DNA from: Octopus sinensis
Lineage: Eukaryota
Direction of reading: 5' to 3'
Assembly (NCBI RefSeq): GCF_006345805.1
Contig: NC_042998.1
Location: 37,262,001 to 37,326,000 of the forward strand
Length of the DNA: 64,000 bases
The first letter of the stretch is position 1; each line of letters starts with the position of its first letter. This document shows, piece after piece, positions 1 through 64,000 of the stretch. The notes beneath the pieces were generated by a model. The model was not told the DNA's origin, did no database searches, and saw only the letters and a program-made list of their open reading frames with translations. The position numbers and the translations under genes are program-made.

Positions 1-87
1 TTTGCCGAATCGCTAAGTTACGGGGACGTAAACACACCAGCATCGGTTATCAAGCAATGCTAGGGGGACAAACACAGACACACAAAC

Positions 88-124
<37 letters not shown>

Positions 125-295
125 CATATATACGACAGGCTTCTTTCAGTTTCCGTCTACCAAATCCACTCACAAGGCATTGGTCGGCCCGGGGCCATAG
201 CAGAAGACACTTGCCCAAGATGCCACGCAGTGGGACTGAACCCGGAACCATGTGGTTGGTTAGCAATCTACTTACCACACCGCCACTCCTGCGCC
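1..295 (-). mobile_element. tRNA-derived SINE, family A (working label), cut by window start
   Basis: Seen: the minus strand reads GGCGCAGGAGTGGCGGTGTGGTAAG...GGTTCAGTCCCACTGCG (A/B-box-like head), then CTTGGGCAAGTGTCTT (CORE-like) and an internal (TA)n/(CA)n. Near-identical copies occur at 32.7 and 36.3 kb. Octopus tRNA-SINEs (OK/OR1/OR2) are known, but I cannot assign this copy to a named family. Confidence 0.9.
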
Positions 296-339
296 ATATC
301 GTTTGGATTGCATTAGTGGAAGTCTGAAAACATCGGTTT

Positions 340-621
340 GTAGTAGTATAGAAGGAAAGAAAGAAAGATGACCGGAGGGCGCCGTCAGTAGGAGACGTTA
401 CGAGGATAAAAGAGGAGGAAGAAATAGTGTAAACCGAAATTAGGAGAATTAAAAGAAATTAAAATTACTTAGGAGCGAGAAAAAGTAAAAAAAATTGAAA
501 AAGTAAAAAAAGTATGGAAAGACCTTTCCCTTGATTTATTCCCTTACAGTACTTCATCTTCCTCCATTACCTTTTTAACCTCTCCTACTAACGGCGTTAG
601 TCTGCTTCCTTCCTTTCCTTC

Positions 622-665
<44 letters not shown>

Positions 666-683
666 TTTCTTTCTATACTATAC
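340..683. repeat. Diverged foldback / MITE-like inverted repeat
   Basis: Seen: 380-400 CGCCGTCAGTAGGAGACGTTA is the reverse complement of 576-596 at 19/21 positions. Outer TAGTATAGAA(GAAA)n mirrors (TTTC)nTTCTATACTA, and the inner arms are also loosely complementary. Confidence 0.6.
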
Positions 684-939
684 TCTAACCATGTCGTGTG
701 CGATATATCAGCACATCATTGACTTGGTGTTTAGAAGCCAATAATATATCGGATCTATCAAAATAGCAAAGAATCTTTTCGAACTTTCGCTCGTCTGTTT
801 CAAATGAACACACCTATAACCTATTTATTTCCTGTACGCCTACATACAAAACAGCCTCCCGTCTTGCCTGGTCTCTCTCTTATTTGCATGTCTTCACGTG
901 TGATGAAACCTTGGATTAATATATATTTAATCAGAGAAA

Positions 940-1815
940 GGTGGCGAGCTGGCAGAAACGTTAGCGAGCCGGGCGAAATGCATAGCGGTATTTCGTCTGC
1001 CGTTATGTTCTGAGTTCAAATTCCGCCGATTCCGACTTTGCCTTTCATCCGTCCGGGGTCGATAAATTAAGTACCAGTTACGCTCTGGTGTTGATGTAAT
1101 CGACTTAATCCGTTTGTCTGTCCTTGTTTGTCCCCTCTGTGTTTAGCCCCTTGTGGGCAGTAAAGAAATAATTAATATATATTTAATCATAGAAAAGCAG
1201 TGAACTGGCAGAAACGTTAGCGCGCCGGGCGAAATGCATAGCGGTAGCTCGTCGGCCGCTACGCTCTGAGCTCTAATTCCGCCGAGGTTGACTTTGCTTT
1301 TCATCAGTCCGGGGTCGATTAACTAAGTACCAGTTACGCACTGGGGTCGATGTAATCGACTTAATCCGCTTGTCTGTCCTTGTTTGTCCCCTCTGTGTTT
1401 AGCCCCTTGTGGTAGTAAAGAAATAGGTATTTCGTCTGTTTTTACGTTCTGAGTTCACATTCCGCCGAGGTCGACTTTACCTTTCATCCCTTCGGGGTCG
1501 ATAAATTAAGTACCATTTACGCACTAGGGTCGATGTATTCGACTTAATCCCTCTGTCTGTCCTTGTTTGTCCTCTCTATGTTTACCCCCTTGTGTGCAAT
1601 AAAGAGATAAGAAACGTTAGCACGCCGGGCGAAATGCATAGCGTTAAATCGTCTATCTTTACGTTTTGAGTTCAAATTCCGCCGAGGTCAACTTTGCGTT
1701 TTACCCTTTCGGGGTCGATAAATTAAGTACCCCTTGCGTACTGGTATCGATCTAACCGACTCGCCCCTCCCCACAAAAACAAATTTCGAGCCTTGTGCCT
1801 AGAGTAGAAAAGAAT
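940..1815 (+). mobile_element. Tandem cluster of about four SINE family B units (working label)
   Basis: Seen: repeated GGCGAGCTGGCAGAAACGTTAGC...GAGTTCAAATTCCGCCGAGGTCGACTTTGCCTTTCATCC...GGGGTCGATAAATTAAGTACCAG units starting near 940, 1197, 1426 and 1610. A 25-bp direct duplication (915-939 / 1171-1195) flanks the first unit. Confidence 0.9.
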
Positions 1816-2022
1816 ATTGGTTTCAAACTTTGGCACTAGGTTGGTAACTTTGTAGGAGAAGATCACATCGACCACAACGTTTAACGAGCACTTAATTAAT
1901 TGACCACGAAAGGATGGAACGCAAAGTCGACCTCGGAGGAATTTGAACTCAGAACATAACGAAAAATGAAATGCCGCTAAGTATCTTGCACCAACCTGCT
2001 AACGAGTCTGCCACATCTCTGT
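1815..2022 (-). mobile_element. SINE family B, older copy with a different 3' tail
   Basis: Seen: reverse complement of the family B core (AAAGTCGACCTCGGAGGAATTTGAACTCAGAAC) with a tail ending ...TTTGAAACCAATATT. Confidence 0.8.
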
Positions 2023-3689
2023 CTTTTAGATAACCTGTAATATAAATAAATGTATTATTTTATCAGTGGATATGGTTTCTCTTTTAATGACCCAGCAAGG
2101 CTACGAACTTTTCACTTTGATTTCTCTAGTTCTTTTTTTTTGTTGTTGTTTTCTGTGCAGGGGAAGCTATAGTATTGGCACAGCTAATTTGTTTATAGTC
2201 TATGGCGAGAGTAAAGTTCTATATTTACTAAAAATGTGTATTTCGCTCTCATATATACGTACATAGACGCATAGTTGCTTGCGTGCGTACATACATACAT
2301 ACATACATACATACATACATAAGCAAGTATGTGCATATATGCCTGTGTGGGTTGGTATGCTTCATTATAAATATATCCATGATATAAATGCAGGTTATTA
2401 TGTTTTCAGCAATTTTACTTTTCGTTGCTACATTTATTATTTTTATAAATCACTCTAGAGTGGATAGAATCAGTAAATATTGGTTTCACACTAAGTGTAT
2501 CTAAAACATGGTCCAATATTTCTGTTGCTCCACAACATGCTATATTCCTAGCTTCATTATCAGCAGTTGCAGAGCTGTAAAAAATGCTGTAGTGGATAAA
2601 GTGTATTGAAGGAAAAAGATAAGGAAATATATTTTACAGCTAAATGACAGATTAGTTTAACTCCGTAAGACAGTATATCGGCTCACCTAAAAATCCAACC
2701 TGTCAACTTGGCTATCCAGTTTACTCCCCGTCTTTACAAGTGTACATCCGGTTGGTGAAGTCGTAACGTTAGTGTCACACGGTAGCCAAATGATTCTGGA
2801 ATGTTTGCTTTGGCACAGTCGATGTATACATAACAAGTCTGCGGTAGTACAGCTTATGTATGTGTCGAATTCGTGCGATCAGTGCAAACATTTAATAACG
2901 AAACATGATGTTCATACACGGTGAAATGGGTAGATTACAAGAATTATTAACCAAGTAGAAATATCTGCAGCAGTCGGATTAATCTCAGAATCATAAACAT
3001 GATTTTAGAGATAATTATTATTATCGTATTGTTATTTTGTTCTGGTCCCAACCCCGTCTTTTACTCTTCGTTTTTATTCCAGTGTTTCTTCGCATATTTA
3101 TCATCATCCATGTCATAATTCTTTCAATGCTGCAGGCTCAAATGAGAACGGAAAATAGTGGGGAGAGTTAGAGAGAGAGAGAGAGAGAGGAAGGAGGAAG
3201 AGAGAGATAAAAAAAGGAAACAACGAAAGCGAGTACAGGGTTGAGGTTTCCGTGAAACCTGAAGAAAAGGCCCCAACTATGGATCTCGTGCAGTTTGAGA
3301 GTTATGGGAAAGGGTTACAGGTATATCATTGGCTAAAGTGATCGTTTCATAACAGTGATGCATTTCCTAGTTGCAGACGATCAAATTACAAATATTGTTT
3401 CTTAAAACAATATAATGTGTTTATGTCTTCTGGCTTTTTCAAGATGTTTCAGTTTAATGTTTACATTCTGATGTTGTAATGCTTCAACATTCTAATTATA
3501 TATTTAACAAATTCTTGGCCAAAGACGAATGTGTGCGTTGCTAATGTAAATGCTAATTCATTGAGATAATGAAAAACACCCAAAACACAAACGCAATGAT
3601 ATTTGATTCGAATAAAGGCTATAATGCGTTCTAGTTAACACGTGAGTAGGGGGTAATTCAGTCAAGAATTAGATGTGGAGGCAATAAAA

Positions 3690-4700
3690 CACTTTATGCA
3701 TACAGGAGGTTGAATATGTGAAGCATGAAGAAGATAAAACACTTGAGAAAACCACTATAAATTTTAATGAACAATATGGTACTTCTCACCCCCACTTTTT
3801 TTTTTACTAGAGAGACAGTGAATAAGGAACAGGCGGTCAATTGTGAAATAAGACAAAAAAGGGGCAAGAATGAAATTCAAAGAGAATACGTTAAACAGAT
3901 TGAAGTGAAACCTTTGTATGGTCAATTTTGAAAAGCCAATGAGAATGTATGTGAAATAAAATTCTGGACGTGGTTTTGAAAAAGGGCAATTCAAAAAAGT
4001 TGAGAGTCTTATTATAGCAGTTCAAGATGAAACGATGCAAACAAATTAAGAAAATATGAATATGTGGAGAAGGAGTTAGAAAAATGTAGAGTGTGTGGAA
4101 TTTGGAAAAAAGACAGTGACACAAATTGCTGCAGAATCTTGAGAATATAAGAAATGGAGATTTGATCAAGTTGTGAACGTTTTACACTGGAAACCTTATC
4201 AGAAATTCGTATTTGAATCTGGAGGTACGTGGAATGTTGAACGGGCTGAAAGTCTGCTGGAGAAACGTTTTATGGAACATTCCTATTAAAAATAGCCAGA
4301 AAATAATAGACCGGACATAACAATAATACATAAGGAAAAGCGAACCTGCTTACTAATTAATCCATTATGAATGACTGTTTGACTCCGGGATTGTAAAGAA
4401 CGAGAATGAAAAAAAAATTTTTAATGACAATTTCTTGAAATTTGAAATTGCAAGAATTTGGAGTATAAGAACTGTAAAGTTTGTACGTATAATAATTGGT
4501 GAATTGCGAACTGTGAGAAAAAATATGGGTTAAAATAGAATATCCAGAACAGTTTCTACAGAAAGTCTGCCTTGTAGTGACTAGAATGTCAGGAGGATAT
4601 TAACCACTTGAAAGACTACAGAAAGCTTGTGGATGTCTAGTGTTATAAGTCGCAATATGCTACCTGCATGTATTTTACCAGGAATAAAAACGAGTCTAAA
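3690..4700 (+). mobile_element. R4/Dong-clade non-LTR retrotransposon, 3' part (decayed zinc knuckle + restriction-like endonuclease)
   Basis: Seen by hand translation across stops: KPLYGQF, SLIIAVQDETMQT, KCRVCG...EYKKWRFDQVVNVLHW, NNRPDITIIHKEKRTCLLI, KFEIARIW...VRIIIGEL. These match the post-RT CCHC and PD-(D/E)XK RLE region of R4/Dong ORFs (established knowledge). Confidence 0.8.
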
Positions 4701-4709
4701 TCAAATCAT

Positions 4710-7700
4710 TAGCTAAGAGAGTGCAAACCTCCGCCAATGCAACACCAATGTCCTCTGAACGATTAGCCAGAGAGGGTTTTTAGAATGAGAATATTTGAAA
4801 TAAACTCGACTGCTCTCACAAACGAGAATCCTAAAAAGGAACCCAACAACTCTCAAAAATTAAGTAAAATAAACGGGAAAATAATCCAGAATCCTTGCCT
4901 GGTAGTAGTCATGGAAAATAATCCTTGCCTGGTAGTAGTCATGGAAAATAATCCAGAATCCTTGCCAATAGTAGTCATGGAATATGAAGGTGGGTATACA
5001 AGCCGTGTTTGTAATGCTGTGAGTGGCTCGTCTGCAGTGGGAACATGGATGGTTTTCTCTATGAAGGTCTTTTTTAGTCTATCGACTGATATAGTGTCTT
5101 TATGGATATCTTTACTAAAACAAATAATAAAGGCAATTTTCGATCTATCAGCCTACGATATGATAAATATATCCATTCGAAGAATAAGGAAAAGGTGCCA
5201 AGTCAGAAATCCAACACTGAACAAACAGACCCGTCTCCTATTGTCACTGTCAATGCCTTAATGATAAGCCAAAACTCACGCCGGATCGGTCACCGCCCGG
5301 GTCAACAAGGGCCGCGTTACTCAGTTGGGAACCAAACTGAGTTCGGAAAGTCTGCTGCTGGAACAAACTCTATAAACAATGTACTAGGTAACAAGATCCA
5401 GAATAACTCTAACGTTAGGCATGTGCTAACACCACCAAAAACACCTAAAGCAAAACGCATGAAATGGACTAGAGAGTTGAAAGCTTTTAATATAGCCCAA
5501 ATAATTTCAAACAATAACCTCATAGTACAAACAAATTTTATGGAGAAATTTACTAGACAATGTAGTAGACAGATATATAGATGCAAATAAACTAAGTGAT
5601 GTATGTTGAGACATCATTAAGAATAAAAATTTGACTGACACTGAAATTAGCCAAATTAGGATACAAATATCTCATGGTAGACCAAATGAAAACAGCCAAA
5701 ATACAGATGAAAGAGGTAACATGTAGAGAACCTAGTATACGAGCATTACATCCCAAGGAGGAAGCTGGAAAAGAATAGCGAAAAACATATAAGCGGGAAA
5801 AGAGGACAAACGAAACCTACCTCAAAAACATCAGAATAAGTGTGACACGGAATTTGGAGTGAATAATGAAGACAAGATCATAGAAGCAAAAGAAGATATT
5901 ATCAGAGAACTCAGCAAGTATGAGTTTACTGATATAATTAATAACGAACAACTGGCAAAGTTCTGAAACAGCTTAAAAAAACCCCAACATAATCATGATA
6001 TATGATATTGGTCTTAAACAGATCTTAAGTAATAAGGGAAATGACCTAACAACCTAACAACCTTAAATAATCTCATCTATTTCACTGTTAAAGTCGTAAC
6101 TGCACAAATAGATATCAGGACGACACATAAAAGCAACAACCTTGTCAATAGACCTCCTAAGTGGAAAGTTACAATACAAAAATATATTGAATCTCTGCGG
6201 GCGAATATGTCATTACTCGATGAACTTGCTAGAGGAGTAGATGTTAAGATGAAACGAGATGGAAAAAGAACAAGCAAAAATATAAAATGAAAGACTCTAT
6301 ATACCTCCCTGTAACTAAGGAACAATTGAAATAACGAATACAATTGAAAGCCCAACGCAGGTCTAACATAAGAATAAAATTTTATCGACAAAACAAGATA
6401 TTCAGGACGGATGCAAAAGAATTTTACAGGAAAATTGGCAAACGCAAGATAGAAGTAAAGGAACCACCTAAGAGTCAAAGAATGGAAGAGTTCTGCAAGA
6501 AGATATGGAGCAACAAAAAAAATTATAATGTTGAAGCTGACGTGAGAAAGTGAGACTTGATGAAGCTGAGGAGCGGAAATTGCAGGCAATAGGGATAGAA
6601 GAGCTGCGATTTGTTCTTAGGAAGTCTCCAGGACTGAACCGAATTCCTAACTTCTGGCTAAATTGTCTGACAGAAGTACACCAACATTTAGCTGCCTCTC
6701 GGACGGATGTCATCCAGAATCCAAAGCAAATACTGGCCTGGATAACTACGAAAAACTGAAGAAACAAACAATCGAAATAACTACAAGATTCTCACATCCA
6801 TGTTAACTGACAGAATATACGCTTTCTTTGAACAGATATCTATTCTTCCACAAGCTCAGAAAGGGTGTAAAATGAATTCTTATGGGTGCAAAGATCAATT
6901 ACTCATAAGTAAAGTGACTGTAGTCGGCTTGCCGGAGCAAAAATAAAAAAAAACTTGAGTATGGCATGCATAGACCGGAGGAAAGCATTTCATAGTGTCC
7001 CACGTAATTGGATACTCAAGGCCTTTCATCTATATAAGATCTTTCTCTTTCCCCCTCCTGACATCTCCAAATTTTTAAAAGGTAGCATGACCAAGTAGAA
7101 CACACGTCACCTTCTAAACCACTGTAATGGGATGAGCCAAATTAACATCAAACGAGGCATCTTTCAAGGTGACCCCCTCTCCTCATTACTCTTTTATATG
7201 ACACTGATCCCACTCTCAAACGAACTGTGTAACACCAAGTATGGATTCAAAGTTTACAATACGACCATAAACCATCTCTTTTATATGGACGACCTGAAGC
7301 TGCTTGCTAGAAATGACAGGGTGCTAGTAGGGCTGCTAACAACTGTTAAAGAGTTCAGCAATGACATCGGGATGGACTTTGACCCTGATAAATGTGCTAA
7401 AGCAACATTTGTAAGAGGCATGCTCAGGAAAACAACTTCCATTAAATTAGATACCGACGCTACCATCAAAAATATTGGCTTACAAGAAAATTACAAATAC
7501 CTGGGGATAAACGAAGCGGGTGGTTTACAACCTGCTACTATGAAGGAAAAATAGGAATAAAGTATTACAGGAGAATAAGACTCATACTCAAAACTGAACT
7601 CAACTCTAAAACTCGCATCGAAGCTTGGCACTTCCAGTTGTTCGATATAGTTTTAACATTATTAAATGGAATTTTACAGAACTCCAACGCCTGGACAGGA

Positions 7701-7762
7701 AGACAAGAAAAATATAAGAACATGCACCATCCAAAAGTAGATGCTGATCGCCTGGGCAGAGG
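4710..7762 (+). mobile_element. R4/Dong-clade non-LTR retrotransposon, 5' region and RT, 3'-truncated, frameshifted
   Basis: Seen: N-terminal KRMKWTRE (ORF 5102-5590), QNKIFRTDAKEFYRKI (6344-6553), RT motifs RGIFQGDPLSSLLF, NHLFYMDDLKL, FSNDIGMDFDPDKCAK, YKYLGINE (7132-7554), and MHHPKVDADRL near 7720. Confidence 0.9.
4878..4984 (+). repeat. 30-bp tandem repeat (about 3 units) in the 5' region of the R4/Dong element
   Basis: Seen: ATCCTTGCCTGGTAGTAGTCATGGAAAATA at 4891 and 4921, plus a variant third unit. No unique spacers. Confidence 0.9.
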
Positions 7763-8059
7763 TAAAGATCATGGACCCACCCCTTTGGAACTTTTTTGTT
7801 TTTTTCTTTTACAGGAACACATTATATCGAGGGCGGAGAATCCGAATCTGCAAAAAAAAAATGCATTTCAAAATTTTAGTTCTCCCCCATCCATTTCTTA
7901 AATTTTCACTTGGTTATTCATTTGCCCACCAAAAATTTCTCATCCCAGGCATTTTTCTGTGTAGTTTAAAAAATGTTCACTGTATTACTTGGAGGCCTTA
8001 AAATAACATAAACGCCATATAAACACGAACATGTCAATGTGGGGAGGATCACCAATCTA

Positions 8060-8250
8060 GATGTGCTATGAAATGCCGGGCAAAATTGCTTAGCGATATT
8101 TCGCCCGTCCCTGCGTTCTGGGTTCAAATATCGCCGACGTTTACCTTGCCTTTCATCCGTTCAAGGTCGATAAAATAAGTGCCGGTTGAGTACTGGGTCT
8201 TTGTAATCTATTTAACCACTCTTACATTGTGTCAAAATTTGAAATCAACA
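8060..8250 (+). mobile_element. SINE family B, degenerate
   Basis: Seen: GCCGGGCAAAATTGCTTAGCG...GGGTTCAAAT...TTGCCTTTCATCCGTTCAAGGTCGATAAAATAAGT. Confidence 0.8.
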
Positions 8251-9248
8251 TTAATGACTTAGGTAAGATATGCTCGTCCAGCCTTCCAATTTCCCTCTTC
8301 AATAAATAAATGCCTTACATATTATCAAGATACTTAAAGCATATACAAAGCATAGGTGGGTTATTCAAATTAGTCTTATGTATTTTATATAAGTAAAATA
8401 GACAAACTTTTTGTCGCTAGATAAACCATAACAAAATATACCGAATGAGACACAAAGAAAAGATGTATCCGAAAGAAAACCGAAACAAAATATCTAAGAC
8501 TATAGAGTTTTAAAATGTTTATTTTTTTCACTAATATATATTCATTTTACAGAATTCCCTTTCCAAGTGAATAAATCAAACAGAATTTTCTTTTGTCGTT
8601 TTCTTGTATCAACGAAAGAATTGTTAAGTCGCCAAAGTTATCATAAGAGAAATATGTCACCATCGACTGAAATTTTAGATTTTATTTCTTTCTTGAGATG
8701 ATTAAACTAAGCATGAATCTTCCTTTATATTTTTGAAATACATAAACATGTATTTTAAATGTTTCATAAAAGTGATGGCAATGTGGGATTCACCAAACAC
8801 TAGAACTTATACATTTTCACGTATGCTGTACGCATCTTTGACAACCTCAAAAAAAACAGTAAACAAATAACACAATTAAATTATTTCTTAAAAGACGAAT
8901 GTTATGTCACACAAAAGAATTGAAATTATGACTAGTGCGCTACGTGACAAACATGTACAAATATTGTCTCAGAACACAGAGCTTGCTGGAAAATACAAAT
9001 ACGCAATAGAAAGGCTGGAAAATAATCACGTTTGTTGATTTCGTTCTGCAAAAGTCTGATGTAAGTAAATATCATGGATCTATAAGTGAAACAATGACAT
9101 GCGCCCTCCACTATGCACACGTGTGGTTATACGCCCGCGCACACATATATGTTATATGCTATACATATATATATATATATATATAGTATGTGATTGTGCG
9201 TGTGGGTATGTTTAGAATGAATGCGTGCGTGTCTTGTTGAATTCTGTA

Positions 9249-9286
<38 letters not shown>

Positions 9287-10942
9287 AATGTGATTGTGCG
9301 CATGGGTATGTTTAGAATGAATGCGTGCGTGTCTTGTTGAATTTTATTTCCTTGATATTAAATTTCTGCTTGTAGTTTGTCATCTTCCTATATAAAGTAA
9401 TCTTAAGATGGTTAATTATACTAAATGCATTATTGCCATCTTTCAGAAGAGTCAGCTAATGTGATACCCATTAAGGGTGCTTTTATATGCTGTTTTTGAA
9501 ACTATGGTTGGCATTACATACAATGAAAGGAACTTGAACTGGTGTAAACTCAACGAAGAAATAAATAGAAACGGTAATTCAAGCTGCACATCAATAGAAT
9601 TAATAAAAATAAAATACTGCACGATATAAGAATATTTCTTCATGTGCAAAATAATATCCTAAACTAAAGTTGTTTGTTATAATTATTTTCTAACTGAATA
9701 TTATAGAGTTACAAAAACATTTTAAAATTCCAGCAATATTTCTTTAAACATAATTAACTTAATGACCAGGGAAAAGAAATAATGAACATTACCATAAAAT
9801 TAAAGGAATAAATTCCTAACGTCATTAGAGCAACTCCTTGCGAAAACAGTTTCGGTAAGATTATATTGAACATAAATTTAAAGAGGCGTTTGACTTCCAC
9901 AATTAGGTTATTTTTTACGCAATAAATAGTATAGAGTTGCAAAATAAGAAAAAAAAAGCCCAACTAATTTTAAATAGCAACAAGAAAATAATTATCGTAT
10001 TGTAGAGGAGGTTTGGTAAAGAAGAAATGTAGAATAGTAAATATTATTTTAAGAATATAGCACTGCAGCCAATTAAAATACAAAAACATTTGTTATGCAA
10101 ATTAATGGAAATTTTCACACCAGTTTTAAGGTAATGACAAGAAAACCTCATTAAATGTGAATATTACCACGCCAGATTTGAATAAAAAAAAACAAAACAA
10201 GAGCCATAATGAAACTACAGGTTCCTTGCGCATCGATAGGACAATCTTCCAAGGTATAATCTATGAAGGACATATTGTGTAACAAAAACCTATAATAGTA
10301 TAATATATAATGAGTGTATAATGGTAACTCGTACTGATTTATATTTTAAAATCGTCTTGAATAATTGCGAATGCATACCAAAACATTGAATGCAGTTCTA
10401 CAATTTGTAACGCTACACGTTCGGTCAAACCTTTATTATACAAGAGACATTAGGAAAGAATCATGGTTCTGAGCGTCCTGCAATGGAACTATTTGGAGAC
10501 AGAGTTAAACAAAATGAGAGAAAACTTGTTGTTTCGTAAATAGATAAACTTCTATTAATATTACACATTTGATTGCCAATTTGCGTAATTTTTCTAATAT
10601 GTTATGGGCAAATTCTCCATAGAATGCTTTATTCGTTAAATAATTCCCACTCACGCAGTAAATTGGAACATAACTATAGAAAAGTGCACCAACGATTTTG
10701 TTTGCTCGTAATATTCTGCAAAATGGATATTTATTGATGAAAGTTTCTATAAATAATTTTCAGATGATGGCGATTCTAAATATGTTGGAATTTATGGGGG
10801 GAAACCTGGTAGCAGAGACGTTTCAGGCAATGCACACACCTCAAATTTATTTCCTCATTGCTACGGTCTAATGATTGAAACAAGTGAACGATAAAAATAA
10901 TTTCAAGAAGGTGTAAATCATGATTCTTTCATCTTTAATCAA

Positions 10943-11399
10943 TTACTTGTTTCAGTCATTAGACTGCGGTCCTGCTGGAGTACTGTATTGAATAACTTTT
11001 AGTTGAACGAATCGACTCCTTACAAATATTTTTTTCTTTCAAATATTGGTACTTATTATATCCGACTATCTTGCCAAACCGCTAGATTACGGGGATTTAA
11101 CACACGAACACCGGTTATCAAGCGTTGGAGGCAACACGAACACATAAAAAAATCTCTTTCTCTCTGCCTCACACACACAGAATCACACCCGGGGACACAC
11201 ACACTCCCATACACACACGCACACACACATATAAGTATACAAGCTACTTTCAGTTTCCTTGAACAATATCCAATTGCAAGGCTTTGATTGGCTCGATGAC
11301 CTAGTAGAAGGCACTTGCCCAAATTGCCGCATAGTGGCGCTGATTCTGGAAGGACGTGGTTGTGAAGCACACTCGTTTCCAGAGAGCCACATCTGTGCC
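10943..11399 (-). mobile_element. SINE family A, older full-length copy
   Basis: Seen: tail TTACTTGTTTCAGTCATT...CTGGAG, internal (CA)n, GACACTTGCCCAA-like core and a degenerate head. Confidence 0.85.
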
Positions 11400-14023
11400 T
11401 ATTATATGAAGATTTCATATGAAAAATATGGAGGAAGATGTCATGCAGTTTGACTTGGTTTCCTTAACGCTTTCGGGTTTTAATTACAAATATTTTGTTT
11501 TACATATTGAGACTCATGTGATCACTGATTTTTATTTGTCTAATGTCATTCAAACACTCCGATACCCTCCACCCCAGAATGCAAACGGACTAAATAGTTC
11601 AACTAATGCCTTTTCAGATGATGTAAAATTTGCCACCATTATATACTACGAAGGTATTTGAACTATTTTTTGGTTTTTATGTGTGTATGTTACTTCTCAT
11701 TTTCATAAAATGTGCTCAGCAGGCCATGCTATGTAAGTGCACATCCCAGCGCTTTAGCCCTTTTTCTTTTTTCCCATTGAATTCCGTTATAATAGTAATC
11801 TACAACAATCCGAAAGTAATTTTTTGAAAATCCCATTAAAATATACTCGATTTCTAATACATAGGAGAAGGGAAAAGAGGGAGGGCAAACGTCTGTAGTT
11901 TTGCTGAATTGATGGAAATTAAACCACTCTTCTTTTACTGATTTCTATTTCTTCTACACGACTCAAAAATTATGAAAATATATTGCAATCAATATAATTT
12001 AGATACTAGAGCATACTTATAATTTGGATTAATTAGCGTGACAAATATTTGGGTTACCTTCATATTTCCAGAATTATAACAGACGGTAGAAGACGCTACC
12101 ACGCAGTAAAGTGAAATATGGCATTGAATGAGATTTGTGATTGAAGATCTTATTTGAAATATTCAATGAAAATATATATATACCAAAACTGAAATGTATA
12201 AAAAATCTCAAGCCAGTTTAGCCTCTAATAATTGGTGTCTCTTAGTAAACGTTACATAATTCGAACCAATTAATAAGCAACTTTCTCCGTTATATTCAAT
12301 TACTGATAGAAATGTATTCATCTGAATTCTCATCGCTGCCAATATTGTCAATTAGTCTCAGGTAGATATACTGTCTAATTCCTCTTTTAACAAGAATACA
12401 AAAAGTGCTTCGAATATGACTGTTCTTCCTTATGTTAGATCAGATATATTTACTTGATCAAAGTATGTAACAAAAATCGTTTGAATAATGCTCATACACA
12501 AATGAAATAATAATAACAAGAGCACTCAGAGAGCGTGTGTGTCTGTGTGCGTGTGTATGAGCCTGAGCGGATTGGTGCTCTTTATAGTGTGAATGATGAT
12601 TACTATCACTATCACGGTTTGACAGATTATTCTGACCGATGTTCATCCGGGTTGGTCTGTTTTACGACTGCTGTGTGTACATTCATGAGCAGGTGGACCA
12701 AACATAAAAGTGAGAATTGACTTCAAATTTGCGACATATTATACATATCTATTCAGTCTATCCAAAGTACTGACTTTCATATTCAGTATTGTTTTCACTA
12801 AATGAAATATAGTTTAATTTACTTTCGATTATTAAAATCGATATTCAAATAAACCAGGTTTATGATTTGTACATCTTAGTAATACGTAAACACTTGAACA
12901 ACAAAGTTGACGTGAATGCAGATAGAATTAATAAAGCATATCTTCGAAATTAAACCATAAATATATATAGTTAAGAGATTTAGTATTCCAACCCAAGTTT
13001 TTCCACGGAAATTTTAGGCAGCCGTACATTTGAAGAATTACATTTTTCTGCAATATTTTTTTATCTTGATCAACTGTGTGAGTGGCAGTCCTTTATCGAT
13101 CCTTGATGATGACAAGCAAACTCAATGTCGGTAGAATTTCAATTCAAACCGTACTGGTCGAACGTAGCGCCACCTATTACATTCAATCGGCCTACACACT
13201 CATAGCATGTAAATCATTCACTTTCTGGCGGTTTATGAACTATATGTCAAAATAGAAGACTAAAAGGACAATTATAAAAATGACGGGAAAAATTGTTCCA
13301 TCGTGAAAAAAAAAAGTATCGGTAATGATTTTCTTTTTCACATGGTAAATCTATCCAAGAGAAATAAACAATATCTACAAAGACTTACATAAATATATAA
13401 ATGCCTCTTGTTTAACAGCCAAACAGCCTCAGAATGTGTATTATGTGCAAGCAGGTGGTACGTTTAAAATTGCAGGATGTGGACAAGAGTATGTTTATTT
13501 GCCACAAAACAGAACCAGATATAAATCAATTCACACTGACATGTTTGTTGCATTATTGAGGAAAAGACCAAATTTCAAATATCCGTCAATTTTTTCATAA
13601 CAATGCTAGGAATGTTTGAGTTCTTGTTCATTTTCATTTTAACGATATTCATAAATGCACACACTGCTTGCATATAGGCATGTATGTTATATTTTTACCT
13701 TAATACAGCTGATCATCACAATCATCATACATGCATGTATGTGTGTGTTTATGTGTGTATCACTGTGTGTAGTTTATATGCATGTATGTTTTTATATCTT
13801 TGCCATAATACAACTGTTCGTCGTAATCATCAAACTACATACGTGCATGTGTGTGTCATGCATATATTTATGTGTGTATTTTATAGGCAAATATTTTATT
13901 TATAGTCTTACCTTAATACAACTGACAAACATATTCATCAACATATATACATACATGCATGTGTCTCAGTGTGTGTGTCTGTGTGTGTGTCTGTGTGCGT
14001 GTAAGTGTGTGTGTGTCTGTGTG

Positions 14024-14055
<32 letters not shown>

Positions 14056-14704
14056 TTAGTCGATGCCGTCATGTAAATTCTTTTCCCTGTATGTGTATGT
14101 TTGTTGGTATGTGTTTATATGTGTTAGTTATAAGGAAAACATTACTCACTACCTTGTTCCTTGATCTTAAGTTTGTTTTTAGTCAAACTTTTTCTAGTGT
14201 TCTTCATAATTTTATCTTATTAAATCTGCCTTAAATAACTCACTTTTCCCTCTGAAAATATTAACAATTCGTAAAATATTTTTTACCGAAAAGGCTCCTG
14301 GGTGGAGTTCTAGACAAAAATTCCATATTATTTCGAAGGCTTTGGTTAAAAAAAAAATGGAGAAAATCCCCATCAAAACTGAGTGACGTCAAAGTTTTCG
14401 TAATCTATGCCGTTTGAAAGGTATTTGAGTAAAGTTTCATTAAAAGATATTAATTTTCCTGAAAGTTATGAAGTAAAAAATTCGAATTGTGTGAATTTTC
14501 CGAAACTCCTCTACGCACCCACTCGGAAAGATTCTTTCTCATAAATCTTGATATACTCTTCATCCATAGCATCTCAGCGGTAATTGTGGAAAATTTCGTT
14601 AAAAGGTATATCTTTTGCTGGAAGTTATGAATCAAAATTTTCTGGTGCGTTACAAATCTGTAGTTATGACGCTATATCTACTTGTCTATTTATATTTGTC
14701 TGTA

Positions 14705-14742
<38 letters not shown>

Positions 14743-14743
<1 letters not shown>

Positions 14744-16699
14744 ACTTGGAAGATGTCCTCAGAGCGGCTGGTTTCGGACCCGTCTTCCGCGGCTGGATAG
14801 CCGCTTTGTAGAAAGGCATCCGTTCGGTAATTCGCGTAAATGGACATCTATCGAGACCTTTCGACATCGTCGCTTCTCTATGTATTGACTCTCGAGCCAT
14901 TATTGCGGAAGCTGGCAACTCTGAGGGGCATACCGCGAGAACTGGGATGCGGGACGAGTTTGTCTGCATACGCGGACGACGTCACCGTCATAGTGTCTAG
15001 CCACGAGCACATCGAGCAGGTCGGCGAGACACTGAAAAACTACGAAGCGGTGACAGGAGCGAAAATCAACGGGGAAAAAATCAGTGGGCTTGCGACTCGG
15101 CACCTGGAGAAGTTACCCCATGCCGTCCACCAGCGCCTCCGTTGTCGGACGCTGAACCGACGGTCCGGTCGAGTTGCTCAGTGTCTGGCCTGGTCCGGAC
15201 CTCCGGACCTCCGGAGAAGAACTGGAATGAGATAACGAGTAGGGTGGTGACTCTCGCCGGGCAATGGGCCGAGAGGAAACTGTCCCTAAAAGGTCGGGCG
15301 GAGGTGGCGAACGCGTACATCGCGTCCGTCATCTACTACCGCCTGACCGTCGTGCCTTGTCCCGACCCTACCATCACCAAACTAGAACGCATTCTCTTTC
15401 GCTTCTTGTGGAAAGGATGCGTCCCAATGGTCAGGCGATCCATTTGCTGTCAACACCCGTTAAAAGGAGGACTGGGCATACCGTGGTTGATGATGTGCAG
15501 ACACGCACTAAGACTGCGACATCTCCGGCTCTATGTAGACGACGGTGAACAGGTGTGGTCGCCGTTTGTGAGGCACGTTCTCCCGCAACTCGTCTCCATG
15601 ACTGAACCGCAGTCGTGGATCAAAAAGAGGCCGAGGAAGGGCGAATGGCACCGCGAGTGTCGCGTTGCTCTCAAGCAACTCTGCCGTCCTGGGTCGACCT
15701 TGAGTGACTCCAACACAACCAAAGCATTCTATAGGGGATTAGTGGAGGGGAGGTACGACGACGAGCTCGGGACGAACCTGGACGTCGACGACGAATACCT
15801 GACCCGCCTGTTCAGGACAACTTCCAGAGATCCCTGGCCTGGCAGTGCTACCGAGAAGCGCTACCCGTTCGGGATAAGCTTTACAGACACGGCTCGCGAA
15901 ACACAGGGCCGATGCCCGAGATGCGGTCAGAGCGACAAAACCGTTCTGCACGCACTCGTGCAGTGTCCAACAATCTCCGACCTGTGGGCATATGTCGAAC
16001 GACTGCTGTCACGGGTGGGACGAGTCGGTTTATCAGCCGAGTCTATGGTCAATATTGTTACACCCCCTTCCTTCAAACGGGAAGGAAGAGCTATTTTCAT
16101 CATACTTGTGGCTATGGCGTAACAACGTATCTGGTGGACGCGTCTGAAAGGATTGGAGACAAACACTTTCCTCTCTGGTCAATCTCTCATCAACTTCTTT
16201 AAGTATCACTTGAAAAGGAAAGTGAGAGTAGAGAAGCATGTTTTGTCTAGCGAATGTTTTTAAAAAAGATGGGTGAATGCAGCAAGGATGGCACGTATGA
16301 ATGACGAAGCCACCTTGAGCATAATCCTATGAACCCGGAAATTTAAAACAGAGGGTTACCCACTTGGAAACAAATGTGGTAACATGTAACAATATTGACT
16401 GAGGTTACCGTGGTCCTTTCCGTAGGCTTTTCTTCCCACGGATAAACCTTATCTGTTTCCCCTTTTACGCCTTACATCATGACACTGTGATACACGATCC
16501 CTATTCATCGTTTTTCCCCTTTTTTCCTTTTTTCTTTTCTTTTGTTTCTTTTCCTTTTTTCTTTTTTTTTCTTCTTCCCCTTTTACGATCCCTTTTGATC
16601 GAATACCTACCCCACTTCTTTTTTTTTCCCAAAAAAAGAAAAGCGCTACTTTGTAATCTGTCCCGTATGTGTGCAGCTCTGTGTGGCTAATAAAGAAAC

Positions 16700-16700
<1 letters not shown>
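14743..16700 (+). mobile_element. Tx1-clade (L1 superfamily) LINE, 5'-truncated RT/C-terminus plus 3' UTR
   Basis: Seen: YLEDVLRAAGFGPVFRGWIAAL, LLYVLTLEPLLRKL, SAYADDVTVIV, LERILFRFLWKG, CPRCGQSDKTVLHALVQCP. A pyrimidine-rich 3' UTR ends AATAAAGAAACAT. An internal deletion removes the QG motif. Clearly homologous to the 59-62 kb element. Confidence 0.92.

Positions 16701-16701
<1 letters not shown>

Positions 16702-16772
<71 letters not shown>
16702..16772. repeat. (TATC)n microsatellite directly 3' of the Tx1 copy
   Basis: Seen directly. A shorter (TGTC)n(TATC)n tract abuts the 5' end at about 14705-14742. Confidence 0.95.
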
Positions 16773-16814
16773 GTTAAGGCTATAAGTTTATACTCCGAGT
16801 GAAAATAAAGTCGG

Positions 16815-16970
16815 GGAGCTGGCAGAATCGTAAGCACGCCGGGTGAAATTATTAACGGTATTTCGTCTGCCGTTACGTTCCGAGTTCAAATTCCGCTTTC
16901 TGAGTCGATAAGTTGAATACTGGAGTAGATGTGATCGAATGTCCACCTCAACACAAAATCCACACCCTCT
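16815..16970 (+). mobile_element. SINE family B, internally deleted
   Basis: Seen: GGGGAGCTGGCAGAATCG...GAGTTCAAATTCCGC. Confidence 0.8.
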
Positions 16971-17338
16971 ACTTATATTATAAAGGACTATACGTAAGAA
17001 ATTAAATGCATTATGTAAACCAATATATTTTTTCGAGATTACCATTGTAGCAAGTAGGAAGAGTGAAGTAAGGCACTCTAGTCTGATATCGAATGCATTT
17101 ACGTAACTTTTATGTGCAGAACCCATCGCGATTATCGATAAAAGAAGTTATTGAGAACTGAAGCGATCTTCGCAGACTGAATATGGAATATTTCCGACTT
17201 TATTTATTTATTTTTATTGAAATCAGGAATGAATGCACTAAGCATATAATCGATACTCTTCCTTCGATTTACAGTTTACATTTGATGTTACCTGAATTAC
17301 CTCAATGGTTTCTTCTCATGTTCTTCCCTATTAATTTG

Positions 17339-17339
17339 G

Positions 17340-17375
<36 letters not shown>

Positions 17376-17380
17376 TAGAC

Positions 17381-17441
<61 letters not shown>

Positions 17442-17452
17442 TTTAGATAGAC
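17339..17452. repeat. (GACA)n(GATA)n microsatellite
   Basis: Seen directly. Confidence 0.95.
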
Positions 17453-19489
17453 ATAGCTTTATGAGGAGTATATTTAAACGCTACATTGATTGTCCTTATG
17501 CTAACTTTACGCACAATTATCCAAAGTTAATTATTGCTTCAAGGCTATCGTTTAGCAATTACCAGGCGCTTCCTTCAAATAGACATGGGTTTGATTAGAT
17601 TTTATAAAGAAAATTTATATACACGTAATCAATGATTCTTTGAAGTCTTAATAAAGTTTGCTGATTACGTATAACGCTTTATCAAGATGTTATGATATGT
17701 CAAGTATTGGATTAAGATCCTAGATTTTCACAAGACATTGGTAACCTGCTTATATAGTTTAAGCCTACATCTTGCAAATTTATACACTGTAATAAACGCT
17801 TAAAGCATCTTTAAAACTCTTTGGCAAACATTTGGACTAGTTTATTGCTTGAACAGAAAATTATTTCTCCTCTTCTTGGACTCTAAAATCTTAACCATGA
17901 CATAAAACGCTACTCCATATTTAATTATTCCTTGCAAACAGCCTGGCTTAATTGTTCTATATTTGTTCTTTCACATGATGCCTGGAACTGTAAAATCTGT
18001 TGAATCTGATTTTTCTTATCCCATATTATTGACTTTGGCATCTCCATAGACGTTTTGCAGAATTCATTAGGCCAATTAAACCTTTTGATTATTCAAATCT
18101 TTGTTCATATTCAAGATTTTGTTTCTCAATATAGAATCAAGCGTATATAATTCGCATCCTGTCTCATAGTTGCACATTGAAGTTTAATAACCTTATCGAA
18201 ATCGCTCTTTTTATGCCTCAAGAAAAGAGAAATCACTCAAATGCCTCAGGGATATTAGATAGAAGGAAAGTGCATAGCCGCAAAGTAAATTATTTAACCA
18301 TACAGTCACGCAAATATGTAATTACATTAATAACACCATATATCATGAAGTACCTTATAACCTTACTTGGAAACCAGCTGCCTTAGAAAGATATTATTAC
18401 AGAGAATAGTGTAAAAGCGATTTAAGTCGTATAAAGCCAGCTGTTTTCAGAGACGTTCGATCAAAACACTAGTTGTATTTCATTCTATAAGAACGCGCTA
18501 CAGTAATCTCCTTTCCGTGGTTTGAATAAAGTTATATTCTTTTTAAGTGACTCAATACATTACCATAGCAATCTTAGTGAACTTCCTCGCCTTCTTTGAT
18601 TCCATAATGGTTTAAACTATAAACAGCTGCATTTTATTTAAGTAATATTTCTATTTAGAAACAACACTTAAGAACGTAGTTCTGCCAGGTGCCTAATATT
18701 GTGAGGTCAGCAGAATGTTAATGCACATATCGTTAGCCACGTGATAGCTATAGCTAGAAGTAGGTTAACAAGCTTCACACAATGAATCGCATAAATACAT
18801 ACGTATATGTCTTTTTAAGTGATGTTTTCTTCACATGTTAGTGACTGGTTTAGTTTTGATGTTGTCCTTCCCTGGAGATCGCGAAAAAATGGTTAACAGT
18901 TTAAACATAATTGAGTTTCTTCTCTACGTTTTGGGAGGATGCCAATTGAGTCCAACTCTCCTTCTAAAATTTCCGCATCGATTCAGAGGAGTTTCCATGT
19001 CTCAGCGGTGGTTCCGAATTCGCAGTTTCTCTGCATCTTCTTGTGTAAGTACATATGTATTGAACGTGGGATGTGAGTGAACGTTAGATGATGAGAACTC
19101 CACAGATCCATACAATCAAATCTACTCACTCGCTTCTAATATACAAGTGTGCATGTTTATATCGGCGGGAAACGCTAACTCCAACCAAAAACACTATATA
19201 CCTTGACGTATTTAGACGTAAAGTTTCTTCAAATTACATCTTTTAACGCGAACATATTTGAGCTCACCATGTGGTTGTATAAAAATCAACACATTACACA
19301 GCAGAGTATGTACACGGGTCAATATGATGTTGTAAAAAACCGTACTCAATATCGTAAAACAGTGCAATGATATATAATGCCATATATTACTTTTAGCAGC
19401 GCCATCTCAGCCGAAGAGTTATTCTGTGCCGACGAAGGGAAATAATCCTGAAACTGTACGGTCACAGACATAGCTTTGTGCTGGGTGGG

Positions 19490-19770
19490 GATGATAAGAA
19501 GAAAAAGAAGAAGAGGAAAAAAAGAAGAAGAAGAAGAAAAAGAGAAGAAAAAGTAAAAGAAAAAGGAGAAAAAGAAAAAGAAAAAGAAGATTCCTTTCCA
19601 TTATAGGCACAAGGCCTGTAATTTTGGGGGAAGGGACTAGTCGATTATAAATGTATGTGTGTAGAGGGAGAGAGATAGAGAGAGACAGAGATAGAGAGAC
19701 AGACAGAGAGAAAGAGAGAAAGTGAAAAAGTCAGCAAAGAAAGAAACAAAGGACCGTGACGATAAAATTG

Positions 19771-19801
<31 letters not shown>

Positions 19802-20035
19802 AAGGAGGAGGAGCATCAGGAGGAGGGGGGAGGAGAAGGAGGAAGTGTATTGGTGATGATGCTGCTGCTACTGCTGATATTTGTGGTGGTATTATTATCA
19901 TTATTATTATTATTATTATCATTATTAATATTATTATTATTATTATTAGTAGTAGTAGTAGTAGTGATGGTAGTAGTAGTAGTAGTAGTAGTAGTAGTGA
20001 TGGTAGTAGTAGTGATGGTAGTAGTAGTAGTGATG

Positions 20036-20077
<42 letters not shown>

Positions 20078-20140
20078 TGAATAGTAGTAGTAGTAGTAGT
20101 AGTAGTAGTTGTAGTGGTTCCCGCATTAGCAGCAGCAGCA
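19490..20140. repeat. Compound low-complexity tract: (GAA)n, SINE-B tail fragment, (GA)n, (GGT)/(TAG)/(GCT)/(TAT)n
   Basis: Seen directly. It generates the poly-L/poly-S/poly-V ORFs in the track. Confidence 0.9.
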
Positions 20141-20510
20141 GAAAAAATTATATAGAAACAGTTTCAGTGGAACACCAGGAGTAACACGAAATAGATTCCA
20201 GGTTACCGAGTCATTTCATAGAAACGAGAGAAAATGGAAGCGTTTACAGTGATATCGAAACTGGGTTCTACAAATTTCCTTCCAAACCATTGTAGACTCT
20301 TCATTTCCAGAGTGTTCTCTGTTACCTGAAAATCTTTTCTCACGTTCCATTTTCCTTTCTTTCAATCCGATTCAACAGCACAATGCGATCGAATACAATC
20401 TATACAAGTGTTAATGTACAATTGAATGTCATATATAATGAAGACTGCGTCAGCTATTCTAGAATTTAAAGCCAGAATAAGGTTGCAGATCAACGTATTG
20501 GACAAACTGA

Positions 20511-20740
20511 GGCGGCGAGCTGGCAGAAACAGGCAGGCTGGGCGAAATTCTTAGCGGTGTTTCGTCTGCCGTTACGTTCTGAGTTCAAATTCTGCAGAGG
20601 CTGACTTTGCCTTTCATCCTTTCGCGGTCGATAAATTAAGTACCAGTTACGCACTGGTGTCGATGTAATCGACTCGATCCATCTGTCTGTCCTTGTTTGT
20701 CCCTTCTGTGTTTAGCCCCTTGTGGGTGGTAAAGAAATAG
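20511..20740 (+). mobile_element. SINE family B, full length with 11-bp target-site duplication
   Basis: Seen: complete unit from GGCGGCGAGCTGGCAG to GGTAAAGAAATAG, with GTATTGGACAA at 20495-20505 and 20741-20751. Confidence 0.92.
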
Positions 20741-21344
20741 GTATTGGACAAGCTGCAAAGTCCTCAGTTAAAAAAAAAAAAGAGGAAACGAAAAATTATA
20801 TAATTTTGAACATGTACATTATCGCTCTTATCAATAATAAAGTTGTTTTACTTATAGCAGAATGTTTTAAACTTGTATAAAGTTGATTAACAATATATTT
20901 AAGCAGCTCTTCTACAAGATGAATAAACATTGAAAATTATTGGGGAGAAATTGTGTTGTACATATGAGGAATTTGAAGTCAGTGCTGTGTGACGCATTGT
21001 GTAAATAGGCCTTGCTTTTTTTTTTTATATTCTGTGAAATCCATTTAAATGCATTAATAAATTAATTTTATGCTACTTCACAGTTGCCAACGATTAAAAA
21101 GTAAGCTATAAGTTATAACACATTTCTTTCATGGTGCAACCTGAAAGCGATTTGTTATTGTCATCAATCAGTTATGTTGGTATTTGTATCTTGGAATGAG
21201 AACGAGTAGAAAGAAAGCGCTTCAGGTTAAAGGAATTTCCCAGACTGTTAGAGTGTGTGACTGCACCACTGCATCGGGATTAGAACCGTTTTCATTTGTG
21301 GCTCGTTATTTGGAGGAATAAGGGCGCCTGTATATTCATACGGA

Positions 21345-21470
21345 AGCGGGCCTGTCTGTGTGGTGAGAAGATTGCTTCAAAACCACACGGTTCCAAGATC
21401 ACTCCCACTGCGTAGCATCTTGGCCAAGTGTCTTGTAGTTTGGCCTCTCGCCGATCAAGGCCCTGTGATA
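21345..21470 (+). mobile_element. SINE family A, head only, degenerate
   Basis: Seen: GTGTGGTGAGAAGATTGCTTC...CCCACTGCGTAGCATCTTGGCCAAGTGTCTT. Confidence 0.75.
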
Positions 21471-21890
21471 CTTTTTTTTATTATATAAAGTCATGTAATT
21501 TTGTTGGCGGGGAGCACAACTGAGGGAACTGCCTTCACTAATTGGTTGTTACTTATTTTATTCTAGGAAGAATATTAACGATTTGGATATTCGCTTCTCC
21601 TGGCAGCGATAAAAATATTCTAATAGAACTATTTCGTATTTATTGACTCTGTATATACGCTGAAATTTTAATTGCACGCACAGTTCCTTAGGTTACATAA
21701 TTCGAAAGAATACACTGCAGCCTCATGCTGCCAAAATATTTACCATCCACATGACATTGATTTCATGATTTTGGGATTTCTAACTTGAACCAGATGATGA
21801 ACTATTACCATACTTTTAAAATTTATTTTATTCGCTATTACGCTTTATGTTCTTATGTATATACATGAGTACACATATTTGAACATCTAT

Positions 21891-22190
<300 letters not shown>

Positions 22191-23008
22191 GCTCACATGC
22201 ATGTACGTAATATCCAGGAACTTGCAAACATAATACTGAATGTATGTCTAATGGATATTAGTTTAATCCTTAGCTTAAAATACGTATCGTAACCTCGCCT
22301 AATAAATCTCACGAAACCAAATTTAGAGAGAAATTCTAGTTGCATATCTACAGCTGAAACTTGTAAAAGACAAAACTACGAAACATTTGTATGCTTTACA
22401 ATATTCGAATGCATTAATTTTATCATAAAAGTGTTATATTTTTAGAAGAATGTCAATCATGTACTGCTGAAAAAAGACTGAAACATGAATCACTTGTTGA
22501 TGATTCTGCAATATGTATTGTGGTCTCTGGCTACGTTCTCAGCTGTTACATTGCATTCATTAACGCGCTCTCCTTCTTTCCACTCTTTGTCACATTTCCT
22601 TTCATCGTCAACTTCTGATTTTATATGGTATTTTCTATAATGTCTTCGGTGAAGCAAATCGCGTTTCAGCTGTATATCAGTCATGCTGCGAGGCAGGTTT
22701 GATATCACCTCGAACAGTTCCGCACAAAAGGATACTGTAAATGACGTTCCTATCCTGCGTGTCCCGGAGAAAATTAAAAGAGAAGGAAAGAGAAAGAAAG
22801 AAAGATAGAAAGAAAAAAGAAAGAAGGAAAGAAAAAAGAAAGATAGAAAGAAAGAGAAATCAGTAATTGACTTGAACTTATTAGGCACAGGAAGTGTGAC
22901 GGCTAAAGTTCCCTGCTATAGATTTCGAAGTCACTCGCTTAGCAATGAGCCATTGTTTATTCATACATTGTGTTGGCTACTATATATATATATATATATA
23001 TAGATATA

Positions 23009-23263
23009 TTGGGTTGGTGCATAATTATTGCGGCTTTTTTCCCAACAAATTATATTCAGCAAAAACAATAACTACATGTAGCAAAAGCATCTTTAAATGA
23101 TTATTGGAGATCATATTCACCTTTCATCTCAATTACTGCTTCCTATTTGCTTGGCAGACGGTAAGACTGTCATTTGAAGATGTTTTTGTTAAATATTGTT
23201 ATTGTCTTTGTTGAATAAAATTTGTTAAAAAAAAAAAAGCCGCAATTATTATGCACCAACCCA

Positions 23264-23264
<1 letters not shown>
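23009..23264. mobile_element. Mariner-derived MITE (256 bp) with about 31-bp TIRs and TA target duplication
   Basis: Seen: TTGGGTTGGTGCATAATTATTGCGGCTTTTT / AAAAAGCCGCAATTATTATGCACCAACCCAA, flanked by TA. The minus-strand interior encodes LPSK*EAVIEMKGEY, resembling a mariner transposase C-terminus. Confidence 0.9.
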
Positions 23265-23317
<53 letters not shown>

Positions 23318-23366
23318 ATATACATGTGTGTCAGTGTGTGTGTGTGTATGTGTGTAGCTAGCTAGC

Positions 23367-23583
<217 letters not shown>

Positions 23584-24051
23584 TGAAAGTTTACTCTACC
23601 GTTTTGTGCAATTTAAATGACAAATACCAGACGATATATGTGTAGCTCTCACTTACATATGACTTTAGAACAATTTTCGTATAAACACTGAAATTTGATA
23701 TCTTATAAATAAAAGAAACCAAATGAGAGTCCGCGGAACAGGTTTCCAAATGTATTGAAAGTGTGTGATCCTATCCAGTCAAGAATAGTTTGGATTAGTT
23801 TGCATTGACAGACATCACTACTCCCTAGCAGATTGTCAGTGGAGACGTCGAACTTAAATGTTAGCTCTTTACAGAGCACGAGTGATGGAAAAATATAAAG
23901 TAGTCCTCACAGAATATCTCTGCGTTGATGAAAATCGTTTGCCAGGGCTGGACTAGTGAAACTTCAGGCCAATAACTATGGATAATGCGTAGAATTCCCC
24001 GAAGGGAACAGAATTGGTTTAAGACAAAATCCAGAAAAAGAGAAAGAGAGT

Positions 24052-24054
<3 letters not shown>

Positions 24055-24126
<72 letters not shown>
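24055..24126. repeat. (GA)n microsatellite
   Basis: Seen directly. Confidence 0.95.
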
Positions 24127-24129
<3 letters not shown>

Positions 24130-25205
24130 TGCGCTCAGAGTTGTCGATCTGATATGCAAATAGTGCAATGAAACTGTTTTGCAAATATTCTTTCAATATT
24201 TCAGCATTACTTAAATGTGGAGTTCTGTTGAACATCATTTGTAGCGAATAGAACAAAAATAGTTATCAACCAAGTTTGCCATGAACATCACAAATTCATT
24301 TACCCGGGAAAGGCTATGCACTTCACTTATTTATCAGGGACACTACAACGGAGGTTGGGTGGGTGACTTGACTTGAAGAAATGATGACATAAGTTTTCCT
24401 CTTCGGCAAAACTCTCATCCGCTTCTTCAGATATCACATGGAAAAGTAAATTCTTAGAAAGGAAGGTGAGAATAGTCCATAGGGACCGTATAATCGCACC
24501 CAAACGGTGCTTATGCCTTTAAATTGGGAAATGACAAATGATAGACGGCACTTCTCTAAATTATATATTATTCACAGTTCTCTTGTATATATAACTGTAA
24601 CCCATCATTAATATTTATAATATTCTGCCGAAATCTCCTAAAGTTGAGGCAGGAGCAATACGACGTTACTTAAAGTCTTTAATTGTCCTTATAACTGCAT
24701 ATTTTAACATAGATTTCATGATTTTGCGAATATATTTTTAACATCAAATTTATCGGGCTTTTGTTTTATTTGTAGGAAATATGGGAAAATTGATTTTCCA
24801 AGATCTAATTCCGTTGTGTAAAGTGTTATTAGATATTCAGTGAAGAATGCGGTCGATTGTCAGAAACCTAATGATTCCAAAATAATGGTGTGAAGTGAAT
24901 TTCAAAATGTAGAAGCTACGACTTCTACCGAGTTGCCGAACCTAACAGAAATAAGTCTCCTTCCTATAAAGCCGTTAATTGAGGAAGAAATTATTAAAAA
25001 GAATGGAATAAATTTTGTTAGAAACCATGATCATATATCTGGGGAATCAGAGCTAAACTATATCAGAACAACAACAGCAACAAACAGGTTTTGATCCATG
25101 GACACTTGCTTTCTCTTAGGGTTCACAAATACCACACATGAATTTTATTGGTGTGTATGTAAAAAGGGAACGCAGATATAGGGGTGTATATGTCCCCCTA
25201 CCCTT

Positions 25206-25500
25206 GCGGATGCGCTATGGCCCAGTGGTTAGGACAGCGGACACGCGGTCGCAGGATCGCGGTTTCGATTCCCAGACGTTGTGAGTGTTTATTGAGCGAA
25301 AACACCTAAAGCTCCACGAGGCTCTGGCAGGTGATCCCTGCTGTACTCTTTCGCTACAACTTTCTCTCATACTTTCTTCTTTTGGCCTGCTCGCTTAGCG
25401 AGCGGGGTGGCGTCATTTGAAGACTAAACGAATGCTAAGCGTATTGTGACCAGCGATGTGTAGCAACATCTGATATCCTGGTCGGTCACGTAATCACGTG
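25206..25500 (+). mobile_element. tRNA-derived SINE, family C (working label), inserted in a 28-bp inverted repeat
   Basis: Seen: head GGATGCGCTATGGCCCAGTGGTTAGG...GGTTTCGATTCCCAGAC (A/B boxes). The body is shared with 47747-48030. An approximate TSD ATGTC(A)CCCCTA is at 25190-25200 / 25501-25512. Confidence 0.85.
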
Positions 25501-27962
25501 ATGTCACCCCTATATCTGCGTTCCTTTTTTACACCGAAGTTAGGAATCTAAAGAGAAACTTAACAAGTCCAGAGAATGAAATATGGAGATTATAATGAAG
25601 TACTTTAGTAATAACGATGTGACATTTATTAACTACTTTTCGTATTTTCGCGTAGAGCTACAACTCTCTAACAACATGTGAAAAATACACTCCTATTTGG
25701 ATAAAGTCTAAGTGTAAAGAAATATATAGAATGGGGTCATCATTTGATCTGCTGAGGGAAACATAGCAGTTGATATATTATGAGGAGAGCATATAATCAG
25801 ATGACCACAGATTTAATCACCTGACTCGATCCTATCAGCTTTAATGCGGACAAAGCTATGAATGAAGAAATCGAACCAAGGTGCCCGTGGACAGCAATGG
25901 CAAAGATTAGGGTAAAGCACGACGAAGGGATATCCATTTTACGTAGTGAATGACGTAAGCAAATAATGCTCAACAAAATGTAGTTGTCTTAATCGAAGAA
26001 ATAAACGAACTTTGAGGGGCCATTGATCGTGACTGTCAATGAGAAGAAGGGATGAAAGGTGAAATAAAAAAAGAAATAACAACGGAAATTACAGATTATA
26101 ATCCTTCGGGAAGGTCTTGTGACTCTTAGACTATTGTTAATATATGTCAATAAATAAAGGCTACAATCTCATTGCATCTTGGGAGGGACAGCTTCAATTT
26201 TACCAAAAGTCAACTATTCCACAAACTGATCGACTGTTCGATTACTCGTTCAGTAGCTGATTTATTGATCGACTGAATGATTAAAACCAAATAATTGACT
26301 AGTTAATTAGCTTGAGGAAACAGAATCTGTGCGTGTGTATTTGTTGGTGTAATAGCACTCTCAAACCCAGGTTGTTTCAATACAGAATTTCACATCAAAT
26401 GTCTTGTTAATATGAAAGCAAAGAGACCGCTGATCATCACTGATCGAACCGACAAGAGATGGTTTATGAAAAGATTCTTAGTGTTGAAACATCACCAAGC
26501 GTCATCAACTCAAAAATAACTTGCTGTTTCTTAGAATTTTCTCCTAAATCGTTATAAATCCTCACCAATTATATGCACCTATATGTATGAAGGTATGCCC
26601 TAGGTATGACAACAAACTGCTTTATGATAGACACTGTCGTCTATGAAACAGAAGTCACAACACACGCACGCCTGCGTGTGTGTGTGTGTATACTTTTTTC
26701 CTGAGTTTAATTTAAATTCTTCCTAAGAGAGTTCAAGCCGGTGGTTAACAAAGCGACAAGACATTTTGCGTTAATGTTTCTAGTAAGCAAAGTGTAATTA
26801 TAATTTTGTTTCCTTAACAATCTATTTTCCTCCAATTCCTATACGCCTTCTTCGGAAAGTCGATTTATTGGTGTTAAAAATTGAACATGGAATTTGAAAT
26901 TTTTTTCTTAACTTTTAACAAGATATATTCAGCGAAGGGATACATTTTGTAAAATTTGTATAACACAAAAACATTTTCGCAAAACATTTTTCAGTCAAAT
27001 GCAAGAATCTATACCTTTTCATAATCAACATTTTTATTCACGTATTGATTTTAATGAGGAAACTTTTTTGTTCTAATATGTATTATCCCACGCAAATTAC
27101 AAAGTAAAAGAAACGAGAGAAGCAGACGTCTTTGGAATATTTCATTTTTCTATGAATGAGCATAATGAAACTTACATTTGTACGCAAACAATCCAGGAAA
27201 ATTATTAATAAATTCATGCAGCTACAATTTCTATTCCTTCACACACATTTCAAAGTGCTGCATTATACTCAATTTTGGCGGAATGCTAGTTTTGATGATC
27301 TATTCGTTGGCTTATCTGCGATATGAAAAGAATATACATTTTTTTTTTGCTGCATTTAATAAACACCGTATTCATGAACTATAATGGATGCTCTATATTT
27401 CAACTTTGGCAACTGCATAAAATCGGTTCATTAGCAAGCAAGAATCACGTCCTATTGCTAAATGCTTTCTCAATTATAATTATACGAGCTATCAGCGACA
27501 TCTATGTGTTCATTAGCAATAATGCAACTTTTATAAAAGCGATTCGTGTGAATTAACGTATACGAGGAACTCTACAATAGAAATTTCCCACCACTGGCTA
27601 TGTTAATTAGGCTGCAAAATAGGCCAGTGCGTATTCTTGAACGTAAAACATGTTAGTGAAGTAAAGGAATATACAAAAGACCCTACATATATTTTTTACT
27701 AGTAGTGTTACGAATATTCTTAACTTATTTTTACTATTTATTTTATATAACAATGCATTTACAATCCACACTGAGATGAGTACAAACTATAAAAGTGATA
27801 TAGATAAAAAGTAGGAACACGTAAAAATATTTAAACTTATTCAAGTTTACTTTTTATAGCCGAAAATATAGTTCTACTTTTCTTATACAATGATGATGAA
27901 CGCCAATCTGCTAGGCTAATTTCTGATCCGTAGACTTAACATATGATGTATTGCATCAAACA

Positions 27963-28345
27963 CAGGCGCAGAAGTGGGTGTGTGGTAAGTAGCTTGCTTA
28001 CTAACCACATGATCCTGGGTTCAATCCCACTGCATGGTGCCTTGGGGAAGTGTCTTTTACTCCAGCCTCGATCTGACCAAAGCCTTGTGAGAGTATTTGG
28101 TAGACGGAAACTGAAAGTAGACCGTCATATACATATTGAGTGTATGTGTGTCTGTGTTTGTTCCCTCACCATCGCTTGACAACCGATGTTGGTGTGTTTA
28201 CACCTCCGTAATCTAGTGGTTCGGCAAAAGAGACCGATGGAAGATGTACTAAGCTTACAAAGAATAAGTCCAGGGGTGGATTTGTTCGACTAAATGCGGT
28301 GCTCCAGCATGACGGCAGACAAATGACTGAAGCAAATAACAGAAT
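27963..28345 (+). mobile_element. SINE family A, full length
   Basis: Seen: AGGCGCAGAAGTGGGTGTGTGGTAAG ... GCGGTGCTCCAGCATG...AAATGACTGAAGCAA. Confidence 0.9.
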
Positions 28346-28883
28346 TGAAAACTACTGCGAGAAATAGTTGCTATAAATCCATTTGGTTCATTTTAAGCTT
28401 TGTGGTGAGGATCAACTATAAAATCCATGAAAGATTTGCGGTAAAATGTCGTAACTGATTTTAATCTGTCTCTAATATTTTGGTGTGACCGTTCTTTTTT
28501 ATACGTGTGAAACCATTCTTTCAAACATTAAAACGGATATTGATTTCTTTTTTTCACTAGGTAAGCGTCCCATTGATTTCTACCTAAAATTCTCTCACAT
28601 TTTTATTATAACAGCTAATTCAAGTTCATAATATTACATATGAAAGTTGCATCAAATATATAATGTTTAAAATACATTACTATTCGTTCCAACATATGTA
28701 ATAGCGAAAATACTTTTTTTTCTATGGCGACATGCTATGACTAGAATTAAAACAACTGTTTGTCTGTGAACGTATATTTCAATGCACCAAAGAGACTACA
28801 GTTTTTACAGGTTAAATAAAAAAAAACCTTGTTTATTACAATCAAGTATAAAACTTTAAAACTTTTTTTTTTAAATGTATGAA

Positions 28884-28915
<32 letters not shown>

Positions 28916-28925
28916 TACGGGCTCG

Positions 28926-29400
28926 TTTTTTTTATAAGTTTCAGCTCGAGAGGTGCAGCCATACTGGGTGACCACCGTTAGCTTTGCTACAATTTCACTA
29001 TTTGAAATCACCTCTGATATGTAGCATTTGATGAATAAAGGAGTTTGCGGTTGCTGGTCCCATTCGTATGCCTTGCCGCTAGGTAGGTACGTCTGGAGCT
29101 CTTGACAGAAGAAATCCACTTCTATTTTCAAAACACCAACCCCCAACCCGTGTAAGCCTCGCATGCTTTTTGGAAGGCTATTGAAGAGTTGCGGTCCCTT
29201 GAAATACGAATTCTTATGAGGGCACAAAAGCAGTTGTTTTTTATTATCTCCACCTCTTGTACTAACATGTATGGAATTGAAAACATTCCGATGCGCTGGA
29301 GAGTTGGTGAAACTGTAACCCAGTGAGCAAAAGAAAAAAATAGAAAAATATGAGCTTGGAAGAAATAGTAAACATACTGTTTGTCGGTAGTTATCAGAAA
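28926..29400 (-). mobile_element. CR1/L2-group LINE, extreme 3' fragment with 3' UTR and short A tail
   Basis: Seen: NSYFKGPQLFNSLPKSMR...LKIEVDFF, matching the GP-LFN-LP...K..LD.FL C-terminal motif of CR1-group ORF2 (established knowledge). It ends GGTGGTCACCCAGTATGGCTGCAC...CTGAAACTTATAAAAAAAA. Confidence 0.7.
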
Positions 29401-29444
29401 GTATTTAAAATCAATACCCGTTAGTAACCAGATGGTCATATCTA

Positions 29445-29860
29445 TTTCGTTACTACCCTCAAGGGGCTAAACACAGAGAGGACAAACAAGGACAGACAAA
29501 CGGATTAAGTCGATTATATCGACTCCAGTGCGTAGCTGGTACTTAATTTATCGACCCCGTATGGATGAAAGGCAAAGTCGACCTCGGCGGAATTTGAACT
29601 CAGAACGTAGCGGCAGACGAAATACCTATTTGTTTACTACCCACAAGGGGCTAAACACAGAGAGGAAAAACAAGGACAGACAAACGGATTAAGTTGATTA
29701 TATCTACCCCAGTGCATAACTGTACTTAATTTATCGACCCCGTAAGGATTAAAGGGAAAGTCGACCTCGGCGGAATTTTAACACAGAACATAAGCGGCAG
29801 ACGAAATACTGCTAAGCATCTCGCCCGGCGTGCTAACGATTCTGCCAGCTCACCACCTTT
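29445..29860 (-). mobile_element. SINE family B dimer (one head, two bodies)
   Basis: Seen: two consecutive reverse-complemented bodies (29445-29630 and 29630-29860). Only the second retains the GGTGAGCTGGCAGAATC head. Confidence 0.88.
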
Positions 29861-29949
29861 AGCTGGTCATACCTGCAACCCAAAACATAGACAATTAACC
29901 AGAGATACATGGTTGCATTATTATGGCAGTAATTTCTCTATGAAAACTT

Positions 29950-30262
29950 GACCGTAGTGAAAACGCATATGCGGCCCTCGATCGGAAAGTCATGAGTTCA
30001 ATTTCCGGTGGTACGTTGTATCCTGCAGCAAGACACTTTAATTCTCGTTGCTCTACTTTACTAAGCTGGTAAAAATGAGTTGCCTTATAGTTCGAAGGCT
30101 CAGCCTTATCACATTCGGTGTGTCACGCTGAATCTCCCTAAGAACTACGTTAAGGGTACGCGTTGCTGTGGAGTACTCAGTCATTTGCAGGTTAATTTCT
30201 CGAGCAAGCTGTTCCAAAGGTCGGATCAACTGGAACCATTGTTATCGCAACCGACAACCAAT
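29950..30262 (+). mobile_element. tRNA-derived SINE, family D (working label; CORE-like)
   Basis: Seen: GAGTTCAATTTCCGG (B box), then GCAAGACACTTTA...CTAAGCTGGTAAAAATGAGT (CORE-like). The tail differs from families A-C. Confidence 0.6.
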
Positions 30263-30760
30263 CAGCCCGCTTGACCATTGTAGACTCGCATGTAAAGACA
30301 AAACTACGCAGATTATACGAGCAGCTTAGTGATTTCTACGGAGATGCTCTACGGACAAAGCACAATTTAATGACAATAGCACCTCGTGCTCACACCCACA
30401 GTTTTACAAAAATTGTAAAACTATGAAAATGGCTGCCTGCATCTCCTTGTTGCTATAATAATCATCAATTCTCAAATAGAACTGAAATCTGAGTAACGAT
30501 TCAGCACAGAATCATATGCTTTCACACTAACAATTGATATCTACATCATGTATTAAGTCGGAGCCCTCTTGTTTGAAAATTCGTAAGTATTTCTATGTGT
30601 GTGCATGTTCGGGGCGATGGTTTGCCTGTGCGTGTGTGCGCCTCTCGATCTCTTTCACTCCCACTATATAAATTTAGAACTGTCTATCTATCTTTCTGTC
30701 TATCAATCTAACTATCTATACACACACAGACACAGACACAGACACATATATATATATATG

Positions 30761-30804
<44 letters not shown>

Positions 30805-30824
30805 CATATTCTTTTATTCTTCTA

Positions 30825-31023
30825 CTTACTTCAGTCATTTCACTGCAGCCATGCTGGAGCACTGCTTTTATAGTCGAGCAAATCGATCTCATGACTCAAT
30901 CTTTGTAAGCCTAGTACTTATACTATCAGTTCTTTTGCCGAACCGCTAAGATACGGGGACTTAAACACGCCAGCATCTATTCGGATGACAAACACAGACA
31001 CACAGAGACAGACAGACAGACAG

Positions 31024-31075
<52 letters not shown>

Positions 31076-31226
31076 GGCGGGTTTCATTCACCTTCTGTCT
31101 ACCAAATCCACTCACAAAGCTTCGGTGGGTCCGATGCTGTAGTGGAAGACACTTGCCCAAGGTACCCCGCAGTGGGACTGAACCCAGAACAATGTGGTTG
31201 GTAAGCAAACTACTAACCACACAGCT
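30825..31226 (-). mobile_element. SINE family A
   Basis: Seen: same modules as the other A copies, with expanded internal (GACA)/(CA)/(TA)n. Confidence 0.9.
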
Positions 31227-32583
31227 ATACATACATACATATATATATATATACATGTGTGTGTGCGTGTGTGTGTGTGTGTATGAATATATACGGAATA
31301 TATATAATATAATCTTCCTTTATTATATACAGAATTGATATGTAAGCATATATGCATATAAACATATATACACTTGCGCGCTCACACATGTAGATATCCA
31401 TAAAAAACCTTTACACGTGTATTTATGTACACATAGTCAAACATACACACTTAAATGCAGGCACATTTACACACTTAAATTATTCATCTATAAGTAGCAG
31501 TATTGTTTACAACTGTTACAGTATATGTCTGCATAATATTTAATGATTTATATGTATGTGAACGGCAATGCATTTCCCTCTGTTATTGGTTTCTAATCCG
31601 TTCGATAGCTCTGACAGAAAATGTGTTCCCTTGTTAATATAACGGAAACTCTATGTAAATACATATTGTTTTCTCGGGTTTAGGAGAAGGATATTTAAAT
31701 AGTGCCGTGGGAAGTATAAAGATTTTATGCAAATATTTGTAATTGGTGTAAACGATTAAGGACCGTTCGTATTAAATTAGTTTATTTAAGGGATCATTAG
31801 AAACGATAATATTTTTTTCTTTACTTCCATTCGCTCTTCATTTTACTAAGTTTATTAATATTTCTGCATCAACTGAGCCATTTTAAAAAGTATCATTTAA
31901 ATGAATAACAAATAGCAAGTTTTGCATCTAAATATTTCTTACACTCGCAATTAATTATTTCAAGACAGCCTGGTCTTTTTCCTTCTGATCCCAAACATAA
32001 ACGAAAGTGATGTGTTAAATCCTTTATTTTAAGATATATTCATTATCTTTATTACATTATATACTGCAAATTTTAATATCATTGATATCTTACGAACAAG
32101 AAAAATAATTTTCCTCTCGTTAGCGTGACCTACCTTCCCATGCACTAAATGCAATTTGCTAACATTCTGATGTGCGAAAGCCCGTGTATAAATGTATGTA
32201 TGTATGTAAGTATGTATTTTGTATGTATGTGTGCGTGCATGTGTGCGCGCCCACGTACGTACGTGAGTGTCTGTATGTTTGTTTCATAGGTAGAAAGTTA
32301 CAAAACTGAGTGAGAAGACTACGTTTATAATCCGGTCCCATACACTGCATTAATATTCCTCGCACTTGTTGCCTTTATTGAAATGCACGTTCTCACGGCT
32401 TTATCGGTCGCATTCTCACCTTGAATCGATTTTTGTTATTTTTTTCAAGACTTATGCACGAGCTTATAACGGTGGTATCTACATATCAAATTTGAGCGCA
32501 ACCGGACGGAGGATGCCACAGATCCTAGAAGACACACACAGACAGAACAGATTTTATATAATAGATATACGTATGTATATATG

Positions 32584-32629
<46 letters not shown>

Positions 32630-32697
32630 CATATAAAAATATATATATATATACATATATATGTATACATATATATATATGTATATATATATATACT

Positions 32698-33098
32698 CTC
32701 TTACTCTCTTACTTGTTTCAGTCATTTGACTGCGGCCATGCTGGAGCACCGCCTTTAATCGAGCAACTCGACCCCGGGACTTATTCTTTGTAAGCCCAGT
32801 ACTTATTCAATGGGTCTCTTTTGCCGAACCACTAAGTGACGGGGACGTAAACACACCAGCATCGGTTGTCAAGCAATGCTAGGGGGACAAACACAGACAC
32901 ACAAACACACACATACATATATATATACATATATACGACAGGCTTCTTTCAGTTTCCGTCTACCAAATCCACTCACAAGGCATTGGTCGGCCCGGGGCTA
33001 TAGCAGAAGACACTTGCCCAAGATGCCACGCAGTGGGACTGAACTCGGGACAATGTGGTTGGTTAGCAAGCTACTTACCACACAGCCACTCCTGCGCC
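32698..33098 (-). mobile_element. SINE family A, young full-length copy
   Basis: Seen: complete head to (AGAGTA)n tail; nearly identical to 1-295 and 36301-36708. Confidence 0.93.
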
Positions 33099-33115
33099 TA
33101 TATGTAGGTATATGT

Positions 33116-33157
<42 letters not shown>

Positions 33158-33213
33158 CTATATATGTACCTATATGTAGGTATATATATATATACCTACA
33201 TATATATATATAC

Positions 33214-33290
<77 letters not shown>

Positions 33291-33899
33291 TTTGTAGGGA
33301 GCGTATCTCAATGAATATTTGCATATATGTGTGTTTGTTGCAACATGTGTAGCTTGATGAACGTAAATCTATTTATGTATAATCCTAGCGGCATTATAAA
33401 GGATATATATATGCATGTATACTTTCACATGCCTTTATGCATGAGTTTGTATATGAATCTATATGTTTGTATACGAAAGCCCGGCCAGTGTACTTGTAAG
33501 CATATTATTATGTGTCTCTGAGATATTTGTGATTGTCTTGATAAATGGCTGACATCATTTTAACAGCAAGTCAATAAACATCTATTTACATAGTTTTATC
33601 TACCTTATCTCCCAAACTGTTGTGTAGAAATGAAATTCTCTAGTTTATATTTCAAAAAGCCTCACTAATACGTTTGTTTTTATTAATCACATAATAATCG
33701 TGTGATTCGATAATTATTAAAACAGCTGTAGGAAATACGAATTGGGAATATCACCAATATTGTTTACCGTTGTTTTACCATAAGTACGTATGCATGGTTG
33801 CAAGCATATATGTATGCTTGTATGTATCTATATGTGTGTGTCTATGTTTGTACATATATATGTGTGTGAGTGTGTTTGTAAGCATGTGTGTATGCATGC

Positions 33900-33924
<25 letters not shown>

Positions 33925-33930
<6 letters not shown>

Positions 33931-34065
33931 AACGACGAAGACAGGTGGTGTACAAAACAAACAGATGTATTAGTATAACGCTCGGGAATAGTAAAGTCTT
34001 TTACGTTTCGAGCCCACGCTCTTCTACAGAAAGGGACACAGAAAAAACAAGGAGAGAACAAACAT
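33925..34065 (-). mobile_element. Short Penelope-derived repeat next to (TA)n with a minimal hammerhead motif (33998-34033)
   Basis: Seen: the minus strand reads CTTT-CTGTAGA-A-GAGC GTGG GCTC-GAA ACGT A-AAAG. Confidence 0.6.
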
Positions 34066-36300
34066 ATATATATGTATATATACATTACATACAAACATGC
34101 ACACAGACAGACACTCACACACACTTCCACACATATGGATGCATATGGATATAACGTTTGTCCTGGGTATGAATTTCCTCCTAATTAGTAGATGATGCCA
34201 CACCTGTAACAACTTCATCACATTATAACAAGGAACATTAGAATTTATTTTCCAATCAGACTTATTGTGTAGCTTCGGTTACCAACCCTAAAACACCCTT
34301 AGAAAAGATTGATGGTTTAATGAACATACCTTGGAAATTCTCGAATTTTTAGCAAAGCCAAGTTCCCAGGCATTTTATGGCAATGGATATTAAAATCTGC
34401 AGCAGAAGCATCTTGAGACAGATCACCCAATTTGTCGTGAAATTTTAACTTTGTTGTTTCAGAAATACAATGCAAAACGAAACTCAGAATTGAAGGGACA
34501 CAATTGATAGCAAAGCAGTAAATATATCGATCCCAGTAACTTCCAATTTCAAAAGTTTACTTGGCTTTACTTTACATACGAATATTTGAATAAATGAGGT
34601 GCGCCCAAAACTTATGGGACTTAATATTTTCCTCTTCAAATTTAATGCCGTGCGGGACAATACTTTTGAGTGAGAGGTGATTCTATCCTTGCTGCAGATG
34701 CAAGAAAACTTTCGCGGCGACAGACTGCGTCAGTTGCCGGCTGTTATACCTACAGTACAGACCCCTAATGCGTGCTCGTCGGATTTTTTGTTTTCATCGA
34801 ACGTATCAAGCAGAGATATTGCATCAATGTTTGCCAAAACTATCAACATACCCAAGTTCAAAATCATCTGAGCTTGAAACATTCAGCAGGATTTTTGACG
34901 ATGATGCCATTCGTAAGACTCCACAGGTGTTACAAGCACTTCAAACATGCTTGTAACATTAGCTTTAATGGGAAAAATAAAGTCAGATTCTTTCTGAATG
35001 CACATTGTATATTGACTTTATTTCATGACTATCTTAATCGTGTAAATGTATTCATTATGTTAAAGAAAAAATGTACATAAATGGAGGGTATTGAGTATAT
35101 TTTCATGAGCTTGTCCTGTTGTCTCATACCATTATAGCTTAGTCATTTATGCAAAATTACATCACTTAAATATTAATAATTCTAATTAATCATCTGATTA
35201 TGTTAACAATATTTTCCTAATGGTTACACGATCCATTTAACAGCTTCCTTCAACTTCAAAACGCAGGACATCCTTTCTTCTAGTCAGCCTAAGATGCTTA
35301 ATCGGCGAGAGATACTTGCACAAGTTTTTAGATATCTTTATTTTTTCATAAATTGTACTTTCGTAAGTAACTAGACAACATGAAACTGTAATATTTGATG
35401 ACGGACAATTCTCACCTTGAATCAGTTTTAATATTTTGCTCTTTTGAGTTCTAATTTATTTTTTCCATCTTGTTTTTTTTTTTTCCACACATCTGTAATT
35501 GTAAGAATTCAATTATTCTTTCATATTGAGAGTATAAACACTAGTCCAAATTTTTTACAGTCAGCTTTCTCTACAAGTAGTGAAATGACGATTAAACACA
35601 CGCTGAGACTATAACAGGTATATGACATAAACAAGGGCATATTATATACCTTCTATTTGATACACTCGCATCTCGCTAGTCCCTGTCTAAGAACCTTCCA
35701 ACAATGTTCTGTTTTCTTTTAATTAGAAACTATAAAGTGTGTGCTAGTGTTATATTTAATTAATTAAATTCTTTCACTAAGCAAAACGTGCCGCATTTTC
35801 TCGTCCTAATAAATTTACATAAACACAGCCACGTAAAGTCATATGCACATACGGACAATCCTTAGAAGCTTAACCAAAGATAACATTTATTTGCTATTGA
35901 TGTACAAAATTGCATTAACGCTACATCAATGTTCGCGAAATTTACTTTCCGTAAAACTGATGGTGTGATTGAGAACGGGTAGACAGCAGAAAAACGAATT
36001 CCTGTAACTTTATTACACGCATTGGACAACTGGATAAACAAGGAAGAGATAATCTCTAATCACATTTGCATGACATAATGCAACTGTAGGGTATTACAGT
36101 TGTCTCTCAATCTCGTTTGCCGTTGTCATTATTGGGTTCATTGCACCCATCAGAACTTGCGGTCAGAAAGCAAATTGCTTGTCGTCAATAATGTAACAAC
36201 ATTATATTCGCATGTACATATGCGACGATCCTTGCTTGTTATCATCTCTGTATTAAAATATCCCAAAACTCTCTTAATTACTATCAGAACCGAAACAATA

Positions 36301-36708
36301 GGCGCAGGAGTGGGTGTGTGGTAAGTAGCTTGCTTACCAACCACATGGTTCCGGGTTCAGTCCCACTGCGTGGCATCTTGGGCACGTGTCTTCTGCTATA
36401 GCCTCGGGCCGACTAAAGCCTTGTGAGTGGATTTGGTAGACGGAAACTGAAAGAAGCCTGTCGTATATATGCATATATATATATGTATGTGTGTGTATGT
36501 TTGTGTGTCTGTGTTTGTCCCCCTAGCATTGCTTGACAACCGATGCTGGTGTGTCTATGTCCCCGTCACTTAGCGGTTCGGCAAAGAGACCGATAGAATA
36601 AGTACTGGGCTTACAAAGAATAAGTCCTGGGGTCGAGTTGCTCGATTAAAGGCGGTGCTCCAGCATGGCCGCAGTCAAATGACCGAAACAAGTAAAAATA
36701 GAATAAAA
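36301..36708 (+). mobile_element. SINE family A, young full-length copy
   Basis: Seen: GGCGCAGGAGTGGGTGTGTGGTAAGTAGC ... GGCGGTGCTCCAGCATGGCCGCAGTCAAATGACCGAAACAAGTAAAA. Confidence 0.93.
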
Positions 36709-37435
36709 TTGTTGCTATGTGTCAATCATACAAATTCCATATCTATATGTCATGGTGCATTATAATATAAAACCACCGAAACACATTAAGTACGTTTTAA
36801 GTTTTTGTAGTCTCACTAAATGTGGACATTTTCTAAATTATCAATAGCTTTAAATCTTTCTAACCAGAACAAAATGCTATCTCGTTTAATTAGTATTTAA
36901 TGAAATGGAATCCTTTTGTTTATATTCGAAGAAACGTATTTGTTAATACAACAACTGAAGTTGCTTTAGTATTTTTTTTCTATTACTTATCCATTATATC
37001 AATTCAATTCTTCTTTCTTCCCCTCAAAATCATGAACAATCTCCATAACTACCAACAAACTAACCTACTTGAGTTTCCTTCTTCCTCCTCTTCCTCATTA
37101 TTACCATCTTCTTCCTCCTCCTCCTCATCATCATCATCATCATCAATATCACAGTAGTATAGTTATTACCATAATTATCAACAGCATCCTTCTGACACCA
37201 GTGTAACCATGAAGATAATCTTTATCCTTCCCCTCATCCTCATTATCACCACGTGCTCATTCGCACAATCTTCCTTACTTATCTCAATGATTAACGCCCT
37301 CAATCTTCCTCATTATCTTTACTGGTTTCTTTATCTTTTCATTGTTGTAATTATTAATTAAACATCATTCATGCTTCATTTATATATAAACCAGGATGCT
37401 CAAAATGAGGCACCGGAGCGAAACGGAAAATATGC

Positions 37436-37842
37436 TTACTCTTACTCTTTACTTGTTTCAGTCATTTTGATTGCGGCCATGCTGGAGCACCGCCTTTAGT
37501 CGAGCGAATCGACTTCTTCTTTGGTGGAAGCCTAGTACTTATTCTATCGGTCTCTTTTGCCGAACGAGCTCTTTTAGGCGGCGAGCTGGCAGAAACGTTA
37601 GCACGCCGGGCGAAACGCTTAGCCGTATTTCGTCTGTCGTTACGTTCTGAGTTTAAATTCCACCGGGGTCGACTTTGCCTTTCATCCTTTCGGGGTCGAT
37701 AAATTAAGTACCAGTTACGCACTGGGTCGATATAATCGACTTAATCCGTTTGTCTCTCCTTGTTTGTCCTCTCTGTGTTTAGCCCCTTGTGGGTAGTAAA
37801 GAAATATGTCTCTTTTGCCGAACTGCTAAGTTTCGGGGATGT
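37436..37842. mobile_element. SINE family B (37577-37806, +) nested in the 3' half of a SINE family A (-)
   Basis: Seen: 16-bp duplication GTCTCTTTTGCCGAAC at 37550-37565 and 37808-37823. The A sequence resumes after it. Confidence 0.9.
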
Positions 37843-37859
37843 TTATATATTTGCTAATC

Positions 37860-38070
37860 CAATATTGACTTAAAATTCGATCACAAGGCCAGCAATTTTA
37901 ATGGAGGGAGTAAGTTGATTACATTGACTCTAGAGTTGAACTGGTTCCTATTTTATCGACCTGGAAAGGTTGAAAGGCGAAGCCGACCCCGGCGGGATTT
38001 GAACGTAAAGACAGATATTATGCCGTAAGCATTTTACCCGGTGTACTAACGATTCTGACAGCTCAGCATA
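37860..38070 (-). mobile_element. SINE family B, older copy
   Basis: Seen: AAAGGCGAAGCCGACCCCGGCGGGATTTGAAC...CTAACGATTCTGACAGCTC. Confidence 0.75.
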
Positions 38071-41000
38071 TCATTTGCAAACCTCATATTCCAAACTCGA
38101 ACAACTAATGATACTTGAAGGAACATTAGTAATTTAACATTAAACTAGTTTATAATTAGAAATTATAATGTCTGTTGACTTTTCTGGCATACAACACTGA
38201 GGTAAAACGACTCGGCAACTGATGAATATTTCGTTCACTCTATTTGCTTCTGTGGATGGCCAAATCATATGGACAACACTGTGTTTACAATTCAAAGGTC
38301 ATCAGTAATCCAGAAACGAATGTAAATGAGAACGCCCTGCAAATGTTTTCCATGCATTTGCATAAGAAGGCTGCAGTTCTGTGCAGACGTCTAAAATGAT
38401 GTCTAAATATTATTCGTTTCATCATTACAGATGAAAGGTGCCAAATATGTTTGGGCATGTATTTGGTATGCCATTCAGAATTAATTAATAGCATTCCGGT
38501 ATTTATTGAATCGATACCCCATTGATTTCTATCGATTACCAGATAATTGTAAATCAAATTCCCCCGCGGTCTTATTCGAACATAGTACGCCATTATTAAG
38601 GTAGTACCGTTATGCTAATAATAATTCCTGATAATATCACCACGCTAAAAATCTTGAGATGAATTGTATGTGTATTAAGTAGGAGCCGTTACTTCACCAG
38701 ACTTTTATAGACTCCGAACTATGAAAGTCAGAGACAAACACGGAAGTATCGGAACGTCATGTGATTAGCAATAGTTAATAGATAATATTCAATAAATTAC
38801 TCTAATACATGAAATTATAAAGGGAAAACAAAACGCAATAAAGTAATGTTTCATAAGCATCTCAAAATGAAATTAATTCTCTGCTGAGGTAGGGAAAATC
38901 GATTCGATAACATTGCGTGTGTACAATATTTAATTTATATCTACAAACAATGATTGAGATTTTATACAAATAAATGTGCTGTAGAATTATGGATTATGAA
39001 TATTATGAATTCCTTGTGCAGGAAAATCAACACACTAACCGTTGTCAATGCCAGATTCCATTAAAAATGCTTCAGATAATCCGAGAAATTTACGTTAGTT
39101 ACACTTCTTATTCTCTCTTCTATGAGGTTGCACACACGAACTGATATTGTGAAGAGGCTGTATATTTTAGATTGGAGGGGAATTCTCGCGTATTTAGTTT
39201 ACTGCCTGGGCTGGCAGAATCTTTCGATGTTTGGACACTAAGCCTTGCGCTACTTCTTCCGGTTGTCTCTTGTACAGCGTCGGTAAAAGATATGTGATGC
39301 GCTGGCAGGGTGCAGTACTATTTCAGTTACCAACTAAACGCGTTAACCTGACGACAAGCAAAGTGACACCATATCTAGAGATACCTCTAACATCTTTAAC
39401 ATGCCCATAATTCTGCCACCACCATTTGTATACAGACACTCTTATTCACACACTAAAAGTACACTCTACTGATATGCAGAAGAAATAAATCAAGAGAAAA
39501 GAAACCGTATCAGAGAATAGTTCTCGCGATAATCAGGTACTACTTTACAAATGCATAAGAGGTTCAACATCAAACCAACATGACGAAACCTTGATTAATT
39601 CCAAGTCGATCGCCTCCTTACAATTATTTTCTTTAGCGATCGTTATTGTTATCTTAGTCGTGATCGTTGATACTTTTCCGATCTGGATCCACCTTCGCAC
39701 TTATCTGCGTGCTTGGATTTGATAAATTGCAATGCCTTCATATTCAATGACAAATACGCTCTGCTTCTTATGCGTGTAATATTCTCACACATTTCTCTGG
39801 AAAAGTGGTAAGAGAATATATACAAACATAATGTTATTCAAACTATCTTTAATTATCACGCTTAAATCGATAACTCCTTATATTTATTGTGTTGGATAAT
39901 AGATTATATGGTGAAAAGATTCCAGAAACCCCAAGGTGTTAGTCTTGACAATTTTTAATTTTGTCGGTAACTGAGATGCCTATTATAAAGATATGAATCA
40001 TGTCTATATTTTAAAATCATAATGCATATGAGACAAGACGGTGTGAAGATTCCCTTTCTGCTAAAGAAAAAAAAATCTGTGTAAACTACCGAAAAATAAC
40101 GTCAGCTAGCACCTCTTCAATCAAATACAGGAAATGATATATTAAAGATTTTTTTCCCCAAATGCATAACAGATAATAAATTCTCATAAATTCTCATGTC
40201 TATATTAATAAGGATTTTGGAAAATTAAGCAGGAGGACAGATTATGCTTAGAAAACATAGCTGAATATTCTCCAGCATGTGTAGGCGTTATACACACTCG
40301 TGTGCGGGTACAAGAGTATGTATATAATTACGTGTGTATATATGGTTGTGTATAAAGAAAAACACAAAAAACATACAAACGGAGAGAGAGACAGAGAGGG
40401 AGGGAGAGATGGAGGGAGATATTATATTTAGGATTCACTGGAATCTTGGCGCATAAAAATGTAAGACGCCCAAAGTTACTAGCTACCAGGACATAAGTTT
40501 CACATTAAGATAAACGACCATGAGATAACCTTGTGATGGTAGTATCCCGCAGGTTTGCAGATCTGTAAGTACCAAATTCAATTTCAATCGTAGATTCGAC
40601 TCAAGGCTGTTTCCAAGTGCGGCGTAGGTATTATCAGGAGGCAAATGGAGTTTAAAATTACTACAGCTATTTCTGTAGGAATTTATTAAAGTATTCTAAG
40701 ATTAGATCGTATCCTATAGCTGTTATTTTCGCGCATAATTTTGAACAGGTATAAACAGCAAGGTAAAAATATTTATGATGATCTATCCAACGAACAACGT
40801 CACGTCGGTGTAAGAACTCACTCGTTCAAACTAAATTTATCAGTAAATTAGAATAAGAATCACAGATGAAAGAAGTATATTAAAGACACACTCTGTTGCG
40901 TAAAAGGCACCGTCTCCATGAGAATCGATGTAATTAATAATTAGTAACCAATGGATTTGCCATTATCTGTATTTATATACACGCATACTTTCGTATTCAC

Positions 41001-41664
41001 TCACCTTGGTACAAATACACAAACACACAAAGATATATAGCTATAAATATATATGCATAAACACTTGCATATACATTCAAAAATACATATGATTTTGTGC
41101 AAATAAATACACATACATACGAATAAACAATAATGCACACACGCATATACTTCTATATATTTAATGCAGGTTTACGGTAGTTCTCTATACACAGACAAGT
41201 ATACGTATATCTTTGAATAACTGTGTGTGTATTTATTAGTGCATATGTACAGATGTATTTCAATCCATCATTTTATTTAATTTATTTCTTGTTACCTCCT
41301 TTTATGCTGAAAATATCTGACTTGAATATCTCTTTACATAAGAACAAAATTTTACAAGTAGGAAGAGTGTCTTATTTCACTGTCATAAATTTTTGATCTA
41401 TGAATTTTAAGTAATGTTCCCGCGATGACTGAGATTCTATACCAATGCGTGGCATCCTTTTACCGAGCAAGGCTTCACAGTGAAATACGTTAGCGAATAA
41501 TTAATAGAAGGAAGTAATTGAATTTCTCATATTGTGTTCCAGTAATTCTACAGAAGAATAATACCAAAATTAATGTAAGAATACACAGAAGTTCGGTTAT
41601 TCCTTGCGCGAAATATATATATATATATATATATATATACCTATATATATATATATATATACCT

Positions 41665-41696
<32 letters not shown>

Positions 41697-42641
41697 GTAT
41701 GCAGTTATGTATGTATGTTTGATTATATGAATTTGGGTTAGTTAAAACATGTTTGTGGAATATTTCAACTTCTAAATTCACTGCAGTAGCCGTGGAGGAA
41801 GAATTCTCTCCTTTGGTAAAAGTTGTAAAATTCTCACCCAGTGCTTCCTTCTAGCGAAATTTTAAGCAAGTTCTTCTCGTTGCTGAACCTTCTTCACCTA
41901 AGGCCATACATAAATTAATAGCACCGCCTGGAAAAGACATTTAATGATGCTTCATATTATAGTCATTCTTTGGGAATCATAGCTCATTCGAGTGAAGTAT
42001 TATTGTTTGTCGAGATGTGTCCGGTTGTAGGAGATTTATTTTTTTTAATTTCTTGGAGGTAAGATCATGTGAAATGGTTTTGTCTTAGTGTTGTGATTTG
42101 ATGCGAAAATTATTTTGCAGAGTACGGATGGTACAGGGACAGAGAGTTTGGAGAATTTTAAAGTTGATGGTAATATCATTCAAGCAATGCATTTAGAATA
42201 TTTCGCATAGCATACAAATGATACAGCACTGGCAGAGGCACTGGAGGCAATATGGTTTGAGTTTCTTGAGACGATAACAATAACCAATACACACACACAC
42301 ACATACATACATACACACCCACAATCACACAATCACACACACTAGCGCACATGTATATACCTTTCTCTATGTATACGCAGGCGTATGTATGTATAACGTC
42401 CTAGAAGTGTAGTAATACGGGGTATTTTCAATGCAGCACGCAAGCCGAGCTTTAGGCTATCAACACTCATGAAGTTTAGCTTTAAACGAGGTAAGTATTT
42501 CAGGTGTAGAGAATTCAGGTGTCACATCGGTAAAACCAATGTAAGAGCGTAGTGAATAGTAAAATATAATCCATATAAGAAGACAGAGGAAGTGTTTATC
42601 ACAAATTTTATGGCCAGTTGCATCCGTTTCCGAACTATTTT

Positions 42642-42690
<49 letters not shown>

Positions 42691-42694
<4 letters not shown>

Positions 42695-43268
42695 TTTATA
42701 ATTAAGGTCCAGCAAAGATTTGCTTCACCACATACCGAAGTTTAGAAATAGCAGTCAAAAAATCTTAGCTATTCCTTCTACTCTCATTCGTATTTTGAAT
42801 TGAATTTGGCGGCACTAGCACTGAATATGATCTCTCTGATACCGTTAGGTGGAGAGATATTTTCCAGTACCTTCGAATTTAATATTTAATAATTAATATT
42901 TGAGGAATCCCACGCTGATGAGCCGAAAATGGTCGGGTAAGGTATAATTATTTATTCTTTATACCGATCTAATTCCGAAACGCGCGTACGTGGGTAACCT
43001 AATATCGATTTTCGTTATTTTTCCCTTTTGCCTGCGTGGATTGTTTTCAAGTACTTTGGTTTTTCTGGGAGCCCCTTTTAAAGTAGAAGGAATAGCTAAG
43101 ATTTTTTGACTGCCATTTCTAAACTTCGGTATGTGGTGAAGCAAATCTTTGCTGAACCCTAGTTATAAAGTATTACTTAAGCTTACCATGAAATGGTCTT
43201 TTTCATGCCGAATTCTACTTGGTGAAATTACTGATTACTTCTTAATTAATTGATTCTAGCCTTTGTTA
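42691..43268. mobile_element. Foldback element (91-bp inverted arms 42692-42782 / 43082-43172) embedded in (TA)n, enclosing a hammerhead ribozyme; probably Penelope-derived
   Basis: Seen: the arms match at 87/91 nt, with (TA)n on both sides (42646-42690 and 43270-43324). Penelope origin is inference. Confidence 0.8.
42896..43005 (+). ncRNA. Type I hammerhead ribozyme with intact core and long stem II
   Basis: Seen: stem I CCCACG (42909-14) / CGTGGG (42989-94), extended by AGG/CCT and ATATT/AATAT; core CTGATGA (42915-21); G10.1...C11.1 spanning 55 nt; GAAA (42977-80); stem III C-GCGC-G with a palindromic loop; GUA cleavage triplet ending at 42988. Confidence 0.85.
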
Positions 43269-43324
<56 letters not shown>

Positions 43325-43327
<3 letters not shown>

Positions 43328-43780
43328 CGCAGGCGTGGCTGTATGATAAGAAGCTTGCTTCCCAACCACATGATACTGGGTCCAGTCCCACTGCATTCCG
43401 CCCTTGAAAAGTGTCTCCTACTGTAGCTTCGGGCCGATCAAAGCCTTATGAGTGGATTTGGTAGACGGAAACTGTAGGAAGCCCGTTGCATATGTATATA
43501 TATATATATATATTGGTGTATGAGTATCTGTGCTTGTCCGCACAACATTGCTTGACAACCGATGCTGGTGTGTTGCCCCCCTCCCGTAACCTACCGGTTC
43601 AGCAAACGAGATGAATAGAATAAGTACCAGACTTACAAAGAATAAATCCTGGGGTCGATTTCTTCGACTAGGCTTTGATCGGCCCGAGGCTATAGTACAA
43701 GACACTTGCCCAAGGTGCTGCGCAGTGGGACTGAACTCAGAACCATGTGGTTGGGAAACAAGCTCCTTACCACACAACCA
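43325..43780. mobile_element. SINE family A (+, 3'-truncated) fused tail-to-tail with an inverted A head (43670-43780, -)
   Basis: Seen: the + copy stops at GGGGTCGATTTCTTCGACT and is followed directly by AGGCTTTGATCGGCCCGAGG...CTTACCACACAACC, the reverse complement of the first about 110 nt. Confidence 0.88.
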
Positions 43781-44204
43781 AAAGCTTTGAAAATATTTTG
43801 TTCAAAAGTTAGAGTAAACCAATATTGAAAAGACCAATTTATGAATTGCACTGAATGCAATAAATTTTGTCTCTAGATATTTACTAAATCCAGACGAAGT
43901 ATTATAAACAGTAGATCCGAATAAGCGAAGATAAAGAAGAAATATTAGTATTCAAATTATGATAGTTAAATGAAGATAAAGAAAATTAAAAGAAAAAAAT
44001 CAAGTATGCTTCACCTGTAGACAATGTTGGATAGTTGTAGCTACTGAGGACAAAAGAAATAAGAGAAAAAACAAGATCATTGCAACCCAAGAATTCCATA
44101 GCGAATGGAAAACACCGTCCTTGTGCATATCTATAAGAAAACCTATTAGAAGCTTCTGATAAAAAAACGTCAATAATAATAATAATAATAATAATATAAT
44201 AGTA

Positions 44205-44646
44205 ATCCTTTCTGCTATAGTCACAAAGCCTGGAATTTAGGGAGCGGGGGCAGTCGATTACATCGATCCCAGTAGGCAACTGTTACTTAATTTATCGACC
44301 CGAAAGGATGAAAGGCAAAGTCAAACTCAGAACATAGCGAAGGGCGAAATACCGCTAAGCATTTCGTCCAGCTCGCTAACAATTCTGCCTGCTCGCCTCC
44401 TAATAACAATAATAACAATAATAATAATGATGATGATGATTTCAAATTTTTGCCACAAATTAGCTTGAGGGAGGTAATTAAGGCGATTTCATGGACCCCA
44501 GTGTTCACCTAGTACTTATTTTATCGATCCCGAAAAGATAAAAGGCAAAGTCGATCTCGGCGGAATTTGAACTCAGAATGTAGTGGCAGACGATAAACCG
44601 CTTAGCATTTCGCCCGGCGTGCTAACGATTCTGCCAGCTCGCCGTC
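44205..44646 (-). mobile_element. Two tandem SINE family B copies separated by (TAA)/(TGA)n
   Basis: Seen: two reverse-complemented units (44205-44400 and 44440-44646), each preceded on + by (TAA)n-like tracts. Confidence 0.85.
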
Positions 44647-45494
44647 TTATATTTTACACCAGTGTCATGCGCTGATGGCATGCGTTGATGGCATGCGCTG
44701 CTCTCTCACTCAAAATAATTATAATGATAATAATCATATTATGACTAAATGTGCGGCGCAGAACGACTCCACTGAGAATTATAATGGAATTCTTAACAGT
44801 AAGAAATTTGTCCACAGAAATAAATATGAAGCTAAGCAAACTCTCCGATGCATGTGTTTATTCTGATATCGATATCTTATCGAAATCAAAGACTATCAAA
44901 AGCAGGAAGACAACTTTTACACAGCATAAAGTACTAACTTCCGTACTGGTAATATCAGCCATTCTCAAGATATTCTCAGTAATTCTTAAGGAAAAATTTT
45001 ACATCTCGCCTTACTACCAAATTTTAACTCTTCACTGCAAAAATTTCTCGATTATTATCCTAAAAGTAACCACTGTTGTAACAGTGTCTAATACGTGTAT
45101 ACCTTATATGAAGTGACTTAGTCTACGATCAAACTCAGCTTGATTATCTCCAACAGCAGTTCTCAGTCCTAGCGCCCAGTACGGTATGCGACCCATAAGC
45201 GTCTTTCCAGTGACCCCCGGCGGTCTTCCCTCTAAAGATATAATATTCTTTTTTCCAACTGACTTCTGTTTTACATTTTCAGATGCGGCCCTTAACAAAT
45301 CCAGGTTTTTGTTCTGTACAGATATTATCAAGGCGGTAAATAAATGTAATAACGCTCTTCACGTTAATATTTACTACGAAGCTAATTTAATATGAGCAAA
45401 CAGCCTCCGATTCACCACTATAATTCACTATTTAAATTATTTACATTTGACGGATATTTGTCTTCACCTTTTTTGTTTTCGGCTGCTATACTCG

Positions 45495-45738
45495 TTAAGT
45501 GTCTTGGGGAAATTTCGAACCTGGGTTCTCATTCCTAAGGTATTTCTCCGATTTCATTATTACTATTATTATTCAGGCCACTTCCTGTAATTGAACTCCG
45601 AATCTTAGGGTTAGTAGCCCGCGCTCTTAACCACTACGCCATATGCCCGTGGGCTTATGGCGTAGTGGTTAAGAGCTCGGGCTACTACTCCAAGATTCCG
45701 AGTTCAATTACAGGAAGTGGCCTTAATAATAATAATAA

Positions 45739-45769
<31 letters not shown>

Positions 45770-45848
45770 AAGAAGAAGAAGAAGAAGAAGAAGAAGAAGA
45801 ATGACATCGAAAAATACCTTAGGTTCGAAATTTCCCCAAGACACTTAA
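45495..45848. mobile_element. Head-to-head palindrome of a tRNA-headed element
   Basis: Seen: centre ...CCATATGCCC-GT-GGGCTTATGG... at 45648/45651. Both arms read GGGC(A/T)TATGGCGTAGTGGTTAAGAGC...GAGTTCAATTACAGGAAGTGGCC-(AAT)n-...ATACCTTAG...GTTCGAAATTTCCCCAAGACACTTAA. Confidence 0.88.
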
Positions 45849-46064
45849 TGAAAGATGGAGGGTAAAAATAGCATTTATATGTGGAGAACCTGTGTAATTG
45901 AAGGCTATGAAAAGGAAGAATGAAAATAAATTTCATTGAATGTATTATAAGTTTAGGTGTTGTTTTAAATATTACACAATATGTAAACAAAAATGATAAA
46001 GATAATTAAAATAAAGGGTGCATAGAATAGTGCCCACTAAAGTATATTACGTCACTTAAATATA

Positions 46065-46265
46065 TTGTTTCTAATTTTGGCACGAAGCCAGTCATTTTAG
46101 GGTCGATGTCATCGGCCTTGGGATTGACTGAAATTTATTTTGTCGACCTCGAAAGGATGAAATGCCAAGTTGATCTCAGCGGAACTGGAACTCAGATCGT
46201 AAGCAATAGAATAAAATGGCACTACGTATTGTTGTTCTTCGAGCTAATGAGTCTTCCAGGTTGTT
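46065..46265 (-). mobile_element. SINE family B, degenerate
   Basis: Seen: TCGACCTCGAAAGGATGAAATGCCAAGTTGATCTCAGCGGAACTGGAACTCAG. Confidence 0.7.
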
Positions 46266-47396
46266 GCGTTTCTTAAATACTGAAAAAATGTTAATGAAAA
46301 CTTTATATTAATATTATAAGTTTATCTTGGAATATAATACACATTTTAAGTGTAGTTCTACAGTAGTAATTCCGTTTCGGATGATTTTGATTAACATATT
46401 AATCATGTTTATAATTGATGTGCTTTTTCAATCTAAATCAACGTACGTCTAATGCTATACTGTACTAAACATCTTACGTTGGTATTGCAGCTAATTACAC
46501 AGTTACAGATCATTCAAGTACGTGTGTCTCTATGTAAAACCTACTTGAAAATGATTACGATAAATACAAACTCAATAATCTTAATTTGAAGCAACGTTTA
46601 CATAACATGATTCTATACACTTAAAAAACCGCTCAATATTATTAGCTTTACTTATCCGTTGAGTTGTACGATCGTCAGGTCAATTAGTCTAGCTTAATTA
46701 TTACTATGTTATCTAATTTATATTATCTAACTCTTATGGACTTATAGAAATATTCATTGCTTATGAGCATTATGATGAGCATTCATCTGAAAGTTGATAT
46801 AATCTGCTGCGCAGTGTATGTATTATAGGGTTTTATTTCAGATCAATTAGATTTATGACTTGTAATGGTAAAAAAAATAAGACCCGATTAATTTTAATAT
46901 ATAAATAACCACAACCCGGCTATCTTGTACCACGCTTCAATTAATTGTTTCAAGGGGCTATGTAATTGCATTGCGGTAGAAAATTTATTTCGGACATCAT
47001 ATCCTTAACTCGCCAGATCGGCGAAGTTTGGAGGCTCGAGAGAGAAAGGCCTGCACAAGCATTCGGCTGGTACCTATTTTCTGATGAGCAAACACGAGCA
47101 ACGTGAAATAACATGCTTCCGTCAAGAACACAACATACCCTACGATCCACGTAGCCATCACACAAAATTATGATCGGAAGCACAACTCACCACCAGTAGG
47201 ACGCACGCCTTTACAATTTTAGTACATATTGCTTTAAAAATTTGCAAGGGTGACAGCTGTTCAATTTTCAGTGTATGAAAAATAAAATGCAGATATGACA
47301 TGGAAAATTTTAAATTTTCATATCCATGGCAACATCTTCAGACAGCTTTAGGTCTCATTAGACACCATCAATGAAGTTTAATTACCTCCCTTCATG

Positions 47397-47431
<35 letters not shown>

Positions 47432-47476
47432 AAAAAAGTCAAGATAGAAAATGCTAAAATAATTTTATAAAAAACA

Positions 47477-47518
47477 TTTCAGTACCGGTTTCAGCCACTC
47501 AGACTTTTTCAACTGAAA
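47477..47518 (-). ncRNA. Decayed hammerhead ribozyme next to (TA)n
   Basis: Seen on minus: stem I TTTCAG/CTGAAA (6 bp), core TTGAAAA (2 changes from CTGANGA), stem II AGTC/GGCT, GAAA, palindromic CCGG, TA. Confidence 0.6.
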
Positions 47519-47746
47519 GTATGGGAAACAATTAAATTTTGGAAAAATTAAAAGAAAAGTATTTTTAAAAGAATATTTGCATAGTGTTCAAATACAAGTG
47601 GCATTTTTCTTGTTTCTGCCTGTCTCTGTCTCTCTCTCTCTCTCTTGTTTACTCGTGGGTTCGACGCCGTTGTGAATTGTGAATTCTTGGTAGGGAAGAA
47701 GAAGAAGAGAAGAAGAAGAAGAAGAAGAAAGAGAAGGGAGAATAAG

Positions 47747-48030
47747 TAGGAATGTTGTTTGTTCCTTCTCGAGCCACGCCTGGCTCATAAGCGCCGGTTT
47801 CCCCGTTTCCTTGGCGTATAGGTTCCCCACCTGGATGGGACGCCTGTCCGTCGCAGGTGAGCTGCAAGATGCAGGAGAAAAGAGAAAGTTGTGGTGAAAG
47901 AGTCAGCAGAAGTTCGCCATTACCTTCTGCCGGAGCCACATAGGGCTTAGGTGTTTCGCTCATAAACACACATCGCCCGGTCTGAGATTCGAACACGCGA
48001 TCCCTCGACCACGAGTCCGCTGTGCCTCTA
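47747..48030 (-). mobile_element. SINE family C with an alternative 3' module
   Basis: Seen: head and body match 25206-25380 (GCGGACTCG..GTCG..GGATCGCG.GTTCGAATCTCAGAC, GAGCGAAACACCTAAG, CACAACTTTCTCT). The tail is CCTGCGACGGACAGGCGTCCCATCCAGG... Confidence 0.85.
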
Positions 48031-48089
48031 CAAGAAGAGATGTAGATAGTATGAATGTAATAAGGTGTTAAATGGTCGAGTCTTGGGAA

Positions 48090-48990
48090 TCTCTTGAGTG
48101 TATCATTTTTAATATTTACGTGTGTGTTTGTGTTATCCTAAGGCCGTGGTGGATATGTCGTTTGTTGTAAACGTATTCTAAAGGTGTCTGTATTTTGTAA
48201 TAAAAAGAGTCTTTACTAATTCGTTGGCTACAGGTTGTATCGTCCCTGAATTGGAAGAGGGAAAACTTCTGAGGCTTGGATTTTTGTTGTTGGCGTAAAT
48301 GTCGATGTGTTGGCTGAATGCTATTTTTCTGTTTTGGGGAATTTTGATCTGGGATGTGTGCAGAGCCATTCTTTTACGTAGACTGTTTTTTATTTGGCCT
48401 ACGTATTGCTCTTGACGCCAAGAGCAGGTTAGAGCGTATATCAGATTCTCCGAAGTACATGTGAAGTTCTTTTCACTGTGAAACGTTGTCTCTGTTTGAA
48501 GGAGAACTCTGATCCCTCAATTAAAATGACGTATATCCCACATTGCATCTTCCGAATTTTTTTTTACTGACGACTTCTGTGTTGTTGTTGAGCATATTTG
48601 GGCTTGTGTCAGGAGACTTTTCATAGATTTGGTCTGTCTGTTGCTTCTTATGATGGTGTGTGTTTTGAGGATTGTTCATTCTGTGGTCCTTTTTTAGCAG
48701 GGGTATGTTTTGAAGGATGGTGTCGAAGGCTTCATTGTTGAGAGTGTTCCGTGGGCTTATAGTATATATCTGTGTCTATTACGTTGCTAAATTTCTTAAT
48801 GAGGATGTCGAGGAAGGGAAGTTGTTGATGGCTATATTCCATTGTGAATCGAATGTTTACGTCAAGTCCATTTATAAGAGCTTGGAATTCTTTACGTTTC
48901 TCTATATTTTCATGCGAAAGAATGAAACAGTCATCCAGGTATATCTTTCGTTTTTTTTCTATGTAGAGGGAGAATGGGCTGCCGCATTTT
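48090..48990 (-). mobile_element. Penelope-like element fragment: RT core, internal deletion, GIY-YIG endonuclease
   Basis: Seen: KIYLDDCFIL...IRFTMEY...LPFLDILIK...TDIYYKPT (RT) and FTCTSENLIYALTC...QYVGQIKNSLRKRMALH (GIY-YIG). The RT + GIY-YIG pairing defines Penelope-like elements (established knowledge). Confidence 0.9.
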
Positions 48991-49029
48991 TCTAGAACCT
49001 TACTTTAAAGACTAATTTCTAGATACCCC

Positions 49030-49680
49030 ATGACTAGGTTAGCAAAGGAGGCAGTGTAATGGTATGGAAAATGATCTCTGCTGCTGGATCTGGTCCACTT
49101 ATTCGCCTACAAAAGAATATCAATGCTGAAATATACAAGCAAACTCTTCAACAGCATCTCCGATCTTTTTCAATTCAACCTCCTGTGATCGTGCAGACAA
49201 CGCTTCCTGTCACACTGCGAAGAGAGTCAAAGATTTTGTGAGTGACGATCAGGTTGATCTCATAGATTGGCCGACTCAGAGTCTCCATCTGAACCCTTAT
49301 AGAAAACGTTTGGTATATTATTGGAGATGGGGCTCGAAGGAGAAATCCAAATAACTAAGATGAAATCTGGTGATTATTGAAAAACGAATGGGACAATATT
49401 ACGAATGGAACAATATTACATCATTTTGCAAGAAATCAATTCAGTCCTGTGATAACAGATATCACGAGGTTGTTGATGGTAAAGAGATGTTCACAAAATA
49501 TTAAAATTAAGGGTTTCTTTTTTGTTCTTGTTCCACTTTTCATTGTTTTTCTATGTGACCCTTTTGGCCGCTGCAGTTTAGGAGGTTATTTGTTTATTTC
49601 CTCATAACTTGCAAAATCTTTATTCCGTCCACTTGAACTTTTCACGAAACATAGATATTAGATATTTCTAAATATGTGTA
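49030..49680 (+). mobile_element. Tc1-family DNA transposon remnant (DD34E transposase C-terminal part)
   Basis: Seen across two frameshifts: GGSVMVW...GPLIRL...INAEIYK, QDNASCHTAKRVKDF, DWPTQSLHLNP-IENVW, LKNEWDNI. The right boundary is approximate. Confidence 0.85.
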
Positions 49681-50081
49681 GAACATCTAGTCTCAACGTT
49701 TTGTTAATCTTCTATAATAAATATTTCAACCCACTTGTTCTTACTGAATGTTATATTATGGCAACCCCTGTATTGCGTTTATATTGCACCTAGCTGTTTA
49801 TGTTAATTCATATGTGTGTGTGTGTGTGTATTATTTTGGCCACTAGTCATTTCCCCAACTTTAGTCAACACACAAGACAGCTATTATGCTCTCTCCAACA
49901 AAAAAAAAACACCACGTGGATTCTGTTGAGACTAGTAAGAAACAATTATGAACTTTTTTATTACACTTAACTTTTTAAAATATTTTGATAAGCTTCGTTT
50001 TTTTCAAGAAGAACTGAAAGGTAAAATTTCTAAGAAAATTAAAATTTATCTTAGTGGAATTTTCAAACTTCTTTTTTATAA

Positions 50082-50116
<35 letters not shown>

Positions 50117-50267
50117 TATACACATGTGTGTGCGTTTGGATTCAGTTGTCCTTAATTGTGACTGAGGGTACCGTGTAGTATCTATATTGCTAGAAATAAG
50201 AGCTAAGAATCCTTAGAACCGTAAGAAAGCACATTTTCATATACTGACCACACTGAGTTGGATATCT

Positions 50268-50309
50268 ATACTAGTCTAGATTCGCTTGAAAATTGCAAGC
50301 TCATCAGTA
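50268..50309 (-). ncRNA. Hammerhead ribozyme interrupted by a 5-nt insertion
   Basis: Seen on minus: CTA-CTGATGA-GCTTG CAATTTT CAAGC-GAA[TCTAG]A-CTAG-TA-TAG. The core and stem II are intact, and GAAA is split by a local duplication. Confidence 0.6.
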
Positions 50310-51099
50310 GTAACTATTTCATCATTGGATGTTTTGGCTAAATCTGACTGTATATATATACATACTATATGAATCTATGGCTGATTCAGCAAAATTGTTA
50401 ATGTGAAAATTATGAAATAACGAAGTCAACTATACGAAATATATTGCGTACAGCTACCTTGTATCTTATATATATATGTATACGTACACACATATACCTA
50501 TTCGTTCAATAGGCTTAACGTCTCTGAGTCGCTGAGGAAGTCGTTTAAGTGACAGAAAGCTAGATTTTTCAGCTTAGATATGAATTGTCTGGTTAACTCA
50601 GCGCGCTAAGAATCCGCCATTCTTTTCTTACACTGTTTTCGTTTAGAATAGAATTTTCTTCTTTAATTTTTTTTTACTTTTAGATTAATTTGATAAAAAT
50701 ATATTTCACTAAAATGCCCACAAATTATGATAGCTTGGATTTTAATATTAATTATTTTTTAATTATATAATAAATATTATTTTTACATAAAAATACACAT
50801 CCTATCGTGACAAAAAATACTTTCCTTCAATCGCTGCCAAAGATCAGATTCATTCTCCTCTTGCATGACACCACTTAATCTTTCGCAAATTGATATTTCG
50901 TGAGTTTTCCAGCTCTCCCTACCAGACAGGAAATTTCTTTAAAATTCTTCGCTCTTCGTCTCAATTCATTCATAATTTCAAGTAATTAAAAATTAATTGT
51001 CAGTTAATGGATTATATAGGGCACGCTAAATTTGACCCTATTAAAATAATCTATACACAGATAGGAATTTTGTACAGCCTATAGAACGCACTGGCAATA

Positions 51100-51159
<60 letters not shown>

Positions 51160-51160
<1 letters not shown>

Positions 51161-51365
51161 CATCGTCAATCCAAAGAAGAACGAGCAAGAAAAACAACAA
51201 CGTGAGGACGTGGAATAAGTACAGTGTTATTGCACGCTCGGGAAAGGAAAGAAAAGAAAGAGGATTTCACGTTTCGAGCGGAGCGCTTCCTCAGAAATAT
51301 AGAAAAAGTCCCAAGAATGGAACACGGAGAAAGAAAATTGCCAATGATACACGCGCGACATATAT
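51160..51365 (-). mobile_element. Short Penelope-derived repeat next to (TA)n with a minimal hammerhead motif (51264-51298)
   Basis: Seen: homologous to 21988-22190. The minus strand reads ATTT-CTGAGGA-A-GCGC TCC GCTC-GAA ACGT G-AAAT (H17 is G). Confidence 0.65.
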
Positions 51366-51463
51366 ATATATAATAAGTGTAGATCGTATACGAGTGGGTA
51401 TATATTTATAAAAAAGAAGTTTGAAAACGCCACTATATAAGATAAATTTTAATTTTCTTAGAA

Positions 51464-51511
51464 ATTTTACATGTTTCGGTTCTTCTTGAAACGACGAACC
51501 TTATCAAAAAT
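51464..51511 (-). ncRNA. Decayed hammerhead ribozyme (second family)
   Basis: Seen on minus: ATTT-TTGATAA-GGTTC...GAACC-GAAA-CATG-TA-AAAT. Stems I and II and the palindromic stem III are intact; the core carries 2 changes. Confidence 0.6.
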
Positions 51512-52169
51512 ATTTTTAAAAGTTAAGTGTAAGAAAAAAGTTCATAATTGTTTCTTCCTGGTCTCAACAGAATCCACGTTGATGTTTTTAGCTCTCTTAT
51601 GCGTCCGAATGACCAGCGGCTGAAATGGCAGTAGCAGCAGTGACAGTTGGTCGTAGTAGTAGTAGTAACCGTGGTGGTGGTTGGGGTTGCAGCAGCTCAT
51701 TGGTTGTAGTAGCTTAGCTGTGGCAGTAGCAGCAGCAGTAGTGGGGGACTGTTGATCATAGTAGAAATAGTAGTGACCATGGTGGTTGTAGTAGTAGTGA
51801 TAGTAGTAACAGTCGTGGTGATCGTGGTGGTTGTGGTAGAATTTCATTTTTCTTTTCGGAAGACCAATGTATTGTTTTAATATTACTGGCCCAGGGTGTT
51901 CAAACTTGATCCGAATTTTCTTATGAAATAAAGTTCTTTATTTTGTCGTTGAGTGAAGGTTACGCTGTCACTGAATTTGTAAAGTGGGCAAGTTGTGAAT
52001 TTTGGATTTTTATTTGAAGCACATCTATATATGTGTCCGCTGACTGGTATTTTCCTGTATTTATATATGTACGAGTATTTTCCTGTATACATATATACGT
52101 ATATATATATATATGTACGAGTGTGTGTGTGTGTGTGTGTGCATTTTTAAGTTATAATTCTTTCTACTA

Positions 52170-52350
52170 TAGATAAAGGCGTGTGAAATTTGGGGGGAAT
52201 TGTCTAGTCGATTACATTGACGGAAGTTCTCAACTGGTGTTATTTTGTCGAAAGCATAAGAAAAGAAGGCAAAGTCAATTCAGCGTGATTCTAACTCGGA
52301 AGCAAAACCGGAAGAATTTGGTCCGGCGTGCTGCAGATTTTGCCAGATCA
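52170..52350 (-). mobile_element. SINE family B, degenerate
   Basis: Seen: GAAATTTGGGGGGAATTGTCTAGTCGATTACATTGAC...AGGCAAAGTCAATTCAGCG. Confidence 0.65.
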
Positions 52351-52850
52351 TTACTTTTTAAAGTTCTAATATAAACTTCTATGTTTTAAAATGATTGCTA
52401 AATTCTTAATGTAGAACACAATCTTTTAACGCGATGATTATTTTCAGTGATTTCAATGTTTTGGTGTGTGATAACCTCGTGTTCATCTTGGCTTTATATA
52501 GTCTGCGGTAAGTTAATTTGTGGTGGGGATTGGCTGAGGATTGAACTTTGCTGAATGAGGGTCAGGTTGATAAGTAGGCTGTCAGGGAAGATTTTGATAA
52601 AATTTAGAATTGTTTTATTCTTCGAAATTTATCATGCATGCAGCATTTGGTGTGTCTATATATGTGTGCTATTTTCAGTCATGCTTTTATTTTTTTAGGG
52701 GTTCACAAAAGAATGGAGATTGCTTGAGTAAGTTTGTTGGTCAACAGACACGTTACTAGATTTCGACAATTCGAAATCACTGTCATTCGTATTCTTCCTT
52801 TATATACAACATTTATAAATATATAAAGTATATTAATACCCATGAGACAT

Positions 52851-53530
52851 AATAATGTTAGTGGCCGGAAACTAAAGACCGTATAAGCAACATTAGTAGA
52901 TATATATATAAGAATTTTATATAAAAAGGGCGCTATGAATCCCCAGCTTTGCTAAAAATAGGAGTCACAAACACTCCGAAGCGGCAACACTAGCACTAGA
53001 TTTTAACAGGCATGGTTGGAAAAAGAAAAAAAAAACTAAGTGAACATGGATTGCGTCTTACCTCTGCAAAATTGCAAGAAGGTATGCCAGTTAACCTGGT
53101 ATCATGATTTCGAATTTAGCGCTAACAGCATTTGGTTCTCTTCAGCCTCGTCTACTTAAACCTATATATCACTTCAACCAATGCCTGCTTTCATTTCAGT
53201 GTCCAAGCCGCATTGAGAAGACGAACTAGCTGAATAGAATGTTTAAATCAATAAAGAACATTAACACTCACTAGACACAATAATGTTAGTGGCCGCAAGC
53301 TAAAAGCTGCATCGGCAAAATTAATAGATATATATAAGAATCATATATAACAAGGGCGCTATGTAGCAGCAGCGTTGCTAAAAATAAGAGTAAAAAATAC
53401 AGGGAAATCACAAAAATTAACACTAGATTTCTACAGCCGCATTCTAAAAAAACATTAATACACATATCGCCCTTGCTATATATAATTCTCATAAATATAT
53501 CTATTAATCTTGTCTATACGGTTTTTAGAA
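52851..53530. repeat. Two diverged ~170-bp direct repeats (52851, 53279) plus an inverted partial copy (53468-53530)
   Basis: Seen: AATAATGTTAGTGGCCG...TAGATATATAT...AAGGGCGCTATG...TTGCTAAAAATA...CACTAGATTT twice, 428 bp apart. The reverse complement of 53468-53530 aligns to the middle of the unit. Confidence 0.8.
53098..53147 (-). ncRNA. Hammerhead ribozyme with intact catalytic core and weak stem I
   Basis: Seen on minus: GG-CTGAAGA-GAA...(21 nt)...TTC-GAAA-TCATGA-TA-CC. Stem III forms the perfect palindrome ATCATGAT. It lies between the direct repeats. Confidence 0.6.
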
Positions 53531-53659
53531 TATCTTTTCATAATAACTCTTAATCATGTTGTTATGCACTGCAAGCAATTAAAGGAGCCCTAAGCAGAAG
53601 CAATTTGCTGTCTTTTGTCATTGAGTTCTTGCCGAAGGGGTTTTGGACACTCTCTACCA

Positions 53660-54250
53660 TTCACACAGAGTTATAGGAAATTTAGAGTGATTATACAAAT
53701 GTCAAGAACCATGTGCAGGGACTTCATTCAACTATACACATATTATAGTTGTTGCTGGTGTCATCAAGGTTAAATGCAACAAAACTGTATGAAAGACAAT
53801 CCACGCGATGGGAAATCACAGGCTGCGAACCCTGACACAAATTGTAAGCGATTCGTGCGGACGAATTGATTTTTGCAAACAGACGAGTCACAGTCCACGA
53901 ATGTGGTGCGGAATTTGCTCACGTTGGGACTTTAGGTATCAGCAAGCCGATGCCCTGGCAGTAATCTTCATATTTGCATGAGATAAGTGTGGAAGTATAT
54001 TTTGATTTTCTAAGATACTGCAAGCGATTGAGGCCAAAGAAAACAAGATGTTCTTTTGTGTTGCGATCTCATTCCACGGGATGAAAGATGGACGTGTCAT
54101 GATGATTCTGAATTAAAAGCTTTGTTCATCGACTGACATCTTCACCAAGCTGAAGAAGTACAAGAGCCATTGTCGCTCTCAATCTTATGCTATAGATGCA
54201 AATAATGTGCCTGTTTTGACGAAGAGACAGCATTATAAGTTTGTCACTGC
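53660..54250 (+). mobile_element. Heavily decayed mariner transposase remnant
   Basis: Seen across stops and frameshifts: KDNPRDGK (D..R.GRP-like), DELIFANRRVTV, and RDERWTCHDDSELK (GDETW..Y.PE.K-like). Confidence 0.55.
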
Positions 54251-55849
54251 TGACTAATGCCAACTCCCTTTGATACTGCGTTTCCTTCTACTTAAAAAAA
54301 TTACTTTTGTTATCGATAAATATTTGGGGATGCTATTGCTTATGCCTTGCATTATTTTGAAAGTGATTTGGTGAGACTCTGCAATCATATAATGATTTCG
54401 GTGCATTTTCTCCCTATTTTGAATACTCGTCAATATACAGATCTTTGTTAAACGTAGACAAATAATTTCAAGAAAGCAAGCAATCAAATTTCATATATGT
54501 CCAATTCAAATAGACGCCGTCTTTCCTATCATACTTTACGTTAACATAATTCATTTGCTCTTAATCAAATCGAATCTAAAGTTTTCTCAAGTTTTGTAAG
54601 AGTTGAGAAAGACGCAAGTCCGTGAATGACACCTGTTTTTACAAAGACATTAGGGCGAATATCAGTTACATTATAAATAGGTGAGTGGCACTTTCCCTAT
54701 GAGTTTCAGGAAAGGGCAGCCCTTCCTCATTAACGGGAATGGATTCAAAACTTCGCTAGTAAGAACATAGATTGTATGCAGACCCCGAATTAGATGTTAA
54801 GTTTGAAATTTCACAAAATTCTAAATCATTAATGGACACATTAAACATTCTACAATAATGGAATATAACCAGAATATTAATCTCTATACATACTGCGTAA
54901 TAATTTATTAAATATTCAACTTCTATCTGGAATAAACGCATATATTTTATTCTCTGGCCTTCAAATGAATAACTAATCAAGTCTCTTAAAGTAAATTTCA
55001 GCATATAACAAGGTTTCAATAATATCCTGGGTATTTACAAACAAATAAAAAATAACTCTTTTCGATGCGTGTAAAAACAAGCTTCACCATTAGTTGCCCT
55101 AATAATAATTTCTATTCCCAGTGTGTTAACATATCTTTGGATGGGTTGATCATTTGAACGATTTTAAGAGACAACTAATGCTGTTTGCAACACCTGTTCA
55201 TATGTTTTTATTCTTTATTTATTTGATTTTCAGGAAGGCTGTTTTAACAATAAGGCCAATTGAATATTAAAAAAAAAACAAACAGCTGTGCTATTGCCAG
55301 TTTAAATATCAAAACACTAAGTATACTTTAAAATAGTGGAACAGCCAATCCTATGACAATTACTTCTTAAACGATTCATCAAATTTTATTTAGCTTTGTA
55401 TTAAAATGTGTTTTCCATTAAAGCGTTTTATTGATTTATGTTATAGAGAGGATCGGGGCTTCGTGCACAGCTTGTATCCGAGTTAAAAGACTTGGCATCT
55501 CTAAATATAATAATTTCATCGCTTTATGAATGCAAACAGCGAAAGAAGGGTTACATTTCTGAAATGCAGAGGCATATAATTAATCAGTTGCTATTCCCCG
55601 ACATACACATATCTAAATACATGTGCATTAATGGGTATAATTATTGATTTAAATGATGCTTCAAGAGAAAGAGGAGAAAAAATTATATCAACACAATTCT
55701 TTTTGGTACATTATTCTATTGATTGAGGCTTAGAAGGGACAACAGAATATGAGCGCGTGACGTTTATGCCTTTCCGTCTGTAGAATATTGGTTTCGACTA
55801 TTCTAGAGAATGTCGCTAAGCATTTAGCCCGGGGGAGGTGGCTAACGAT

Positions 55850-56060
55850 TCTCCTTTCTGTTATAGGCAAAAGGGCTGAAATTTGATGAGAGGGGCCAGT
55901 CGATTAGATCGACCCCAGTACGCAACTGGTACTTAATCCATCGGCCCCGAAAGGGTGAAAGGCAAAGTCGACCTCGGCGGAATTTGAACACGGAACGTAG
56001 CAGCAGACGAAATACCTCTAAGCATTTCGAGGTGCTAACGATTCTGCCAACTCGCCGCTC
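55850..56060 (-). mobile_element. SINE family B
   Basis: Seen: GTGAAAGGCAAAGTCGACCTCGGCGGAATTTGAAC...GCTAACGATTCTGCCAACTCGCCGC. Confidence 0.88.
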
Positions 56061-56276
56061 TCCTTCTCTAAGATATCAAGAAGTGAATTATCAAAACATA
56101 AATCCAATACGAATCTCGCATCCATGTCTACTTCTGTGTGAAGGCGTTTATGACATTAACGGTTAACAAACAATGGGTAAAGAAAAAAGAATTGCTTCAA
56201 TTAAAATCGATTCCAAAGATGAAACAGGAGAAAAACAGTTCTGCTAATATTGAAACTAATTAACGGTATCCGGAGA

Positions 56277-56873
56277 TCAATTCCTTGCAGACTGAATCGG
56301 TCGCAATATTACAAGAATACTGTAGATTACACTGGTCAGAATGAGGAATTTCTCTCTTATTTCTTCTGGCATCGAATTAATCCGGCATAAGTGACGCTTA
56401 TTGAGGTATTCCAGTTCTTGATAGAAAACCTTATCTTCGTAACTGTTACATTTCTCCGTCAGTTCCTCAATCTGAGACACGTAGGCAGAGAGATTATCCA
56501 AAGATTGTTTGCAATAATCAGCCACTTGTTGTAACTTAGAATACGATTCTTCCGAAGTTAAACAGCCAGTATCTTTGAACGTCCGCAATTCCCGAGAAAT
56601 AAACGTCACCCAGGTTCTAATTAATGAGTTGTGGGCTTCAAGGTTCTGAAGAATTGATTTTAACTGTACATATTTTGTTATAATCTCATTGGAGACAAAA
56701 TCAATAGGGTGAGAGAGGCCCGAGTCGATTGTGCCGATGTTGTAACAAGCAATGTCTTCTAATTCCTCTATTTCACGGGGGAAACTCTGACAAATTAGGA
56801 TCTCGGCGTCTTTGATGGCTCTCCGACTGATATTGGTAATTAAAGAACATTTTAGGGAAACCCGCGTGTTCAT
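56277..56873 (-). CDS. PSME3: Divergent single-exon proteasome activator PA28/REG family protein (PSME3-like), 198 aa; probable retrogene
   Basis: Seen: uninterrupted ATG-to-TGA ORF. By-eye colinear match to human PA28gamma as recalled: RRAIKDAEILICQSFPREIEELE vs ERITSEAEDLVANFFPKKLLELD; VSNEII..YVQLK vs SNQQLVDIIEKVK; IRTWVTFI vs VKMWVQLL; G...EE...KLQQV......LDNLSAY vs GVSIQEETVAELRTVESEAASYLDQISRY; EIREKFLILTSVI...ILRP vs ELRNQYVTLHDMI...IKRP. The symbol denotes the family, not proven orthology. Confidence 0.75.
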   Translation of the reverse strand: MNTRVSLKCSLITNISRRAIKDAEILICQSFPREIEELEDIACYNIGTIDSGLSHPIDFVSNEIITKYVQLKSILQNLEAHNSLIRTWVTFISRELRTFKDTGCLTSEESYSKLQQVADYCKQSLDNLSAYVSQIEELTEKCNSYEDKVFYQELEYLNKRHLCRINSMPEEIREKFLILTSVIYSILVILRPIQSARN

Positions 56874-57084
56874 GATTCCTTGCTAAAGTATGATGACGCC
56901 GATTCCAAAAGATTCTCTCAAGCTAGAACCGACCAACCGCTGTTGCTTCTACAAAAATTTATAATGGATTCATCATTAAAATAATGAAACATTCCAAGCA
57001 ATAATTAGAATATTTCTAAAGACTGAAACGTTATCGAATTTTCTAATATTCAAATGTTATTCTTTTAACACAAATTTCTTTAAT

Positions 57085-57240
57085 TTTGGTTTCAAATTTT
57101 GGCAGAAGGTCAGCAATTTGGTGGGAGGGGATAAGTCGACTACATAGACCCCGGTGGTCGACTGGTACTTATCTCTTTGACCCCGAAAGGATGAAAGGCA
57201 AAGTTAACCTCGGCGGAATTTGAACTCAGAACGTGCAGAC
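57085..57240 (-). mobile_element. SINE family B, 5'-truncated
   Basis: Seen: GACCCCGAAAGGATGAAAGGCAAAGTTAACCTCGGCGGAATTTGAACTCAGAACG. Confidence 0.85.
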
Positions 57241-57257
57241 GGGCCAAAAGTTAAAGA

Positions 57258-57299
<42 letters not shown>

Positions 57300-57321
57300 G
57301 TATATATGTATATATATATAA

Positions 57322-57425
57322 GCGTAGGCGTGGCTGTATGATCAGAAGCTTGCTTCCCAACCACATGACACTGGGTTCAGTCCCTCTACATACCACCTTG
57401 GGAAAGTGTCTCCTACTGTAGCCTC
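57322..57425 (+). mobile_element. SINE family A, head only
   Basis: Seen: GCGTAGGCGTGGCTGTATG...GGGTTCAGTCCCTCTACATACCACCTTGGGAAAGTGTCT. Confidence 0.8.
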
Positions 57426-58315
57426 TAAATGTGTTTTATGTGTGGTGTGTCTGTGTGTGTTGGTGTCTGTGCACGTGCGTCCGCACGCGCGTTTGTGCGT
57501 GTGTGTGCGCGCCCACGCTTTTATGTCTATGTTTATATATTGCATGTCGATCTGAAAGCTTCACCAAAAAGTGATAGCGAACTAATCTCGTATTTATAGA
57601 TCGATATCGTTTTGTTTTCGTTTGTGTACAATGATTTGATATATGATGAGGAAGATAAGGTTAGCAAATAAAACACACACACACTCACACAGACAAACAA
57701 ACAAACAAGAATATTAATATGTGGGTAGATGCTGGACTTCTGTTTCAAGAGATATATTCCCAAATGTTATTTGTGAACAATGATTCACTTTTTTTTTCTA
57801 AACGCGGTTTAGTGTGGGGATCAAGTTTATGTTAAAAATAGTTCAAGAGATCCCCATTATGTAGTTTGAAAGCTGCATGAAACAAATTTCAAGGCTATGT
57901 GAGGCGCTTCTTTCGCAACGGAACTTCGATGTTACATCCAATTTATATTATTTATAGATATACAGTGGGTTAAAAAAAAATACTGCGCTTGACTATTGAG
58001 TCGACCATAAATTCATGACTAATATAATATCTAAATTTTGTATGTCTTATCACAATTGTTAAAATATTTAGTTACATCAGTCAAATGTATTTCAGATAAA
58101 CAGAGATTATTCAGTTTGTTTCGCTATAGCTGAATCATTCCCATCTTCTAATTTCAAAAATGCACATCATTAATTATCGACAACTATTCCTTTAAATATA
58201 GAAAATCATGTTTTAGATTCATCGATATTCTTATCTGTAATCCTTTCGACATATTCAAAAAGCATTCATTATGCAGAGAAGTGTTCGTAGTGAAGCATAT
58301 ATTCACTTTTACACT

Positions 58316-58531
58316 TTTACTTGTTTCAGTCATTTGAATGTGGCTATGCTGGAGCACCGCCTTTAGTCGAGCAAATCGACCCCAGGACTTATTTTTTGTA
58401 AGTCTAGTACTTATTATATCGTTCTCTCTTACCGAACCGTTAATTTACGGAGACGTAAACACACCGGCAACGGTTGTCAATCGATGTTGGGGGGACGAAC
58501 ACAGACACAGACACACACACACACACACACT

Positions 58532-58566
<35 letters not shown>

Positions 58567-58720
58567 GCATATACATATATACGACGGGATTCTTTCAGTT
58601 TCCGTCTACCAAATCTACTCACAAGGCTTTAGTCGGCCCGAGACTATAGTAGAAGATACTTGCCCAAGGTGCCACGCAGTGGGACTGAGCTCGGAACCAT
58701 GTGGTTGATATGCAAGCTAC
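58316..58720 (-). mobile_element. SINE family A lacking the first ~25 nt of its head
   Basis: Seen: an otherwise complete copy. On +, GCAAGCTAC (58712-58720) is followed by ATTATTTC instead of the TTACCACACAGCCACTCCTGCGCC seen in intact copies. Confidence 0.9.
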
Positions 58721-58974
58721 ATTATTTCATAAATATTTGTCATGAAGGCATTACAAAGAGCGGACGAACAAGAACACAGACATTAAAGGGTGAAGTAGCT
58801 GTAGCGATTAAATATTTACAATTTAAAATATACAATGATTTAATAAATATGCTTATAACTTTTGACTTAATCGTTGCTCATTACAAATGAAATTTGTAAT
58901 GGCTTCTCTGAAGGATAGGCATCCGACCACCAGGGTAGACCCCTTGCTTTTTCTTTCCTGTTTTTGGCTTCCAC

Positions 58975-61900
58975 TTACCTGGTGCCAAACACTCCCAGCT
59001 TCCTCGCCACAGGCTTCCATCTTCTCATGAATCTGTCTCGTGACAGGTATCTTTTCTCCAGCCTGATCTTATTACTGAGGTGGTAACTAAAAAAGTTAAC
59101 CAACCCCTGGCCGGATACAAAGGTACCCGACACTATGTCTCTCACACGCGTCTTCCATATTGTTTCTTTCAGTATGGCTACTATGCAGAAAATGCAAGCC
59201 TTCCTTTCCCTGTTAAGGGCACGAGGCGGCACAATCTCGATGATAGACTCAGCCGATAGCTGTACTCTTCCCATTGATGACAACAGTTGCTCTGCGAAAA
59301 CTATCAGTCTCGTTAATTCCGGACATTCCCCAAATGCGTGCAAGACGGTTTCCCTCTCCCGCCCGCACCTCGGACATGTCGGCACTTCCGTGCCTTGACA
59401 GTTTATCACGAACAGGTAACGCCGCACGGAAGCACTGTCAAGCCAGAGATTTCTGGTAATTGTCCAGATACCCTGGCCCGAAAGTTCTCCGGATTGATTA
59501 ACTGATCTTCATCGTAGCCCAGTGTCTCCCCCAAGGCGTCTTCGGACTTAACCTCCATTAACCCGCTATAGAAATCCGCGGTGCAACTCTTGTTGCCGGC
59601 ATTGCCCGCCTAAGAGAGTAGCTGAAGTGCCTGGCGGCACTCCAATTGCCATTCCCCAGCCTAGGTCTCTGCTTGATCCAATTGCCAATGTCCGTTAAGG
59701 ACGTTAATTGCGGAAGGTAGAACCGAACGTGCGGTGACCACACCTGCACCCATCCAGGTGAAGCCAGAGGTGCCTCAACCTTAACGCAAATTTTCGCATC
59801 CTCAGCCAAGGCATCCCTAGCCCACCCTTTAGCGGTTGCTGGCAGCAGACAGAGCGTTTCACGAGTGGCTTTCTTCCCTTCCACAAAAAGTGGAAAATGA
59901 TTCTCTCCAACTTGTTCAGCCACAAATCGGGGCAAAGCACCACGGTCAGACGGTAGGTGATAACTGATGCTATAATCATCTGCATCACCTCCGCCTTTCC
60001 TAACAAGGATAAGGCCCTCCCAGACCAGGTCTGGGTTAGAGCAGTCACGTTGCTGGCCACCTCACACCGATTTTTCTCTATCTAAACGTCTGGCCCGAAC
60101 CAGACTTCGAGCAGCTAAACAGGACCTTTCTTCCAACGCCCCACGAAGTTATTGGACGGCATCGGCTTGCCCCTCCAGGTGCCGAGCTGCAAACCAATTC
60201 GCTTGTCCTTGTTAACTTTTGCTCCTGCCACCGCCTCGTAACTTTTGATAAACTTTTCCACCACTAGAACCTGGCTCTCCTCCGCCACGATGATGGAGAT
60301 GTCATCCGCATACGCCGTAGCTCCTCTTCCACACAATAGATCATGCGGTACGCACCCTAGTGCCTCCAACTTCCATAATAATGACTTGAAAGCCAGTACA
60401 TACAAAAGCGGGGACAGGGAACACCCCTGACACACTTTCGAAAGGAAACCATTCACTTTTACGACGGACTCGATATCGCAGTACAGCGCAGCAATCCAAC
60501 CGGGCCCAGGCCATCCTTCTCGAGGACCGCCGCCAAGTACCGATGGTCGACCCTATCGAAAGCCTTAGACTGGTCTAAATATACCAGTGTCCACCCTCTG
60601 CGCCAGAAAGCTTCCCCACCCTCTCTAAGGAGTAGCGTATAAGGTGGAGATTGTCGTGGATCGTCCTGCCCGGGATAGCGCACGTTTGCTCTTCCCCGAC
60701 AAGTTAGTCCATGACCCGCGCCAACCTTGGCCAAAATCTTTAACTCTGTGTTCAGCTGAGTTATGGGTCTGAAGTGCCCTATCTCGTCCCCCTTGCTCGG
60801 GTCCTTCACCACCCCACGGCTCGCAGACTTGAGAATTCTCCCATTCTGCTGCCAATTGGCGTATACGCTGGCCAGCAGGTGTACGAACAAGTCTGGTATA
60901 GCTTTGTAAAATTCATAAGACAGAGCATCGAGATCCGGCGACTTCTCCCCGTAGCATTCGACCAGTACCTCGATTACCTCCTCTACCGTGATTGGCCCTT
61001 CACAGCACTCAGGCTCTCGTGCCGAGAGACGCGGGCCGCCAGACAGGAAGTCCCTAAGGGCCTCGCCATGATCCAGCGCCCCACCACTCCCAAACAACTC
61101 GACAAAGTGCTTGTGAATCGCCTCACACATCTCGTCCCGTCCATCGACCGAACTCCCATTGTCATCCACGAGAGACCTAATTGTGGCATCATTTCCACGC
61201 TGGGTTTCTACTGTACATCCGGCAACATTAATTCCCTCACAGCCTAATGCGCGCGCTTTAGCCCGAACTCTGCACCCCTCATGTATGGCTTTGAGGTGAC
61301 GGTCCAAGGCCGTTCTCGCTGCCAAAATGTGATATGCAGAGCCCAATCTCAACGCTTCCTGTAGGTCCTTAACTAGTTGCCCTTCTATTCTGGCCTTATC
61401 TAGTCTTAGCTGACGGCTAAACCTAATAGACTCAAAACGAATGGCTCTCTTCAGGGCGAACTACCATCAGTTATTAACCACCGTTCCGGTTAACACCCTC
61501 TGTACTAATTCCTCAATCAGGCTACGGTATGCCTCGCAAGTCAAAATAGACTTGTTCAGCTTCCAGTAGCCGTATCCTCTCTTAACTGTACTATGTCCAG
61601 TCTACACTTAACCATTCTATGGTCAGTGTATGTTTTTTGGACAAGCTGTGGACAGCTAAAACTAGACTTATCTTCAGTTCTCATCACTATCCTATCTAAA
61701 TAGGACTTGAACCTTTGGTCGCCACTCATACAGGTCCACTCTGGGACGTTCGGATGGTGAAGTCTGTAACGATCTGCCTGCTGAAACCGCTTGAACAGAT
61801 CAACGAGACGTGAGTTTACTTTCCTATAGATCGAGCCAACGCTATCGATGCGCGCATCAACAATAGCGTTATAGTCACCTAACACCACTAATGTCTTCGA

Positions 61901-62288
61901 CGTCACAAGAAAGTTCTCTAGGCGCCGATAAAAAATCAGTTTGAAATCCTCTAGTACAAGATACATAGATCCCGACCAACCTGAAGGCCTTCCTGCTGTA
62001 TGTCACATTAAGGATGACCAGCCCACCTTCTGGGTCTACATAGACTATACTTGTCTGCAGAGCCAAGCCTTTTCGAAACAGTACTACTACACCCCCCCCC
62101 CGGCTAGTAGACATGGTTTTCTCATTGTCATTCAGGAGGGGCGAGAAGGCTTGTAGACTGTCAAGCTTGGTCTATGTAGCAACCATCACATGCATATCGT
62201 GTGATCTGAGGTCGTCGAGGAAACAAGCTTGCTTCCACTTCGAGCTCAGACCACGCACATTCAAACACCCAAGGTTAAGTGCAGTCAT
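58975..62288 (-). pseudogene. Tx1 ORF2 (AP endonuclease + reverse transcriptase + C-terminal Cys/His knuckle), multiple frameshifts and stops
   Basis: Seen: MTALNLGCLNVRGL, LGDYNA, SYLDR, TDH (APE); PDLDALSYEFY, RPITQLNTELKILAK, LDQSKAFDRVDH, QGCSLSPLLY, AYADDISII (RT); CPRCG...TVLHAFGECP. Confidence 0.93.
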
Positions 62289-62319
62289 TTAAAACAAAAG
62301 AAAAGCAAGGGTTCTACTT

Positions 62320-63616
62320 ACTCTGACTTTTTCTTATATTGGTGATCCTGGGGTTGACCTCACCACACGTGAGGCAGTTCTTTCCTCTTGCTCCTTCAAA
62401 AACACCTTCAAATACCGCGGAAGGTCCGGGATGTTCGTGATGGTCCTCGGACGCCTATCCTTCGTTTCATTATGCAATTTTTCTGGTATCCAGGCACATT
62501 TTTTTTTGTGTCTTCGGGCTGCTGCAACAGCTCCACGGTGTGGTGCTTTTTTTAAATGGCCATAATATATTTATCCCTGGTATCAAATTTTACCAGGGTT
62601 TTTCTTCCGTCTTTTTTATTTCCTCTTCTGAGACAGTGGGGCGGGATCTTTTTTCTCGGTAGTGTGCTGTTTTTATTTTTTCTTTGTGGGGGATATGGAT
62701 GCGGAAGGTGCATGTGTACTCTTTTTTATGGGTGTCTTGAACTCCCCCTCGGTCCCCTCCATGGTGTCTTCCAGAGGAATTGTTACTTCAGAGGGGGTGG
62801 GTGCATTTGTTTCTGTCGGGACCGATGTGTGCATGGCCTGGGGTTTTTAGGTGTTTTGTTTGGGAGCGGGTGCCACAGATGGTGGGGTGGGAGTATTTGT
62901 TTCCGTGGGGGCTAATTTATGTGCGGGTTTGGGGTCTTTTTCTGTTGTTCAAGGGCCTGATGTCTGGCAATATCTTCCCCCAAGAGCACTCTTTCTAGCA
63001 ACATTTCGATGTCTTGTTGCGTTCCTTGAATAATCGCAGAGATGCTCTGCCCTTGCCAATTTTGTGGGGCAGTGCATGTAATTTGGAGGAAGGTGATTTT
63101 GTCCGTCGTGTTATACAACAGGGTAGCCATAACTTCCCTTGCCTCAATTTCTGGTGGTACTTCGTTTATTCGGACGCGTGCTGTTCTCCTTCCCACGTAT
63201 GTTGTAAGCAGCACCAGCTCCTTCGTTTCAGAGGACTCACTTAGTGCTCTTGGGCTTTTTCGGCCGTCTCAAATCTGGCCTCTATTGTTCCATATGCCCG
63301 GCCCCTCGCTTTGTATTTTATATCTTTCCATATGGGGCCAGGCATTTTCTATTTCACCCTTTTTGAAGTGCTTGAATTTCTTCGATGAAGGACGGTACGT
63401 TTTGTAAACGACTGTCCTTCTCTTCAGATTTTCAACACTAGGGGAAGGTGAGATCTTTATATCCTCACCCTCTTCTTTCATTCTCTTAAAAAGCTCGGAG
63501 AGCTTCTCCGTTTCTATTATAATATTTTCAGAAGATACAGCGGCTACTGCCGCGAAGTTTTTTGCTGGCTCATGCAGCTGGTTCGTTTCTTGTATTATTT
63601 CGACTGATATATTCAT
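62320..63616 (-). pseudogene. Tx1 ORF1 (nucleic-acid-binding protein), disrupted
   Basis: Seen: ATG at 63616 (MNISVEIIQE...), the RRM-like segment RTARVRINEVPPEI, and a Lys/Thr/Pro-rich C-terminal part, all directly upstream of ORF2. The end coordinate is approximate. Confidence 0.65.
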
Positions 63617-63639
63617 TCGAAATAAACGATACACAATTT

Positions 63640-64000
63640 AATCCCAGAAAAAAATGAAACCTAATTTTTTTACTTTTTTTTGTCTTAACGAGGACAACAG
63701 TTCAAATCCCACCCCTGCTGGTGGGCGAGACGTAGCAACAAAGCCTACAACGTTCGAAATTAAATTTTTTTTTCACACAATAATAAAATATAGAATCCCC
63801 CAAAACGGGAAACGTATAATATTTTTCTTTTTTCCTCACAACAAGGACAACAGTTCAAATCTCGCCCATGCTGGTGGCGGATGCCACAATTGAGCCTACA
63901 ACGGCTAAAATTTATTTTTTCTCGCAATAATAAATTGCTTATCCCCCAAAAAGGTAAAACATAATATTTTTTCCTCTTAATGAGGATAACAGTTCAAATC
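63640..64000. repeat. Diverged ~140-150-bp tandem monomers upstream of Tx1 ORF1
   Basis: Seen: AGGA(C/T)AACAGTTCAAATC at 63691, 63844 and 63983 (periods 153 and 139 bp). GCTGGTGG, GCCTACAACG, CAATAATAAA and ATCCCCCAAAA are conserved between units. Confidence 0.9.

Follow-up and report, generated by a model that had tools for sequence, protein, structure and literature searches.

The intact reading frame on the minus strand of the window (the whole 64,000-nucleotide stretch of DNA analysed here) appears to be a young processed duplicate of the octopus gene LOC118761736, from which it would have inherited its unusual features, and it seems to have evolved in a near-neutral manner ever since, while the parent gene stayed under constraint. 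A probability of roughly 0.6 is given to this reading. The product of the frame is a genuine relative of the PA28 proteasome activator. As judged from the sequences compared in this study, it belongs to an octopod-wide, fast-evolving PA28-like clade, in which the four-helix bundle is kept and the homologue-specific insert is lost.

PA28gamma is the single conserved PA28 of most animals. The PA28 monomer is an elongated bundle of four long helices, and its C-terminal tail (about 10 residues) docks in pockets of the 20S alpha ring. Database annotation of the clade proteins goes no further than uncharacterised or hypothetical, and a search of the literature on octopus PA28 and on the cephalopod clade found no relevant publication. 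PA28 regulators have a nearly invariant activation loop as a defining trait, and invertebrates are generally credited with one PA28 (PMC4453063, PMC7915322). The activation loop shows strong conservation across the three PA28 subunits of vertebrates and is needed for the stimulation of 20S, and the C-terminal tail contributes binding energy to 20S (PMC7915322).

The coding sequence is open throughout its 198 codons, ends with a TGA stop (56277-56279), and is free of introns, as had been stated in a preliminary description of this DNA. The PA28-like frame measures 201 codons from stop to stop, so that the ATG is essentially the earliest possible start. Features of the window copy and its surroundings are listed in Table 1.

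Table 1. Positions of the PA28-like gene copy, its duplicated flanks and neighbouring repeats (window coordinates, except for residue numbers and where stated).
Feature	Position	Strand	Remarks
Intact CDS, PA28-fold product	56277..56873	-	Pfam, AlphaFold2, Foldseek, family profile
Window-protein landmarks	helices 2-43, 57-95, 108-144, 148-197; activation-loop position 96-107; tail 189-198		residue numbering
Parent-intron site, codons 107/108	56552..56553	-	uninterrupted in window: TTAACTTCG/GAAGAATCG
Co-duplicated 5' flank, 375 bp	56874..57248	-	~95% identical to parent upstream genomic DNA
5'-truncated tRNA-derived SINE in 5' flank	~57095-57248	sense to gene	runs ~40-60 nt further upstream in parent
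Co-duplicated 3' flank, 637 bp	55640..56276	-	~91% identical to parent downstream DNA
SINE copy in 3' flank	~55866-56056	sense to gene	
Conserved CAG site	parent record 9980-10000; window 56874-56895		window copy mutated to TTTAGCAAG
(TA)30 microsatellite	57262..57320	.	13 nt off 5' breakpoint of block
Decayed LINE, context only	58975..62002	-	endonuclease, reverse-transcriptase and zf-RVT fragments in separate broken frames
LINE endonuclease fragment	61556-62002	-	
LINE reverse-transcriptase fragments	60115-60552, 60459-61460	-	
LINE zf-RVT fragment	58975-59508	-	

The Pfam domain PA28_C (PF02252) matches residues 62-184 of the window protein with 24.3 bits (E = 3e-5), above the gathering cut-off of 20.9 bits, and PA28_N (PF02251) matches residues 18-40, in colinear order, with 16.3 bits, below its cut-off of 21.2 bits. 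PA28_C is matched by five of six clade members, with a best E of 4.4e-16. A profile that combines the ORF with its relatives aligns with human PA28gamma at E = 2.3e-19 over PSME3 residues 7-247, that is, the whole length of the protein. The sole large gap in this alignment (~48 residues) lies at the homologue-specific insert, in agreement with the short linker joining helix 1 to helix 2 that had been noticed beforehand. The AlphaFold2 monomer model from the family alignment (pLDDT 81, pTM 0.79) has four long helices, and when it was compared with the PDB by Foldseek, all of the 50 best matches were PA28 subunits from human, mouse, and Plasmodium (TM-scores 0.5-0.72). The PA28 homology and the four colinear helices proposed in the preliminary description are thus borne out by profile, model, and fold search.

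A chance ORF in repeat-rich DNA might be suspected of a spurious resemblance to PA28, since the window protein alone matches the PDB sequences only marginally (PSME3 at E = 0.02) and PA28_N stays under its cut-off. However, the PA28_C score, the family profile along full PSME3, the restriction of the fold matches to PA28 subunits, and the conservation of homologues in further species refute this explanation, which is left with almost no probability. With PA28gamma (REGgamma, PSME3; PF02251 and PF02252) the octopod proteins share the colinear four-helix bundle and several positions in the helix cores, such as the W of helix 2 and the FP+..EL motif of helix 1. They differ from PSME3 in the low identity of ~15-20% and in the absence of the ~48-residue insert. 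In the protein search, a canonical octopus PA28gamma was not among the best 120 of 1467 matches to human PA28gamma; those of the 120 that carried a name were all vertebrate.

At the position of the activation loop, the PRIEDGNNFGV of PA28gamma is replaced by SRELRTFKDTGC in the window protein, and one of 12 positions is the same as in PSME3. The tail (...LRPIQSARN) is three residues shorter than that of PSME3 and is without the terminal Tyr, and the predicted last helix reaches residue 197. The non-canonical loop and tail had therefore been described correctly; however, they had been attributed to a radical rewiring by this copy, and the comparison with its relatives shows that the divergence predates it. 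The canonical loop is absent in all members of the clade, and their loops differ from one another: REFQTFKDAGS in the parent, REFKTVKDAGI in an outgroup octopod, HDANRPNDMAV in Argonauta, and SRKGSPLELRT in P0005, a member of a distant branch. The tail of the Argonauta protein ends ~9 residues earlier than that of PSME3, and the tail of the outgroup octopod is four residues longer as a result of a shifted stop. Exon 2 of the outgroup octopod (393-690 of its contig) encodes a protein that ends in ...RPIQSSRNRTSNTVN, seven residues beyond that of O. vulgaris.

Octopus and Argonauta are 25% identical in the loop and 0% in the tail; for the helices the value is 37-49%, and for the turn between helices 3 and 4 (FYQELEYLNKRH) it is 65%. 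In PSME3 of fish and bird, by comparison, the loop and the tail are both 100% identical. Within the octopod clade, conservation is lowest in the loop and the tail, neither of which is retained; the loop, unlike that of vertebrate PA28alpha, PA28beta, and PA28gamma, is shared neither with canonical PA28 nor among the clade members. Since these regions are non-canonical and variable across the whole clade, the unusual loop and tail of the window copy are inherited. This pattern suggests that the fold is retained in the octopod clade, perhaps together with oligomerisation and a function of the distal face, but not canonical gate opening.

The distant branch consists of proteins of 251-254 aa with 24% identity. 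Spliced contigs of this branch occur in seven Logan runs (SRR8281664-93, SRR7369732), and it is therefore transcribed. Its genomic representative is a two-exon gene at 6064-8653 of the ENA ERZ21867824 contig. In the helix 3-4 turn (YPDVHDY) and in the length of the tail, the distant branch is nearer to canonical PA28, while its activation loop is still non-canonical.

The exact window protein is on record as a called gene of Octopus vulgaris in assembly GCA_951406725.2 (record OX597815.1, near 177.4 Mb). Its nearest relative is LOC118761736 (CAI9740496.1 in O. vulgaris), a protein of the same length with 86% identity. LOC118761736 is found in the same assembly on another chromosome record, OX597838.1, and it is therefore a paralogue of the window copy rather than an orthologue. 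CAI9740496.1 differs by a single residue from XP_036355773.1, the product of LOC118761736 in O. sinensis. The coding sequence of LOC118761736 has two exons separated by a 2342-bp phase-0 GT..AG intron with a pyrimidine tract, which follows codon 107 (LTS/EES) and occupies 10322-12663 of the parent-locus record.

In the window copy this intron is missing exactly at its GT..AG borders. The same codon is followed by an intron in O. sinensis (2336 bp) and also in Argonauta hians, where the intron measures 1490 bp (6343-7832 of the locus record) and the protein is 44% identical. In Logan WGS contigs of the outgroup octopod, the exon-1 ORF continues into GTAAAC, and exon 2 is preceded by a CAG acceptor. 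The distant branch has the intron as well, both in P0005 and in the gene on the ENA contig (intron ~6526-8350). Its occurrence in all of these relatives indicates that the intron is ancestral, and the intron-less window copy is thus the derived, processed form. Parent and copy are alike in their length of 198 aa, in the type of loop, and in the tail; they differ in the intron, in chromosome, and in the constraint that the parent retained after the duplication.

The preliminary description had implied canonical multi-exon PA28gamma as the source. Such a direct retrocopy would have lost the loop, the insert, and the original tail after its insertion here, and nothing beyond the missing introns of the window copy speaks for it. 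Against it, the same genome contains a two-exon and already divergent parent with matching loop, tail, and length, identical to the copy at 86% of the protein and ~92% of the flanks. This architecture recurs in O. sinensis, Argonauta, and other relatives. The two-exon parent and the clade-wide architecture refute a direct origin from PA28gamma, which can be regarded as exceedingly improbable.

A comparison of gene structures bears on the origin of the clade itself. Pufferfish PSME3 has nine coding introns, none of which is located at the intron site of the clade. The single intron of the parent (phase 0, just after the activation-loop position) corresponds to a site in the middle of canonical exon 7 (GVSIQ/EETV), which is uninterrupted in pufferfish PSME3. 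Conversely, none of the nine canonical PSME3 intron sites is interrupted in the octopod genes, the reference being a vertebrate (pufferfish) and not a mollusc. It is possible that the clade was itself founded by a retrocopy, with the intron gained afterwards, as far as a vertebrate rather than a molluscan reference can indicate.

DNA similarity between the two loci extends over 55640-57248 of the window (~1.6 kb) and thus covers the coding sequence and its surroundings from -375 to +637, with one SINE on each side. The 5' breakpoint of the duplicated block falls within the upstream SINE, and at the 3' end the homology stops at most ~20 nt past an AATAAT hexamer. Of the 597 coding sites, 41 differ between the window copy and the parent, as do 7.7% of the flank sites; these differences rule out contamination of the assembly by cDNA.

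Because the ancestral intron has been removed exactly, the window copy most likely arose via a spliced RNA intermediate. The source would have been the two-exon LOC118761736, a member of the octopod PA28-like clade with its unconserved loop and tail, the mRNA of which would have been spliced and then retroposed to another chromosome as an intron-less block of ~1.6 kb. The window copy resembles processed retrogenes and retropseudogenes in the exact GT..AG intron removal, the location on another chromosome, and the single exon. Unlike them, it has neither poly-A nor a target-site duplication, and its 5' end lies in a SINE of the parent locus. No A-run is present at the 3' end of the homology (~55620-55640), and the two junction regions share no word of at least 7 nt, although the (TA)n at the 5' junction could mask a target-site duplication. 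A LINE-type microsatellite tail in place of poly-A was also considered, and was rejected since the nearby (GT)n belongs to a different SINE-type repeat and not to a LINE 3' end.

Another possible route is a DNA duplication of ~3.9 kb that took in the promoter, the gene, and its flanks; the intron would then have been lost exactly, by recombination with cDNA. It would account for homology that runs through the SINE copies to 375 bp upstream and ~640 bp downstream of the coding sequence and ends at arbitrary points, as well as for the absence of poly-A and target-site duplication. However, two rare events are required by this route where one suffices, and a 1.6-kb mRNA with long SINE-containing UTRs is plausible. 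The proximity of the 3' end to AATAAT and the location of the copies on different chromosomes also argue against it. DNA duplication with subsequent intron loss is therefore considered unlikely, and retroposition of a spliced mRNA is preferred.

The surroundings of the ORF had been described as decayed repeats with broken transposon frames, and they indeed comprise SINEs on both sides, the (TA)30 microsatellite, and the split LINE (Table 1). Two SINE-type families occur around the gene. In the first, represented by the two copies in the flanks, the head is tRNA-like and includes a B-box-like GTTCAAATTCC; the second (58297-58724 and 57262-57425) contains a (TA)n(GT)n tract internally. Both families are multi-copy in the parent locus too. 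ARAGORN called no tRNA on the SINE heads. GC content rises to 0.47 across 60-64 kb of the window. The longest open frame of the window, at 15001-16122 (+) with 373 codons from stop to stop, matches only zf-RVT, and weakly (E = 0.002); it probably represents a further remnant of a LINE.

In non-coding DNA the copy and the parent have diverged by 7.7%, which is 2.85-fold the divergence of the O. vulgaris and O. sinensis parent loci from each other (2.7%). Therefore, the duplication predates the split of these two species, and O. sinensis should have the copy or its remains. In dS, the distance from copy to parent amounts to roughly a third of the distance to the outgroup octopod. The copying event would thus be placed after the split from the outgroup octopod and before that of O. 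vulgaris and O. sinensis. In a collection of 5.8 billion proteins, none from another source, O. sinensis included, reaches 90% identity with the window protein, although the O. sinensis orthologue of the parent is present there; as negative evidence this is weak.

A possible splice acceptor upstream of the ATG had been taken as a hint of an acquired 5' UTR exon. The motif is present (TACTTTAG, 9 nt 5' of the window ATG), but the exon is not borne out: the parent, O. sinensis, and the outgroup octopod read TTTGGCAGG or TACTTTGGCAGGGAATCATG at this site, and the AG of the motif is due to a G-to-A change private to the window copy, in which the adjoining conserved CAG is now AAG. The upstream 375 bp are colinear with parent genomic DNA and are therefore not an acquired exon. 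In the parent, O. sinensis, and the outgroup octopod, the common sequence is CATACTTTGGCAG/GGAATCATG, where a CAG, 8 nt in front of the ATG, comes after a short stretch rich in pyrimidines. This conserved CAG could be a genuine 5'-UTR acceptor of the parent.

The 41 coding differences between copy and parent were polarised with both exons of the outgroup octopod, and Argonauta and the O. sinensis parent served as further guides. The outgroup octopod is equidistant from the two copies (~80% exon-1 DNA identity), and one of the 41 differences is ambiguous. On the window lineage, 21 changes are non-synonymous and 6 are synonymous, with an omega of 0.94 that does not differ from 1 (p = 0.82), whereas the parent lineage has 7 and 6, respectively, with an omega of 0.31 (p = 0.039). 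In a relative-rate test the excess of non-synonymous changes (21 vs 7) is significant (p = 0.008), and synonymous changes are equal. Per lineage, the coding sequence of the window copy has changed at 0.0455 per site and the flanks at 0.0386, and the window copy therefore evolves at a neutral rate. For the 27 changes, an omega of 0.2 is rejected (p = 0.0002), and the long-term value of the family (~0.42) is excluded only marginally (p = 0.05). Against the outgroup octopod, the parent family has an omega of ~0.36-0.44, indicative of long-term purifying selection. The pairwise dN/dS of copy and parent (0.53-0.73) was dropped as a measure for this copy, being an average over two lineages whose rates differ greatly.

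These rates do not support the earlier proposal that the copy was kept by selection, and signals of constraint on its own lineage are weak. The loop (12 residues) takes 4 of the 20 window-lineage replacements (p = 0.03), and the replacements are not significantly milder than random in a BLOSUM test (p ~0.15). Clade-conserved sites, on the other hand, are struck by 3 of the 20 replacements where 7.2 are expected (p = 0.035), and none of the 20 falls in the tail or in the FYQELEYLNKRH turn, which is the best-conserved motif of the clade. The neutral chance of finding no stop in the ORF, given 27 substitutions, is ~0.31. The ORF is also free of indels, compared with 13 indel events in 972 bp of co-duplicated flanks; at the flank rate, the neutral chance is 0.02 for no indel and 0.06 for no frameshifting indel. 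The joint neutral chance of an intact frame becomes ~0.006-0.02, a result that is inflated since the ORF was chosen for being open. The intact frame and the sparing of clade-conserved sites may be a weak hint of residual constraint. Most likely, the window copy is redundant and under strongly relaxed constraint, perhaps to the point of complete neutrality, and has so far avoided a disabling mutation. Its substitutions since the duplication would have accrued at a neutral pace (omega close to 1), while constraint on the parent persisted.

The same observations could be read as those of a functional young retrogene kept by selection as a cap that does not activate, a subunit of hetero-oligomers, or a dominant-negative partner of the parent or of canonical PA28, with its fast protein change reflecting neofunctionalisation. 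The indel-free frame, the avoidance of clade-conserved sites, the untouched turn and tail, the called gene in the O. vulgaris assembly, and the long-term purifying selection on the parent family are in favour of such a retrogene. However, its own-lineage omega is near 1, its protein has changed three times as much as the parent's at equal synonymous change, the replacements are no more conservative than random, the protein collection holds no close counterpart from O. sinensis or elsewhere, and the intactness statistic is biased by the choice of the ORF. Retention by selection is accordingly a less probable explanation than a redundant processed duplicate, although it keeps an appreciable minority share of the probability.

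A more specific proposal is that the window copy is expressed and functional, perhaps in the testis only, and that its product is a non-activating or inhibitory 11S-type cap subunit that joins the rings of the parent or of canonical PA28gamma with neither activation loop nor docking tail of its own, the cephalopod PA28-fold clade as a whole having a non-gate-opening role. Such a role would centre on the conserved helix 3-4 turn. This proposal is speculative and rather improbable. Under the preferred reading of a young processed duplicate, the window protein, if translated, would behave like its parent: it would be expected to form helical-bundle oligomers and not to open the 20S gate via the canonical loop.

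A single PA28 has been described for invertebrates, along with independent fast-diverging paralogues in jawed vertebrates (alpha, beta) and in tunicates (b, c, d) (PMC4453063). The octopod genes are similar to vertebrate PSME1/2 and tunicate PSMEb/c/d, in that what may be an extra PA28-derived gene diverged fast in one lineage and was conserved afterwards (omega ~0.4 in octopods), and the octopod clade would fit as a further case in this pattern of independent PA28 paralogue divergence. The window copy dates a recent duplication and shows the drift of a protein under relaxed constraint, and it would be of interest chiefly if it is expressed and conserved. If the clade is real as read here, it would be the third independent PA28 paralogue divergence after those of vertebrates and tunicates, and it would provide a natural test of the PA28 fold without gate opening.
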